53,538 nucleotides of DNA, from assembly GCA_900552245.1 (NCBI GenBank), contig URYY01000001.1, positions 1-53,538 of the forward strand. The letters are read 5' to 3'. The number at the start of each line of letters is the position of its first letter. Position 1 is the stretch's first letter. This DNA is from an uncultured Opitutales bacterium. GTDB taxonomy: Bacteria > Verrucomicrobiota > Verrucomicrobiia > Opitutales > Intestinicryptomonadaceae. The notes below the pieces were generated by a model. The model was not told the DNA's origin. It did no database searches and was given only the letters and a program-made list of their open reading frames with translations. The position numbers and the translations under genes were made by a program. This document shows positions 1 through 53,538 of the stretch, one piece after another.

Positions 1-213
1 ATTTTTCCAATCCGGCTGAGCGACAATTCCAACCTTGTATCCCGCATTTAAAAGAGTGCGCGCAATGACGACGGGGCCGAAACTCGGGTGATCCACGTAG
101 GCATCTCCGGTGACTACGAGTATATCTATCTGGCTCCAGCCGCGGGCGCGCATCTCGGCAAGAGTCATTGGCACAAACTTTGTGAGGTAGCCGTTTTTCA
201 TTCTCACAGACAT
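1..213 (-). CDS. ygiQ: YgiQ-family (UPF0313) radical SAM protein, N-terminal part; runs off the left edge
   Basis: Not in the ORF track. Manual translation gives MSVRMKNGYLTKFVPMTLAEMRARGWSQIDILVVTGDAYVDHPSFGPVVIARTLLNAGYKVGIVAQPDWKN, containing the family motif GDAYVDHPSFG...GI.AQPDW. Start at 213, or alternatively 201. Confidence 0.9.
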   Translation of the reverse strand, partial: MSVRMKNGYLTKFVPMTLAEMRARGWSQIDILVVTGDAYVDHPSFGPVVIARTLLNAGYKVGIVAQPDWKN

Positions 214-614
214 AATTAAAGCTATCTAAAAAAAATCAAGTTCCAAGACCTTGCATGTTTGATTTTAGCTTTGCTCCGTCGCGGTAATTTTTGGAAGGTA
301 TCGCAATTTTTTACATCGCATTTGGCTACTTAAGCCCTTCTTGCAAGGTGCAGGAGTAAATAAACTTCCAAACTTTTTTTCGCAATATTTTATAGATTTT
401 AAATTAAAAAGATACGAACTAGCGAACCTTGGGCAAGGCGCATAAATAACTAGGCCTACTTCGGAAATTAGCTTGTAAAATTCTTCTAAAGGCGAAAAGT
501 TCCAAGTTTCTAAAGTAGCAAATACAAATTAAAAAATTGCATATTCTTTAGTTTTTTATTCTAAATGACGAAGACTAATATTGATAAAAAACAAATTTAG
601 CCATATTTTAAAAT

Positions 615-2228
615 ATGAAGTTTAAAACAGCCCTTCTATTTTTATTTTTCTGCGCCGAACTTTGCGCATACACGCCAGAAAACGTATTTGTAATAGCAAA
701 TTCCACTTCTAAAAAATCGATGGAACTTGCAGAAACCTATTGCCGGAAGCGAAATATTCCGAGCGAAAATATAATCGCTTTAAACCTTAAAGAAGCCCCC
801 GACATCACTCGAGAGCTCTACGAGCGGCAAATAGCAATTCCCGTTTATGAGGCCCTAAAAAAATCCGGAAAAATTAGCGCCTTAAACGGCACAAATATTC
901 CAAAGGAGGCGCTCGTTACGCAAAGCCAAGTTGAGGCCATAACAATCTGCAAGGGCGTTCCATTCATAATTCGCCCGGAAATTGCGGAGATGAAAGGCGA
1001 AAAGAAAAACTACATAAAAAACGACGCGGCTTCCGTCGATAGCGAACTAGCAATGCTCTTGCAAGGCTCGTATCAGCTAAACGGATTTAGAAAAAACCCG
1101 GCTGCCGGAATGGAGCTAAGCATGGATATGGCAAAAATTCTAAAGCTAATCCCGATAGGGCGCCTCGACGGCCACACTTACGAAGCCGCAAAATCAGTAC
1201 TCGAAAGCGCCCTTGAAGCCGAAAAAAAAGGCCTGCGCGGAAGAGCCTACATAGATAAATCAAAGAAATACAAGGAGGGCGACCTTCGCCTAGAAAAAAC
1301 CGCCGAGGAACTCAAAGCCCAAGGCTTTGACATCTCTATAGACGGAAATCCCGCCTGCATGAGCTACACGCAGAGATTTGACGCCCCTATATTCTACTTT
1401 GGCTGGTACACATTCGCGCCAATTGCGTACTTTAAAAGCAAGGATATGCTATTTGCAAGCGGCGCAAGCGCCCAGCATATATATTCGTGGTCAGCCACAA
1501 ACCTCACAAACACAAAGGCTACTTGGACTCCAAACTTGGTCTCGCACAGGGCAGCCGTTTCTTTCGGCTACGTTTACGAGCCCTTTTTGCCCCTTACCCA
1601 CAACTCGGCCATATATGTTAAAAGCCTCTTTCAGGGAAATTGCGCTGGAATAGCAATCTTGGCCTCGCAAATGGGTTTAAGCTGGCAGAATATAGCCATA
1701 GCAGACCCACTCTTTGAGCCGCTAAAGCACGATTTAAACGCGCAACTAAAAGATATTGAAAGCGGGCTAGGCGACGAACTTTCGCAGTACGCCGCAATAA
1801 GAAAGATGAACTTGTTAGCCGAAGCCTCCGGCAAGCAAAAGGCGGTGGAATTTGGAAAAGCTCTAAGCGAAAAACTCCCATCTAAGTTTGCGTTAAATTG
1901 GAAGATTTCCCAATTCTTGTCGGACTTAAATGAGCTAGATAAGGCAATTGAGTTTGCAAAAAAATCGCTTTTGGAAACTCCTAGAGCTTTCCAAAACTAC
2001 GGGCTAATATTTGAAATTTGCGCATTTTTAGAGGCTAAAGACAAGAACTTTGACTCGGCAAGCATATACGAAGAAATGCTCGATAGCGCATTTAAAGATA
2101 AAAACGACGACTTTCTGAAAGTCGCCCTGCCCTACGCGTTAAAGAGGGCAAAATTTGCCGCTAAAAAGCGAGAAAAATACGAGGGCAAGCTAAATGAGCT
2201 CCTTCCTCCAAAACCTGCAAAAAAGTAA
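615..2228 (+). CDS. TIGR03790-family exported protein with helical/TPR-like C-terminus
   Basis: Signal peptide; motifs PENVFVIAN..S.ELAETY...RNIP, ASVDSELA, GRLDG, FYFGWY and GYVYEPFL match my recollection of this family. Confidence 0.75.
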   Translation: MKFKTALLFLFFCAELCAYTPENVFVIANSTSKKSMELAETYCRKRNIPSENIIALNLKEAPDITRELYERQIAIPVYEALKKSGKISALNGTNIPKEALVTQSQVEAITICKGVPFIIRPEIAEMKGEKKNYIKNDAASVDSELAMLLQGSYQLNGFRKNPAAGMELSMDMAKILKLIPIGRLDGHTYEAAKSVLESALEAEKKGLRGRAYIDKSKKYKEGDLRLEKTAEELKAQGFDISIDGNPACMSYTQRFDAPIFYFGWYTFAPIAYFKSKDMLFASGASAQHIYSWSATNLTNTKATWTPNLVSHRAAVSFGYVYEPFLPLTHNSAIYVKSLFQGNCAGIAILASQMGLSWQNIAIADPLFEPLKHDLNAQLKDIESGLGDELSQYAAIRKMNLLAEASGKQKAVEFGKALSEKLPSKFALNWKISQFLSDLNELDKAIEFAKKSLLETPRAFQNYGLIFEICAFLEAKDKNFDSASIYEEMLDSAFKDKNDDFLKVALPYALKRAKFAAKKREKYEGKLNELLPPKPAKK

Positions 2229-2297
2229 AAAATTCTTTTTATAATTATAGACTTATAACTTTGCATTCACATAAAAGTCAAACGGCAAAGGCAAGTT

Positions 2298-2356
2298 AAA
2301 AAATGAACGATTGTTCATTTTTTGCTTGACCTAAAAGTGAACGCTCGTTTACTTTT
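2298..2356 (+). promoter_or_regulatory. shc promoter with two palindromic TetR-type operators
   Basis: AAAAAATGAAC-GATT-GTTCATTTTTT (2298-2323, perfect 11-bp arms) and AAAAGTGAACG-CT-CGTTTACTTTT (2333-2356, one mismatch) flank a -35 TTGACC (2326-2331). Confidence 0.75.
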
Positions 2357-2385
2357 CCGGGCTTTAATTGAGAATTTGAAAAGTT

Positions 2386-4407
2386 ATGACAGACACCCGA
2401 AGCGAAGAGTTAAAATCCGATAAAAGCATAGCCAAACACCTCGATAAGGCTGTTGAATGGCTCTTGGACAAGCAGCAGGAAGGCGGTTTCTGGAATGCGG
2501 AAGTCGAGACAAACTGCTGCATGGAGGCCCAGTGGCTCATGGCAATTTACTTCTGCGGCATAGACCACCACAAAAAGCAGGGCGTCATAGATTACATACT
2601 GAATTGCCAGCGCGAAGACGGCGCGTGGGACGTCTATACCGACGCACCAAACGGAGATATAAATACGACGCTCGAATGCTACGTCGCACTGCGCCTTTCC
2701 GGATTTTCCAAAGACGGCGAGGTCCTCACAAAGGCGCGCGCATGGCTTTTAAAGAACAAGTGGCACAAGCACATAAGGGTGTTTACGAAGTACTGGCTTG
2801 CCCTTTTTGGAGAGTGGAAGTGGGAGCACACGCCGGATTTGCCGCCTGAAATCATATACTTTCCAAAGTGGTTTCCATTTAATATATACAACTTCTCGGC
2901 ATGGGCGAGAGCAAGCATGATGCCGCTTACGATAGTTTCGGCAATAAAGCCCGTCAAGGAATTGCCGCCAGAACTGCGCCTTGACGAACTCTATCCTGAA
3001 GGCAGAGAAGCGGTGGACTACAGGCTGTTAAGAGACGAAAAAATCTCAAAGGTATCTTGGAAAAAATTTTTCCTTACAAGCGACAGGCTATTGCACGTTT
3101 ACACGAAGCTTTCAAAAAATTCGCGCATACGAAAGCATGCGATGAAATCCGCGATGGAGTGGATACTTTCGCACCAAGACGACGACGGTTACTGGGGTGG
3201 AATCCAACCGCCTTGGATTTACGGAATAATTGCGATGCACATTTTGGGCTACTCAAAGAATCAAGTAAATATGGCAAGGGCCCTAAATGCCGTGGATTTG
3301 CACTGGAGCGAAAAAACTCCAAAGGGAATACGCATAAAGGCCAGCGAAAGCCCCGTGTGGGACACCATGCTATCGGTAAACGCCCTCTTGGAAGCGGGGC
3401 TTACGCCGAGTTGCAAGAAGCTTTCAAATGCGGTGGATTACCTTTTAAATATGGAAAACCGCCACTATGGCGACTGGTCGAATCTAGTCGGCAGGAAAGT
3501 TGAACCAAGCGGTTGGTCATTCCAGCGCTCCAATGTGTATTATCCGGATATAGACGACACTGCGGTTGCGATGCTTGCGCTTAAAAAATTTAAGCGTCTA
3601 CTACCCTCCTACGATCAGAGGGCTGCGAGGATAGATGCGGCCTTGAGGCGCGCGGCAAATTGGATAATTGCAATGCAATCTAAAAACGGAGCGTGGGCTG
3701 CATTTGACAGAGACAACACAAAGGCCATAATCACAAAGCTGCCATTTTGCGATTTTGGAGAGGTGCTGGACCCTCCGAGTAGCGACGTGACAGCGCACGT
3801 AATAGAAGCCCTCGTAAATTGCGGCTACGACCGCAAGCACCCCGTCTTGCAACGCGCTTTGGAATTCCTCTACAAAGAGCAAGAGAGCGACGGCTCATGG
3901 TTTGGGCGCTGGGGCATAAACTACATTTACGGCACTTGGTGCGTGCTAACGGCTCTGGCGGCCGCCGGCGACACAAAGCAAGACGAACACATAAAGCGCG
4001 CGCTAAACTGGATTTACTCGCGCCAAAACCGCGACGGCGGCTGGGGCGAGAGTGCGGCAAGCTACATGGCGCCCCTATCCGCCGGCGAGGACGCAAAATC
4101 CACGGCTTCTCAAACCGCGTGGGCTCTAATTGCGCTTTTAAATTTTGAAGACAAGTTAAATCCGGCAATAAAAAGGGGCATAGAATTTCTAAAGTCAACG
4201 CAACTTGAGGACGGCTCATGGTATGAAAATGAATTTACCGGAACAGGTTTTCCGGGCTACGGGCTAGGGGCAAAAGTCGATTTGCGCGCGGGCAAGCCTC
4301 TGCCCCAGGGCAAGGAGCTCTCAAGGGGCTTTATGCTGCGCTACGGCTATTACTGCCAGTACTTCCCCATAGTTGCGCTAAGCCTTGCAAAGAAGACTCA
4401 AGCATGA
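2386..4407 (+). CDS. shc: Squalene-hopene cyclase
   Basis: Catalytic DxDD (YPDIDDTA); QW repeats (QQEGGFW, QREDGAW, QSKNGAW, QESDGSW, QNRDGGW, QLEDGSW); SPVWDT, GRWGINYIYGT and GTGFPG motifs. Confidence 0.95.
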   Translation: MTDTRSEELKSDKSIAKHLDKAVEWLLDKQQEGGFWNAEVETNCCMEAQWLMAIYFCGIDHHKKQGVIDYILNCQREDGAWDVYTDAPNGDINTTLECYVALRLSGFSKDGEVLTKARAWLLKNKWHKHIRVFTKYWLALFGEWKWEHTPDLPPEIIYFPKWFPFNIYNFSAWARASMMPLTIVSAIKPVKELPPELRLDELYPEGREAVDYRLLRDEKISKVSWKKFFLTSDRLLHVYTKLSKNSRIRKHAMKSAMEWILSHQDDDGYWGGIQPPWIYGIIAMHILGYSKNQVNMARALNAVDLHWSEKTPKGIRIKASESPVWDTMLSVNALLEAGLTPSCKKLSNAVDYLLNMENRHYGDWSNLVGRKVEPSGWSFQRSNVYYPDIDDTAVAMLALKKFKRLLPSYDQRAARIDAALRRAANWIIAMQSKNGAWAAFDRDNTKAIITKLPFCDFGEVLDPPSSDVTAHVIEALVNCGYDRKHPVLQRALEFLYKEQESDGSWFGRWGINYIYGTWCVLTALAAAGDTKQDEHIKRALNWIYSRQNRDGGWGESAASYMAPLSAGEDAKSTASQTAWALIALLNFEDKLNPAIKRGIEFLKSTQLEDGSWYENEFTGTGFPGYGLGAKVDLRAGKPLPQGKELSRGFMLRYGYYCQYFPIVALSLAKKTQA

Positions 4408-4979
4408 AAAACGCAAAGGAGCTAATACTTGAGCACACCTTCATTTTGATGCTTGAAAGGGGTCTGGACGGAGTTTCCGTAAGCGGATTGCAGGAGGCTA
4501 CAGGGCTATCCCGCGGGCTCTTATACAGGTATTACAAGAATAAGGACGAGCTAATTTTGGAAGTGTGCAAGCGCTACTTCTTCGAGCGCTACTTTACTTT
4601 TGATGTAAACTTAAACGAAATATCGCTTGGCGACTTTATAAATCTTGCAGAGAAATCGGCAAAACAGCTCTTCAAATCTTTGGAGAATATTTCAGGCAAG
4701 AAGGTAAACATATTGCGCTACAATATGCTCTACGCAGATGTCTTGGATAGATTGCCCCAATTTAAGGACTACGCTGCAAGCGAAATTAAGAAGATGCGCA
4801 TTGTTTTAAAAAGCTCAATTAGCCGCGGAGAGATAAAAGATTTGCCGGTAGATTTTCTGGAAAACGTGCTCTTAGATATACTAGGCAGGGTCGCTTGCCT
4901 ATCAAGCGGCAACAATCCAAAAATCTCAGATATTTTTAAAGACAGCAAGCGCTTCTACAAGCTCATAAAAAAGGGCTAA
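4404..4979 (+). CDS. TetR/AcrR-family transcriptional regulator
   Basis: N-terminal HTH (ERGLDGVSVSGLQEATGLSRGLLYRYYKNKDELI); ATGA overlap with the shc stop. Confidence 0.9.
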   Translation: MKNAKELILEHTFILMLERGLDGVSVSGLQEATGLSRGLLYRYYKNKDELILEVCKRYFFERYFTFDVNLNEISLGDFINLAEKSAKQLFKSLENISGKKVNILRYNMLYADVLDRLPQFKDYAASEIKKMRIVLKSSISRGEIKDLPVDFLENVLLDILGRVACLSSGNNPKISDIFKDSKRFYKLIKKG

Positions 4980-5096
4980 CATCAAATTATACCCGCTTAA
5001 AATCTATTTGTAAAAAATAAGTTAGCTAAGAGGCGCTTGTTTAGCTTTGCATGCGCACTTCAAGAAAGAATAATAAAACGGCAAGCAAAGAAAGAC

Positions 5097-5128
5097 AAAA
5101 AAGCTCCGCCCAAAAAGCAAGCGGAGCT
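5097..5128 (-). terminator. Intrinsic terminator for the ferredoxin gene
   Basis: AGCTCCGC...GCGGAGCT hairpin preceded by an A-run, i.e. a U-tail on the minus strand. Confidence 0.6.
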
Positions 5129-5147
5129 CAAACAAAAAGTGATGTGA

Positions 5148-5381
5148 CTATTCTCCGTCGTCGCCGATAGCCTGAACGGGGCAGGAATCCATAGCTTCCT
5201 TAGCCGCATTTAACTCGGAGTCGTCAGCGGGCTGGTGCGAAACATAAGCGCAACCGGCGTCCTCATCGCGAGAGAAAACCTGAGATGCCGTTTCCTGACA
5301 TAGGCCGCAATCGATGCACTGTCTGTCAACATAGAACTTGCCCGGAACATTCTTTTCCGACTTGTCTGATTTGTCTGCCAT
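5148..5381 (-). CDS. Single-cluster [4Fe-4S] ferredoxin
   Basis: CIDCGLC...CP motif; 77 aa, acidic; TTGACG promoter element upstream at 5450-5445. Confidence 0.9.
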   Translation of the reverse strand: MADKSDKSEKNVPGKFYVDRQCIDCGLCQETASQVFSRDEDAGCAYVSHQPADDSELNAAKEAMDSCPVQAIGDDGE

Positions 5382-5535
5382 AATAGTAATCCTTTGAATT
5401 TTGATTAAAAAGTATGGATAGATGATTAGAAAATTTCAAGATTCCGTCAATAATAATGCGAGTAGGCCCAAATATTTTTTTTTGCAAAAATTTTAAATCT
5501 TGCAAAAAGCGAAACAAATTGAAGTATCTAAAACT

Positions 5536-5901
5536 GTCGGGAGACGGGCGTTCGCTCTATTTTATGGAGAGGAAAGTCCGGACACCACAGAGCGGAATTC
5601 CGATTGAAAGGTCGGGGAGCCTAAAGGCTTACGGAAAGTGCCACAGAAAACAGACCGCCGCGCGAGCGGCAAGGGTGAAAAGGCGGGGTAAGAGCCCACC
5701 GCGGTTCGGAGCAATCCGGCCGGCACGGTAAACCCAATTCGGTGCAAGACAACATATAGAGACGAGTTGCTCGCTCGATGTCTCAGGGTGTGTCGCACTC
5801 CTTGCGGAGGGTTGCAATTTATTTGCAGCCAGATAAATGAACGCTATGGCGCGTACAAACGCGTGCGCGCCGAAACAGAATCCGGCTTACAGTTTCCCGA
5901 C
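5536..5901 (+). ncRNA. rnpB: RNase P RNA, bacterial type A
   Basis: Conserved GAGGAAAGTCCGG, GGAAAGTGCCACAGAAA, AGGGTGAAAAGG..GGTAAGAGCCCACC, GGTAAACCC, AGATAAATG and ACAGAATCCGGCTTA; P1 helix GTCGGGAGAC/GTTTCCCGAC. Confidence 0.97.
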
Positions 5902-5950
5902 GCGTTTTTTAAATTGAAGTAGCTAGAAAAATTGTAGATTATAGAGGGCA

Positions 5951-6871
5951 ATGAAAAAATTTATATTGGCAATTTCAACACTTTGCGCCGGCTTTGCCTT
6001 GTGCGCGCAAGAGGCACCCCAACAGCAGGCAGTAGCGTGCCTGGGCAAGATTTCGGCGGGCGACACCATTGCGAGAGTCGCAGCCCCCTCTCCCATGGGG
6101 AATACCCCCATAATAACTAAGCTTTTTATAAAGACTGGCGACCAACTAAAAGCCGGCGATAAAATCGCTCAAATTTTTGGATACGAGAAGGCAAACGCAA
6201 GCTACGAAAGCGCAGTGGCGTCTTTAAATCTGCAAAAATCCGAAAGCGAGCTGAGGCTGCTTCGCCAAAAGATTGAGTTTGAAGAACTGGCGGGAACCTA
6301 CAATCAAAATTTGGAAGTTTTGCGCAAAGATCCGCCAAGGAGCGAGCGCGAGAAGCTGGAGTATGAGCAAAAGTCTATAGCCCGCAGATTGGAGCAGTCG
6401 AAGCGCATACTTGAAGCTATGCAGCAGAACGAAAAAAACATTATAGCTTCGGCGGAAGTCGCTACGCAGGAAGCGCTGAGAAGCCTCGACGAATTTACGG
6501 TCAAAGCCCCAATTTCCGGAGAGGTAATAGAAGTTAGCGCAAAGCTTGGGGAAGTTGTCACCGAAGCCGGCATATGCGAAATTGCCAATACCGACGAAAT
6601 GTTTGTGGAAGCCGAAGTTTATGTGAGCGACATAACTAAGGTGAAAGTCGGCGACATTGCAGAGTGTGCTCCTGAAGCTTTTGAATCCGAAATTCTAAAG
6701 GGAAAAGTGGTTGAGATATCGCCCTATGTTAAGAGCAACAGACTCTTTAGCCAAGACCCGAGCGAATATGCCGACAGAAAGGTGATACTCGTAAAAATAA
6801 AGCTCGACGAATCCGACAAGGTAAAGAATTTGATAGGCTCGCTTGTCAGAGTCAGGATTTTTGTGAAGTAA
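5951..6871 (+). CDS. HlyD/DevB-type periplasmic adaptor (membrane fusion protein)
   Basis: Signal peptide, lipoyl half-motifs (GDQLKAGD; VKAPISGEV), coiled coil, EAEVYVSDI.KVKVG and DP....DRKVI.VKI.LD typical of DevB. Confidence 0.85.
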   Translation: MKKFILAISTLCAGFALCAQEAPQQQAVACLGKISAGDTIARVAAPSPMGNTPIITKLFIKTGDQLKAGDKIAQIFGYEKANASYESAVASLNLQKSESELRLLRQKIEFEELAGTYNQNLEVLRKDPPRSEREKLEYEQKSIARRLEQSKRILEAMQQNEKNIIASAEVATQEALRSLDEFTVKAPISGEVIEVSAKLGEVVTEAGICEIANTDEMFVEAEVYVSDITKVKVGDIAECAPEAFESEILKGKVVEISPYVKSNRLFSQDPSEYADRKVILVKIKLDESDKVKNLIGSLVRVRIFVK

Positions 6872-6880
6872 AACTTTGCG

Positions 6881-8068
6881 ATGAATTTTTTTGTAAGACT
6901 CTACGAAAAAATTATCCCGCTTGGGATTCCGCTGTCGTGGCTGCAGCTCACAGGCGAGCGCAAGCGCTTTTACGCGGCGCTTGCGGGAATTACCTTTGCG
7001 GTAGCGATGATGCTTTTTCAGATGGGCCTGAGGGCCGCTCTATTTAAGCAGGTGATAGCGCCCATATCGCTTTTGAATGCGGATTTAATTATAGTTGGGC
7101 CGAACTACGAATACTTTGGAGTTGGCAGAGGCTTTCCTGAGGTACGCCTGCACCAGGCCTACGCGCTAAAGGACTTGGATTACGCAACCCCGCTAAAGCT
7201 CGGCACTATGTCATTTAAGAATGTGGATAACGGCAGAGAGCGCGATATCTTTGCAATAGCCTACGACCCATCTAAAAAGGTATTTTTAACAGACGATATA
7301 AATGCGGGCTCAAACGCGCTAAAAAAGGAGGGCTCCATTCTTTTTGACAAACTCTCTCGCGAGCAATACGGCGAAGTTGCAAAAGCATTTGCAAAGAATC
7401 CGCATTTAAAGACGGAGCTCGGCGGAAAGCGCGCAAGCATAGAGGGCTTGATTGAGATAGGCCCGACATTCGCAGCCGACGGAAACGTGCTTATGAGCAT
7501 TCCAACGCTCGATTCCATCTGGCAGGGAACACCGCAGGGAGTTGTGAATGTGGGAGTGCTGAAGCTCAAAGAAGGGGCGAATGTGGGAAATTGCCTTAAA
7601 AACCTCAAGGAAATTTTGCCCGACGATGTGTCTGTGATGACCAAGGAAAAATTTATTGAAAACGAAAAGCAATACTGGGCAAATCGCACGCCTATAGGCT
7701 TTGTCATAAGCGCCTCAATGGCGGTTGCAATTTTTGTGGGCGCTATAATAGTTTATCAGATTTTGTACACCGACGTCACCGACCACCTTCCAGAATACGC
7801 AACGCTAAAGGCTATAGGTTTTGACGATAAGTTCTTTATTTGGGTGATAATTCAGGAGTCGCTGATATTGTCTATACTTGGCTTCATACCGGGAACGGCG
7901 ATAGCCGCCCTGCTTTATTACGCAACGCGAGTAATTGCAAATATGCCCACCTACCTAACCTTCACAAACCTTGCCATAGTATTTCTACTTACATTATTTA
8001 TGTGCTCCATCGCGGGGCTTCTTGCCACAAGAAGGCTCAGAATGGCAAACCCCGCCGACATATTCTGA
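6881..8068 (+). CDS. devC: DevC-type ABC transporter permease (FtsX/MacB-like)
   Basis: PLSWLQL..ERKRF..ALAGITFAV.MM.FQMG; YQILYTDVTDHLPEYATLKAIG; C-terminal NPADIF. Confidence 0.88.
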   Translation: MNFFVRLYEKIIPLGIPLSWLQLTGERKRFYAALAGITFAVAMMLFQMGLRAALFKQVIAPISLLNADLIIVGPNYEYFGVGRGFPEVRLHQAYALKDLDYATPLKLGTMSFKNVDNGRERDIFAIAYDPSKKVFLTDDINAGSNALKKEGSILFDKLSREQYGEVAKAFAKNPHLKTELGGKRASIEGLIEIGPTFAADGNVLMSIPTLDSIWQGTPQGVVNVGVLKLKEGANVGNCLKNLKEILPDDVSVMTKEKFIENEKQYWANRTPIGFVISASMAVAIFVGAIIVYQILYTDVTDHLPEYATLKAIGFDDKFFIWVIIQESLILSILGFIPGTAIAALLYYATRVIANMPTYLTFTNLAIVFLLTLFMCSIAGLLATRRLRMANPADIF

Positions 8069-9141
8069 TGAAAATTTTAGTTGCACTTTCCGGCGGAGTT
8101 GACAGTTCCGTAGCGGCGCTTCTCTTAAAGCAGCAGGGCTACGACGTTAAAGCCGCATACATGAAAACTTGGGTTAATGAAGACGCATCTAGCGCCTTTG
8201 GAGACTGCCCGTGGCATCAGGACGTGCGCGACGCCGAGCAAGTCTGCAAGAAAATCGGAGTGGATTTTGAAGTAGTCGATTTCATAAAGCAATACCACGA
8301 CGAGATTGTGGAATATATGGTTGAGGGCTACAAGCGCGGAATAACGCCGAACCCCGATGTGATGTGCAATAGGAAGATGAAGTTCGGAAAGTTTCTGGAT
8401 TACGCAAAACAGATAGGGCGCGATGTCGTTGCAACGGGGCACTATTGTGCAAGCGTTGAAAATCCCGACGGCACAAAGGATTTGGTAATGGGGGCAGACC
8501 CAAGCAAAGACCAATCTTACTTTCTTGCTATGATTACGCGAAGGCAGCTTAAGAGCGCGATGTTTCCCATAGGTTCTCTTCTAAAAAGCGAGGTGCGCGA
8601 AGTTGCCAGAATGAACGGCCTTTGCAATTCGGAAAAGAAGGATAGCCAGGGAATATGCTTTCTAGGCAAAGTTAAGATACAAGACTTTCTGCGAAACTTC
8701 ATAGAGGAAAAACCCGGAGATATAGTGGACGCAAAGGGCAGAGTTCTCGGGCGCCACAGGGGGCTTTTTAACTACACAATAGGCCAGCGCAAGGGAATCG
8801 GAGTTCCCTCAAATAGAGATAGGCAAAATTACGTAGTAGTAGCCAAAGATTTTGAAAAGAACATTTTGCGAATAGACTTTGACTCCCCTAACCTACCCGA
8901 ACTTTGGAAGAGCGAGGTGGAAGTTGAGAATCTAAATTGGCTAAACAGGGCTTTAGTTAGAGAGACAAAAATAAAGGCGCGCGTCCGCTACCGCGATCCT
9001 CTCGTAAACGCTACATTCATTCCACTTTCAGACAGCCGCGCAAAGGTTGTCTTTGAAGAGCCGCAAAGAGCCATTGCAAGCGGGCAGATTCTTGCAATGT
9101 ACGACTCAAACATACTCTTGGGCGGCGCAATTTACGTCTGA
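8068..9141 (+). CDS. mnmA: tRNA 2-thiouridine(34) synthase
   Basis: SGGVDS PP-loop, TPNPDVMCN, ATGHY, KDQSYFL and DSQGICF. True start is the ATG at 8068 overlapping the devC stop; the ORF track over-extends to 7840. Confidence 0.97.
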   Translation: MKILVALSGGVDSSVAALLLKQQGYDVKAAYMKTWVNEDASSAFGDCPWHQDVRDAEQVCKKIGVDFEVVDFIKQYHDEIVEYMVEGYKRGITPNPDVMCNRKMKFGKFLDYAKQIGRDVVATGHYCASVENPDGTKDLVMGADPSKDQSYFLAMITRRQLKSAMFPIGSLLKSEVREVARMNGLCNSEKKDSQGICFLGKVKIQDFLRNFIEEKPGDIVDAKGRVLGRHRGLFNYTIGQRKGIGVPSNRDRQNYVVVAKDFEKNILRIDFDSPNLPELWKSEVEVENLNWLNRALVRETKIKARVRYRDPLVNATFIPLSDSRAKVVFEEPQRAIASGQILAMYDSNILLGGAIYV

Positions 9142-9145
9142 GAAT

Positions 9146-9835
9146 TTAAAGCTCAAAATCCTTCGGGGCAATCAAAACCACAAACTCGCCCTTTGTATTA
9201 GACTTTGAAAGCTGCTCTTTTACCTCGCCCAAATTTCCGACAAAAAAGCGCTCGTGCACCTTTGTGATTTCCTTTGCCACGCACGCCACGCGCCCTGCTC
9301 CGAAAACAGCTAAGGCATCGTCTATAAATTTTTCAATTCTGTGCGTAGATTCGTAAAAGCAGAGCGTAAAGTCAAAATCTTTGTACTTTTCAAAGAAGGC
9401 AGTTCGGGCGGAAGTTTTTGCGGGCAAAAAGCCGACGAACAAAAATCCGTTTGTCGGCAAGCCGGAGGCTGCGAGAGCCGTGGCAAAAGCGGTAGGCCCC
9501 GGAACGGGAACTATGTCTATTTGCTCCTTTCTGCACGTTCTTACTATTCTAAAGCCCGGGTCTGATATGCAGGGCATTCCGGCGTCCGAAATTAGCGCAA
9601 TTTTTTCGCCTGCTTTTAGCTTTTCTAAAAGAAGCGGCGCCACTCTGCTTTCACGGGAATCCTCATAGACAAAAAACGGCTTTTGCATTCCAAATTTTTT
9701 TAAAATTGTGGAGGCGTTTCGAGTATCTTCGCAAGCGACGATATCGCAGTCTCGCAAGGCTTCAATAGCTCTTTCCGATATATCGCCGAGGTTTCCTATA
9801 GGCGTTCCCACCAAGTACAATTTGCCTTCGCTCAT
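9146..9835 (-). CDS. rsmI: 16S rRNA (C1402-2'-O)-methyltransferase
   Basis: LYLVGTPIGNLGDIS.RA, ACEDTR, SDAGMPCISDPG, YES.HR, KEITK.HE and KGEFVV. Confidence 0.95.
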   Translation of the reverse strand: MSEGKLYLVGTPIGNLGDISERAIEALRDCDIVACEDTRNASTILKKFGMQKPFFVYEDSRESRVAPLLLEKLKAGEKIALISDAGMPCISDPGFRIVRTCRKEQIDIVPVPGPTAFATALAASGLPTNGFLFVGFLPAKTSARTAFFEKYKDFDFTLCFYESTHRIEKFIDDALAVFGAGRVACVAKEITKVHERFFVGNLGEVKEQLSKSNTKGEFVVLIAPKDFEL

Positions 9836-10314
9836 AGAGATTCAAAGGGGTTAAACATTCGCGTTTTAAGGCTTAAAAAAAGCCTCAGTCTTTCAAATTT
9901 TTTTTCTTTAAAGACACCTAAATCCAAGAGGTCCAAAAGCGGAGTTAAAACAAAGTCGCGCTCGTGCCAGCGGGGGTGCGGAACTTCAAGGCGCGCTCCC
10001 TTCATCTCAAAGTCCTCGTAAAAAATAATGTCTATATCGAGAGTGCGAGGCGCGTCCTTAAAGGGGCGAGTGCGCCCGAATTTAAGCTCTATACTCTGGC
10101 ATTTTTCGAGGAGCTCCAAAGGCTTTAAATCGGCATCTAGAGCGATTGCAGCATTTAAAAAGTCTCCCTGATTTTCGTAGCCGACGGGCTTAGTCTCGTA
10201 AATTTTTGACTTTGCTAAAATTTTGCCAAGCTTAGAAATTTCGCGGCAAGCCTCGCGCAAGTTTCCGCTTCTATCTCCCAAATTTGAGCCTAAAGCCAAG
10301 ACGCAAAGAGCCAT
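9832..10314 (-). CDS. folK: 2-amino-4-hydroxy-6-hydroxymethyldihydropteridine diphosphokinase
   Basis: LALGSNLGDR, YETKPVG, FLNA, PRTLDIDI and PHPR..ERDFVL.PL. Confidence 0.95.
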   Translation of the reverse strand: MALCVLALGSNLGDRSGNLREACREISKLGKILAKSKIYETKPVGYENQGDFLNAAIALDADLKPLELLEKCQSIELKFGRTRPFKDAPRTLDIDIIFYEDFEMKGARLEVPHPRWHERDFVLTPLLDLLDLGVFKEKKFERLRLFLSLKTRMFNPFESL

Positions 10315-10682
10315 TACAAATCCTCCCTACTCCGCCGTATTAGAGCTGAAATTTCTGAAACTTTTGACGTAAAAGAGGTATTGCACTTCGCAACTTTAAC
10401 TTCTATTGAATCTATAATTTCAAACTTGGAGAGCATCTTCTTTGCTATGCAATCCGCAAGCTTTTCAATGAGCCTCACAGACTCTCCGCAGATCACACTT
10501 TCAGCAACTTTTATTGCGCTCGGGTAATCGACTGTATCCGACAACTCGTCGCTAAGCGCCGCTTTCTTTAAATCCAAAAGCATTCGCATAGACACCAAAA
10601 AGAGAGTGGGCTCTTTTTGCTCGCGGGCAAAGCAACCGTGACGTCCGTAAAGTTTTATGTCTCTAATTAAAAATTCGTCCAT
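10314..10682 (-). CDS. folB: Dihydroneopterin aldolase
   Basis: YGRHG...E, SDELSDTVDY, LIEKLA and V.VAK; lies between folP and folK. Confidence 0.92.
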   Translation of the reverse strand: MDEFLIRDIKLYGRHGCFAREQKEPTLFLVSMRMLLDLKKAALSDELSDTVDYPSAIKVAESVICGESVRLIEKLADCIAKKMLSKFEIIDSIEVKVAKCNTSFTSKVSEISALIRRSREDL

Positions 10683-10685
10683 AAA

Positions 10686-11510
10686 TTATTTTTTCCAAGT
10701 CTTTGATTTTGAAATTGCGCTGAATGATTCCAGAAGAATTTTATGTTCCTTTACATCGTGAACTCTAATTATGTCACTCGATGATGCGGCTAGAGAATAC
10801 GCGTTAAAAAAGCAAGTTGCTATTTTTGCATTTTCTTCGCCCACAACTTTCCTTATAGTGGATTTTTTAGAAAGCCCAAGCAAGAGTGGAAAGCCGTATT
10901 TCCTGAGTGAACCATAGTTTTTAAGAAGCTCCAAATTTTGCTCGGCACTTTTTGCAAAGCCAAAGCCGCCGTCTAAAATTATGTTCTTGTATGAAACTCC
11001 GCAAGCCCTCGCATTTTCTAAGATTTTATCGAAGTCCGAAAAAAGTTCGCTTTGCAAATTACCTATTGGCTTAAAGAAGTCTGGGCGGTTGTGCATTAAA
11101 ATTATCTTGCAGTCGAAATCCGCAGCTATATCGCAAGTCGAAAAGTTCTCGTCTTTAAAAAATACGGAGCGCATTCCGCCCCAAACATCGTTTATTATAT
11201 TCGCCCCGTTTTGAAGGGCTTTTCTTGCGACGCTTGCCTTGTAAGTATCAACGGATATTTCGATGTCTTTAAAGTTTCTCCTAATTTCCCTCAAGGGTTC
11301 AATCAGGCGCACGAGTTCCTCTTCGGCAGAAATTTCAATAGCGCCGGGACGGGTTGATTCCGCCCCCAAGTCGAGAATATCGGCACCGTCTGAAATTAAC
11401 TTCGCAGCCTGCTTTAGCGCCGACTCAAGCCCCACAAATTTTCCGCCGTCAGAAAAAGAATCGGGCGTCAAATTTATTATTCCCATGAGTTTTACTTTAT
11501 TTTCACTCAT
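10686..11510 (-). CDS. folP: Dihydropteroate synthase
   Basis: MGIINLTPDSFSDGG, GAESTRPG, SVDTYK, INDV, ILMH, D.GFGFAK, SKKS and RVHDV. Confidence 0.96.
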   Translation of the reverse strand: MSENKVKLMGIINLTPDSFSDGGKFVGLESALKQAAKLISDGADILDLGAESTRPGAIEISAEEELVRLIEPLREIRRNFKDIEISVDTYKASVARKALQNGANIINDVWGGMRSVFFKDENFSTCDIAADFDCKIILMHNRPDFFKPIGNLQSELFSDFDKILENARACGVSYKNIILDGGFGFAKSAEQNLELLKNYGSLRKYGFPLLLGLSKKSTIRKVVGEENAKIATCFFNAYSLAASSSDIIRVHDVKEHKILLESFSAISKSKTWKK

Positions 11511-12721
11511 AAACTCTCCAATTTTTCCGCGTATTTTAGAAGCTCCGGCTTATTCAGTTTTTGGGCGCAATCGCGCAAAAGCGAGGCAGCATCTGCATAT
11601 TTTCCCTTCAATGTTAAAATTTTTGCAAGGCCCAATGCCGATTCCAATGGATAGTCATTAGCCGAATTTTTGTAAAGAAGCTCCGCCTGTTCAAAGTCTT
11701 TATTTTCGAGCATTGCATCGGCTAGCATTATGGCAATTCTCTGATTTAGCGGATTCTTTGCATAGGCCTTTTCAAGCTCCGCGCGCGCGTCCTGGGAACT
11801 TTGAATTTTTATAGTTGCAAGTAGCTCCCAATACTCTGCGCTATCTTTACTTAGATTTTGCAAAAAATTTGAGGCCTCGCTCCCCATTCCCCTGTAGGCC
11901 AACACAAGCCCGATTTTATAGGCCTTGCCGCTATCCAGAGGCATTTTCAGATACAATTCGCAGGCCTTTTTAAACATGGACTGCTGCATATATAAATCCG
12001 CCAAAAGCTCATTGTCTTTGGGCTCGGCAATCTTTAGATTTCGCATGGCTTCCAAGATTGATATGGCCTCGTCGTAGTTCTTTTGGTCTATATTTAAGCC
12101 TGCAAGCAGACACCAATATAGGGAGTTTCTGGGGCTTATTGAAATTAGCTTTGTGCAAGTGTCGTGCAACTTTGCAGAGTCTTTTAATTCGCGAAGGCAG
12201 AGCGCTTTTAATTTTAGCAAATTTTCGTCGTCTGCACTTTGCAAAGCCAAGGCGTTTTCCACGCTTGTCAAGGCCTCCGCATACCTTCCCAATTCAAAGT
12301 GGCACTGGGAAATTGCAGGTAGAATCTTTTTTGCTTCCTCTTGGGAAAGCTCAAGAGCCTTTGAAAAATTTTCACAGGCCGCTACCCAATTTTTCTGGTT
12401 AAAGTAAATATAGGCAAGATTTCTGCGCGCCAAGTAAAAGCTCGGCAAAATCTCCAAAGCCTTATCATAATAGCGCTTGGCCTTGTCGTAATTTTCAAGA
12501 TTTGCGAATGCGTTTGCCGCATTAAAAAAGAGCCCTGCCGATGCGGAGTCGCTCTCCAAGGCTTGCTCAAAAATTTTTGCACGCGCCACAGCGTCCTTTT
12601 CGGCCGACGCATCTTTAATGATTCCGGCCTCAAATTTATTTAGCTTAGGCTCAAGCTCACGCGCCTCTGCAAGCGCCAAGCATGCCAGCAGCGCAAAAAA
12701 TATTTTCAGTATAAATTTCAT
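11507..12721 (-). CDS. Exported TPR-repeat protein (TtpD-like)
   Basis: Signal peptide and multiple TPR motifs; last gene of the TonB cluster. Confidence 0.8.
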   Translation of the reverse strand: MKFILKIFFALLACLALAEARELEPKLNKFEAGIIKDASAEKDAVARAKIFEQALESDSASAGLFFNAANAFANLENYDKAKRYYDKALEILPSFYLARRNLAYIYFNQKNWVAACENFSKALELSQEEAKKILPAISQCHFELGRYAEALTSVENALALQSADDENLLKLKALCLRELKDSAKLHDTCTKLISISPRNSLYWCLLAGLNIDQKNYDEAISILEAMRNLKIAEPKDNELLADLYMQQSMFKKACELYLKMPLDSGKAYKIGLVLAYRGMGSEASNFLQNLSKDSAEYWELLATIKIQSSQDARAELEKAYAKNPLNQRIAIMLADAMLENKDFEQAELLYKNSANDYPLESALGLAKILTLKGKYADAASLLRDCAQKLNKPELLKYAEKLESL

Positions 12722-13383
12722 TGCACTAACTTAAATGGTATTGGAAGTATAAACTTTGCCCCTACGGGTTTTCCGCCGCGAGTTGGAGTTTCGTAAAGAA
12801 GCTTCGGCAAAACTTCAAGCGCCGCCTTTTTAAAGGAATCGTTTGTAGCCGACAAGACCTTGTCAAGCGAAACCCTCCCGTCTTCGTCTATAAATACGGA
12901 AAGTTCAACAAGCCCCTCGGTTCCGCGCGCGAGCATATCTTTGGGATAGCGAACTCCCGCCCCGCTTATTCGGCGCGGAACTTTATCAAGCTCCGAAAAT
13001 TCAAAAAATTTAATTTCAAAATTTTCCGAAACTTCAAATTCGGAAATTGCAAAGTCACCTCGACCAAAGGAGCGCAAGCCGCCAGATTTTAAGACCTCAA
13101 AATTTCCGTATACAGACGGCGCCTCAACGGCAAGTTCCGGAAGCTCTGCGCCCGAAGGCTCAGACGAAACCCGCAAATCCGGAAGCTCCGCACCGGAATT
13201 TTTAACGGGCTTTTCAAAAGTTTTGCGATTAAATCTAAAAACCTCAAATTTTTCGGGCTCGGTCTTAACTTTGGCCTTATCGCCCACAAGCATTGAAAGC
13301 GGATATATTGCAAAAACTGCAAACACCACCGCTAAAGAGCACAGAAGCGACTTTAACATTCTTTTAAGCGAGCTAAACATCAC
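12718..13383 (-). CDS. tonB: Energy transducer TonB
   Basis: N-terminal TM anchor; C-terminal domain RYP...ARGTEGLV.LSVFIDEDGRV...F..AAL...P.RGGKPV...PIPF. Confidence 0.88.
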   Translation of the reverse strand: MMFSSLKRMLKSLLCSLAVVFAVFAIYPLSMLVGDKAKVKTEPEKFEVFRFNRKTFEKPVKNSGAELPDLRVSSEPSGAELPELAVEAPSVYGNFEVLKSGGLRSFGRGDFAISEFEVSENFEIKFFEFSELDKVPRRISGAGVRYPKDMLARGTEGLVELSVFIDEDGRVSLDKVLSATNDSFKKAALEVLPKLLYETPTRGGKPVGAKFILPIPFKLVQ

Positions 13384-13793
13384 TTTGCCCCCCTGTTCTT
13401 AGGCTGTGAGGATATGAATATTCTGCCTATTCCGCCCTCGCTGCAAGCGTCCATAACCTCAACTAGAGACGAAATTTCTAAGGAGGCGTCAGCCTCTATT
13501 AGCGCGGACTTTTCCGAAGAATTGCGCGCCAAGACCTTAAGAGTATCCAAAGTTGCGTAAGAGCCCGCCGCAAAAATTTTGCCGTCTTTATCCACAAAGA
13601 TTTTAAGGGCTTTTTCGTTTAACTTTTCGTCTTGGACGGATTTTGGGCGCTCTATTTTAAGGGCGGATTTTTCCGAAAAAGCCATAGTAACAACAAAAAA
13701 TATAAGCAGGATAAACATCACATCTATCATTGGCGAGATGTTTATCTCTCTATTCTCTAAATCTCCGTCAAAACTGGGTTTTCTAAGAGCCAT
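13380..13793 (-). CDS. exbD: Biopolymer transporter ExbD/TolR
   Basis: INISPMIDVMFILLIFFVVT, I.AD and VMD motifs; ATG at 13793 preferred over the track start at 13808. Confidence 0.92.
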   Translation of the reverse strand: MALRKPSFDGDLENREINISPMIDVMFILLIFFVVTMAFSEKSALKIERPKSVQDEKLNEKALKIFVDKDGKIFAAGSYATLDTLKVLARNSSEKSALIEADASLEISSLVEVMDACSEGGIGRIFISSQPKNRGAK

Positions 13794-14322
13794 TTGCAAC
13801 CTTTCCAAGAATTAAGTCCGACTCAAATTTAGAGATACCTATAAGAATTTTTTGGCGCACATTCAGGCAGTACATTCTTATTACCATTGCGGGAATCGCT
13901 ATCGTAAGCCCGCACTGCGTGGTAATTAAGGCGCGCGATATGCCCTCTGCAACCATTTCCGACTCTGCCTGCAAAGTGGAAAGCGCAAGCGTAAGCCCCG
14001 ATACGGTCCCAAGAAGCCCCAAGAGCGGAGCCGCCGCCGCCAAGACTGCAATCATAGTTGCAGTCTGCGCCGTTTGGGGCATTATCTGCATTCTAAAATT
14101 GTTGAAAGCCGCCTTTAAATCCGCCGCACGGCAGGGTGCAAGAGGCAAATTTAAAGACTCTAAAATAAACTGCCGCGACGAAATTTTTTTAGAGATTGCC
14201 TTCAAATAGAAAAGCAAATCAAAGGCCAAGTAATACAAAAAAAACGCAAGCACCGCAAGCGGCAGCATCAAGCCCCCCCCCGCCGAAAAATATGATTTCA
14301 AAGCCTGTGTAAAATCAGCCAT
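13783..14322 (-). CDS. exbB: MotA/TolQ/ExbB proton channel (short ExbB)
   Basis: APLLGLLGTVSG...GISRALITTQCGL.IAIP. Confidence 0.9.
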   Translation of the reverse strand: MADFTQALKSYFSAGGGLMLPLAVLAFFLYYLAFDLLFYLKAISKKISSRQFILESLNLPLAPCRAADLKAAFNNFRMQIMPQTAQTATMIAVLAAAAPLLGLLGTVSGLTLALSTLQAESEMVAEGISRALITTQCGLTIAIPAMVIRMYCLNVRQKILIGISKFESDLILGKVANGS

Positions 14323-15452
14323 TAAACCTTGCTCTTGCTTAAGAATGAAGATGAGATTTTTTCCATGTCGGACAAAATCGCCTTTGCCCTGCGCGACAAA
14401 ACCGCGTTTACAATAAATGCGGGGATTGCCACGACAAGTCCGTACTCTGTCGTAATCAAAGCCTCGCTTATCCCGCCCGACATAAGCTCCGGATTCCCCG
14501 CCCCGTAAATGGACAAATCTGAAAATGTCTTTATTATGCCCGTAACCGTTCCCAACAAGCCCAAAAGCGGAGCGACTGCCGCCGTTACAGACAGAAAGCC
14601 CAAGCCCGAATACAGGTTGTCGCCCGCGCTTAGCATATGCTCGTACGCGCTTTCCTCCAAGAGTGCGGGCTCCAGTTTTCTATTTTTTACGAAGGACACC
14701 AGCAGGTTCTTGTAGGGTCTGGGCGCCATATTCGCAAGTTTTAGCGCGGCGGAATCGTCGGAACCCGCCAATATGTCCACCTTGTCCTCTATAAACTTTG
14801 GAAGCCTCTTTGCCGAAAATATCACTATGCTCTTTGCTATCGCCACAACTAGCGCAATTAGCCCGAAGGCCAATATCGGATACATCCAGATTCCGCCCGC
14901 TTTAATTTCCTCAATAAGCCCCGATTGGCGCGCGCTGCGCAACTTTCCCAAGGTCGGGTCTATTTGCAAATTAAGAACTCCTGAACGATTTTCTTTGAAG
15001 GACTTAAAGTCGCTCTCGGAAAGCAGCTTCTTAAATATTTTTTCTGAAAAAACTTCGCCTTTAGCGGATTTTAAAAGCTCGGAAAATCCGACCAAGAAGG
15101 AATCTTGCGAGTAGCCCAAATCTCCGGACTTAGATAGAGCACCTAGGTTTGAGTTAACCCGCGAGCGCATCAGCTCAAAGTCTTGCGCCTTCTTAGATAC
15201 AAGGCCTGCAAGTTCGTCGGAACTGAGATTAGAAGCCTTCAAAGTTTTAAGCTCGCTTTCAAGTTCCGAAATTTCAGAGCTTAGAGTTTTGATTTCCGAT
15301 ATGTATTCAGCCCTCTTTTTTGAAATTTCACCAAGCGTATTGGCATATTCCGCCCTGCTCTTTTCGAGGCTTTCCCTCGCCAAGTCAATAGGCTCTGAAA
15401 GTGCAAAATTTGCAAATATTAAAACTGAAAGCGCAAGGAAAATTAACTTCAT
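14322..15452 (-). CDS. MotA/TolQ/ExbB protein with N-terminal periplasmic coiled coil (TtpC-like)
   Basis: Signal peptide, coiled coil, IDPTLG motif, then APLLGLLGTVTGII.TF...G.GNP..MSGGISEALITTEYGL. Confidence 0.85.
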   Translation of the reverse strand: MKLIFLALSVLIFANFALSEPIDLARESLEKSRAEYANTLGEISKKRAEYISEIKTLSSEISELESELKTLKASNLSSDELAGLVSKKAQDFELMRSRVNSNLGALSKSGDLGYSQDSFLVGFSELLKSAKGEVFSEKIFKKLLSESDFKSFKENRSGVLNLQIDPTLGKLRSARQSGLIEEIKAGGIWMYPILAFGLIALVVAIAKSIVIFSAKRLPKFIEDKVDILAGSDDSAALKLANMAPRPYKNLLVSFVKNRKLEPALLEESAYEHMLSAGDNLYSGLGFLSVTAAVAPLLGLLGTVTGIIKTFSDLSIYGAGNPELMSGGISEALITTEYGLVVAIPAFIVNAVLSRRAKAILSDMEKISSSFLSKSKV

Positions 15453-16093
15453 TTTGTATCCTTTGCGTTAGAAAGTTCTATCTTTACAAAATTATATGGC
15501 AACTCTCCATCAAGCATTTTCACAGCTTCACAAGCCCCTTCGGATTTTTCGACATCTATTAGGGCCGAAACTCCCAAGCGCAAATAGCGCCCACCAAGCT
15601 TTGTCTGAGCCGATATTGTGTCCGACAAATTCAAGGCCTTTTGCATTGAAAGAGCAATATCGCTAGCCCTTAAATAGACATCGGCATTCTTGCTATTTAT
15701 CGCATTTAAGACATCTGCCAATATAATTTTTGTATCTGCGCGCTCATCGGCTTTAGCGGAAAAATCTTTCGCAAATCCGTCTAGCAATTTTGCAAGTTTT
15801 TCTTCAAAAATTCGAGACTCCGCAAGTCTTCTATTTAAGTCGGACTCAAGCTCTGTCTGTTCCTTTGCCTTGGCAATCAAAGCTTGCTTTTGCTCTAGCA
15901 AGCTTTTTTTAAGAGACTTTAAAAGCTCAATCTTTGCCTTAAATTCGCGCTCTTTGTCAAGCCAATCGGCTTCAAGCCGCGCGGTATCTTTTGAGACTTC
16001 CGTAGCCTCCCTCAATATGGGTAGCATCTCAATTTGCGCCCAAACTAGAGGCGCAGACAAAATAAAAATTAACACATGTTTAAATGCCCGCAT
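15449..16093 (-). CDS. DUF3450/TtpB-like exported coiled-coil protein
   Basis: Signal peptide, W..ER coiled coil and YLRLG motif; occupies the position before the TtpC-like gene. Family call rests mostly on synteny. Confidence 0.6.
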   Translation of the reverse strand: MRAFKHVLIFILSAPLVWAQIEMLPILREATEVSKDTARLEADWLDKEREFKAKIELLKSLKKSLLEQKQALIAKAKEQTELESDLNRRLAESRIFEEKLAKLLDGFAKDFSAKADERADTKIILADVLNAINSKNADVYLRASDIALSMQKALNLSDTISAQTKLGGRYLRLGVSALIDVEKSEGACEAVKMLDGELPYNFVKIELSNAKDTK

Positions 16094-16098
16094 AAGCC

Positions 16099-16674
16099 CT
16101 ATTCCAGCACATTTTTAATTTTTCGCATTATTAGTTGGCTCGGCTTTCCCTTTGAAGCTTTGCCCAGGCGCCTCACAAGCTCAAACTGCGAGCTTTCCGG
16201 CATCTCAAACTCCCCCGGAGCTTCGAGAATAACTAGAGTGTCGGCATCTGAAAGCTCTGCAAGAACTGCAAAAATTTCATCGCTTTTTTTTAGCAAAAGC
16301 GGATATGGAGCGTCCGCAAATAGCAAATCGAATTTTTCTAAAAACATAGACTTTTTTAAGCCTAGGCAATCGCTCTTTAGAACCCTCGCATCAAAGTCGC
16401 CCGCCGCCTTTTTTACGGATTCTATATTGCTTTTTAGGCAATCTAAAGCCGAACGGGCGCTCTCAACAAAAACTGCGCTTTTTGCCCCCCTTGAAATAGC
16501 CTCAAGCCCGTATGAGCCGGTGCCCGCAAACAAGTCTAAAACTCTCGCGCCGCAAACTATGTCGCCTATGGACGAAAACACAGCCTGCCGCGCGGCGTCT
16601 GTCGCGGGTCTGGTAGAGTCTCCCTTTGGGGACTTCAGACTTATTGCTCTTGCCTTTCCTGAGGTGATTCTCAT
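16099..16674 (-). CDS. rsmD: 16S rRNA m2G966 methyltransferase
   Basis: MRITSGKAR, TRPATD, LDLFAGTGS.GLEAISRGA and DAPY (DPPY-like). Confidence 0.92.
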   Translation of the reverse strand: MRITSGKARAISLKSPKGDSTRPATDAARQAVFSSIGDIVCGARVLDLFAGTGSYGLEAISRGAKSAVFVESARSALDCLKSNIESVKKAAGDFDARVLKSDCLGLKKSMFLEKFDLLFADAPYPLLLKKSDEIFAVLAELSDADTLVILEAPGEFEMPESSQFELVRRLGKASKGKPSQLIMRKIKNVLE

Positions 16675-16697
16675 ACTCTAATAAATTCACCACGATT

Positions 16698-17702
16698 ATG
16701 AAAAAAACCTTCCTCTTGTCAATCGCACTAATCCTAGCCTCAGAACTTTTTGCAGACTTAAAAAAAGAAGATACCCCCGCCCTAAATTCATCTATCGCAT
16801 TTTTTGTGGAAAATGATTTCAGGTTTTCGGACCGCTACTACACAAACGGGCTCAAGCTAACTTATACAGACCCCGGGCACGATTGGTGGGCTAGCTTTTT
16901 GCAGTACAAGGCGCTGTCGCTATTTGCTCTTTCAGATGAAGCCCAAGTGTGGCAAACCGCCTCAATAGGCAATGAGATGTACGTTCCCTACGACATAAAT
17001 CTGCCCAATCCGCCACTAAACGACAGGCCCTACGCAGGCTGGACCTACCTGTCAAGCGGAGCCCACATAGTCACGAAAGACACCCTCGATAGCTTGACCG
17101 TATCTCTGGGCATAGTTGGCCCACAATCTTACGCCGGCGACCTTCAAAAAGCCTACCACGATATAATAGGCGCAGACAAACCCATGGGGTGGGGTTACCA
17201 AATAAAAAATGAGCCCGGAATAATAATAGCCTACAATCACTCGCAGCGCATCTACACTCAAAAGATAAGCGAAAATTTCAGCGCCGACTTCATAGGCTCG
17301 CTAGGCGCAAACCTCGGCAATGTATCAACCGAAGCTCGCGTAAAAGCCATGTTTAGAATAGGCTTTAATATGCCAAATTCCTTTGAGGCAAACCGCATAG
17401 AGCGCTCCAGTGGGCAGACCATAGAATTTGTAGAGGCAAATCAGCCCGATTGGCACCTCTACCTATACTGGGGCGGAACAGCGCGATTCATAGGCTACGA
17501 CATCACGCTAGATGGCAACACTTTTGCAGATAGCCGCTATGTTGCCAGAAAGTGGCTCGTGGGCGAATCAAACCTCGGAATAAGCGCGCGCTATGAAGAT
17601 GTTGAGTTAAACTTAAACTGGATTGTACGAACTCAGGATTTTAACAACCAATATGGTGGGCCGCACATATTTTGGTGCGCAAGTCTGCGAGTCTGCTTTT
17701 AG
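16698..17702 (+). CDS. lpxR: Lipid A 3'-O-deacylase, LpxR family outer-membrane protein
   Basis: ENDF...DRYYTNG, MY.P, DRPYAGW, GIVGP, Q...H, GW..QIKNE and TLDGNTF; C-terminal Phe. Confidence 0.88.
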   Translation: MKKTFLLSIALILASELFADLKKEDTPALNSSIAFFVENDFRFSDRYYTNGLKLTYTDPGHDWWASFLQYKALSLFALSDEAQVWQTASIGNEMYVPYDINLPNPPLNDRPYAGWTYLSSGAHIVTKDTLDSLTVSLGIVGPQSYAGDLQKAYHDIIGADKPMGWGYQIKNEPGIIIAYNHSQRIYTQKISENFSADFIGSLGANLGNVSTEARVKAMFRIGFNMPNSFEANRIERSSGQTIEFVEANQPDWHLYLYWGGTARFIGYDITLDGNTFADSRYVARKWLVGESNLGISARYEDVELNLNWIVRTQDFNNQYGGPHIFWCASLRVCF

Positions 17703-17816
17703 CTAAAGCGAATTTTTTATTGAAAATACAAAAATAAAGATTAGCATAAGCCCTGTTTTTTACGCGGTTATTTTGCCGCACGGCACTACTTAAAACTAGA
17801 TAGGAGATACTTGCAT

Positions 17817-19226
17817 ATGCTAACTAGGCGTTCATTTATAAAAAACGCTGCCTTGTTCGCGTCGGCTGCAGCCTTTGCTCCGCGCGCGTTTTCAATTCAA
17901 GAAAAAAAGTACGGCGATAACCTGCGAATGGCCTTTATCGGAACCGGCGGCAGAGGCTGGTCCAACTTAAATGACTTTTACAAACTTAAGCAAATTCCCG
18001 TGGCACTTTGCGATGTAGAATCAAATAGGCTAAAGAATGCAAAGGAAAAAATAGCTCCGGAGGCTGCAACATTCAAAGATTACCGCGAGATGCTCGATAA
18101 GATGCACTCGCAGATTGATGCCGTAGTGATATCGACCCCCGATGTGTCGCACTACGCGGCTGCTATGTGCGCCATAAAATACGGATTGCCCATTTACATT
18201 GAAAAGCCGCTCTGCCACACGATAGGTCAGATACGCAGTTTATACAAGGCTGCGAGCGAAAAGAACATAGTAGCCCAAATGGGCAACCAAAGCCACTCAA
18301 CCGAAGGTATACGCTACTGCAAGGAGTGGATTGAGGGCGGTCTGATCGGCAAGGTAAAGGAAGTCATACTCTGGACTGACAGACCTCTAGGAAGAGGCGT
18401 TGCGGATTTCCCGAATAACATAAAAGAATATCCTAAGGCAAAACCCGTTCCGCAAGTTTTAGACTGGGATCTGTGGCAAAATGTGGCCGAACCGCAAGAC
18501 TATTTTGGAAACGGTGTGGAATACGAAAAGTGGCGCGGCTGGTGGAAGTACGGCAGCGGCTCTTTGGGCGACATAGGCTGCCATATGCTAGATATTCCCG
18601 TCTATGCCCTTGGGCTTTCATACCCGTCGCGCATAAAGTCAACTACGCGAGGAGTAACTGAAATTTCCGTAGCAAGCCAAGAGAAGGTCGAATACTTCTT
18701 CGACAAATCAAATCAGGGAGTTCCCGTGAAGGTAACTTGGTACAGCGGCTTTAAGTACCCGAATAAGGAGGACGGTTCTTACCCGAAAGACTACGACAAG
18801 TCGCTACTGCCGCCCCTACCAAAAGAATGGACCGACGCCGGAAGAAGCTACCGCGAACTCTCCGATAACGGCCAATTCATAATAGGCGAAAAGGGTGTAA
18901 TTTATGCGGGAGCCATGCACTTGGGTGGCCGCCCCGCCCTGCTTCCGCGCGACTTGTGGGAATCCGTAAAAGACAACCTGCCCAGAACAGAACCCCGCGT
19001 AAAGCACAACCACCACTGGCTAAACTTTGTAGAGGCCGTAAAGGGCGAGGCTAAGTTAAGCTCACCCCTCGATTACGCGCACGTCCTAACTGAAGTCGTG
19101 CAGCTCGGCAACCTCGCAAGCCGCACGGGGGCTGATATAATTTGGGATTCCAAGAACCTCGTCTGCAAGGGCAATCCAAAGGCAACAGCCTTTGTAAATC
19201 CGCCCATGCGAAGCGGCTGGTTCTAA
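17817..19226 (+). CDS. Tat-exported Gfo/Idh/MocA-family NAD(P)-dependent oxidoreductase
   Basis: TRRSFIK twin-arginine signal, IGTGGRG, STPD..H, EKPL, QMGNQ, LDWDLW and GSLGDIGCH. AGGAG at 17802; start 17817 (ATG) or 17811 (TTG). Confidence 0.9.
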   Translation: MLTRRSFIKNAALFASAAAFAPRAFSIQEKKYGDNLRMAFIGTGGRGWSNLNDFYKLKQIPVALCDVESNRLKNAKEKIAPEAATFKDYREMLDKMHSQIDAVVISTPDVSHYAAAMCAIKYGLPIYIEKPLCHTIGQIRSLYKAASEKNIVAQMGNQSHSTEGIRYCKEWIEGGLIGKVKEVILWTDRPLGRGVADFPNNIKEYPKAKPVPQVLDWDLWQNVAEPQDYFGNGVEYEKWRGWWKYGSGSLGDIGCHMLDIPVYALGLSYPSRIKSTTRGVTEISVASQEKVEYFFDKSNQGVPVKVTWYSGFKYPNKEDGSYPKDYDKSLLPPLPKEWTDAGRSYRELSDNGQFIIGEKGVIYAGAMHLGGRPALLPRDLWESVKDNLPRTEPRVKHNHHWLNFVEAVKGEAKLSSPLDYAHVLTEVVQLGNLASRTGADIIWDSKNLVCKGNPKATAFVNPPMRSGWF

Positions 19227-19244
19227 GTTCCATTTCTAAAATTT

Positions 19245-19280
19245 TAAAGGCGAGTCTATGAGACCCGCCTTTTTTTATTT
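19245..19280 (+). terminator. Intrinsic terminator
   Basis: AAAGGCGAGTCT-ATG-AGACCCGCCTTT followed by a T-run. Confidence 0.75.
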
Positions 19281-19352
19281 GAGTTTCACCTCGATTTTAA
19301 CAAAGCGCAATGCCGCTTTAATTGCTAAAGGAAATACCTCAGACTTCCAAAT

Positions 19353-19380
19353 AAAAAAGCGCCCTTTCAATTTGGGGCGC
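19353..19380 (-). terminator. Intrinsic terminator for ffh
   Basis: A-run followed by the hairpin GCGCCCT...GGGGCGC. Confidence 0.6.
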
Positions 19381-19433
19381 CCAAAATATTTGTCTTTTTC
19401 AAAATAAAACAGAGGCAAAATAAAAAGCAAAAG

Positions 19434-20750
19434 CTACATGCGGGGCATGTTGCGCATCAGCTTTTTTGCGTTTCCGCCCTTCATCATCTTCATAATTTTG
19501 CGCATCTGCTCAAACTGTTTCATGAGGGTGTTTACGTCGCGCACTTCGGTGCCTGAGCCCTTTGCAATCCTGAGCCTGCGGCGGGCGTTTAAGATGTTCG
19601 GATTGCGCCTCTCTTCGGGCGTCATCGACAAAATTATAGCCTCGGTCTGCCTCATTTTCTTCTCTTCGCGCTCGCCCACCTGTATGCCGCTTAAACCCGG
19701 AATCATCTTTATTAGAGAACCCATTGAGCCCAGCTTTTTAATCTGGCGCATCTGCGATAAAAAGTCCTCCAAATCAAATTCGGCCCTGCGCATTTTTTCA
19801 GCCATGCGCATCGCCTCCTTCTCGTCTATATGCTCCTGAGCCTTTTCTACCAAGCTTACGACGTCGCCCATACCGAGGATTCTCTGAGCCATTCTATCGG
19901 GGTGAAAAACTTCCAAATCCTCCAATTTTTCGCCAACGCCCGCAAACTTGATAGGCGCCCCCGAAACGCTTTTTATTGAAAGAGCAGCTCCGCCGCGCGC
20001 GTCGCCGTCGAGCTTTGTCAGAATTACGCCCGTAATAGACACCGCATCGTTAAAGGACTTTGCGACATTTACAGCCTCCTGCCCCAAGGCCGCGTCGGCA
20101 ACCAAAAATACTTCCGCCGGATTTACCTTCGCCTTTAAATCGACAATTTCTTTTATGAGAGCCTCGTCTATCTGCAACCTTCCTGCAGTGTCGAAAATTA
20201 GCACATTAAAGCCCTCGGAAATCGCCTGGCGCTCAAAGTCGGACGCAAGCTTAACTACGTCTTTAGATTCCCTGTTTGAGTAAACTTTAACACCCAGCTG
20301 TTTTCCCAAGACTTCGAGCTGGTCTATCGCAGCCGGCCTATAGACGTCGCAAGCAATCAGGCAGGGATTTAGACCCTGTTTTTTCAAAAGCCTTGCGAGC
20401 TTTCCGGAACTTGTGGTTTTTCCGCTTCCGTGAAGCCCCACCATCATTATTTTAAGCGGCCTTACGTAAGAAAGCTCGGTAGAGCCCTCGCCCAAGAGCC
20501 TCACCAATTCGTCGTGTATAATTTTTATCAGCTGCTGCCCGGGAGACACGCTTTGCAAGACCTCCTTGCCTATGCTCTCCGCCTTTACCCGCTCTATAAA
20601 TTCCCTGACCACCTTGAAGTGGACGTCGGCCCCCAACAGCGCCTGCCTTACTTCGCCCAAAGCCTCCTGCATATTAGATTCGCTAAGCGTTCCCATGCCG
20701 CGGATATTGCGCAGGGCCTTCGTCAATTTTTCGGTCAAATTCTCCAACAT
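19434..20750 (-). CDS. ffh: Signal recognition particle protein
   Basis: [31 protein letters not shown] and Met-rich M domain; start MLENLT at 20750. Confidence 0.97.
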
Positions 20751-20964
20751 ATTGGGTTTAGATATTGGCAGATAAAAAAATATCTTCAATTAAAATTCTC
20801 GCTTTTTATCGCCTAAAAAATCCGAACTATTCACCATCTTAGCTAAAGCAAGAATCTAAAACCTATCAAAAAATAGCAGACAGAAATCAGATTTTTCCAT
20901 AAAAACTCAGAGCCGCCTGCTCTTGCAATGCGGCTCAATTTTTCAAGAAAAAGGCAAGCAAACC

Positions 20965-22386
20965 TTAGAATACCATACCAAATTGGGCACCCAGAACAAA
21001 GGCGTTAGGATGCTCGCCGCCCTTGGTATTTATTATGTACTGAATGTCGGGCTGGAAAAAGAAAAAGCGATTTACCTGCACCTTGTAGTTTAATTCCAGC
21101 ATAATCTCGTAGGAGCCACGCTGCGGAGTGCGCAAGTGGTTTGAGTATTTGCCGTAGGCAACTCCAAAACACAGAACATCGTCGGGCCGCGACGCAAATG
21201 GAGCGTTAAAGAGCAAGCCTCCGTTTACAAAAAGCGGCATCATCGCCAAGTTGTCCTGCGGGGCGTACTGCAACACTCCCCAAAGAATTAAACCTCTTAA
21301 GTCGCGGTAGACATCACCCTTATTTGCGCGCTGAATAACGCTTGGCTTTGAGCGGTCGGGAAAGCCCAAATTCAAAATCATATAGTCTGCCTGAACGTAA
21401 ATTACGGGGTTAAAGTGCGAAGTTTGCATGGGGTTATCCAAGTGTGGAGCGCTGTACCAATCTGCAACTAAGCCCACGGATATGTTGCCGGGAGAGCGGC
21501 CGCTATCGTCGTGGTTTATATCCCAACCGAGTTCGAAATTTGCATTTACGCCCAAAGCCCCGTCAAATGAAAAATCCAAGCCGTGCATGCCGGGCGAATC
21601 CTGCCTATCGTTATTTATCTGATAGACGCCAGCCTTGAAATAGTAGCCCTCCTTTGAATCGAGCCTTGTCATGATTCCCCAAGTTGAGCCTGGATAGGCG
21701 GAAAATTTCGTCTGCTTAAATACGCCAACAGGATTTCCGTCTATGGCGTTATTCATGTAAAGCCAATAAATAGGCTTTGTCATAAAATTGTCGCCGGCTG
21801 CTATTCTTCCGAATTTCAGCATAAAATTGCCGCCTCCAAAAGCCTCTTTTGAATAGCTTAAGAATAGCGACTGCATGCGCATGGTCTGCGAGCCGAAATT
21901 CTGCTGAACGTTAAATTCGTTGTCGATAAAATCGTTGGTGAGCGATTTCCCGAATCTCCAAACCCAAGTATTTACCAAAGACCAGTTCTCCAAGGCCTTT
22001 ATTTTTGTGACCTCGTACAAATCCAAACCAACCCCCAAATTTACAGAACTTGAAACCGTATTGCCCCTATGTGCGCCACCCGATGGATTTGCGGCAAAAT
22101 TTCCCAAGTAAGTAAAGACGGGAACTATTCCGTTATTTTCAAGATAACTTCTAAATCCTCCCCAGTCGGCAGTGGCGTACGGACCGTCAAACCAGTCCTC
22201 AAAACTGTAAAACGGCGGATACGAAACTTCGGCATGCTTCTTGCCGTAGTAGGACTGCGACTTGTCAAGAGGCATTTCCGAATCTCCGTCGTATATGGGT
22301 TCCGAAAAGAACTCCTGTTGCTCGGCAAAGAGCCCGGCAGACGACAAGATTAAAAGCAAGCACAGCAGATTTTTTTTATTTTCCAT
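20965..22386 (-). CDS. OprB-family carbohydrate porin
   Basis: Signal peptide, DWGGFRSYLENNGI, NPSGG, RPDD...GVAY, ELNY.VQVN...QPDIQYIIN and terminal F. Confidence 0.85.
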   Translation of the reverse strand: MENKKNLLCLLLILSSAGLFAEQQEFFSEPIYDGDSEMPLDKSQSYYGKKHAEVSYPPFYSFEDWFDGPYATADWGGFRSYLENNGIVPVFTYLGNFAANPSGGAHRGNTVSSSVNLGVGLDLYEVTKIKALENWSLVNTWVWRFGKSLTNDFIDNEFNVQQNFGSQTMRMQSLFLSYSKEAFGGGNFMLKFGRIAAGDNFMTKPIYWLYMNNAIDGNPVGVFKQTKFSAYPGSTWGIMTRLDSKEGYYFKAGVYQINNDRQDSPGMHGLDFSFDGALGVNANFELGWDINHDDSGRSPGNISVGLVADWYSAPHLDNPMQTSHFNPVIYVQADYMILNLGFPDRSKPSVIQRANKGDVYRDLRGLILWGVLQYAPQDNLAMMPLFVNGGLLFNAPFASRPDDVLCFGVAYGKYSNHLRTPQRGSYEIMLELNYKVQVNRFFFFQPDIQYIINTKGGEHPNAFVLGAQFGMVF

Positions 22387-22450
22387 AGTGTTTGTAATCG
22401 TTCTTTTTCGTTAGGTTTATCGTAAGAGAGTTTGTCAGACTTAATTAAAA

Positions 22451-23725
22451 TTACTTGAAGCAAAAAACTTGCACGGAACACACCGACCCGCTCGCAGTGC
22501 GCCTGACTCTGACTATGTTTATGGGGGCATCTTCAAGATTTACCTTCAAGCCGTCTATAAATAACTTTCTGTCCTTCGGAGTATTTAAGCTAGCGTAATA
22601 GACGGACACGGGCATAGCCATAGAGGAGCGCAAATCCAACTTAGGCGGAGCTTCCCCGGCCTCGCAAGCCTCCTCGCATTCCAAAACTCTACTTGCCACA
22701 TAAAAGGGTAAATTCGCGACCTCTTCAAGCCTCTTAGAAGCGTCAAAGTCGGATATCAAAAGCGGCCTGTAGAACTTGCCGTCAGCCAATATGCTCAAAT
22801 CGTTGCCAAAATCTCTGGAAAATTTATATATTTTAAAATCGAAAAGGTCCGCGCAAAGGCGGGAACCGCCGCTAACGTAAATATACGAGTGCAATTCTTC
22901 GGATTGCAATATGCCACCAAGCCCGCTCTCGTAAAAGACGAATGTCATATTCGGGACAAATCCGTTTCTCTTTGCCAAATCAAGCATCTCCAAATTGCGC
23001 TGCAAGAATATGTTTGAAGGCATCTTACCCGCGGCCTCCGCAAACTTTGACCTTGCGGAATCCACATCCTGCACTGCCTTTAAATCAGAGAGGGCAACTA
23101 TCCCCTCCAATAGTGGTATCAGCGGCAAATCCAGAGCTTTTTTAATGGCTGCAAGCTGCGCGCTTTCACTAATCCAGATATTGTCAACCTTGTATAGGGC
23201 GGACACCTGCCTAGTAAAATCGGCATTCTGTTTGCCTAGCAATGCACTTGGCGAAAATCCTGAAACATCGCGCTTTAATAGCTTTTTAAAATTCTCGGCA
23301 TTTCTTTGGACAAGCTCCTCGGGCGAATATTTAGCAATATCTCTTGCAAAATTTAGCGCACCTTTTGCAGCGTCCTTATCGCCAAGGGCAAGTGCGCTTA
23401 AAGCGAGGCTGTAAGAAGCCGCCATATATTCCGTATCCGAAGGCAAATAGCCCTCGGAATTTGAGCGCGAATTTAGAAATTCCGACAGGTACATACCGGA
23501 ATCGTAGTTGTATGCAGAAGCCGCCAAAATAAGCCCGGCGTCGAGCAGAGCCAAACTTCGGCTCTCGGAATCCACGGAGCTTGCAAAGTCGCCCGAAAGC
23601 TCTGCCGCCCGCTTGTAATCGGCCTTGTAAAATGCCTCGCGAACTTCCCTTTGATCAACGCTTGAACAGCACGCGAGCATGAAAAGAAGCGGAGCGATTG
23701 CGCATTTTGCAAGAGTTTGCATCAT
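22451..23725 (-). CDS. Hypothetical lipoprotein with helical N-terminal region
   Basis: Lipobox-like LMLAC-C; long ORF overlapping the ppx stop by 4 nt; no family confidently recognised. Confidence 0.6.
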   Translation of the reverse strand: MMQTLAKCAIAPLLFMLACCSSVDQREVREAFYKADYKRAAELSGDFASSVDSESRSLALLDAGLILAASAYNYDSGMYLSEFLNSRSNSEGYLPSDTEYMAASYSLALSALALGDKDAAKGALNFARDIAKYSPEELVQRNAENFKKLLKRDVSGFSPSALLGKQNADFTRQVSALYKVDNIWISESAQLAAIKKALDLPLIPLLEGIVALSDLKAVQDVDSARSKFAEAAGKMPSNIFLQRNLEMLDLAKRNGFVPNMTFVFYESGLGGILQSEELHSYIYVSGGSRLCADLFDFKIYKFSRDFGNDLSILADGKFYRPLLISDFDASKRLEEVANLPFYVASRVLECEEACEAGEAPPKLDLRSSMAMPVSVYYASLNTPKDRKLFIDGLKVNLEDAPINIVRVRRTASGSVCSVQVFCFK

Positions 23726-24606
23726 ATTCCGTAGTAAAGTTCCGCAACTCCATAGCGGAGCGAGCGGCGAGTGTGTATAAAATAGTTTCTATTAACCGTC
23801 TTTAAAAGTTCAATTATGCACAGAAACGCGGCGGGCAAAATATCCGCCCTATTTTTTGGCGTTCCGTATTTTTTTGAGAGCCCATCGGCCTTGAGAGATA
23901 TGGCCTCCTTCAGGCAGAAATTTATATCCTGCATAGTTACGCACTTGTTTGCGCTCATATTGCCTCCGCCCAAAATGCGCCTGGCAGCAGTGATGGCGCC
24001 ACCCGATATCACGAAGTCAAAGTCTCCCGCAGGCAACTTAATTTTTAAGAAATTTTCCCGGCAAAAATCCCGCAGTGAAGCAACATCCAAGGATCCGTCT
24101 TTAGTGAACATGTTTGTGAGCCTCACCGCTCCGACTGGAAAGCTGTCCGGAAAGGTATCAAAGCCCGATTTTGAGACAAATTCCATAGATCCTCCGCCCA
24201 AATCTCCGTAGAGTACATTTAGCTTTGGCCTGCCCTTTAGGGACTCGTCGCCCATAGCCCCTCGAAAAGATAGCATTGCCTCCTCCTTTCCAGTCAAGAC
24301 CCTCACGCATATTCCGCGCAGCAAAAGCTGGCGCAAGACCTCCTTTGCATTTGGGGAATCTCTGAGGGCGGAAGTCCCGAAGCAGACAGTTTCAAAGGGC
24401 TTGTTAAGCTTTGATTTTGCTAGGGAATTTAGCTCTAGTACGGATGATGTTATTATGTCGGCGGCATCGTCTGCCAAGCCGTTTTTAGAGGAAATTCGAC
24501 GGGGCAAAGAAAATTCTCCCAGCGCCTTAACCTGATTTGATTCAAGAGATGCCAAAAGCGATTTTATGGTATTTGAACCTATGTCTATAAAGAGAGTTTC
24601 TTTCAT
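23722..24606 (-). CDS. ppx: Ppx/GppA-family phosphatase, short form without HD domain
   Basis: IDIGSNT, GTSALRD, L.G.EEA, DLGGGSME, GAVRL, RADI and LRYG ASKHA motifs. Confidence 0.88.
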   Translation of the reverse strand: MKETLFIDIGSNTIKSLLASLESNQVKALGEFSLPRRISSKNGLADDAADIITSSVLELNSLAKSKLNKPFETVCFGTSALRDSPNAKEVLRQLLLRGICVRVLTGKEEAMLSFRGAMGDESLKGRPKLNVLYGDLGGGSMEFVSKSGFDTFPDSFPVGAVRLTNMFTKDGSLDVASLRDFCRENFLKIKLPAGDFDFVISGGAITAARRILGGGNMSANKCVTMQDINFCLKEAISLKADGLSKKYGTPKNRADILPAAFLCIIELLKTVNRNYFIHTRRSLRYGVAELYYGI

Positions 24607-24806
24607 TCCGCAACTTAGTTAGTACAAGGGCTTGTGGTTCGCAAGCATTTATAGACCCGCGACAGTAAAAATGACAGCAGAGATTTCAAAATAGCTCTAA
24701 AAATAATAAAATATTGGAATAATTTTGAAAAAGTATTTGACATAATCGCAAGCGGTGCTTTCTTTATTTAGCTTTTAATTTATTTGTAAACGGAGACTAT
24801 ATAACA

Positions 24807-24944
24807 ATGCAACCGACATATAACCCATCTAAGTTGAAGAGAGCGCGTCGCTGCGGATTCCGCGCGCGCATGAGCACACGCGGCGGCAGAAGCGTAATTT
24901 CCGCGCGTCGCCAAAAAGGTCGCAAGCGTTTGGTCACAAAGTAA
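24807..24944 (+). CDS. rpmH: 50S ribosomal protein L34
   Basis: Below the ORF-track cutoff. Translates as [52 protein letters not shown] and TTGACA (24737) upstream. Confidence 0.97.
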
Positions 24945-24950
24945 GTTGAA

Positions 24951-25295
24951 ATGCGCTTTTTGCCGGAAAACAGAGTGCGCTTACAGAGAGACTTTGACTT
25001 TATAAAATCAAACGGTATAAAGGCAGATTGTTCTGCCTTTATTTTGTATATAGCCCCCGCCAGGGAAAATAGAGATTGCTGCAGATTGGGGGTTGTCGCT
25101 AGCAAGCGAGTTGGCAATTCCGTAGTGCGCCACCATGCAAAGCGGATCTTTAGGGAAATTTTTAGGACTTCGGATCTCGCGGGCAAAAATTGCGACATTT
25201 TAGTCTTTGTGCGCAGGGGTTATTCGAAGTTTAAATTTGAGAATCTCAAGCGCAAATTCGATTCGGCCCTGTCCGGATTTAGCTCTGCAAAATGA
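24951..25295 (+). CDS. rnpA: Ribonuclease P protein component
   Basis: [25 protein letters not shown] (RNR-like motif); canonical position after rpmH. Confidence 0.93.
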
Positions 25296-25615
25296 GCAAG
25301 AAACCGACAATTCCGGCTAGATTATGCGCGCTTTGCGTGCGCTTCTACCAACTTGCGATTTCACCGCTAATACATATAATTCCCGGCAGCGGCTGCAGAT
25401 TTTACCCGACGTGTTCGGAATACACGCTGCAGGCGATTCTAAAATTCGGTGCAATTAGGGGCATAATTATGGGAGCCTGCCGAATACTCAGGTGCAATCC
25501 GCTCTGCCGCGGGGGCATAGACGAGGTTCCCGACAAATTTGTATGGAAAAATTTGTTTTCCATAAACGATAAACCCGCAAAAAAAGTTGACGAGACGGAT
25601 ACAAATATCCATTAA
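25292..25615 (+). CDS. yidD: Membrane protein insertion efficiency factor
   Basis: [15 protein letters not shown] and RILRCNP...GG.D.VP. Confidence 0.95.
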
Positions 25616-25645
25616 TTTAACCTTTACTTTTTAGTTATTTTTCAG

Positions 25646-27523
25646 ATGGACATAAAAAATACAATTCTAGGACTCTTATTTTTGCTGGCTGCAATATATG
25701 TGATGTACACAAGCGGCAAGCAGCAACAGCAGCTGCAGGACTCAAACACATATACGCAGCAGGTGCAAAAGCAGCAGCCGTCCGAGCAAAAGATACCCTC
25801 TGCAGTAGTTGAGAGCTCTCAGGCGGACTCCGCACCTGAAGAAATAGCTGTATTGGAGGACGAATTTGTAAAAGTGCGCTTCACAAACAAGGGCGGAGCG
25901 ATAAAAGATGTGGTGTTGCCCAAGTTTAAGAAGACGCAAAATAGCGATGCCCCTTACGTATTCAACGCAAACGACAAGGTTGCGGCGCTTTCTCTTGCCT
26001 TTGAGACGCTAAAGGACGGAACGCCCCTGCCCTTTCAAAAGACATTTAAACTCGCGCGCAGCGATAAGAATGTGATAGCCTACGAGTACGTCGGCAAGAA
26101 GGTGAAAATCACGCGCGCCTACTCGCTTGCCCCATCTAACTCAAAGGGCTTCATACCCTACGTAATATCTACGCTTACAAAGGTGGAGAATATATCTAAA
26201 GAGGACATTCCCGCGCAAGACATCTACTTATCTCTCGGGATGGCCTCTCCGAATGCCGGCGACGTCTACGGCACTAATTTGGCCTTCGGCGTTTACGATT
26301 CTGAAGATACCGAATTTTTTAACTCTTCACTGTTTGTTGATTCAAAGGGCTTCTTGGGTATAGGCTCGCACAAGGCGAAGGCCTTTGAGAAGGTAAAAGT
26401 TGAAAACGTCCAGTGGGGAGTTGTTAAAAACCAGTTTTTTGCAACGGTATTTACGCCCACAAGACCCGCAAACGGCGGCTTTGTAGAGCCAGTTTTGATA
26501 GATCCAAAGGCGGAGTCAAACTTTATGAAGATAGGCCTCTTGGGCTATCTTAGCTTTGAGGAACCCGTCTTAAAAAGCGGAGAGAGCAGAGAGATTGAGG
26601 GCTCTTTCTACGTCGGGCCAAAGGAGTTGGAGAACTTGGTGGACTTGGGCAAAGACCAAGATTTAGTCATGGACTTCGGCTGGGCTAGCTTTGTGAGCCG
26701 CCCGCTCTTAGTTCTGCTTACAATAATAAATTCACTAGTTGAAAATATATCGCCCTCCTGGAGCTGGGGCTGGGCAATTATAATCCTCACGGTATTTGTG
26801 AGGATATGCCTATGGCCATTGACGGCGGTTCAGATTCGCTCGTCGCTAAAGATGTCAAAGCTTCAGGAGCCGCTTGCGGAAATTAAGAAAAAGTACGCCG
26901 GCGACCAGCAGAAGATTGGGCAGGAAACGATGAAGCTATATAGCGAGTACGGAATAAATCCGCTCGCGGGCTGCCTGCCGCTGCTAATTCAACTGCCGAT
27001 ATTCCTAGGTCTCTACTACATGCTGCAGACCTCGAGCGGAATAAGGTTTGCGCACTTTTTGTGGATTCAGGACCTCTCTCTGCCCGACTACATACCGGGA
27101 ATGGAGACAATTTTCGGCTTCCCGCTGCATCCGCTGCCGATAATAAACGCGCTAATAACGTTTATACAGATGCACATAACGCCGATGCCCTCTACGGACA
27201 AGGCTCAGCGCGTGATATTTAAATTGATGCCGCTTATAATGCTGCTATTTTTCTACACCTTCCCGTCGGGCTTGGTCTTGTACTGGACGGTTCAAAGCAT
27301 GATAGGTGTGGTGCAGGCAATATTGGTAAATCGCAGCCGCGATACCTTTGAGCTAAAGAAGCGCGATACTTCAAAGCCGACATTCTTTGAGAGGGTAAAT
27401 GCAATGGCCGAGCAGGAGCGCCTTCGCCGCGAGGGAATTAAGGCAAATGCGCTCAAGGGCACAATGTACGAAAATCGCAAAAAGAGCCCCGGCGGACGCT
27501 CAACGCCCCCAAAAAGAAAATAA
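25646..27523 (+). CDS. yidC: Membrane protein insertase
   Basis: FTNKGG, KNQFF, YVGPK, DFGW, WGWAII.LT, NPLAGCLP.LIQLPIF, WIQDLS.PD and PSGLVLYW. Confidence 0.96.
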   Translation: MDIKNTILGLLFLLAAIYVMYTSGKQQQQLQDSNTYTQQVQKQQPSEQKIPSAVVESSQADSAPEEIAVLEDEFVKVRFTNKGGAIKDVVLPKFKKTQNSDAPYVFNANDKVAALSLAFETLKDGTPLPFQKTFKLARSDKNVIAYEYVGKKVKITRAYSLAPSNSKGFIPYVISTLTKVENISKEDIPAQDIYLSLGMASPNAGDVYGTNLAFGVYDSEDTEFFNSSLFVDSKGFLGIGSHKAKAFEKVKVENVQWGVVKNQFFATVFTPTRPANGGFVEPVLIDPKAESNFMKIGLLGYLSFEEPVLKSGESREIEGSFYVGPKELENLVDLGKDQDLVMDFGWASFVSRPLLVLLTIINSLVENISPSWSWGWAIIILTVFVRICLWPLTAVQIRSSLKMSKLQEPLAEIKKKYAGDQQKIGQETMKLYSEYGINPLAGCLPLLIQLPIFLGLYYMLQTSSGIRFAHFLWIQDLSLPDYIPGMETIFGFPLHPLPIINALITFIQMHITPMPSTDKAQRVIFKLMPLIMLLFFYTFPSGLVLYWTVQSMIGVVQAILVNRSRDTFELKKRDTSKPTFFERVNAMAEQERLRREGIKANALKGTMYENRKKSPGGRSTPPKRK

Positions 27524-27602
27524 TTGCAAAGGCAGAAAAATTTAGTCAGTTTACAAATCATAAAAAAACGCCTAAGGGCAAATAAAGGAAAAGGAATAAA
27601 AA

Positions 27603-28343
27603 ATGTCAGGACACAGTAAGTGGGCTACAACAAAGAGACATAAGGCGGCGGTTGACGCCAAGCGCGGCAAAATATTCAGCGCGATAAGCAAAGATTTGAC
27701 TCTTGCCGCAAAAGCTGGTGGCGGCGATCCCGAATCTAACGCGCGTCTGAGAACGCTCATAGCCAAGGCAAAGGCCGCTAATATGCCCTCAGACAACGTC
27801 GAAAAGGCGATTAAAAAGGGAACCGGCGAATTGCCCGGAGTTTCGTACGAAGAAATCCTCTATGAAGGTTACGGTCCGGGTGGCGTAGGTTTCGTCGTTG
27901 AAGTTACAACCGACAATAAAAACCGTTCGGTAGCTGCGGTGCGCTCCACTTTCACAAAGCTTGGAGGCAACCTCGCAACATCGGGAGCTTTGATGTTTAC
28001 ATTCACAAGGAAGGGCCAGTTTATCGTAAGCGCTGAAAAGGCTACGGAAGACACCCTAATGGAAATCGCTCTCGACGCCGGTGCTGAAGACATAATAAAT
28101 AACGAAGACCATTTTGAAATTCTCTGCCCCATAAATGCCTACGACGCAGTGTCAGCAGCATTGGAAAAGGCAGGCATAGTTCCGGACGACTCAAATCTAG
28201 CCTGGATACCCAACACCTTAGTTCCGATTACAGATGCAGAGACTGCTCAGAAAGTCTTGCGCTTGGAAGAGACGCTCGATTCTTTGGAGGACGTTCAAAA
28301 CGTTTACACAAACTACGATATCGACGACTCGTTGATGGGTTAA
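27603..28343 (+). CDS. yebC: YebC/PmpR-family protein
   Basis: [25 protein letters not shown] and DVQNVY.N. Confidence 0.96.
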
Positions 28344-28347
28344 GTTT

Positions 28348-29745
28348 ATGGGCAAGACACTATTTGAAAAAGTTTGGTCGCGCCACGCCGTCAGGGAATT
28401 ACCTGACGGTTCGACGCAATTATTCATAGGAACCCACCTCTTGCACGAGGTCACAAGCCCGCAAGCCTTCGGAATGTTGCGCACACTCGGGCTCAAGGTG
28501 AAGTACCCGGAGCGCACCTTTGCAACTGTCGACCACATAATCCCGACAAGCGATATTTCCGAACCCTACGCCGATCCGCGCGGTTACGAAATGCTTGTGG
28601 AGCTTCGCAAAAACTGCAAGGAAAACGGGATAACGTTCTTTGATGTGACAACCGGAAAGCAGGGCGTGATACACATTGTTCACCCGGAACAGGGCATAAT
28701 ACAACCGGGCATGACAGTCGCTTGCGGAGACAGCCACACGGCGACGCACGGCGCCTTCGGCACCATAGCCTTCGGCATAGGTACAAGCCAGGTTAGAAAC
28801 GTGCTCGCAACCCAGACTTTGTCGTTTAAGAAGCTGAAGGTTCGCCGCATAAATGTAAACGGCAAGCTCTCCGACGGCGTAAGGCCCAAAGATGTAATTT
28901 TACACATAATAAGGAAGCTCGGTGTAAACGGCGGGCTTGGATACGCCTACGAATTTGGAGGGGAAGTCTTCGATAATATGAGCATGGAAGGCAGAATGAC
29001 GGTCTGCAACATGGCAATAGAAGGCGGAGCTCGCGTAGGCTACATAAATCCGGACGAGACGACTTTCAAATACCTAAAGGGCCGCCCCTACGCCCCGAGC
29101 GCAAAGGATTGGGACAAGGCGGTTGAGGAGTGGAAGAGCTTTGCCTCGGATCCCGACGCAGTTTACGACGACGTGGTGGAATTTAATGGCCAAGACATAG
29201 CCCCCACGGTAACATGGGGCGTAAATCCCTCGCAGGCGATATTTATAGACGAGAATATCCCCGATCCGGAAAATATAGCGGATCCAACTCAAAAGAAGGA
29301 CGCTATCGACGCCCTGGCCTACATGAAGCTAAAGCCGAATACGCCCATAGCCGGAACTCCTGTGAATGTCGTATTCATAGGTTCCTGCACAAATGGAAGA
29401 TTGTCCGACTTTGAAGAGGCGGCAGCCTTTGTAAAGGGCAAGCACGTTGCAGAAGGCGTAAGGGCCTTGGCTGTGCCCGGCTCTCAGATTGTCGAAAAGA
29501 TTGCGATAGAAAAAGGGCTAGACAAAATCTTTAAAGATGCGGGCTTCCAGTGGAGGCATGCGGGCTGCTCGATGTGCCTTGCGATGAATCCCGACAAGCT
29601 TGTCGGCGACGAGCTCTGCGCTTCTACGTCAAACCGCAACTTTAAGGGCAGACAAGGCAGCCCGACTGGGCGCACCATACTTATGAGCCCAATAATGGCA
29701 GCGGCTGCTGCTATTGCGGGAAAAGTTGTGGACTGCAGAAAGTAA
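28348..29745 (+). CDS. leuC: 3-isopropylmalate dehydratase large subunit
   Basis: [40 protein letters not shown] and STSNRNF.GRQG. Confidence 0.96.
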
Positions 29746-29751
29746 ACTTGC

Positions 29752-29789
29752 GCTTAGCGCCGATATTTATCGGCGCTAAGCATTTTATT
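29752..29789 (+). terminator. Strong hairpin/terminator after leuC
   Basis: GCTTAGCGCCGAT-ATTT-ATCGGCGCTAAGC (perfect 13-bp stem) followed by ATTTTATT. Confidence 0.7.
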
Positions 29790-29846
29790 GTGCCCGAAAT
29801 TGCTAGGGTATTAACTTTTATTTTGCCAAATTAAAATTCGCCTAAG

Positions 29847-32800
29847 ATGTTTCTAAAACAGGTTGTCATAAACGGCTTTAAGAGCTTTGCGGACAAAACC
29901 GTAATGAATCTGCCCAAGGGCATTACTTGCATAGTTGGGCCAAACGGTTGCGGAAAGAGCAATATAGTTGACTCAATACGCTGGGTCTTGGGCGAACAGA
30001 GCGCAAAGGCTCTGAGAGGCGGCAAGATGCAAGACGTTATATTCCAGGGCACAGATAAGCGAAAGCCCCTTCAATTTTGCGATGTAAGCCTCCTATTTAG
30101 CGAGTGCGAGCAGCAGCTGGGCACGAATTTTAACGAGGTTGAAATCTCAAGAAAAGTTTCGCGCGACGGCGGCAGCGAGTACTTCTTAAACGGCAAGCCC
30201 GCAAGGCTTAAGGACATCCAGAGGCTCTTTATGGACACTGGTATAGGCAGGGTGTCCTACTCCTTCATGGTTCAGGGGCAGATAGACCAGATACTGTCTT
30301 CAAACCCCGGAGAGCGGCGCACTATTTTTGAAGAGGCGGCGGGAATTACAAAGTATAAAACCCAGCGCCGCGAAGCCCTGAATAAGCTTGAGCTAGTGGA
30401 CCAGAACTTAGCGCGCGTAACCGATAGAATAGAGGAAATCGGAAGGCAAATCGGCTCGCTAAAGAGGCAGGCCTCAAAGGCACTGCGCTACAAGCGCCTA
30501 AGTTACAGGCTGCGCCACTTAGACATCGCTTTAAACGCAAAAAATTACTCCGAAGAAAACGCAAAGCTTGAAACTAGCGAAGCCGAACTGCAGGAAATAA
30601 CGAGGCAACACGAAGAATTTTCAGCAGAGCTTAGGGAAAAGGAGGAGGAGCTCGCCGCACTCAGGTCGAGGCGCGCCGAGACGCTTGCAAGCTTGGAGCA
30701 AATACGGCTAGCGGCGGCTGAATTGCGCTCGCAAAAGGAGCAGGCGGAGCACGCGGCGGAGTTTTCAATTTTAAGAAAGAAGGACTTAACAGACAGAGCC
30801 TCGCAAATAGACGTAGAATTAAACTCCTTAAATCTACAGCTTGAAGCTCTTGAGGGGCGCGCGCGCGGCGATTCAGAAACACGCCAAATGCAGTTAGACT
30901 TGGTGGCCGGCAGCGACGAAACTTTCGCCCTGCAAAACGCCCAGCTTTCGGAACTTGAAAGTCTCTTAAAGGAGGCCGAGCTTGAGCTAGATAGGGCAAA
31001 GCAGGATCTGCTTGTAAGCGAGGGCAACATAACGCGCCTGCGCTCAAAATCGACATCGCTTGAGCTCGAGCTAAAGTCTTTCCAGGTGCGCCATGCGGGA
31101 ACGAGCGATTTGCTCTTTCAGGCGCGTGAGGAGCTGGAAGTTTTGGGAACTCGCCAAGAGGAGATAAATCAGGCCGCAGAGATGTCAAACGAAAGGCTAG
31201 CGGCGGCTGAAGCTGATATTTTTAGCGCGACAAAAAAGATAGACGAGACGCGCACCCGCTACCGCGATTGCCAAGTCTTAATACAAAATTGCGACCGCCA
31301 GCTCGCCGCAAAAGCTGCGAGACTCAGCTTGTTAAACGACTTTCAGAATCGAATGGAGGGCTTCTCTGACGGCGTAAAGGCGATAATGCAGGGGAAGTTA
31401 AGCGACGTAATTTCGCCCGAGCAAACGAGGGTTGTAAGCCAAAATATAGAGGTTGAAGAGCCCTGGACGCGCGCCTTTGAAACTATGATGGGCGCGGGGC
31501 TAGACGCCGTGGCGCTTGAAGATGCGGAAAAGTTGGGCGCAATAATTTCTGCAATAAGGCAAAAGGGACTCGGCAAGGCCTGCCTGCAGCTGCCGGGAGA
31601 GTCCGACTTTGACAGCACCTGCCCTCTCGATGATGGAATTTACAGGGCCTCTGATTTTGTCAAGGCAGACAGAGACGACGAAGCTCTGAAAGCCCTTGTA
31701 AATAAATTGGTTGCGGGCTGCTACTTCTGCGAGGACATCTGCGCTTTCCAAAAGTTTTTAGAGAAAAACAAGGGCTTTAAATTTGCGCTAGCCGTATCCA
31801 AAGACTGCAATCTTCTGGATAGCCGCGGCATAGTTTACATTTCAAATTTAAGCGCCTCCGACACAGAATCTAGCTTCATTTTGCGCAATAAGGAAATAAA
31901 GCGCCTAAATGAGGAAATTGCAGCCGATAACGAGCAATTAACAAGCCTAAACGAACAGGCTATGGCTATAAATTCCGAGTTGGAAATGGCGGAGCACGAG
32001 CTTGAATCGGCGCGCCAGGCAAGCTCTGAAGTCAAGCGCGAGCAGGCGTCGATAGAAGCTCAAAAGAAGGCTTTGGAGGCCTCTGCAGCATCAAAGAGAG
32101 CAGAAATAGAAAAGCATCAGGCTGCTTTGAACGAAATGGAAAATTCCCGCTTTGAAGCCCAGGGCAGGCTCGACGCCGCCCAAAAGGAGATGCAGCAGGC
32201 GGAAGATGCACTTGCGCTGGGGCGCGAGACCATAGCGCAAAACGAGGCAAAAATCGCAGAGCTTAGAATGCAAAAGGAGCAGAAGTTTTCCGCCCTATCC
32301 GGCGCGCGATTGGATCTTGCCGAAAAGAAATCAAAGCTTGAAAATTTGGAGAGGGGCCTGAGCGCAATACGCCAGCAGCAGGCCGAAACCCGCGAGCTAA
32401 TAGCAAAGAGAGAGTCCGAAAAAAGGACTATTTTAGAGCAAATACAAACTCTGGAAAGCGACTCAAAGAGCTCTGACGAGAGGGCAAAGGCAATCGCACA
32501 ACAGCTTGAGAGCGCACAAAAGCTCATAGATGAGCGCAAGCTCTTGCTGTCGGAATCGGAAAGCAAGGTTGCAGAGTTTGAAGAGTCTATGAAGAGCAAG
32601 CGTACAAGGCAGGTTACGCTTTCCGCCTCAAAAAGCGAGCTTGAAGTAAAAATTGCCACACTAAAATCGCGCCTGAGTTTTATCGTTGAAAGGATGCTCT
32701 CAGATTACGAGACGAACATAGCCTTTGTAGATTGGAAGAGGGAGCTGTGGCTTGCCGACGAAGAGTTTGAAATAAAGCTTAAGCTCGACGATTTGGAAGA

Positions 32801-33563
32801 TGGCGATTTGGACGCAAAGCCAAAGCGAAAGCGCGGCGAACCAACAGAGGAGGATTTTAAGGCTATGGACGAACTAAACTTCTCCGAATTGGAAGCCGAG
32901 GGGAAGCAGTTGCGCGAAAAGATTTCGGCAATGGGGGCCGTAAACCTCGTCGCTATCGAAGAGTATGCCGAGCTAAAGGAACGCTACGACTTCTTAAACA
33001 CTCAAAGTGAGGATTTGTGGAAGTCGAAAAATGAGCTTGTCGCCGCTATTGACGAGATAAACGGAACGAGCCAAAAGTTATTTGCCGAGACTTTCGAGCA
33101 AATAAGAAAGAATTTTGAATTTACATTTAAAAAGATATTCGGCGGAGGTGCCGCCGACTTGCGCTTAGTCGAGAGCGAAGATGTCTTGGATAGCGGCATT
33201 GAAATTGTTGCGCGCCCTCCGGGAACCGTCCTAAAGAGCCTATCTCTACTTTCCGGCGGCCAAAGGACAATGACGGCGGTGTCGCTTTTATTTGCAATAT
33301 ACATGGTAAAGCCCAGCCCCTTCTGCGTCTTGGACGAATTGGACGCGCCTTTGGACGATGCAAATATAGGTCGATATACGGATATTCTCAAAGAGTTTAC
33401 GCGCTACTCTCAATTCTTGGTAATTTCCCACAGCAAAAAGACTGTCTCTGCTGCGGATACAATTTACGGAGTTACGATGCAGGAGCGCGGAGTAACGAGG
33501 CTTATATCGATGCGCTTTAATCCGGATACAAACGACACGCAAGAGACGGATTCCGTGGCCTAA
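29847..33563 (+). CDS. smc: Chromosome segregation protein SMC
   Basis: GFKSF, Walker A GPNGCGKSN, long coiled coils with central hinge, LSGGQ signature and Walker B LDELDAPLD. Confidence 0.96.
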   Translation: MFLKQVVINGFKSFADKTVMNLPKGITCIVGPNGCGKSNIVDSIRWVLGEQSAKALRGGKMQDVIFQGTDKRKPLQFCDVSLLFSECEQQLGTNFNEVEISRKVSRDGGSEYFLNGKPARLKDIQRLFMDTGIGRVSYSFMVQGQIDQILSSNPGERRTIFEEAAGITKYKTQRREALNKLELVDQNLARVTDRIEEIGRQIGSLKRQASKALRYKRLSYRLRHLDIALNAKNYSEENAKLETSEAELQEITRQHEEFSAELREKEEELAALRSRRAETLASLEQIRLAAAELRSQKEQAEHAAEFSILRKKDLTDRASQIDVELNSLNLQLEALEGRARGDSETRQMQLDLVAGSDETFALQNAQLSELESLLKEAELELDRAKQDLLVSEGNITRLRSKSTSLELELKSFQVRHAGTSDLLFQAREELEVLGTRQEEINQAAEMSNERLAAAEADIFSATKKIDETRTRYRDCQVLIQNCDRQLAAKAARLSLLNDFQNRMEGFSDGVKAIMQGKLSDVISPEQTRVVSQNIEVEEPWTRAFETMMGAGLDAVALEDAEKLGAIISAIRQKGLGKACLQLPGESDFDSTCPLDDGIYRASDFVKADRDDEALKALVNKLVAGCYFCEDICAFQKFLEKNKGFKFALAVSKDCNLLDSRGIVYISNLSASDTESSFILRNKEIKRLNEEIAADNEQLTSLNEQAMAINSELEMAEHELESARQASSEVKREQASIEAQKKALEASAASKRAEIEKHQAALNEMENSRFEAQGRLDAAQKEMQQAEDALALGRETIAQNEAKIAELRMQKEQKFSALSGARLDLAEKKSKLENLERGLSAIRQQQAETRELIAKRESEKRTILEQIQTLESDSKSSDERAKAIAQQLESAQKLIDERKLLLSESESKVAEFEESMKSKRTRQVTLSASKSELEVKIATLKSRLSFIVERMLSDYETNIAFVDWKRELWLADEEFEIKLKLDDLEDGDLDAKPKRKRGEPTEEDFKAMDELNFSELEAEGKQLREKISAMGAVNLVAIEEYAELKERYDFLNTQSEDLWKSKNELVAAIDEINGTSQKLFAETFEQIRKNFEFTFKKIFGGGAADLRLVESEDVLDSGIEIVARPPGTVLKSLSLLSGGQRTMTAVSLLFAIYMVKPSPFCVLDELDAPLDDANIGRYTDILKEFTRYSQFLVISHSKKTVSAADTIYGVTMQERGVTRLISMRFNPDTNDTQETDSVA

Positions 33564-33585
33564 GCCCCACTTTAATTTTAATTGC

Positions 33586-33618
33586 AAGCCGCGCACTTTA
33601 ACGCGCGGTTTTTTTATT
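33586..33618 (+). terminator. Intrinsic terminator after smc
   Basis: AAGCCGCGC...GCGCGGTTT followed by a T-run. Confidence 0.75.
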
Positions 33619-34165
33619 ATTTGAAAAGCTATTACTTTTTAAATCTAAGCTTTCTTTGCCCGCCCCTACCCTACAAAAATCGCAAAAGTTCAATACTTAA
33701 ATAAGTAAAAGCTAAGGAGAAAGACATATCCATAATCTCATTGCAGATTCAAAATTTCTCGCAGAATCAGTTAGCTAAAAAATCCGGACTAGATTTGCTA
33801 AAAGTTTTAGCCTGCGGAGCCTTAATTTGTTATGGCAAAGCTTTATGCAACTTAACGACAAGTGAATCCAATTAAAAGCTATGCCTCTCAGTTTTCTATA
33901 CGAAGATTCAAACAAGAAGAAACTGCAAACATATTGAAATAATTAAAGGAGACAGAGCAAGCGCTTAAATATATTTATAAGGCTAATCAAAGCGCTAGCA
34001 CAAAAAGAATATTACAAAGACGCAAAAGAAATCCCATTCTTTTTTAATAGGTTAATTTTTTTATTCAATTTGATTTAATGACCCTTAAAATAGCAAATAA
34101 CTATTAAAAATTATATTGACCAAAAATAGGCAAGCAATAGCCTCCCTGCTTAAGATTTTTAAACT

Positions 34166-34834
34166 ATGGCAAACGATTTGGATGAATTGACTGGTCCCGT
34201 AAACTCGCAGGGTCGGGATATAAACGTAATTGAAAAGCAAATTCCCGTAAAAGTTGGCTGGGGCTCCACGCTTTTTGAAGTTATGCTTTGGATTTGCGGA
34301 ATACTGCCGGGGCTAATTTTTCTATTTATGAAAATAAGCGCCTCTAATTACTTCAAAAAATTAGAGCAGAAGATACAGGCAGATGCGTCAACTATAGACA
34401 ATTACTTGGAGCAAAGAGCGGTAATTCTAAAAAATGTGGCAGCCTTGGTCGGCAAGGCCATAGATTTAGATAAGGATGTAATGAAGACCGTTGCCGCCTA
34501 TCGCGGAGGCCGCGGCCCTGAGGCGGATTCCAAGAGAAATGAAGTATCCCAGCAAATTGACATCGCCTTTGGAAGGCTCTTTCCGCAGGTTGAGGCCTAT
34601 CCGGAGTTGAAGGCCCACGCGGCAATAGCCGATGCAATGCAGCAAAATAGCTATCTGCAAAAGGAAATAACCGCCGCGCGCTCCCTTTACAACGACTCCG
34701 TCGCGCAGTGGAATGCCGACATATTCTCTTGGCCCACAAAGATGATAGTTGCTGCAAGGGCTGGATACACAACGAGAATCCCCTTTACAACCTCTCGCAA
34801 AATTAAAGAAGAAGCCAGAGCTAGCTTTCTATGA
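34166..34834 (+). CDS. lemA: LemA-family protein
   Basis: N-terminal TM segment, IDNYLEQR, EAYPELKA and EITAARSLYNDSV..WN..I..WP. Confidence 0.88.
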   Translation: MANDLDELTGPVNSQGRDINVIEKQIPVKVGWGSTLFEVMLWICGILPGLIFLFMKISASNYFKKLEQKIQADASTIDNYLEQRAVILKNVAALVGKAIDLDKDVMKTVAAYRGGRGPEADSKRNEVSQQIDIAFGRLFPQVEAYPELKAHAAIADAMQQNSYLQKEITAARSLYNDSVAQWNADIFSWPTKMIVAARAGYTTRIPFTTSRKIKEEARASFL

Positions 34835-36516
34835 TTGAGGATGTTTACGAGCCTCTAGATCGCTACAAGTATGAGTTTGAAAGTAAATTTGTCGAGCTTG
34901 CCGAAAGCAAGTTCGACGAGCTTGTGAGGGAATCCGGAGTTGACGTAGAAAAGAATAGAAAGACTGTAGCTGAAATAAAGCAGTTAAAGTCGCGCCTTTC
35001 AAAATTATCAAGAAATAGGTCGATAAAACTTGCGCTTGTCCTCTTGTTTATAGCTGGGGCTATTGTGGGGCTTGCTTTTATAAGCGCAAATAAGCTTTTT
35101 ATACTTGGTGCAATTTTGTCCGCAATTTTTGCCTACATAAGTTATAAAAGCTACAAAAAATGCGATGAAATCTGCAATGATTTGGAACTAAAAAGCAGGT
35201 TAAAAATTTCAGAGGCGATGACGGAAACTCAGCCTCTAAATAAGCTCTACACATGGGATATGCCTGTAAAGCTCATAGAAAAATGCGTGCCGCGCCTAAA
35301 ATTTGACCCCTATTTTACCGCCGAAAGGCTGGGCGAACTCAGAAAAAATTTCGGCTGGAGCGACTCTTTTAACAGAAACAAGTCCATCCTCTTTTCGCAA
35401 TCGGGAGAAATAAACGGAAATCCCTTTGCCATTGGCGAATACTTGGAATTTCACTGGGGGCAAAAGCAGTACACAGGCTACAAGACTATATACTGGACCT
35501 CATATATACCCGATTCAAAAGGAAGAATGCGCCCCGTCACCCGCTCGCAGACGCTGAGTGCCACGATTTCAAAGCCCTATCCAGAATACGAAAGAAAGAA
35601 AGTTCTAATTTACGGCAATGAAGCCGCCCCAAACTTGAGCTTTTCGCGGGTGCCTTCGGGGCTATCCACCGCTGGAGACGGCGTATTTGCAGGTCTTAAA
35701 AAGTGGTGGACGCTTAGAAAGTTAAAATCATTCTCGCGCAATTTGAGCGATAAGTCAAACTACACACTAATGTCAAACCACGAGTTTGAGACTTTATTTG
35801 TCACAAAAGATAGAAATAACGAGGTTGAATACAGACTGCTATTTACGCCGCTTGCGCAAAGCCAGATGCTAAAACTCTTAAAAGACAATAGAAGCGGCTT
35901 TGGAGACGACTTCACTTTTATAAAGAATCGCAAGATAAATCTCATCTACGCAAAGCACCTTGACGAAACGCCCATAGACACAAATCCGGACAGATTCAAA
36001 AGCTGGGATTGCGGAGAGTCAAAGATGAACTTTATGCACTTTAATTTTAAATATTTTAAAAGCCTTTACTTTGCCTTTGCGCCGCTTCTTTCTATACCGC
36101 TTTACCAACAGAGCAAAACAAGAGATAAGATTTATGAAAGCCCCACCGAGACAAGCCCTAGTTTCTGGGAGCACGAGGCCATAGCAAATTACCTTGGCGC
36201 TTCCAACTTTGAAAGTCCGCTTTCAGACACTCAAAATATTTTAAAGACAAGACTCTTAGAGCAAAATGGCGGGATTAGCAAAGTTGAAGTCTGCGCGCAC
36301 GGCTTCAAGGGTATCCCGCGAGTGGAGTACAAGACTGTGATTGGCGGAGATCTAAGGCCGCACAGCGTGCCGATTGAATGGTTTGAATACGAGCCCGTAG
36401 AAAATAAGGGAACTATTTTTGTCGCCGAGACAAAAGAGGCGGCAGACAAATTTAAAACGGAAAATCTAAGGGAGGGCGAAACTCGCTGGCGCTCAATTTT
36501 CTCTTTTTTAGGATAA
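34831..36516 (+). CDS. MAG1210-like membrane protein (two N-terminal TM helices plus large soluble domain)
   Basis: Overlaps lemA by 4 nt. YEPL..Y, SG.INGNPF, K.YTG...I.W, KP.P.Y, AAP.LSFSR, EFE.LF...R.NEVEYRLLFTPLAQ resemble my recollection of the Mycoplasma MAG1210 family; needs HMM confirmation. Confidence 0.65.
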   Translation: MIEDVYEPLDRYKYEFESKFVELAESKFDELVRESGVDVEKNRKTVAEIKQLKSRLSKLSRNRSIKLALVLLFIAGAIVGLAFISANKLFILGAILSAIFAYISYKSYKKCDEICNDLELKSRLKISEAMTETQPLNKLYTWDMPVKLIEKCVPRLKFDPYFTAERLGELRKNFGWSDSFNRNKSILFSQSGEINGNPFAIGEYLEFHWGQKQYTGYKTIYWTSYIPDSKGRMRPVTRSQTLSATISKPYPEYERKKVLIYGNEAAPNLSFSRVPSGLSTAGDGVFAGLKKWWTLRKLKSFSRNLSDKSNYTLMSNHEFETLFVTKDRNNEVEYRLLFTPLAQSQMLKLLKDNRSGFGDDFTFIKNRKINLIYAKHLDETPIDTNPDRFKSWDCGESKMNFMHFNFKYFKSLYFAFAPLLSIPLYQQSKTRDKIYESPTETSPSFWEHEAIANYLGASNFESPLSDTQNILKTRLLEQNGGISKVEVCAHGFKGIPRVEYKTVIGGDLRPHSVPIEWFEYEPVENKGTIFVAETKEAADKFKTENLREGETRWRSIFSFLG

Positions 36517-36585
36517 TTTCATTGCCTCAATGCTCTAGCATACCCATTTCAAACTTTTATGTTTAAACTTCAAATTTAATCATGC

Positions 36586-36616
36586 AAAAAAAAAGCGCAC
36601 TTGCGTGCGCTTTTTT
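36586..36616. terminator. Bidirectional intrinsic terminator
   Basis: A9-GCGCAC-TTGC-GTGCGC-T6 between convergent genes. Confidence 0.85.
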
Positions 36617-36633
36617 ATATCGCTTGCGAAACC

Positions 36634-37752
36634 TCACAATTTCCAGTACGGAGACAGTATCTCCTTTACCTGCTCTATGACTTTGCGCTGATCGCAAGTA
36701 AGATAATTTCTGACAATGAGCCCTTCGACGGGATCCTTCACTCCGGTATTTTCACCGCTTAAAGCCTCTATCGTCTTGAGTATGCAAAAGGCCATGTAGT
36801 TGCCTTTACCGCCCTCTAAAATTGCCACTAAGCGACCATCGGCATGGCGCTCGGCTATGCTTTTAATCATTCCGTAGAGCTTGAAGTAGCCATTGGCTGT
36901 AAGTTGCTGGCGACAAAGCGGATCAAATATGTTTGCAGCATAACCCGCAACGGCAACTACAAGTTCCGGCTTATACTCATCTGCTATCGGCAAAATTATG
37001 TCTTCAAAAGCCCTTATATAAGCATCGTCGCCGGCGCCGGATGGCATGGGAATTACAACGTTATACCCCTTGCCCTTGCCGCTTCCTATCCAATCTGCAT
37101 TTCTATCGGCTCTATTATTTTCGGAAAATGCGCCAGATTGGTGTATCTCGGCATACAAGACTTCGTCGGTGTCGTACCAAGCATCTTCAATGCCTTTTTT
37201 GTAGTGGTTATCTATATCGACAAGCATTATTCGCTTTAGGCCATATTTCTTGCGCGCATTTTCGATTAAAATATTAAAGTTATTTACAACGCAAAAACCA
37301 AACCCCTTGTCGCGCTCTGCATGTCCTGCCGGAGGGCGCTGCAGGCAAAACGCATTTCTGACCTTCCCGGACATTACGCAATCAAGCGCATTTAAATCTC
37401 CGCCGGCAGCTTCCCTTATGACATCAAGCCCGCCAACTCCTATTTGGCAGAATTCCCCGACTTCGCCGCCGCCACTCTTGCTGAGCTTTTCCAGCTTGTC
37501 TATGTATTCCTTTGCGTGAAAGCCAACTAGCTTTTCCTTATCTAGCTTTGCAGATTCAATACCCACAAGCTTTTCCAAAAGCCCGGTTTTTTTTAACATT
37601 TCGTAAGCTTGTGTAACGCGCTCTGGAGTATCGTAGTAATCGCTCGTACTCATGAGCGGATTTTTGCCGGCTGTCATGCATAGATAACCGTCACCGGCTT
37701 TATATTCGGCAAAGGCCGAAGAATACATTAAACCTGTCTTACTGCTTTTCAT
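36634..37752 (-). CDS. Histone deacetylase-fold (class II/HDAH-like) amidohydrolase with atypical active site
   Basis: TPER, H..EYI, AAGG, RPPAGHA, GFCVVNN, DIDNH, IHQ, G.G.G.GYNV.IP.P.G.GD..Y, DPL and LEGG. Confidence 0.85.
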   Translation of the reverse strand: MKSSKTGLMYSSAFAEYKAGDGYLCMTAGKNPLMSTSDYYDTPERVTQAYEMLKKTGLLEKLVGIESAKLDKEKLVGFHAKEYIDKLEKLSKSGGGEVGEFCQIGVGGLDVIREAAGGDLNALDCVMSGKVRNAFCLQRPPAGHAERDKGFGFCVVNNFNILIENARKKYGLKRIMLVDIDNHYKKGIEDAWYDTDEVLYAEIHQSGAFSENNRADRNADWIGSGKGKGYNVVIPMPSGAGDDAYIRAFEDIILPIADEYKPELVVAVAGYAANIFDPLCRQQLTANGYFKLYGMIKSIAERHADGRLVAILEGGKGNYMAFCILKTIEALSGENTGVKDPVEGLIVRNYLTCDQRKVIEQVKEILSPYWKL

Positions 37753-37783
37753 GATATTTACCTTTCTTTACTGTAAAAATTTG

Positions 37784-38263
37784 CTATCTAGCGCTCTTCC
37801 GCTTGAAGCCGGATACGGCCTTGTTTAAGAACTCTGTATATTTGTGAATGAAATTTATCGCGGCACCAATTTCTGCATCGCTAAAGTCTTTAAAGAACTC
37901 TTCATTCTTCTTCTGCCATTTGCGATGAATCTTCTCATGGGCTTTAAATACGGCCATTCCACTGTCGGTGAGCTTGTAGTATATTTCCTTCTTATTTGCG
38001 CTGTTTCGGTAGGCGGATATGGCCCCGCGAGCCATGAGTTTTCTCACAAGCTTGCTGGTGCCGCCCCTAGTCATCTTGAGAGCTTTGGAAATTTTTGTAA
38101 CATTCGGATTTTCGACTCTTGCTATGGTGTCTATGCAATGCATTTCGCTTATCGTATAGTCCAATAAAATTGGATCAGCATTATCTTTAAACGCGGCATT
38201 AAAGGTGTCGAAGGTGTTGGACATGTCCGACATAACGCTGTTTAAGTCTCTTTTCAAATCCAT
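37784..38263 (-). CDS. MarR-family transcriptional regulator
   Basis: SEMHCIDTI...NVTKISKALKMTRGGTSKLVRKL...NKKEIYYKLTDSG winged helix. Confidence 0.9.
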   Translation of the reverse strand: MDLKRDLNSVMSDMSNTFDTFNAAFKDNADPILLDYTISEMHCIDTIARVENPNVTKISKALKMTRGGTSKLVRKLMARGAISAYRNSANKKEIYYKLTDSGMAVFKAHEKIHRKWQKKNEEFFKDFSDAEIGAAINFIHKYTEFLNKAVSGFKRKSAR

Positions 38264-38267
38264 AATT

Positions 38268-38330
38268 TTGTTTCCAAGTTAACAATAATTGAGACAAAAT
38301 CTTTCACATTTTGTTTCCTTGTCAACAAAA
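38268..38330 (-). promoter_or_regulatory. marR promoter with two TTGTT-N8-AACAA operators
   Basis: TTGTT-TCCAAGTT-AACAA (38268-38285) and TTTTGTT-TCCTTGTC-AACAAAA (38309-38330); the second covers a minus-strand TTGACA (38325-38320). Confidence 0.7.
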
Positions 38331-38662
38331 AATTTTTAAATATATAAAATTTAAACTTCCCGATTTGCTATTCAGGAAATCTTGCCATGGATATGAAATG
38401 CGCTAGCAGGAATCACTTAAAATACAAAAATTAAAGAGCTAAGCAAAGAATTGAAAATATACATAAGCTTTTACAAAAAAGCTCAAAAGTTACAATTTTA
38501 AAGGACCTTACAAATTGTACACCCCAAAGAACCAATCAATATCATCTGTAATTCAAGCTTTGAGCGCTGCTTACTTGCGGGGCATAGCTAAGACAAACTG
38601 AAAACACACTAACTATGAGACTATTTACAAGCGCGCAAGATCTGCAAGATAAAAAAGAAAAA

Positions 38663-38692
38663 CCCCGCTAAAAAACCTTTATTTTAGCGGGG
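38663..38692 (-). terminator. Terminator hairpin downstream of tRNA-Arg
   Basis: CCCCGCTAAAA...TTTTAGCGGGG with an upstream A-run, i.e. a U-tail on the minus strand. Confidence 0.75.
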
Positions 38693-38702
38693 TAAAGAGA
38701 CG

Positions 38703-38774
38703 CGCTCCTACTGGGAGTCGAACCCAGACCGATGGTACCGGAAACCATTGCTCTATCCATTAAACTATAGGAGC
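38703..38774 (-). tRNA. tRNA-Arg(CCG), CCA not encoded
   Basis: Reverse complement GCTCCTA-TAGTTTAATGGATAGAGCA-ATGGT-TTCCGGT-ACCAT-CGGT-CTGGG-TTCGACT-CCCAG-TAGGAGC-G folds into a full cloverleaf. Confidence 0.95.
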
Positions 38775-38884
38775 CTCTTAAAACTCAAACGAGTATCAAC
38801 AAGCTTAAGTCTCTTGCAATAAAAATTTGAGATTGCACGTATTTTTTCTTTGAAAAACAGACAAAAGATGAAAGACTTTAAAAT

Positions 38885-39667
38885 ATGTCCGCAAAAGTGT
38901 TTTCAATCGCAAATCAAAAAGGCGGCGTGGGCAAGACAACCACCGCCGTAAACCTCTCTGCTGCCCTAGCGCGCCGTAAAATTAGAACCCTAATTATAGA
39001 CATGGACCAGCAGGCCAGCGCGACAAGCGCACTGGGCCTTGAGAAAAAGGAGGGCGCAAGCCTCTACAAAGTTTTATGCGGAGAGGGATCTGCAAAAGAC
39101 AAAGTTCTGGATACGGGGCGGAAAAATCTTTCCATAATACCTTCAGAAGTCGATATTTCGGCGATAGAAGTAGAATTGTCGGGGGCGGAAAACTACCTGA
39201 TGAGGCTCAAGGAGTGCATTAAGGATTTGAAAGAATCCGACACTTACGATGCCATAGTAATAGATGCTCCGCCATCGCTGGGCCTTCTTTCAATGAATTC
39301 GCTCGTCGCAAGCGACTATCTCTTGATAGCGCTTCAGTGCGAGTATCTGGCAATGGAGGGCCTGGGGCAGATTATGGGCGTTGTCGAGCAGCTTCAAAAT
39401 GCGGGTGTGAGCGACACACTGCAAGTAGGCGGCATAATAATGACCATGTACGACTCGCGCACAAACCTTTCAAAACAAGTGGTAAATGAAGTTAAAACGC
39501 ATTTGGGAGATCTGGTCTTTAAGACTATGATTCCGCGCACGGTGCGCCTTGCCGAAGCCCCGAGTTTCGGGCGGACGATTTTTGAGCACGCCAGATTTAA
39601 CGAGGGCTCTTTTGCCTACGATAAACTCGCAAAAGAACTCATACAACGCTTTTCACTGAAACAGTAA
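38885..39667 (+). CDS. parA: ParA/Soj-family ATPase
   Basis: NQKGGVGKTTT deviant Walker A, DAPPSLG, QCEYLAMEGL, TMYD.R and IPRTVRLAEAPSFG. Confidence 0.93.
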   Translation: MSAKVFSIANQKGGVGKTTTAVNLSAALARRKIRTLIIDMDQQASATSALGLEKKEGASLYKVLCGEGSAKDKVLDTGRKNLSIIPSEVDISAIEVELSGAENYLMRLKECIKDLKESDTYDAIVIDAPPSLGLLSMNSLVASDYLLIALQCEYLAMEGLGQIMGVVEQLQNAGVSDTLQVGGIIMTMYDSRTNLSKQVVNEVKTHLGDLVFKTMIPRTVRLAEAPSFGRTIFEHARFNEGSFAYDKLAKELIQRFSLKQ

Positions 39668-39668
39668 A

Positions 39669-40439
39669 ATGATAACGCTAAAGGGCTACATAAAAGGGCT
39701 AATGAAGCGCAGAGTTCTTGCAAAGCGCAAGAATACGCGCAAAAAGATGCTTTCAAAGCGCTCGCTCGAACAATTCGGCGAATTGGAGAAGCGCATAGGC
39801 TATATTTTTAAGGATAAGGCCCTGCTTAAGCTCGCCCTCACGCACCCGAGTGCGATGAACACGGCGCACTCTAGGATAAACTCAAACCAAAGGCTTGAGT
39901 TTTTGGGAGATGCAGTCTTGCAAACCATAATAAGCGACTTTGTATTTAAGAGCCTCGAAGACAAGCCCGAAGGCGATTTGACTCGCGCAAGAATAGCGCT
40001 CACACACGGTAAATTTCTGGCAAAGTTGGCCGACAGATTGGGGATACCGGAAAGTTTGATACTGCCAAAAAAGCTCTCGCACCTGCGCGAGGTTGCGTCG
40101 GCGAAGGAGGATTCGATTGAAGCCCTCATAGGCGCTATATATCTGGATTGCGGCTTTGAGAACACAAAAAAAATAGTTCTTGGCTGGTACGAGTCCGCAA
40201 GCCTTGACGTTGAAGAAATGGTGGACTCGCAAAACCCCAAGGGGCAGTTGCAGGAGTTGGCGGCAAAGAAGAAAATGACCGTTGAATACAAGTTGCTCTC
40301 GCAAATAGGCCCCGACCACGACAAAAAATTCGAGATGGCTGTTCTTGTAAACGGCGAAGTTTACGGAAGCGCGATAGCCAGCTCCAAGAAGCAGGCCGAA
40401 ACTGAAGCCGCTGCAATAGCCCTCAAAAAGCTCGTATGA
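39669..40439 (+). CDS. rnc: Ribonuclease III
   Basis: ALTHPS, NQRLEFLGDAVL, D.IEALIGAIYLD and dsRBD (NPKGQLQE, GPDH, SKKQAE). Confidence 0.95.
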   Translation: MITLKGYIKGLMKRRVLAKRKNTRKKMLSKRSLEQFGELEKRIGYIFKDKALLKLALTHPSAMNTAHSRINSNQRLEFLGDAVLQTIISDFVFKSLEDKPEGDLTRARIALTHGKFLAKLADRLGIPESLILPKKLSHLREVASAKEDSIEALIGAIYLDCGFENTKKIVLGWYESASLDVEEMVDSQNPKGQLQELAAKKKMTVEYKLLSQIGPDHDKKFEMAVLVNGEVYGSAIASSKKQAETEAAAIALKKLV

Positions 40440-43400
40440 TTAGCGCAAAATTTGCCCCGCAAAGTAAAGTAGTGTTTTATCCAAACCTAGCTATGGCTTG
40501 CACAGGGGCGCTTGTCGCTTCAATTTCCGAAAAGTACGGCGGAGTTAAAATCGTGCTTTGCGATACTGTGGGAGAGTGCGAAAAGCTATACCCCAAAGTC
40601 GCCGCCTTTTTAAAGTTGGAAAATTGCGTGGACGATTTGCGCGTCCTGCCCAAAATCCTGCCTAAGGAGGATCCCGATTTCTTTGAGAGCTACTGCGAGA
40701 GAGTCGGAACACTAAATGCAATGTCAAGCGGGGCAAATCTGACTATTCTGACAACGCCAGAGGCACTTATGCAGGAAACTCCGGTTCAGGCGGAGCATCT
40801 GGAATTGAAAGTCGGAGGAAAGTTTGACATTCAAACTCTCAAACAAAAGCTTGTCGACTTTGGCTACTACAACGAAGTTCTCTGCGAAGGTCCCGGACAA
40901 TTTGCCCTCAGAGGCGGAATTATCGACATATATCCGATAGCCGCCCGCTCTCCATACAGAATAGATTTTTTTGGCGACGAAATAGATTCGATAAAGCCCT
41001 ACGATCCGGACACTCAACTTACGCAGAGCGATAAGCTTGATAAGCTTCAGATAGACTCTTTTTTAAGCACTCAAAACCACCTGCCAAGCTACGAATTTTT
41101 GTCAAAGCAGCCGGCCACGTGGATTTTCATAGAGCCCCAGAGGCTTTCCCTCGAATATCCGGAACTATTCAGTGTATTTGAAAATTCAAAAGATTCGCGC
41201 AAGAATCTACAAATTGTCTTTGACGCAAGAAAAAGCGACACATTCATAGGCCTATCTTCCCTAGCAGAGAGTGGTGAGCTATTTAAAGAAGCTAAGCTTG
41301 AGCTTTTAAATACTGAGGATCTAAGCCAGTACCGCCCGCTTCCGATGAGCGAAGGCGTGGGTGTTGAGCGTTTTGAATCGGAGCATCAGCTGCGCTTAAA
41401 CTTTATAAAGAAAATCGCCGAATGGGCAAAGAGCGGCTATAAAATTTATATTGAGGCCGAGGGAGAGGGCGAGCGCGAGCGCATAGCGGAAATGTTTGCC
41501 GAGTGCAAATTAAAGACTCCAAAGTTTGAATTTATAGAGCCATTTTTTGGCGAGGGCTTTTTGGTAAGTTTTGAGGCGGGGCAAAGTCCCTTTAAGTGGC
41601 GGGGCATGGACGAGAAAGCCAAGGGGCTTGTCTGCGTAGGCCAGCTTGAAATTTTTGGAAGGCGCATAAAGTCAAACATAGCGCCGCGCCGCAAAATGCT
41701 TACGCGCCGCGCGGAAGTCGATTCTCTATTGGATTTTTCAGAGCTTAGCGAGGGCGATTACGTGGTGCATATAACGCACGGCATCTGCCGATACCAGGGC
41801 ATCACTACGCTGGAGTCGTCGGGTACAAAGCAGGAGGTTTTGAAGCTCGAATTTGAAGACAAGGCTATCTTGTACTTGCCGCTTCACAAGTCGCATTTAA
41901 TAAGCCGCTACATTGGGCTTGATAAGAGAGTTCCGAAGCTCTCAAAGCTCGATTCGCGCGCGTGGATAAAAGTCCGCACTGCGGCCGAGACTGCGGCCCT
42001 AGACTACGCAAGCGAACTTCTTGACTTGCAATCAAAGCGCGAAATTGCAGAGGGCTACGCCTTTGCGCCGGATACCAATTGGCAGACAGCCTTTGAAGAT
42101 TCCTTCCCATATGTGGAAACTCCGGACCAACTCAGGGCCATAAATGAAGTCAAAGCCGACATGCAAAAGCCCGTTCCCATGGATAGGCTAATCTGCGCCG
42201 ACGTCGGCTTTGGCAAGACCGAGATTGCCCTGCGCGCCGCATTTAAGGCTGCGATGTCAGGAAAGCAAGTTGCAGTTCTCTGCCCCACAACCATACTTTG
42301 CCAGCAGCACTTCAAGACTTTTAGGGAGCGAATGGCGCCCTACCCCGTTGTTGTCGAGATGATGTCCCGCTTTAGAAAGCCAAGAGAGTTGGCAAAAATA
42401 AAAAGCGAGCTTGCAACCGGAAAAATCGACATAGTAATAGGCACTCACGCCCTACTTGCAAACGACGTAAAGTTCAAGGATTTGGGGCTTTTAGTAATAG
42501 ACGAGGAGCACCGCTTCGGGGTAAAGCACAAGGAGAAGATAAAGCACATAAAGGAGGGCGTTGACGTGCTTACCATGAGCGCAACTCCGATTCCGCGAAC
42601 GCTTTATTTTGCAATGATGGGCGCAAAGACTATAAGCGTGATAGAAACTCCGCCCAAGAACCGCTTTCCAGTAGAAACCATAGTTAAGGAGTATTCCGAC
42701 GAAACCGTGCGCGAGGCTATACGCCGCGAGGTAGAGCGCGGCGGACAAGTATTTTACCTGCATAACCGAGTAAAGACCATAGAGGAAACTGCAAAGCGCC
42801 TTGAAGCAATGTTTCCGAATTTGAGAATCGGCGTAGGCCACGGCCAGATGGACGAACGGGAGCTTGAAAAGTTGATGGGCGACTTTATGGACGGCAAGTA
42901 CGACATCTTGGTATGCACCACCATAATAGAGTCGGGCTTGGATATTCCAAATTGCAACACCATAATAATAGAGGGGGCGGACAAATTCGGGCTCGCGCAA
43001 TTGTATCAGCTAAGGGGAAGAGTTGGGAGATTTACAAGGAAGGCCTACGCTTATCTTTTGCTGCACAGGCATGCGCAAATAGTGGCCTCCGCCCACAAGC
43101 GCCTAAGCGCCATACGCCAGTACAATAAACCCGGAGCCGGCTTTAGAATAGCCACGCGCGACTTGCAGCTAAGAGGCTGCGGCAATTTGCTTGGAGCAAA
43201 GCAAAGCGGGCACATAGCAAGTGTCGGCTTTGATATGTATTGCAGCTTATTAAAGCAGAGCATTGCCCGTTTAAAGGGCGAAAAGAGCGCATCATGGATA
43301 CGCTCAACAGTGTCGCTTGATTTTATAAGCCTTGGTGAAGGAGGCAAGCGAGAAGAGTCGCTATCAAACGCAAACAACATGTTTGAGGAGCTAAAGGTGC

Positions 43401-43813
43401 TCCAAATAAAAGAGGCGGGCGGCAAAATGCTATCGGCCTACATTCCCGAAAGCTACATACCGCAAACTCAACTTAGAATAGACCTTTACAGGCGCCTGGA
43501 ACTCAGCGCGAGCATAGAGGAGATAGATAAAATCGAAAGCCAGACAAAAGATAGGTTCGGAAAAATTCCCGACAGCGTGAAATACTTGTTTGAGCTCGCA
43601 AAAATAAGAGTTTACGCGGAGTTAAACTCGATTCTGAAAGTCGAGACGGAGGGGGATGTGCTAAAGTTGCGCAAGGCAAATCCGGCGGAGATAGAATTTG
43701 TAAAGATAAACGGGCACTTTCCAAGGCTATCCAAGAAGGATTCAAAGTCGCGGCTTTTAGAGATAAAGAGATTCCTGCGCGATATTCTGCCGTCAATAAC
43801 TAAAAAGGCTTAA
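40436..43813 (+). CDS. mfd: Transcription-repair coupling factor
   Basis: [12 protein letters not shown] (GDYVVH..HGI), [34 protein letters not shown] motif and TRCF domain. Confidence 0.96.
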
Positions 43814-43895
43814 GCGCTCGTAAATTTATGTGCTTGCGCTTTAGCTCTGTTTCAATAAGACTGCAGAGCATTGTATCCTTAATGTGTTTTAGCCA

Positions 43896-44888
43896 ATGAA
43901 AAAATTTTTCACACTCACATTGATAGCGCTTTCCGCAGCTTCGCTGTCGGGGCAAAATTTCGGTGCTGCGTCTGCAATCCAGACTTTGCCCAAGAGCAGG
44001 GTTTTGGATTACGATGAGGTATTGGCAGTTGTAGAAGATACGACCATCACGAGGAGCGATTTGATGAGGGCTGTGGCGCCATTTGTCGAAAAGTTGAGAA
44101 AGACATCAAGAACGGAAGATGAATTCAAGCGCCAAGTCGAGAAGCTCTGGAGAGAGATTTTGCAGGACAAGATAGATAGGGTGATACTCGTAAAGGAATT
44201 TCACGACAGGGGAATGATGATTCCTGAATCGGCACTTGAGAGCATTTTTGACGACGACTTAAAGAAGCGCTTTAACGGAGACCGCTCGGAGTTTCTAAAG
44301 TATCTGCAGTCCCAGAATATGACGATAAAGCAGTACCGCAAGGAGCAGGAGGAGAATGTGATTGTAACTCACATGCAAAACCAGCAGCGCCTCACTGCCT
44401 CCGAGATAAGCCCGCAGCGGATTATTGAATACTACAACGCGCACAAGCAGCAGTGGTACACTCCAGAGATGGTAAAGATAAGCCAGATAACTATAAAGGG
44501 CGCAACGCCCGACGAGGCTAAAGAACTTGCAAAGAGAGTGCACGACGAAATTTTGGCCGGAATGGCCTTTGAGGATGCCGCTAAAAAGTATAGCCAGGAC
44601 GAGACCTCATCTAAGGGAGGCGACTGGGGTTGGTACAAAAAGGGGGAGTTAAATCCCATACTGGATAAAAAGATATTCGAGATGCCTAAGGGCGAAATTT
44701 CCGAACCGGTTTTAATTTCAAACTACGCGTACATATTGCGAGTTGACGATAAAAAGAGCGAAGGCATACAGCCCTTGGACGATGTTCGCGAAAAGATAGA
44801 GTGGACGCTGGCCGAAGAGAATGCAAAAATAGAATACGAAAAGTGGATTAGGCGCCTGCGCGAAAAAGCCTACATAAAAACATTCTAG
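43896..44888 (+). CDS. surA: SurA/PpiC-type periplasmic peptidyl-prolyl isomerase chaperone
   Basis: Signal peptide, SurA N-domain and one parvulin domain (FEDAAKKYSQD..SSKGGDWGW); follows mfd. Confidence 0.82.
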   Translation: MKKFFTLTLIALSAASLSGQNFGAASAIQTLPKSRVLDYDEVLAVVEDTTITRSDLMRAVAPFVEKLRKTSRTEDEFKRQVEKLWREILQDKIDRVILVKEFHDRGMMIPESALESIFDDDLKKRFNGDRSEFLKYLQSQNMTIKQYRKEQEENVIVTHMQNQQRLTASEISPQRIIEYYNAHKQQWYTPEMVKISQITIKGATPDEAKELAKRVHDEILAGMAFEDAAKKYSQDETSSKGGDWGWYKKGELNPILDKKIFEMPKGEISEPVLISNYAYILRVDDKKSEGIQPLDDVREKIEWTLAEENAKIEYEKWIRRLREKAYIKTF

Positions 44889-45118
44889 TTAAAAGATTAG
44901 AGGCTCTACTTTCAACAAGCGGCTTTGATGCCGGCACAATTTTCTGAGGGCTCCGCAACAATAGTAAATGCGGGGCCTGCTTGTGTACACTTCCTTAAAG
45001 GTATATATCCGCAGACGCGGGCATGGACTTGATGCGTACTTTGAAAAAATAAAGACATTAATTATTAACTTTATTTTACGATTAAGCCCCTATGTAAAAA
45101 TAAGAGCGAGGATGCGAT

Positions 45119-46417
45119 ATGTTTTATAAAAAGATTTTTTTGCAAGTTCTATCTGCGGTAGCTTTATCGGTTTCTCTGCAGGCTCAAAATTTAAATGCAA
45201 ATAGCGCCGAGATTCCATATGGCAACATGGGGCTCGATTGGCTCACGGATAGAATTTTGGAAGTTGAGCATCTCTCGACAAAGAACACCGCAATAACCCC
45301 GTTTTTTCAGTATTACGGAATGATTGCATCAAACCCTTACGGCGGGCAGAGCCAAGGCACAAACTACACTCAAGAAATGATTTTTGGCGCCACGGCAAAT
45401 TTGGAGACACTGCTAGGGTGGAAGAATACAAGCTTTACAATTTCAGGCGCTTACAATAGCGGCAAAGATTTGTCTAACAGAATTGGCAACACCTTTACAA
45501 TTTCCGACTGTGCGGTTTCTGACGGGGCGTACTTCTACGAAATGTATTTGAGCTACTCAAAGGAATTTTCGTTTGGAACTATCGATGTAACGCTTGGCCG
45601 CTCGTCTATGGCGGATGTTTTTAATTCAATTCCCGCATTTACAAGCGTTCTAAGCGGAGGCTTAGATAACGTGCCGATGAGCGCATTTTTAAATAGCCCC
45701 TTTACGTCGTCGCCGATAGCGACATGGGCTGCAACTGCAGAATACACCCTAAGCAATAATGAAATTACTTTCGCAGGCGGCATATACCAAATCCCAGCGA
45801 ATATGAATGCATCAAATTACCACGGCGTCGATTGGTCCATAAACTCATCAAACGGGTTTATGATGATAGGCCAAGTTGAGTGGACTCCCGAATTTTTCAA
45901 GAAGCAAAAGGACGGCAAGGATGTTCCCGGAAGCGGATTGCAGGGGCTTTACCAAATTGGAGTTTACTATTTTAACGGCTATAGCGACCTCAGCTACTAC
46001 GGCAGCTCGGACCGCACAAACGGCTACGGGTTTTACATTCAGGGCCAGCAGGAAATCTGGGTAAACGAAAATAACACAAGCCAGAACGTTCTTGTATGGG
46101 CGGGCTTGCAGTATTCGCCCATACAGAGCATTTCAACTATGCCGCTAATGGGCTATGCTGGAGTGCAATTTAACGGCTTTGTTCCAAAGCGCCCGAATGA
46201 CTCATTTTTGGTCTCGTGGCTCATTGGCTCTTTCAACAACAAGTACTCGCAAAGCTACAAGGCAAGTTACGAAAGCGTAGTGGAAATTTCCTACATATTT
46301 GAGCTAAATAACTACATATCCATACAGCCAGACATTCAGTATATTATGCGCCCTAGCGGAGATTCTCAGGCCGAAGATGCATTAGTTTTGGGCGGGCAAG
46401 TCTCCGTGTCTTTTTAG
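45119..46417 (+). CDS. OprB-family carbohydrate porin (second, divergent copy)
   Basis: Signal peptide, NPYGG, LETLLGW, RPND, E.SY.F.LN..ISIQPDIQYIMRPSG and terminal F. Confidence 0.85.
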   Translation: MFYKKIFLQVLSAVALSVSLQAQNLNANSAEIPYGNMGLDWLTDRILEVEHLSTKNTAITPFFQYYGMIASNPYGGQSQGTNYTQEMIFGATANLETLLGWKNTSFTISGAYNSGKDLSNRIGNTFTISDCAVSDGAYFYEMYLSYSKEFSFGTIDVTLGRSSMADVFNSIPAFTSVLSGGLDNVPMSAFLNSPFTSSPIATWAATAEYTLSNNEITFAGGIYQIPANMNASNYHGVDWSINSSNGFMMIGQVEWTPEFFKKQKDGKDVPGSGLQGLYQIGVYYFNGYSDLSYYGSSDRTNGYGFYIQGQQEIWVNENNTSQNVLVWAGLQYSPIQSISTMPLMGYAGVQFNGFVPKRPNDSFLVSWLIGSFNNKYSQSYKASYESVVEISYIFELNNYISIQPDIQYIMRPSGDSQAEDALVLGGQVSVSF

Positions 46418-46527
46418 CTTGTAAAGATCTTTTAATAGAGCAAAAACCGCTCTTAAATCCGGAGAATGCGAGAGCTTAAAAATTTTTATTTTCTCGCATT
46501 TTTTTTGAGCTTAGAGAGAATGTAGGC

Positions 46528-47157
46528 ATGAAGATTTATAATTTTGAGCTTGGGCCCATAGGCGTAAACTGCTTTTTGATTATCCCTGAAAGCGGAGGAG
46601 CGGTAATGATAGACGCGCCGGAGGGCTCCTTTGAAACTACAAAAAAAATCTTGGATAAAAGCGGGCTCAAAGTCGAAGCGCTCCTACTTACGCACGGCCA
46701 CTGGGACCATATTTGGGACGCAAAAAAATTTCAAGACGCAGGCGCTAAAATCTACGCCCACCCCGACGGCGCAAGCTTTATAGAAAATACAAGCTCGCAG
46801 AGCGCCTACCTCTACGGCATGGAGGGGCTTGAGAGCGCAAAGATTGACGTCAAACTCTACGACGGTCAAATTCTAAAATTTTCGGACGCCGAATTTGAAG
46901 TCAGGGTTACGCCGGGGCACTGCGCAGGCTCAGTGAGCTACATCTTAAAATCGCAGGGTCTTGCCTTTGTTGGCGACTTAATTTTTGCCGGCAGCATAGG
47001 CCGCTACGACCTGCCTACGGGCAACTTCGCGCTCCTTGAAAAATCTATCAAGGAAAAAATCTACACACTGCCAGACTCCACAAAACTTCTGTGCGGACAC
47101 GGCGAATTTACAAGTGTTGGGGAAGAAAAAACCTCAAATCCATTTGTGAGAGCCTAA
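46528..47157 (+). CDS. MBL-fold metallo-hydrolase (glyoxalase II-like)
   Basis: THGHWDH, PGHCAG, GDLIF.GSIGR.D and GHG..T. Confidence 0.92.
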   Translation: MKIYNFELGPIGVNCFLIIPESGGAVMIDAPEGSFETTKKILDKSGLKVEALLLTHGHWDHIWDAKKFQDAGAKIYAHPDGASFIENTSSQSAYLYGMEGLESAKIDVKLYDGQILKFSDAEFEVRVTPGHCAGSVSYILKSQGLAFVGDLIFAGSIGRYDLPTGNFALLEKSIKEKIYTLPDSTKLLCGHGEFTSVGEEKTSNPFVRA

Positions 47158-47162
47158 AGCAC

Positions 47163-48257
47163 ATGCAAAGTTTAGACGAAAAATTTATGGCGCGCGCCCT
47201 CGAGCTTGCAAAGCTCGCTTGGGGTCAGACCCATCCCAATCCAATGGTTGGCGCTGTAATCGTAAAAAATGGAAAAATAATTTCAGAGGGCTACCACAAA
47301 AAAGACGGCGAGGCCCACGCCGAAATTAACGCCATAAGAAATTTGAAAGAGCCCGCAGAGGGCGCCGAAATTTACGTTACGCTCGAACCCTGTTCCACGA
47401 AAGGGCGCACGGGCGCCTGTTGCGACGCAATTATAGCAAACAAATTTAAGCGCGTAATAATCGGAACTCTCGATCCTAATCCGCTCCACTCAGGCCGAGC
47501 GCTGGATGTTTTAAAAAAGGCGAATATAGAAGTTAAATACAATGTGCTTAAAGATGAGTGCGAGAATTTAAATTTTATATTTAATTACACCATAACGCAC
47601 AAAACAGCCCTTCTTGCAATTAAGTACGCCCAAACTAAAAACGGTAAAATTGCCCTAAATGCGGGGCAACCGTCGCGCATAACAGAAGAGGCTGCAAGAG
47701 AGCACGCGATGCATTACAGAAAGCTATTCCCTGCGATTGCCGTGGGATTTGGCACTCTCGTATCCGACAACCCCTCCCTAACCTTTAGAAGCGGCGATTT
47801 TGAAAGCTCGTCCGCGCGCTTTGTCTTTGATAGAAGCCTAAAGTGCGACGCTCTAAATTTAGGAAACTACAAACTTTTTAGCGATAAATTTAAAGACAAA
47901 AGCTTCATTGTCTGCGACGCAAACTCACCTCAATCAAAAATAGACTCGCTCCGGAAAAAAGGCTTAAATGTAGTTAGTTTAAACTCCGAAAGAGGCAATG
48001 AGGCCAAGTTCTGGAAAGCCTTTAAGGATTATCTTTTTGCAAACAGGTTAAGCGCTGTAATTGTGGAGGGAGGGTCAAAAATTTTAAGCTCCATTGCCAA
48101 TAGCCAATCGCAGGACTACGTATTTGAATATACATCTGATAAAGTTTTCCCGGATAGTGCCCTGCCCGCCTTTGATTCCGCGCACCCTGAAATAGAAAAT
48201 CCGCAATTTGCGGACTTAGCCCCCGATACTTGCAAATTCGGATTTGCAAAAAAATAA
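47163..48257 (+). CDS. ribD: Riboflavin biosynthesis deaminase/reductase
   Basis: PNPMVGAV, HAE, TLEPCS...ACC, DPNP, DNPSLT.R and VEGG; ATG at 47163 preferred. Confidence 0.92.
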   Translation: MQSLDEKFMARALELAKLAWGQTHPNPMVGAVIVKNGKIISEGYHKKDGEAHAEINAIRNLKEPAEGAEIYVTLEPCSTKGRTGACCDAIIANKFKRVIIGTLDPNPLHSGRALDVLKKANIEVKYNVLKDECENLNFIFNYTITHKTALLAIKYAQTKNGKIALNAGQPSRITEEAAREHAMHYRKLFPAIAVGFGTLVSDNPSLTFRSGDFESSSARFVFDRSLKCDALNLGNYKLFSDKFKDKSFIVCDANSPQSKIDSLRKKGLNVVSLNSERGNEAKFWKAFKDYLFANRLSAVIVEGGSKILSSIANSQSQDYVFEYTSDKVFPDSALPAFDSAHPEIENPQFADLAPDTCKFGFAKK

Positions 48258-48369
48258 TAAAAAAGCGGCGCAATAACTGCGCCGCCAAATTGTTAAAATA
48301 TCGCAAAGTTCATTAAAAATCGGATAAATCCGCCGCCTTTAAAGGAAGCAAATTTACGATTTTCAAGAG

Positions 48370-49302
48370 CTAGAACTTTAGCCCCGTTATAATCGCCTTT
48401 TGCACGTGCAGGCGGTTTTCAGCCTCGTCAAAGATTATTGCGCGCTTGCTCTCCAAGACTTCGCGGCTCACTTCCTCGCCGGCGTGTGCGGGCAGGCAGT
48501 GCATGAATATCGCGCCATCATTTGCGAGCTTAAAGAGTTCGGAGTTAACCTGGTATGGCGCCATAGTCTTTAGACGCTCCGCCTTCTCGTCCTCCTTGCC
48601 CATGCTCACCCAGACGTCGGTATAGAGGACATCGGCGCCCTTTGCAGCCTTCTTCGGGTCCGGCTCAAAAGTCCAAGTGGGAGCTAAATTCGCATCTTTA
48701 AAGAACTGGTCGAGTTTCGCGCAAGGCTTGAACTCCTCGGGGCCGCTCAAGACAACCTCCAAGCCGAACATTCCGCCCGCAAGTGCGAGCGAATAGGCCA
48801 TATTGCAGGCGGTGTCTCCGTAGAATACAAACTTCTTGCCCTTGATAGCCTCCAGGGTCGGCTCGCCCTTACCGAAATACTCCATCATTGTAAATATGTC
48901 GGTGTAGCTCTGGCAGGGGTGCAAATCGTCAGTTAGCGCGTTTACAACCGGCAGATTTGAATATTTCTTGAAGTCCTCTACAACAGAGTGCTCGTAGGCT
49001 CTAATTACAAGACCATGCAAGTATCTACCCATGACTTTAGCGGTGTCTTCAATAGTTTCGCCGCGCGAAATTTGCAGGTCGTTTGCCTCCAAGACCATTG
49101 GGTTTGCGCCGAGCTCGTAAACACCCGTCTGGAAAGACAGGCGCGTGCGAGTGCTCTTTTTAAAGAATATAAGCCCCCAAGACTCGTCTTTTAATACGTC
49201 TAACCTGCCCGCAGGGCGAATCTTCTTATAGCGGTTGGCGATTGCAAAAACTTCCTTTGCCTCATCGTAGGAAAAATCTGTCTCTCTTAAAAATGATCTC
49301 AT
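48370..49302 (-). CDS. argF: Ornithine carbamoyltransferase
   Basis: STRTR, HPCQ, TDVWVSMG, HCLPAH.GEE and ENRLH.QK. Confidence 0.96.
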   Translation of the reverse strand: MRSFLRETDFSYDEAKEVFAIANRYKKIRPAGRLDVLKDESWGLIFFKKSTRTRLSFQTGVYELGANPMVLEANDLQISRGETIEDTAKVMGRYLHGLVIRAYEHSVVEDFKKYSNLPVVNALTDDLHPCQSYTDIFTMMEYFGKGEPTLEAIKGKKFVFYGDTACNMAYSLALAGGMFGLEVVLSGPEEFKPCAKLDQFFKDANLAPTWTFEPDPKKAAKGADVLYTDVWVSMGKEDEKAERLKTMAPYQVNSELFKLANDGAIFMHCLPAHAGEEVSREVLESKRAIIFDEAENRLHVQKAIITGLKF

Positions 49303-50495
49303 AGTTGCGCTATTGTTTTTTCAAATATTTTTAATGCCGATAAAACCTCGGATTTCTTTATGTTAAGCGGCGGCAAAAAACGCAGAGCATTTGAGCCTGC
49401 GGGAATCAAAATTAGCCCAGCCTCTCTGAGCTTTGCAGCCGCGTCCAAATTGCTGAAAGAGTCCGTAAAGAGCACGCCTATCATAAGGCCAAGGCCGCGC
49501 GCGCACTTAATCTTTTCGGGATACTTTGCAGCAATCTTATTCAAGTTAGAAAGCAAAAGCTTGCCCATTGTTTCAGCATTTTTGCAGAGGTCTTTGGATT
49601 TTATCTCGTCCATTACCGCATTTCCAGCAGCGCATGCCAAAGCGTTGCCGCCGAATGTAGAGCCGTGCGCTCCGGGTGTGAACAAATCCTGATATGGCTT
49701 TGACATCCATACCGCCCCTATCGGGAAACCTCCGCCCAAGCCCTTTGCCATAGAAATTGCATCGGGCTTTACGCCGAACTTCTTAAAGGCGGCAAATTTC
49801 CCCGTCCTGCCGATTCCGCACTGAACTTCGTCGAACATCAAAAGCGCGTTAAATTTGTCGCAAAGTGCGCGCAATTCTTTTAGAAAGCCCTTTTCTGCGG
49901 GCAGGACGCCGCTTTCGCCCTGTATTGGCTCTATTAAAATCGCCGCAACGTCGTCTGCCATTATTGCTTCAAAGCTCTTTGCGTTGTTAAATTCGGCGTA
50001 AGAAAATTGCGGCATAAGCGGCGAGTAGCCCTTTTGTATCTTATCTTGAGCCGTCGCCGATAGAGTCGCCAAAGTTCTGCCGTGGAAGCCGTTTTTTGCA
50101 ACTATTACCCTGAACTTTTCGCCCTCTTTGCCCGTAACTTTCACACCGTGCAAGCGCGCCAATTTTAACAGAGCCTCGTTTGCCTCTGCTCCGCTATTTG
50201 CAAAAAAGATCTTCCCCGGCCCCAGTTCAGAAACCAATTTTTCTGCCAAATCCGCCTGCGGAGCGTTCATGTACAAGTTGCTGCAATGCCCCAAGGTCTG
50301 CGCCTGATTTGCCAGAGCTTTCACGAGCTTTTTGTTGCAGTGCCCCAAGCTTAGCACCGCAATACCTCCGCCAAAGTCGAGGTACTTCTTGCCGTTTTCG
50401 TCCCAGACGTATGCGCCGCTGCCCCTTGACAGAGTTACTGTTCTATTGCCAAAGCAAGGCGCTAAAAATTTCTCGGTCTTTTCCTTTGTAGTCAT
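49299..50495 (-). CDS. argD: Acetylornithine aminotransferase
   Basis: NSGAEANE, FHGRT, EPIQGE.G, DEVQCG.GRTG, AKGLGGG.PIG and HGSTFGGN; ATG at 50495 preferred. Confidence 0.94.
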   Translation of the reverse strand: MTTKEKTEKFLAPCFGNRTVTLSRGSGAYVWDENGKKYLDFGGGIAVLSLGHCNKKLVKALANQAQTLGHCSNLYMNAPQADLAEKLVSELGPGKIFFANSGAEANEALLKLARLHGVKVTGKEGEKFRVIVAKNGFHGRTLATLSATAQDKIQKGYSPLMPQFSYAEFNNAKSFEAIMADDVAAILIEPIQGESGVLPAEKGFLKELRALCDKFNALLMFDEVQCGIGRTGKFAAFKKFGVKPDAISMAKGLGGGFPIGAVWMSKPYQDLFTPGAHGSTFGGNALACAAGNAVMDEIKSKDLCKNAETMGKLLLSNLNKIAAKYPEKIKCARGLGLMIGVLFTDSFSNLDAAAKLREAGLILIPAGSNALRFLPPLNIKKSEVLSALKIFEKTIAQL

Positions 50496-50502
50496 AATAA
50501 AA

Positions 50503-51393
50503 TTACTCCGTGACAATTTCCGTACCTATGCCCTTGTCGGTAAATATCTCCAAGAGCAAGCTGTGCGGCATGTAGCCGTCGATAAAATGGACTCTGCGCA
50601 CTCCGCTTTTAATTGCCTCTACGCCGCTATCGACTTTGGGCAGCATTCCGCCGCCTATTATGCCGATTTTTTTCAGGTTATCCACCTCCGAAACTTTAAG
50701 CGTTGATATCAAGCTATCGCGGTCTTTAGGATCGCGCATAAGCCCCGGGATGTCGCACAAAAAAACCAACCTGCGGGCCTTCAAAGCTCCTGCAACTGCG
50801 GCTGCCGCAACATCTGCGTTTGTGTTGTATATGTGCAGATTCTCGTCCAAGGCTATTGGCGAAATTACGGGAGTCTTTCCCTCGGCTATAGCCTTTTTTA
50901 TGAGCTTTGCCTTGACTGACGTAATCTTGCCAACATAGCCCAAGTCCAAATCATTGCCGTCTGCATCTTTTGAATAGAGCTTTTCGCAAGTTAGAACGTT
51001 GTTGCCGACAAGCGAGACAGCATCGCACTTGCTAGACTGCAAAAGTTCGCAAATTTCGCGGTTTACGTCGTTATTTAAAACGTCCTCGACAATCTCTACG
51101 GTCTTTTCATCGGTGACCCTCATTCCATTTTTAAATTCGGACTTTAGCCCCGACTTTGCCATTGCCCTGCTTATCGCCTTGCCGCCGCCGTGTACGACAA
51201 CCACGTTTATGCCCACAGCTGCAAGAAAGGCTATGTCTTGCGCAACCCTACCCCTTACCAATGGGTCCGGATCGTCCATAAAGGCCCCGCCGTACTTTAC
51301 GACAAAGGTAGCCCCTCTGAACTTTTGAATGTAAGGCAGCGCCTCAATTAAAATTCCTGCCTTTTTTGTGATAGATTCAAGGTGCAATTTCAT
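50503..51393 (-). CDS. argB: Acetylglutamate kinase
   Basis: EALPYI, KYGG, VHGGG, NTNAD, GGMLPK and LLEIFTD.GIGT. Confidence 0.96.
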
Positions 51394-51407
51394 CTCAAAG
51401 CGCCTAA

Positions 51408-52643
51408 CTATTCTCCCTTGTTAAAATCTACATAAGCCTCTGATAGGTCCGTCGTAAGAAGGGACTCCGCAAAGTCGCCCAAATTCAAGTTCATGGTAAT
51501 CACAAACTCCTTCTTTGATACAATCTTCTTCCAAAGCTCCTTGTTCGCAGACTGGGGCTCGCCCTTTAAAAGCACAGCAGTATCGTCGTAATACAAATCG
51601 AGCTTAGAGAAGTCCAAGCCTGTTTTAGCGTAGCCAGCTGCGTCGGCAAGCCTGCCCCAATTGGGATCGCTGCCGTACCAAGACGACTTAACCAAGAGCG
51701 AATTGCAAATCGCCCTTGCTATGCTTTCAGCCTGCTGCTGGGTCTTTGCCCCCCTTACGCGCATTTCAACAACCTTTGTGATGCGCTCGCCGTCGGCAAC
51801 AATCTTGCGCGCAAGTGTTTGGCAAATCTGTGTAAGGGCGTCTTGGAAGGCCTCGAACATAACGCTATTGGGCTCTATAACTATGCCGCTTTTTGCAGAG
51901 CAAAGCGCAAGGACGGTATCGTTTGTCGACATATCGCCGTCAATTGTAATCTTATTAAAGCTCTTTAAAGCTGCAAAACTAAGCGCCTCTTTTAAAGTCG
52001 CCTGCGACATATCCACATCGCTTCCAATAAAAGCTAGCATTGTCGCCATATTGGGCTCTATCATGCCAGCGCCCTTTGCCATGCCGGCAATTGTAAACAT
52101 TCTGCCCTCGCAAACCACGCGCGCGCAAACAACCTTAATTTTTGTGTCGCTTGTGAGGATTGCATTCGCAGCCTTCAAGCCGTGCTCCGAGGTAGTTCCA
52201 AGAGATTCGAAAGCCTCGTCTATGCCCTTTCTAACCTTTTCCATGGGCATGCGCTCGCCTATTCTGCCAGTCGAGCAAACCAAAACTTGCGTTCTATCAA
52301 CGCCCAATTTCTTGGCTACTAGTGCGCACATTTCCGAGGCGTCGCGAAGCCCCTCTTCGCCGGTGCAGGCGTTTGCATTTCCACTATTTGCAACTACTGC
52401 CGCTATAGCCTGCTTGCGCGCAAGGTGCGCTAGGTCCGTCAAAACAGGAGCTGCCTTTACGTCGTTTGTAGTAAAAACTCCGGCGGCGGCCGATGGAGAA
52501 TCCAGCTTTATCAAAGCCAAATCGAGGCGCTTAAAATCGTCCTTATTTCTTATATCGCAAGCCACGCCCGCGAGCGAAAACCCAGCGACTTCCGCAAGCC
52601 CCGCGCATTTATCCGAAATCTCAACTGAATAAGCCTTACTCAT
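51408..52643 (-). CDS. argJ: Ornithine acetyltransferase / N-acetylglutamate synthase
   Basis: [27 protein letters not shown] autoproteolysis site, [12 protein letters not shown] and DPNWGR. Confidence 0.96.
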
Positions 52644-52681
52644 CTTTCTATCTCCTTCTAAAATTTAATATTGCCAAAGTA

Positions 52682-53538
52682 CTACAACAAGCCCGCGCCT
52701 TCGTCAAAGCCGAAAAGCAAATTCATAATCTGAACGGCCTGGCCGCTTGCGCCCTTTACGAGGTTGTCTATTGCACTTGTTATAACAAGATTGTTCGTGC
52801 GCGAATCGTAAACTGCGGAAATATCGACTCTATTTGTGCCGCTTACGCTCAAAGTGTCGGGATAGACCCCTGAGGGCAAAACCTTAACAAAGCGCTTGCC
52901 CGCGTAGTACTTATTCCAAATTTCGTAAATCTTTTCCACCCCCTTAAAGACGGCCGGAACAGTCACGGTAGTCGAAATTCCCCTCGTCGCGGGCGATAGA
53001 TGCGGATTGAACTGAACTATCACGTCTTTGCCGGCAGCTATCGACATCTGCTCTTCAATTTCCGAAAGATGCCTGTGCTTAGGAAGCCCGTAGGCCGACA
53101 TATTTTCGTTTCTCACGCAATACGAATAAGCGATATCAGCCTTTCTGCCCGCTCCCGAAACCCCGCTGTAGGAATCTATTACGATGTGCTCAGTAGATAC
53201 CGCCCCCTCTCTAAGCAGCGGCAACATCGGAACCAATATGCTCGTCGGATAGCAACCTGGGCAAGCCACGAGCTTGCAAGACGAATCTATTTCAAAAAGC
53301 TCGGGTATTATGTATTTGCCAAGCTTTAAAAGCTCTGGCGCGGGGTGCTCAGTCTTGTAAAATTCCAAGTAGCGCTCAAGCGAACCGAGGCGGAAGTCGG
53401 CAGAGAGGTCTATAACGGTCTTTCCGGCGTCCAGCAAGGCCTTCGCATAATCAGCTGCAACTCCGTGGGGAAGCGCTAAAAACCATACATCGACGTCTTT
53501 CATGGCAGCCTGTGCCGCAGGGTCCGATGGCGCGTAGC
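52682..53538 (-). CDS. argC: N-acetyl-gamma-glutamyl-phosphate reductase; 5' end lies beyond the right edge
   Basis: LALPHG, DLSADFR, PGCYPT, SGVSGAGR, HRH..EI and IDNLVKGASGQA; frame is open to the window end. Confidence 0.95.
   Translation of the reverse strand, partial: YAPSDPAAQAAMKDVDVWFLALPHGVAADYAKALLDAGKTVIDLSADFRLGSLERYLEFYKTEHPAPELLKLGKYIIPELFEIDSSCKLVACPGCYPTSILVPMLPLLREGAVSTEHIVIDSYSGVSGAGRKADIAYSYCVRNENMSAYGLPKHRHLSEIEEQMSIAAGKDVIVQFNPHLSPATRGISTTVTVPAVFKGVEKIYEIWNKYYAGKRFVKVLPSGVYPDTLSVSGTNRVDISAVYDSRTNNLVITSAIDNLVKGASGQAVQIMNLLFGFDEGAGLL

Follow-up and report, generated by a model that had tools for sequence, protein, structure and literature searches.

Among proteins with the histone deacetylase (HDAC) fold, both the class IIa HDACs, which carry a Tyr-to-His change, and the pseudo-deacetylase domain of HDAC10 have had catalytic residues replaced naturally, and their classical activity is weak or absent. 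The class IIa change is mentioned in PMC13763078. The zinc active site of HDAC-fold enzymes has been called 'totally conserved' (PMC11532494). In the bacterial enzyme KpHdaH the zinc ligands are Asp181, His183 and Asp269 (Graf et al., PMC11532494), with Ser202 a ligand at potassium site 1 (PMC11532494), and in zebrafish HDAC6 H573/H574 form the catalytic dyad, D612, H614 and D705 bind zinc and Y745 is the catalytic Tyr (PMC10367051). An HDAC6 mutant that lacks this Tyr still hydrolyses an activated substrate, while the general-base His is indispensable (PMC10367051). Two enzymes of the bacterial cluster 1b, PrpH and DmhA, have diverged to small-molecule substrates (Graf et al., PMC11532494) and so provide HDAH-fold precedents for leaving lysine deacetylation in favor of xenobiotics (PMC11532494). 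The sax (survival in Arabidopsis extract) genes, which confer isothiocyanate resistance, are known from plant pathogens. The reaction of SaxA is R-NCS + H2O -> R-NH2 + COS (PMC7036374), and isothiocyanates also combine with thiols to give dithiocarbamates and with amines to give thioureas (PMC6767122).

The gene of interest is on the minus strand, at 36634..37752, of the window, which is the whole 53,538-nucleotide stretch of DNA from an uncultured Opitutales bacterium that was analyzed. It is an intact, full-length ORF with an ATG start and encodes 372 amino acids. That its product has an HDAC fold, as a preliminary description of this DNA had proposed from motifs, is borne out by a match of residues 42-315 to the Pfam profile PF00850 (Hist_deacetyl; 221.3 bits against a cutoff of 27.9, E 2.4e-65) and by an AF2 model with pLDDT 93.9 and pTM 0.94. 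The model contains the arginase-deacetylase alpha/beta fold of the HDAH type with its N-terminal L1 loop, and with Foldseek it has full-length matches to PA3774 HDAH, PrpH, Kdac1, Bordetella HDAH and KpHdaH at TM 0.90-0.92, that to PA3774 having TM 0.92 and rmsd 2.0 Å over 368-370 columns. PrpH and DmhA are among the best matches (E 1.6e-63 and 2.8e-62, TM about 0.90). The protein is confidently predicted to be of the HDAH-type (class IIb-like, 'cluster 1b'-like) HDAC fold. It shares PF00850, the L1 loop and near-identical numbering with the cluster 1b enzymes PA3774, Bordetella HDAH, KpHdaH and Kdac1, with rmsd about 2 Å, but sequence identity to them is only 28-33%. A homodimer is predicted with an ipSAE of 0.89, against 0.00 for the best control, though this may be recall of, or likeness to, solved HDAH dimers. 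The runs share at least 94% of their contacts, partner pLDDT is at least 93, and the interface takes in residues 207-211, 275-283 and 317-319; of proteins with solved structures, 20 of 30 pairs and 1 of 23 single chains reach the mark applied. The head-to-head dimer of cluster 1b type may have been kept.

Where the protein parts company with its relatives is in the active site. Its motifs start at residues 140 (PPAGH), 179 (DIDNHYKKG), 270 (GYAA), 277 (DPL) and 313 (EGGK), just where the preliminary description had placed them. Ungapped HMMER alignments to HDAC6 and to the Pseudomonas aeruginosa HDAH pair RPPAGHA with RPPGHHA, DIDNHYKKG with DWDVHHG(N/Q)G, AGYAANIFDPL with AGFDAxxGDPL and EGGK with EGGY. 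The double His of KpHdaH (His143-His144) is accordingly Gly143-His144, Lys316 stands in place of the catalytic Tyr of the EGGY loop, the relay Asn is Lys186, and Lys185 has taken the place of the invariant Gly that separates the zinc His from the relay residue; Glu202 occupies the position of KpHdaH Ser202, and Ala272 and Asn274 complete the changed set. Retained, and shared with both the cluster 1b enzymes and the protein's own relatives, are the general-base His144, Asp179, Asp181 and His183, together with the GFC tunnel wall and the EGG loop. The replacements of the first His and of the Tyr, and the retention of His144, Asp181 and His183, had been recognized at the outset. The Glu202 and Lys185 changes were absent from that account.

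The metal ligands require a different reading from the one first offered, which took them to be intact and counted Asp277 as the third. When the protein is aligned with zebrafish HDAC6 CD2, one uniform offset (+37) turns chain positions 536/537, 575, 577, 668 and 708 into H573/H574, D612, H614, D705 and Y745, and therefore D705 is the Asp of GFD, aligned with Ala272. KpHdaH Asp269 likewise falls on position 272 once a 3-residue insertion in the alignment is counted. The third zinc ligand is thus the residue replaced by Ala272 and not Asp277, which is conserved in canonical proteins also (34 of 36) and is no ligand, so the zinc triad of Asp-His-Asp is incomplete, with Asp181 and His183 present and the third position occupied by Ala; the Ser of potassium site 1 is gone as well.

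These substitutions are not peculiar to one sequence. Residue states were tabulated for 72 variant rows, 47-99% identical, and 36 canonical rows, the groups being split on position 272, which is Ala in the query and in all 72 of the variants. Position 143 is His in every canonical row and in no variant row (Ala 59, Gly 13), position 185 is Lys in 72/72 versus Gly in 36/36, position 202 is Glu in 72/72 versus Ser in 35/36, and position 316, Tyr in all 36 canonical rows, is never Tyr in the variants (Lys 61, Gln 4, others 7). His144, Asp179, Asp181 and His183 are each present in all 72, and Asn274 in 71. Polar residues newly invariant in the subfamily are Lys185, Asn274, Asn182, Tyr184, Tyr39-Tyr40 and Gln282-Gln283, with Cys136 and Cys154 wholly or almost invariant. 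Some positions are freer: Lys186, noted early as the replacement for the relay Asn and correct for the window protein, varies among relatives (Lys 43, Asn 12, others 17), and while Lys316 marks a core clade, in an outer clade the former Tyr position drifts to Gln, Ala, Phe, Ser, Gly or Arg (11/72). Relative to cluster 1b, then, His143 has become Gly or Ala, Gly185 Lys, Ser202 Glu, Asp269 Ala272 and Tyr313 Lys316, with Asn186 variable. What was made in the laboratory as the H143A mutant of PDB 5g13 is, as regards position 143, the natural state of the subfamily, and the tunnel residue equivalent to F643 of zebrafish HDAC6 is small (Ala, Ser or Pro).

The variant sequences form one clade (SH-like support 100) on a long stem of length 0.57, with canonical Bacillales-type proteins as its sister in the tree, and dN/dS for eight unsaturated pairs is 0.083-0.238. 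On these sequence comparisons the changes are under purifying selection, as the early view of concerted change in place of decay supposed; since the close homologs lack the canonical double His and Tyr, decay confined to one strain does not account for them. Members carry only database names such as 'hypothetical protein', 'class II histone deacetylase' or 'arginase family protein', NCBIfam holds no family for the protein and the ESM Atlas returned only generic 'class II histone deacetylase' clusters. As far as our literature searches reach, no published account of this compact subfamily was found, and the early description of it as undescribed stands to that extent.

Homologs at 65-78% identity occur in MAGs labelled Desulfovibrio, Phascolarctobacterium, Helicobacter and Gastranaerophilales. 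The gene is nonetheless sparse, present in none of 24 other genomes of the window's family, in 1 of 121 genomes in the family of G041 and in 2 of 81 in that of G042; it is a rare accessory gene spread horizontally among gut bacteria, the phyla being those of the MAG record titles. Among eight genome loci two hold damaged copies, one in a Helicobacter MAG with a stop and a frame break and the other in a Gastranaerophilales MAG with only the C-terminal half. At the window locus genomes of the same genus are non-syntenic, with SMC and ParA-RNase III-Mfd on different contigs. A search for integration at tRNA-Arg found neither a direct repeat of the tRNA end nor an integrase. Carriage by plasmids or phages was considered and rejected, as the best matches in 163 plasmid and 6 phage records were below 60% identity (top 38.8%) and were to canonical-type relatives only. 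A role in anti-phage defence was likewise discarded: PADLOC gave no match for the HDAC-like protein, for LemA or for a 561-amino-acid protein.

In the window the HDAC-like gene is preceded, at a distance of 31 bp, by a co-directional gene for a 159-amino-acid MarR-family regulator (37784..38263, minus strand; PF01047, E 4.5e-7). The minus-strand stretch between them has no terminator-like site, and in this genome the two probably form a single operon. Immediately before the marR start, at 38265..38331 on the minus strand, are two 24-nucleotide direct repeats (repeat family D2), each containing TTGTT-N8-AACAA and the distal one overlapping a TTGACA; from the sequence reading they are candidate MarR operators, and expression in this genome would be from a MarR-controlled two-gene operon. 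A run labelled RNA-Seq, but probably of DNA, yielded only two 151-nucleotide contigs, on marR and the stretch just upstream, and is no evidence either way. Among NCBIfam equivalogs the best named relatives of the regulator are FabT (55.2 bits, cutoff 200) and the AdcR family (40 bits, cutoff 175), both scores being far short of the cutoffs, and by sequence it is a generic member of the MarR family. Its His42, His109 and His113 align with His42, His108 and His112 of ZitR, and FabT has the same His pattern. A dedicated regulator, as initially envisaged, is not supported as a feature of the family: tblastn with the window MarR found nothing credible in the eight genome loci L011-L018 (best E 5.5), which are 8 of the 29 related loci, and in other lineages the neighboring regulator is of the AraC or HxlR type, or there is none.

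The neighbor that does recur is an enzyme. Of 29 related loci, 8 have a full-length SaxA-like gene as a tight neighbor, as do 5 of the 16 loci that extend for at least 800 bp on both sides; from the coordinates the pairs are co-directional with gaps of about 0-40 bp. Both gene orders are seen, and both the core (Lys316) and the Gln316 clades are represented. In the remaining 21 loci no SaxA-like neighbor was seen. The window genome has its own copy, a full-length match to SaxA of PDB 6brm (E 5.5e-66), preceded by an ArsR-type regulator and located on another small contig (C110), not adjacent to the HDAC-like gene. Including this genome, seven of nine carriers have a SaxA-like gene; the two that do not are G041, and G044, whose HDAC-like gene is broken. 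Elsewhere in the window's family the background is 1 genome in 24; SaxA-like genes unaccompanied by the HDAC-like gene are also present in G015 and, within the family of G042, in 12 of 79 non-carriers. The carriers are partly kin, and these co-occurrence figures therefore make the cases look more independent than they are. The N-terminus of the SaxA-like protein resembles a signal peptide in two lineages, where that of the HDAC-like protein does not; there the two would work in different compartments, which makes an obligate complex of the two unlikely. A UPF0173-type MBL gene at Phascolarctobacterium loci was not taken as a SaxA link, as it is convergent downstream and belongs to a different MBL family (NF001911, 234 bits). 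Like the HDAC-like gene, sax genes are accessory and transferable and have varied regulators, and the HDAC-like gene may, as they do, serve detoxification. The described sax sets contain SaxA, SaxB, SaxC and efflux pumps but nothing HDAC-like (in the portion of PMC12903958 available, 'deacetylase' occurs 0 times), and their plant-pathogen hosts differ from the gut anaerobes that carry the HDAC-like gene.

Because its zinc and potassium sites and catalytic residues are replaced and its relatives often adjoin an isothiocyanate-detoxifying enzyme, the protein probably does something other than deacetylation. We infer from the alignments that classical zinc-dependent deacylation of acyl-lysine or acetylpolyamine is not its activity. 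The explanation that we tentatively prefer, at somewhat short of even chances, is that it is a rebuilt, probably zinc-free HDAC-fold protein within a module for detoxification of isothiocyanates or other electrophiles. The classical Zn2+/K+ center would have been dismantled and then rebuilt, with two cationic Lys residues and an extra Glu roughly offsetting, by alignment and charge counting only, the charge once supplied by the metals; from this balance the site most probably holds little or no metal and would suit a substrate that is anionic or activated. Its placement in a detoxification module follows from the SaxA-type operon partners in both the Lys316 and Gln316 clades and from the SaxA-like gene in most carriers. 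SaxA breaks down free isothiocyanate, and the HDAC-like protein would handle a conjugate derived from it, for instance a dithiocarbamate or a thiocarbamoyl adduct, either binding it or hydrolysing it with the help of His144.

A possible, if less probable, alternative is that catalysis has been given up altogether and that the pocket binds a carboxylate, a thiocarboxylate, another anionic small molecule or a modified lysine, the protein serving as sensor, sequesterer or reader. Three of the six classical catalytic and metal positions are lost, the drift at position 316 in the outer clade is what would be expected of a non-catalytic residue, and there is precedent in the C-terminal domain of HDAC10 (PMC11532494; see also PMC5454378). 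That domain is part of a two-domain eukaryotic protein, whereas the HDAC-like protein is stand-alone and bacterial with newly fixed polar residues in its pocket, and the class IIa HDACs, unlike it, have lost neither His and still carry the complete zinc triad. The invariance of His144, Asp181 and His183 amid those new polar residues sits poorly with a pseudoenzyme. So does the spread of the gene, on its own or together with that of a partner enzyme, across MAGs whose assigned phyla differ, which favors a self-sufficient activity, and no conserved partner protein was found except an enzyme.

It is unlikely, though worth keeping in mind, that the protein is still a metal-dependent small-molecule amidohydrolase or esterase, similar to PrpH or DmhA and acting on a dietary or xenobiotic amide, with Asp181, His183 and a substitute third ligand such as Asn274, a Cys, water or the substrate itself. 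The closest structures include the propanil and dimethoate hydrolases, and Zn2+ can inhibit the propanil-hydrolase activity of PrpH (earlier work cited in PMC11532494). Asn274 is just two residues past Ala272, the two conserved Cys residues offer further candidates, and nitroreductases and regulators of xenobiotic-response families (MarR, AraC, HxlR) are near the gene in several lineages. PrpH and DmhA have, however, the classical residue set that the subfamily has not retained, and with the zinc-site-supporting Ser of potassium site 1 replaced too, and a Lys placed beside the zinc His, the pattern resembles removal of a metal center more than its retuning.

More specific, and decidedly less likely than the preferred reading of a rebuilt site in a detoxification module, is a metal-free HDAC-fold hydrolase in which Lys185 and Glu202 would form a tethered cation replacing K+ and Zn2+, with His144 as base, cleaving isothiocyanate-derived thiocarbonyl conjugates and so complementing SaxA. 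Candidate substrates would be dithiocarbamates and S- or N-thiocarbamoyl adducts on cysteine, lysine and small thiols. Such substrates, and the COS and sulfide released from them, chelate or poison zinc sites, which would be why zinc was given up, and together with SaxA the enzyme would form a gut-bacterial pathway for glucosinolate products.

A further proposal, and a quite improbable one, concerns metal homeostasis, with the protein, for example, binding zinc or cadmium in response to them or acting as a metal-independent stand-in under metal stress. Directly upstream of the gene in 10 Desulfovibrio-like loci, and co-directional with it (gap ~30 bp in L036), is a ZntA-type P1B ATPase with HMA domains, which points to metal homeostasis and against the detoxification reading; the weak similarity of the window MarR to the zinc-sensing AdcR/ZitR group, with its three aligned His residues, and the ArsR-type regulator before the SaxA-like gene of the window genome also fit. 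The link to the ATPase is, however, limited to the Desulfovibrio-like loci and may be one inherited arrangement, FabT matches the MarR better with the same His pattern, and the window genome is without a canonical HDAC paralog (one match in G000) for which the protein could stand in. That the gene is a decaying or strain-specific broken deacetylase is, despite the two damaged copies, refuted for the window copy and highly improbable generally, given an intact ORF, identical substitutions throughout the 72 variants, the low dN/dS and the confident fold.

A stand-alone bacterial lineage has thus lost one zinc ligand, one catalytic His, the catalytic Tyr and a potassium ligand, and yet is selected in several phyla; it represents either a novel mode of catalysis on an established fold or a clear example of an HDAC pseudoenzyme in bacteria. 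Formation of amines by faecal microbiota has been reported, and in the portion of that review available no enzyme is named for it (PMC6767122). The recurrent pairing with SaxA provides a testable handle on how gut anaerobes deal with the products of glucosinolates.

The HDAC-like gene of the window (36634–37752, minus strand) begins with ATG and encodes 372 amino acids that match Pfam PF00850 (Hist_deacetyl) with an E value of 2.4e-65 and 221 bits, the curated cutoff being 27.9; NCBIfam has no family for it. An AlphaFold2 model from 68 subfamily sequences is confident (pLDDT 93.9, pTM 0.94), and superposition, which the preliminary description had proposed on Bordetella HDAH or PA3774, succeeds over the whole length with HDAH-type structures (P. 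aeruginosa HDAH PA3774, propanil hydrolase, A. baumannii Kdac1, Bordetella HDAH and K. pneumoniae HdaH; TM 0.90–0.92, rmsd about 2 Å, identity 28–33%). Both this fold and the PF00850 domain are common to HDAH-type enzymes and the window protein, which on its predicted structure is therefore HDAH-type, or of the type that Graf et al. 2024 call 'cluster 1b' (PMC11532494). Two copies are predicted to form a symmetric dimer (ipSAE 0.89 against 0.00 for the best control; at least 94% contact agreement between runs; pLDDT at least 93), the score mark being one that 20 of 30 proteins known from structures as pairs attained, as did 1 of 23 known as single chains, and this pass may simply mirror likeness to solved HDAH dimers. 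The predicted interface comprises the L1-loop region (23–38), loops 207–211, 275–283 and 317–319, and residues 345–357, so that the pocket rims of the two chains would lie opposite each other.

Active-site residues were paired by ungapped alignments to HDAC6 and PA3774. The motif strings of the preliminary description were all found where it placed them, and most of its pairings hold: the first His of the dyad is replaced by Gly143 with His144 retained, Asp181 and His183 are kept, as is Asp179, and the relay Asn and the catalytic Tyr have become Lys186 and Lys316. Its claim of intact metal ligands was wrong, as the third zinc ligand is the Asp of GFD and is here Ala272 (GYAA). A single offset (+37) aligns zebrafish HDAC6 CD2 and gives H573/H574, D612, H614, D705 and Y745; D612, H614 and D705 are the zinc ligands, H574 is the general base and Y745 stabilises the intermediate (PMC10367051). 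D705 is the Asp of GFD, and its counterpart is Ala272. In KpHdaH, Asp181, His183 and Asp269 bind zinc, His143/His144 form the dyad and Asp179 and Asn186 act as relays, while K+1 is coordinated by Asp179, by the Ser202 side chain and by the carbonyls of Asp181, His183 and Leu203 (Graf et al., PMC11532494). The two numberings coincide up to residue 203, and a three-residue insertion in the window protein brings KpHdaH Asp269 to position 272; with Ala at the D705/Asp269 site, the window protein is thus without the third zinc ligand. Two more changes, neither of them mentioned in the preliminary description, are Glu for Ser at 202 and Lys185 for the invariant Gly that follows the zinc His. Classical deacylases are defined by a zinc triad, the catalytic Tyr, a Ser at the K+1 site and a double His; none of these four features is complete here, and because of this the protein, though of the PF00850 superfamily and the HDAH structural type, is on its sequence probably not of the zinc-dependent deacylase class. 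Bacterial deacylase active-site architecture has been described as 'totally conserved', with the essential residues all conserved in the enzymes selected (Graf et al., PMC11532494); no mention of a lineage like this one was found in the available portion of that article, whose supplementary data might list such sequences.

A word-indexed search gave 188 relatives among 4677 candidates, and the best 120 of the 188 were aligned with the query. Thirteen fragmentary, broken or chimeric rows were excluded, those spanning the motifs having variant states too. The others were sorted by residue 272, which hence is itself no evidence, into a variant group with Ala272 (72 rows of at least 340 amino acids, made up of the query and 71 clusters) and a canonical group with Asp272 (36 rows of at least 300). 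His144, Asp179, Asp181 and His183 are invariant in both. Canonical rows have His143, His184, Gly185 and Tyr316 without exception, Asn186 and Ser202 in 35 of 36, and mixed residues at 274. Variant rows have Ala (59) or Gly (13) at 143, Tyr184 and Asn274 (71 of 72 each), Lys185 and Glu202 (72 of 72), Lys (43), Asn (12) or others (17) at 186, and Lys (61), Gln (4) or others (7) but never Tyr at 316. Of the AGH, YKKG and EGGK motifs singled out in the preliminary description, His144 and Lys185 are conserved throughout, Tyr184 in 71 of 72 and Lys316 in 61 of 72; Gly143 is in the minority and position 186 varies. Other subfamily-specific positions are at or beside active-site residues in the QM region of PMC10367051; Tyr39-Tyr40 replaces His-Pro, Val155/156 replaces Phe and a small residue at 210 replaces zHDAC6 F643. 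Asn182, Cys136, Gln282-Gln283 and Gly317 belong to this set as well.

In a FastTree phylogeny of 112 rows, all 31 variant rows in the tree form one clade (SH-like support 100) with a stem of 0.57 substitutions per site, adjoining canonical Bacillales-type proteins (37–41% identity; support for the union 95). Members with Lys316, the core, form a single clade within it (support 100), and outer rows have Gln, Ala, Ser, Gly or Phe at 316. A 50%-identity library, searched exhaustively, yielded one full-length representative (71% identity) and a few fragments, everything else being at or below about 44%; the subfamily is compact. Nei-Gojobori dN/dS is 0.083–0.238 in eight unsaturated pairs; the 12 pairs involving the window are all saturated at synonymous sites (dN 0.18–0.42). 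With alternative states fixed across the subfamily under purifying selection, the sequences bear out the earlier view that the residue set does not reflect decay.

One neighbour recurs across lineages, a co-directional MBL-fold homologue of the isothiocyanate hydrolase SaxA, separated by about 0–40 bp as judged from coordinates. It is present at 8 of 29 related loci (L011, L012, L018, L045, L046, L047, L048 and L052), and at 5 of the 16 whose flanks reach at least 800 bp on each side; either gene order occurs, and the pairing is seen in the Lys316 core as well as in the outer clade with Gln316. The copy in the window's genome lies on another contig (C110, 3.2 kb; locus L057, 872–1657, minus strand) behind an ArsR-type HTH gene (1878–2240, minus strand), and aligns along its entire length with PDB 6brm ('metal-dependent isothiocyanate hydrolase SaxA'; E 5.5e-66), also matching 3rpc (8.5e-58). 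A SaxA-like gene is present in seven of nine carrier genomes (the window's, G042, G043, G045, G237, G246 and G247) and was not found in carriers G041 and G044, the HDAC-like gene of G044 being broken. As background, the SaxA-like gene is itself rare in the window's family (1 of 24 further genomes), was found in none of 16 genomes from elsewhere in the order sample and, in the family of G042, is present in 12 of 79 non-carriers (E <= 1e-40); at E < 1e-70 it is 5 of 81 in the latter family, both carriers among the five. As carriers are partly kin these counts are no test, and the co-occurrence is suggestive. SaxA-like proteins vary (L061 1375–2292; L052 511–1392; L060 1498–2715; genome G215): two have signal-peptide-like N-termini, one is a 405-amino-acid form with a C-terminal extension, and one genome has five copies, three at contig ends, which may reflect a mobile element. 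SaxA converts R-NCS to R-NH2 and COS (PMC7036374), and isothiocyanates react with thiols to give dithiocarbamates and with amines to give thioureas (PMC6767122). Full-text literature searches found neither bacterial HDAC pseudoenzymes nor an HDAC-like partner of SaxA, and 'deacetylase' has no occurrence in PMC12903958.

Other neighbours vary by lineage. In the window the end of a MarR-family gene (37784–38263, minus strand) is 31 bp from the start of the HDAC-like gene. Nothing resembling a terminator separates the two, and a pair of 24-nt repeats, each with TTGTT-N8-AACAA, is immediately upstream of the MarR-family gene. The regulator called dedicated in the preliminary description does adjoin the gene here, but MarR was not found beside homologues at the eight genome loci; the window's MarR falls well short of the cutoffs for FabT and AdcR/ZitR, its closest named relatives. 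About 440 bp upstream of marR is tRNA-Arg(CCG) (38702–38774, minus strand), followed by a strong intrinsic-terminator-like hairpin (38662–38693, minus strand); neither an integrase nor a second copy of the tRNA end was found that would point to acquisition at this tRNA. On the plus strand (34166–36516) a LemA-family gene and a 561-amino-acid MAG1210-family gene (NF046000, 574 bits) overlap stop to start; the latter is patchy (5 of 25 genomes), and the pair is still adjacent in three relatives at other genomic places. SMC (29847–33563) and a ParA-RNase III-Mfd block (38885–43813) flank the inserted genes and are on separate contigs in same-genus genomes, so that the local order is specific to the window's genome. 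Phascolarctobacterium-like loci have a divergent AraC-type gene upstream and a convergent UPF0173 MBL gene downstream. Directly upstream in ten Desulfovibrio-like loci is a ZntA-like P1B-type Zn/Cd ATPase carrying HMA domains (L036, L038, L039 2278–4971, and seven more; gap about 30 bp in L036); at L054 and L055 the HDAC-like gene behind this ATPase is reduced to a C-terminal remnant. Other lineages have an HxlR-type gene and nitroreductases nearby. In two high-GC loci, nitroreductase-family genes (L046 1542–2117; L048 2623–3612) precede the HDAC-like/SaxA-like pair by a few genes, in keeping with a xenobiotic-response neighbourhood.

The gene was not found in the 24 other genomes of the window's own family, and eight other matches in the order are canonical-type (29–35% identity). 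Homologues with 65–78% identity are in metagenome-assembled genomes (MAGs) titled Desulfovibrio, Phascolarctobacterium, Helicobacter and Candidatus Gastranaerophilales, and also in an uncultured bacterium of the mouse gut; homologues are present in gut metagenome contigs too, and near-identical DNA to the window is in runs labelled chicken gut metagenome. Members are named 'hypothetical protein', 'class II histone deacetylase' or 'arginase family protein' in their sources, and none was found in plasmid and phage records. Carriers, themselves counted, are 1 of 121 genomes in the family of G041 and 2 of 81 in that of G042, these being samples and no proof of absence. Gene GC tracks the hosts (37% to 66%), so transfers were not recent. 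Damaged copies, expected of a dispensable accessory gene, are at two of eight genome loci, one in a Helicobacter MAG (L016 6001–7286) with a TAA stop and frame break, the other in a Gastranaerophilales MAG (L018 6001–6597) with residues 173–372 only, abutting the SaxA-like gene end.

What is established is the fold, a likely dimer, the general-base His and two of three zinc ligands, with the other classical residues lost and new polar residues made invariant, all under purifying selection in an accessory gene that is genetically linked to SaxA-type genes. Canonically Zn2+ plus K+ (+3) would balance three Asp; here Lys185 and Lys316 (+2), often with Lys186 (+1 more), would face Asp179, Asp181 and Glu202 (−3), and by this count the pocket could be near neutral without any metal. 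Lys185 with Glu202 may serve as a tethered cation in place of K+1, zinc or both. Lacking the Tyr and the first His, the protein would find a classical amide a poor substrate. By analogy with HDAC6, where Y745F still hydrolyses an activated substrate and H574A is dead (PMC10367051), His144 could plausibly support hydrolysis of a substrate that is activated or anionic. Among rival readings, a ligand-binding pseudoenzyme, for which the lost catalytic residues are to be set beside the retained general base, is somewhat unlikely, and a metallo-amidohydrolase retuned like PrpH or DmhA is less likely still. A role in metal homeostasis has the ZntA-like neighbour in its favour and is very improbable, and decay, damaged copies notwithstanding, is scarcely credible given the purifying selection.

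Our tentative composite reading is of a functional protein, other than a zinc deacylase, within a SaxA-linked electrophile detoxification module. Dithiocarbamates, thioureas and like sulfur compounds bind zinc strongly, which would account for giving up a metal centre. That the protein is specifically a thiocarbonyl-conjugate hydrolase is improbable as a claim by itself; a partner that clears such isothiocyanate conjugates would complement SaxA.
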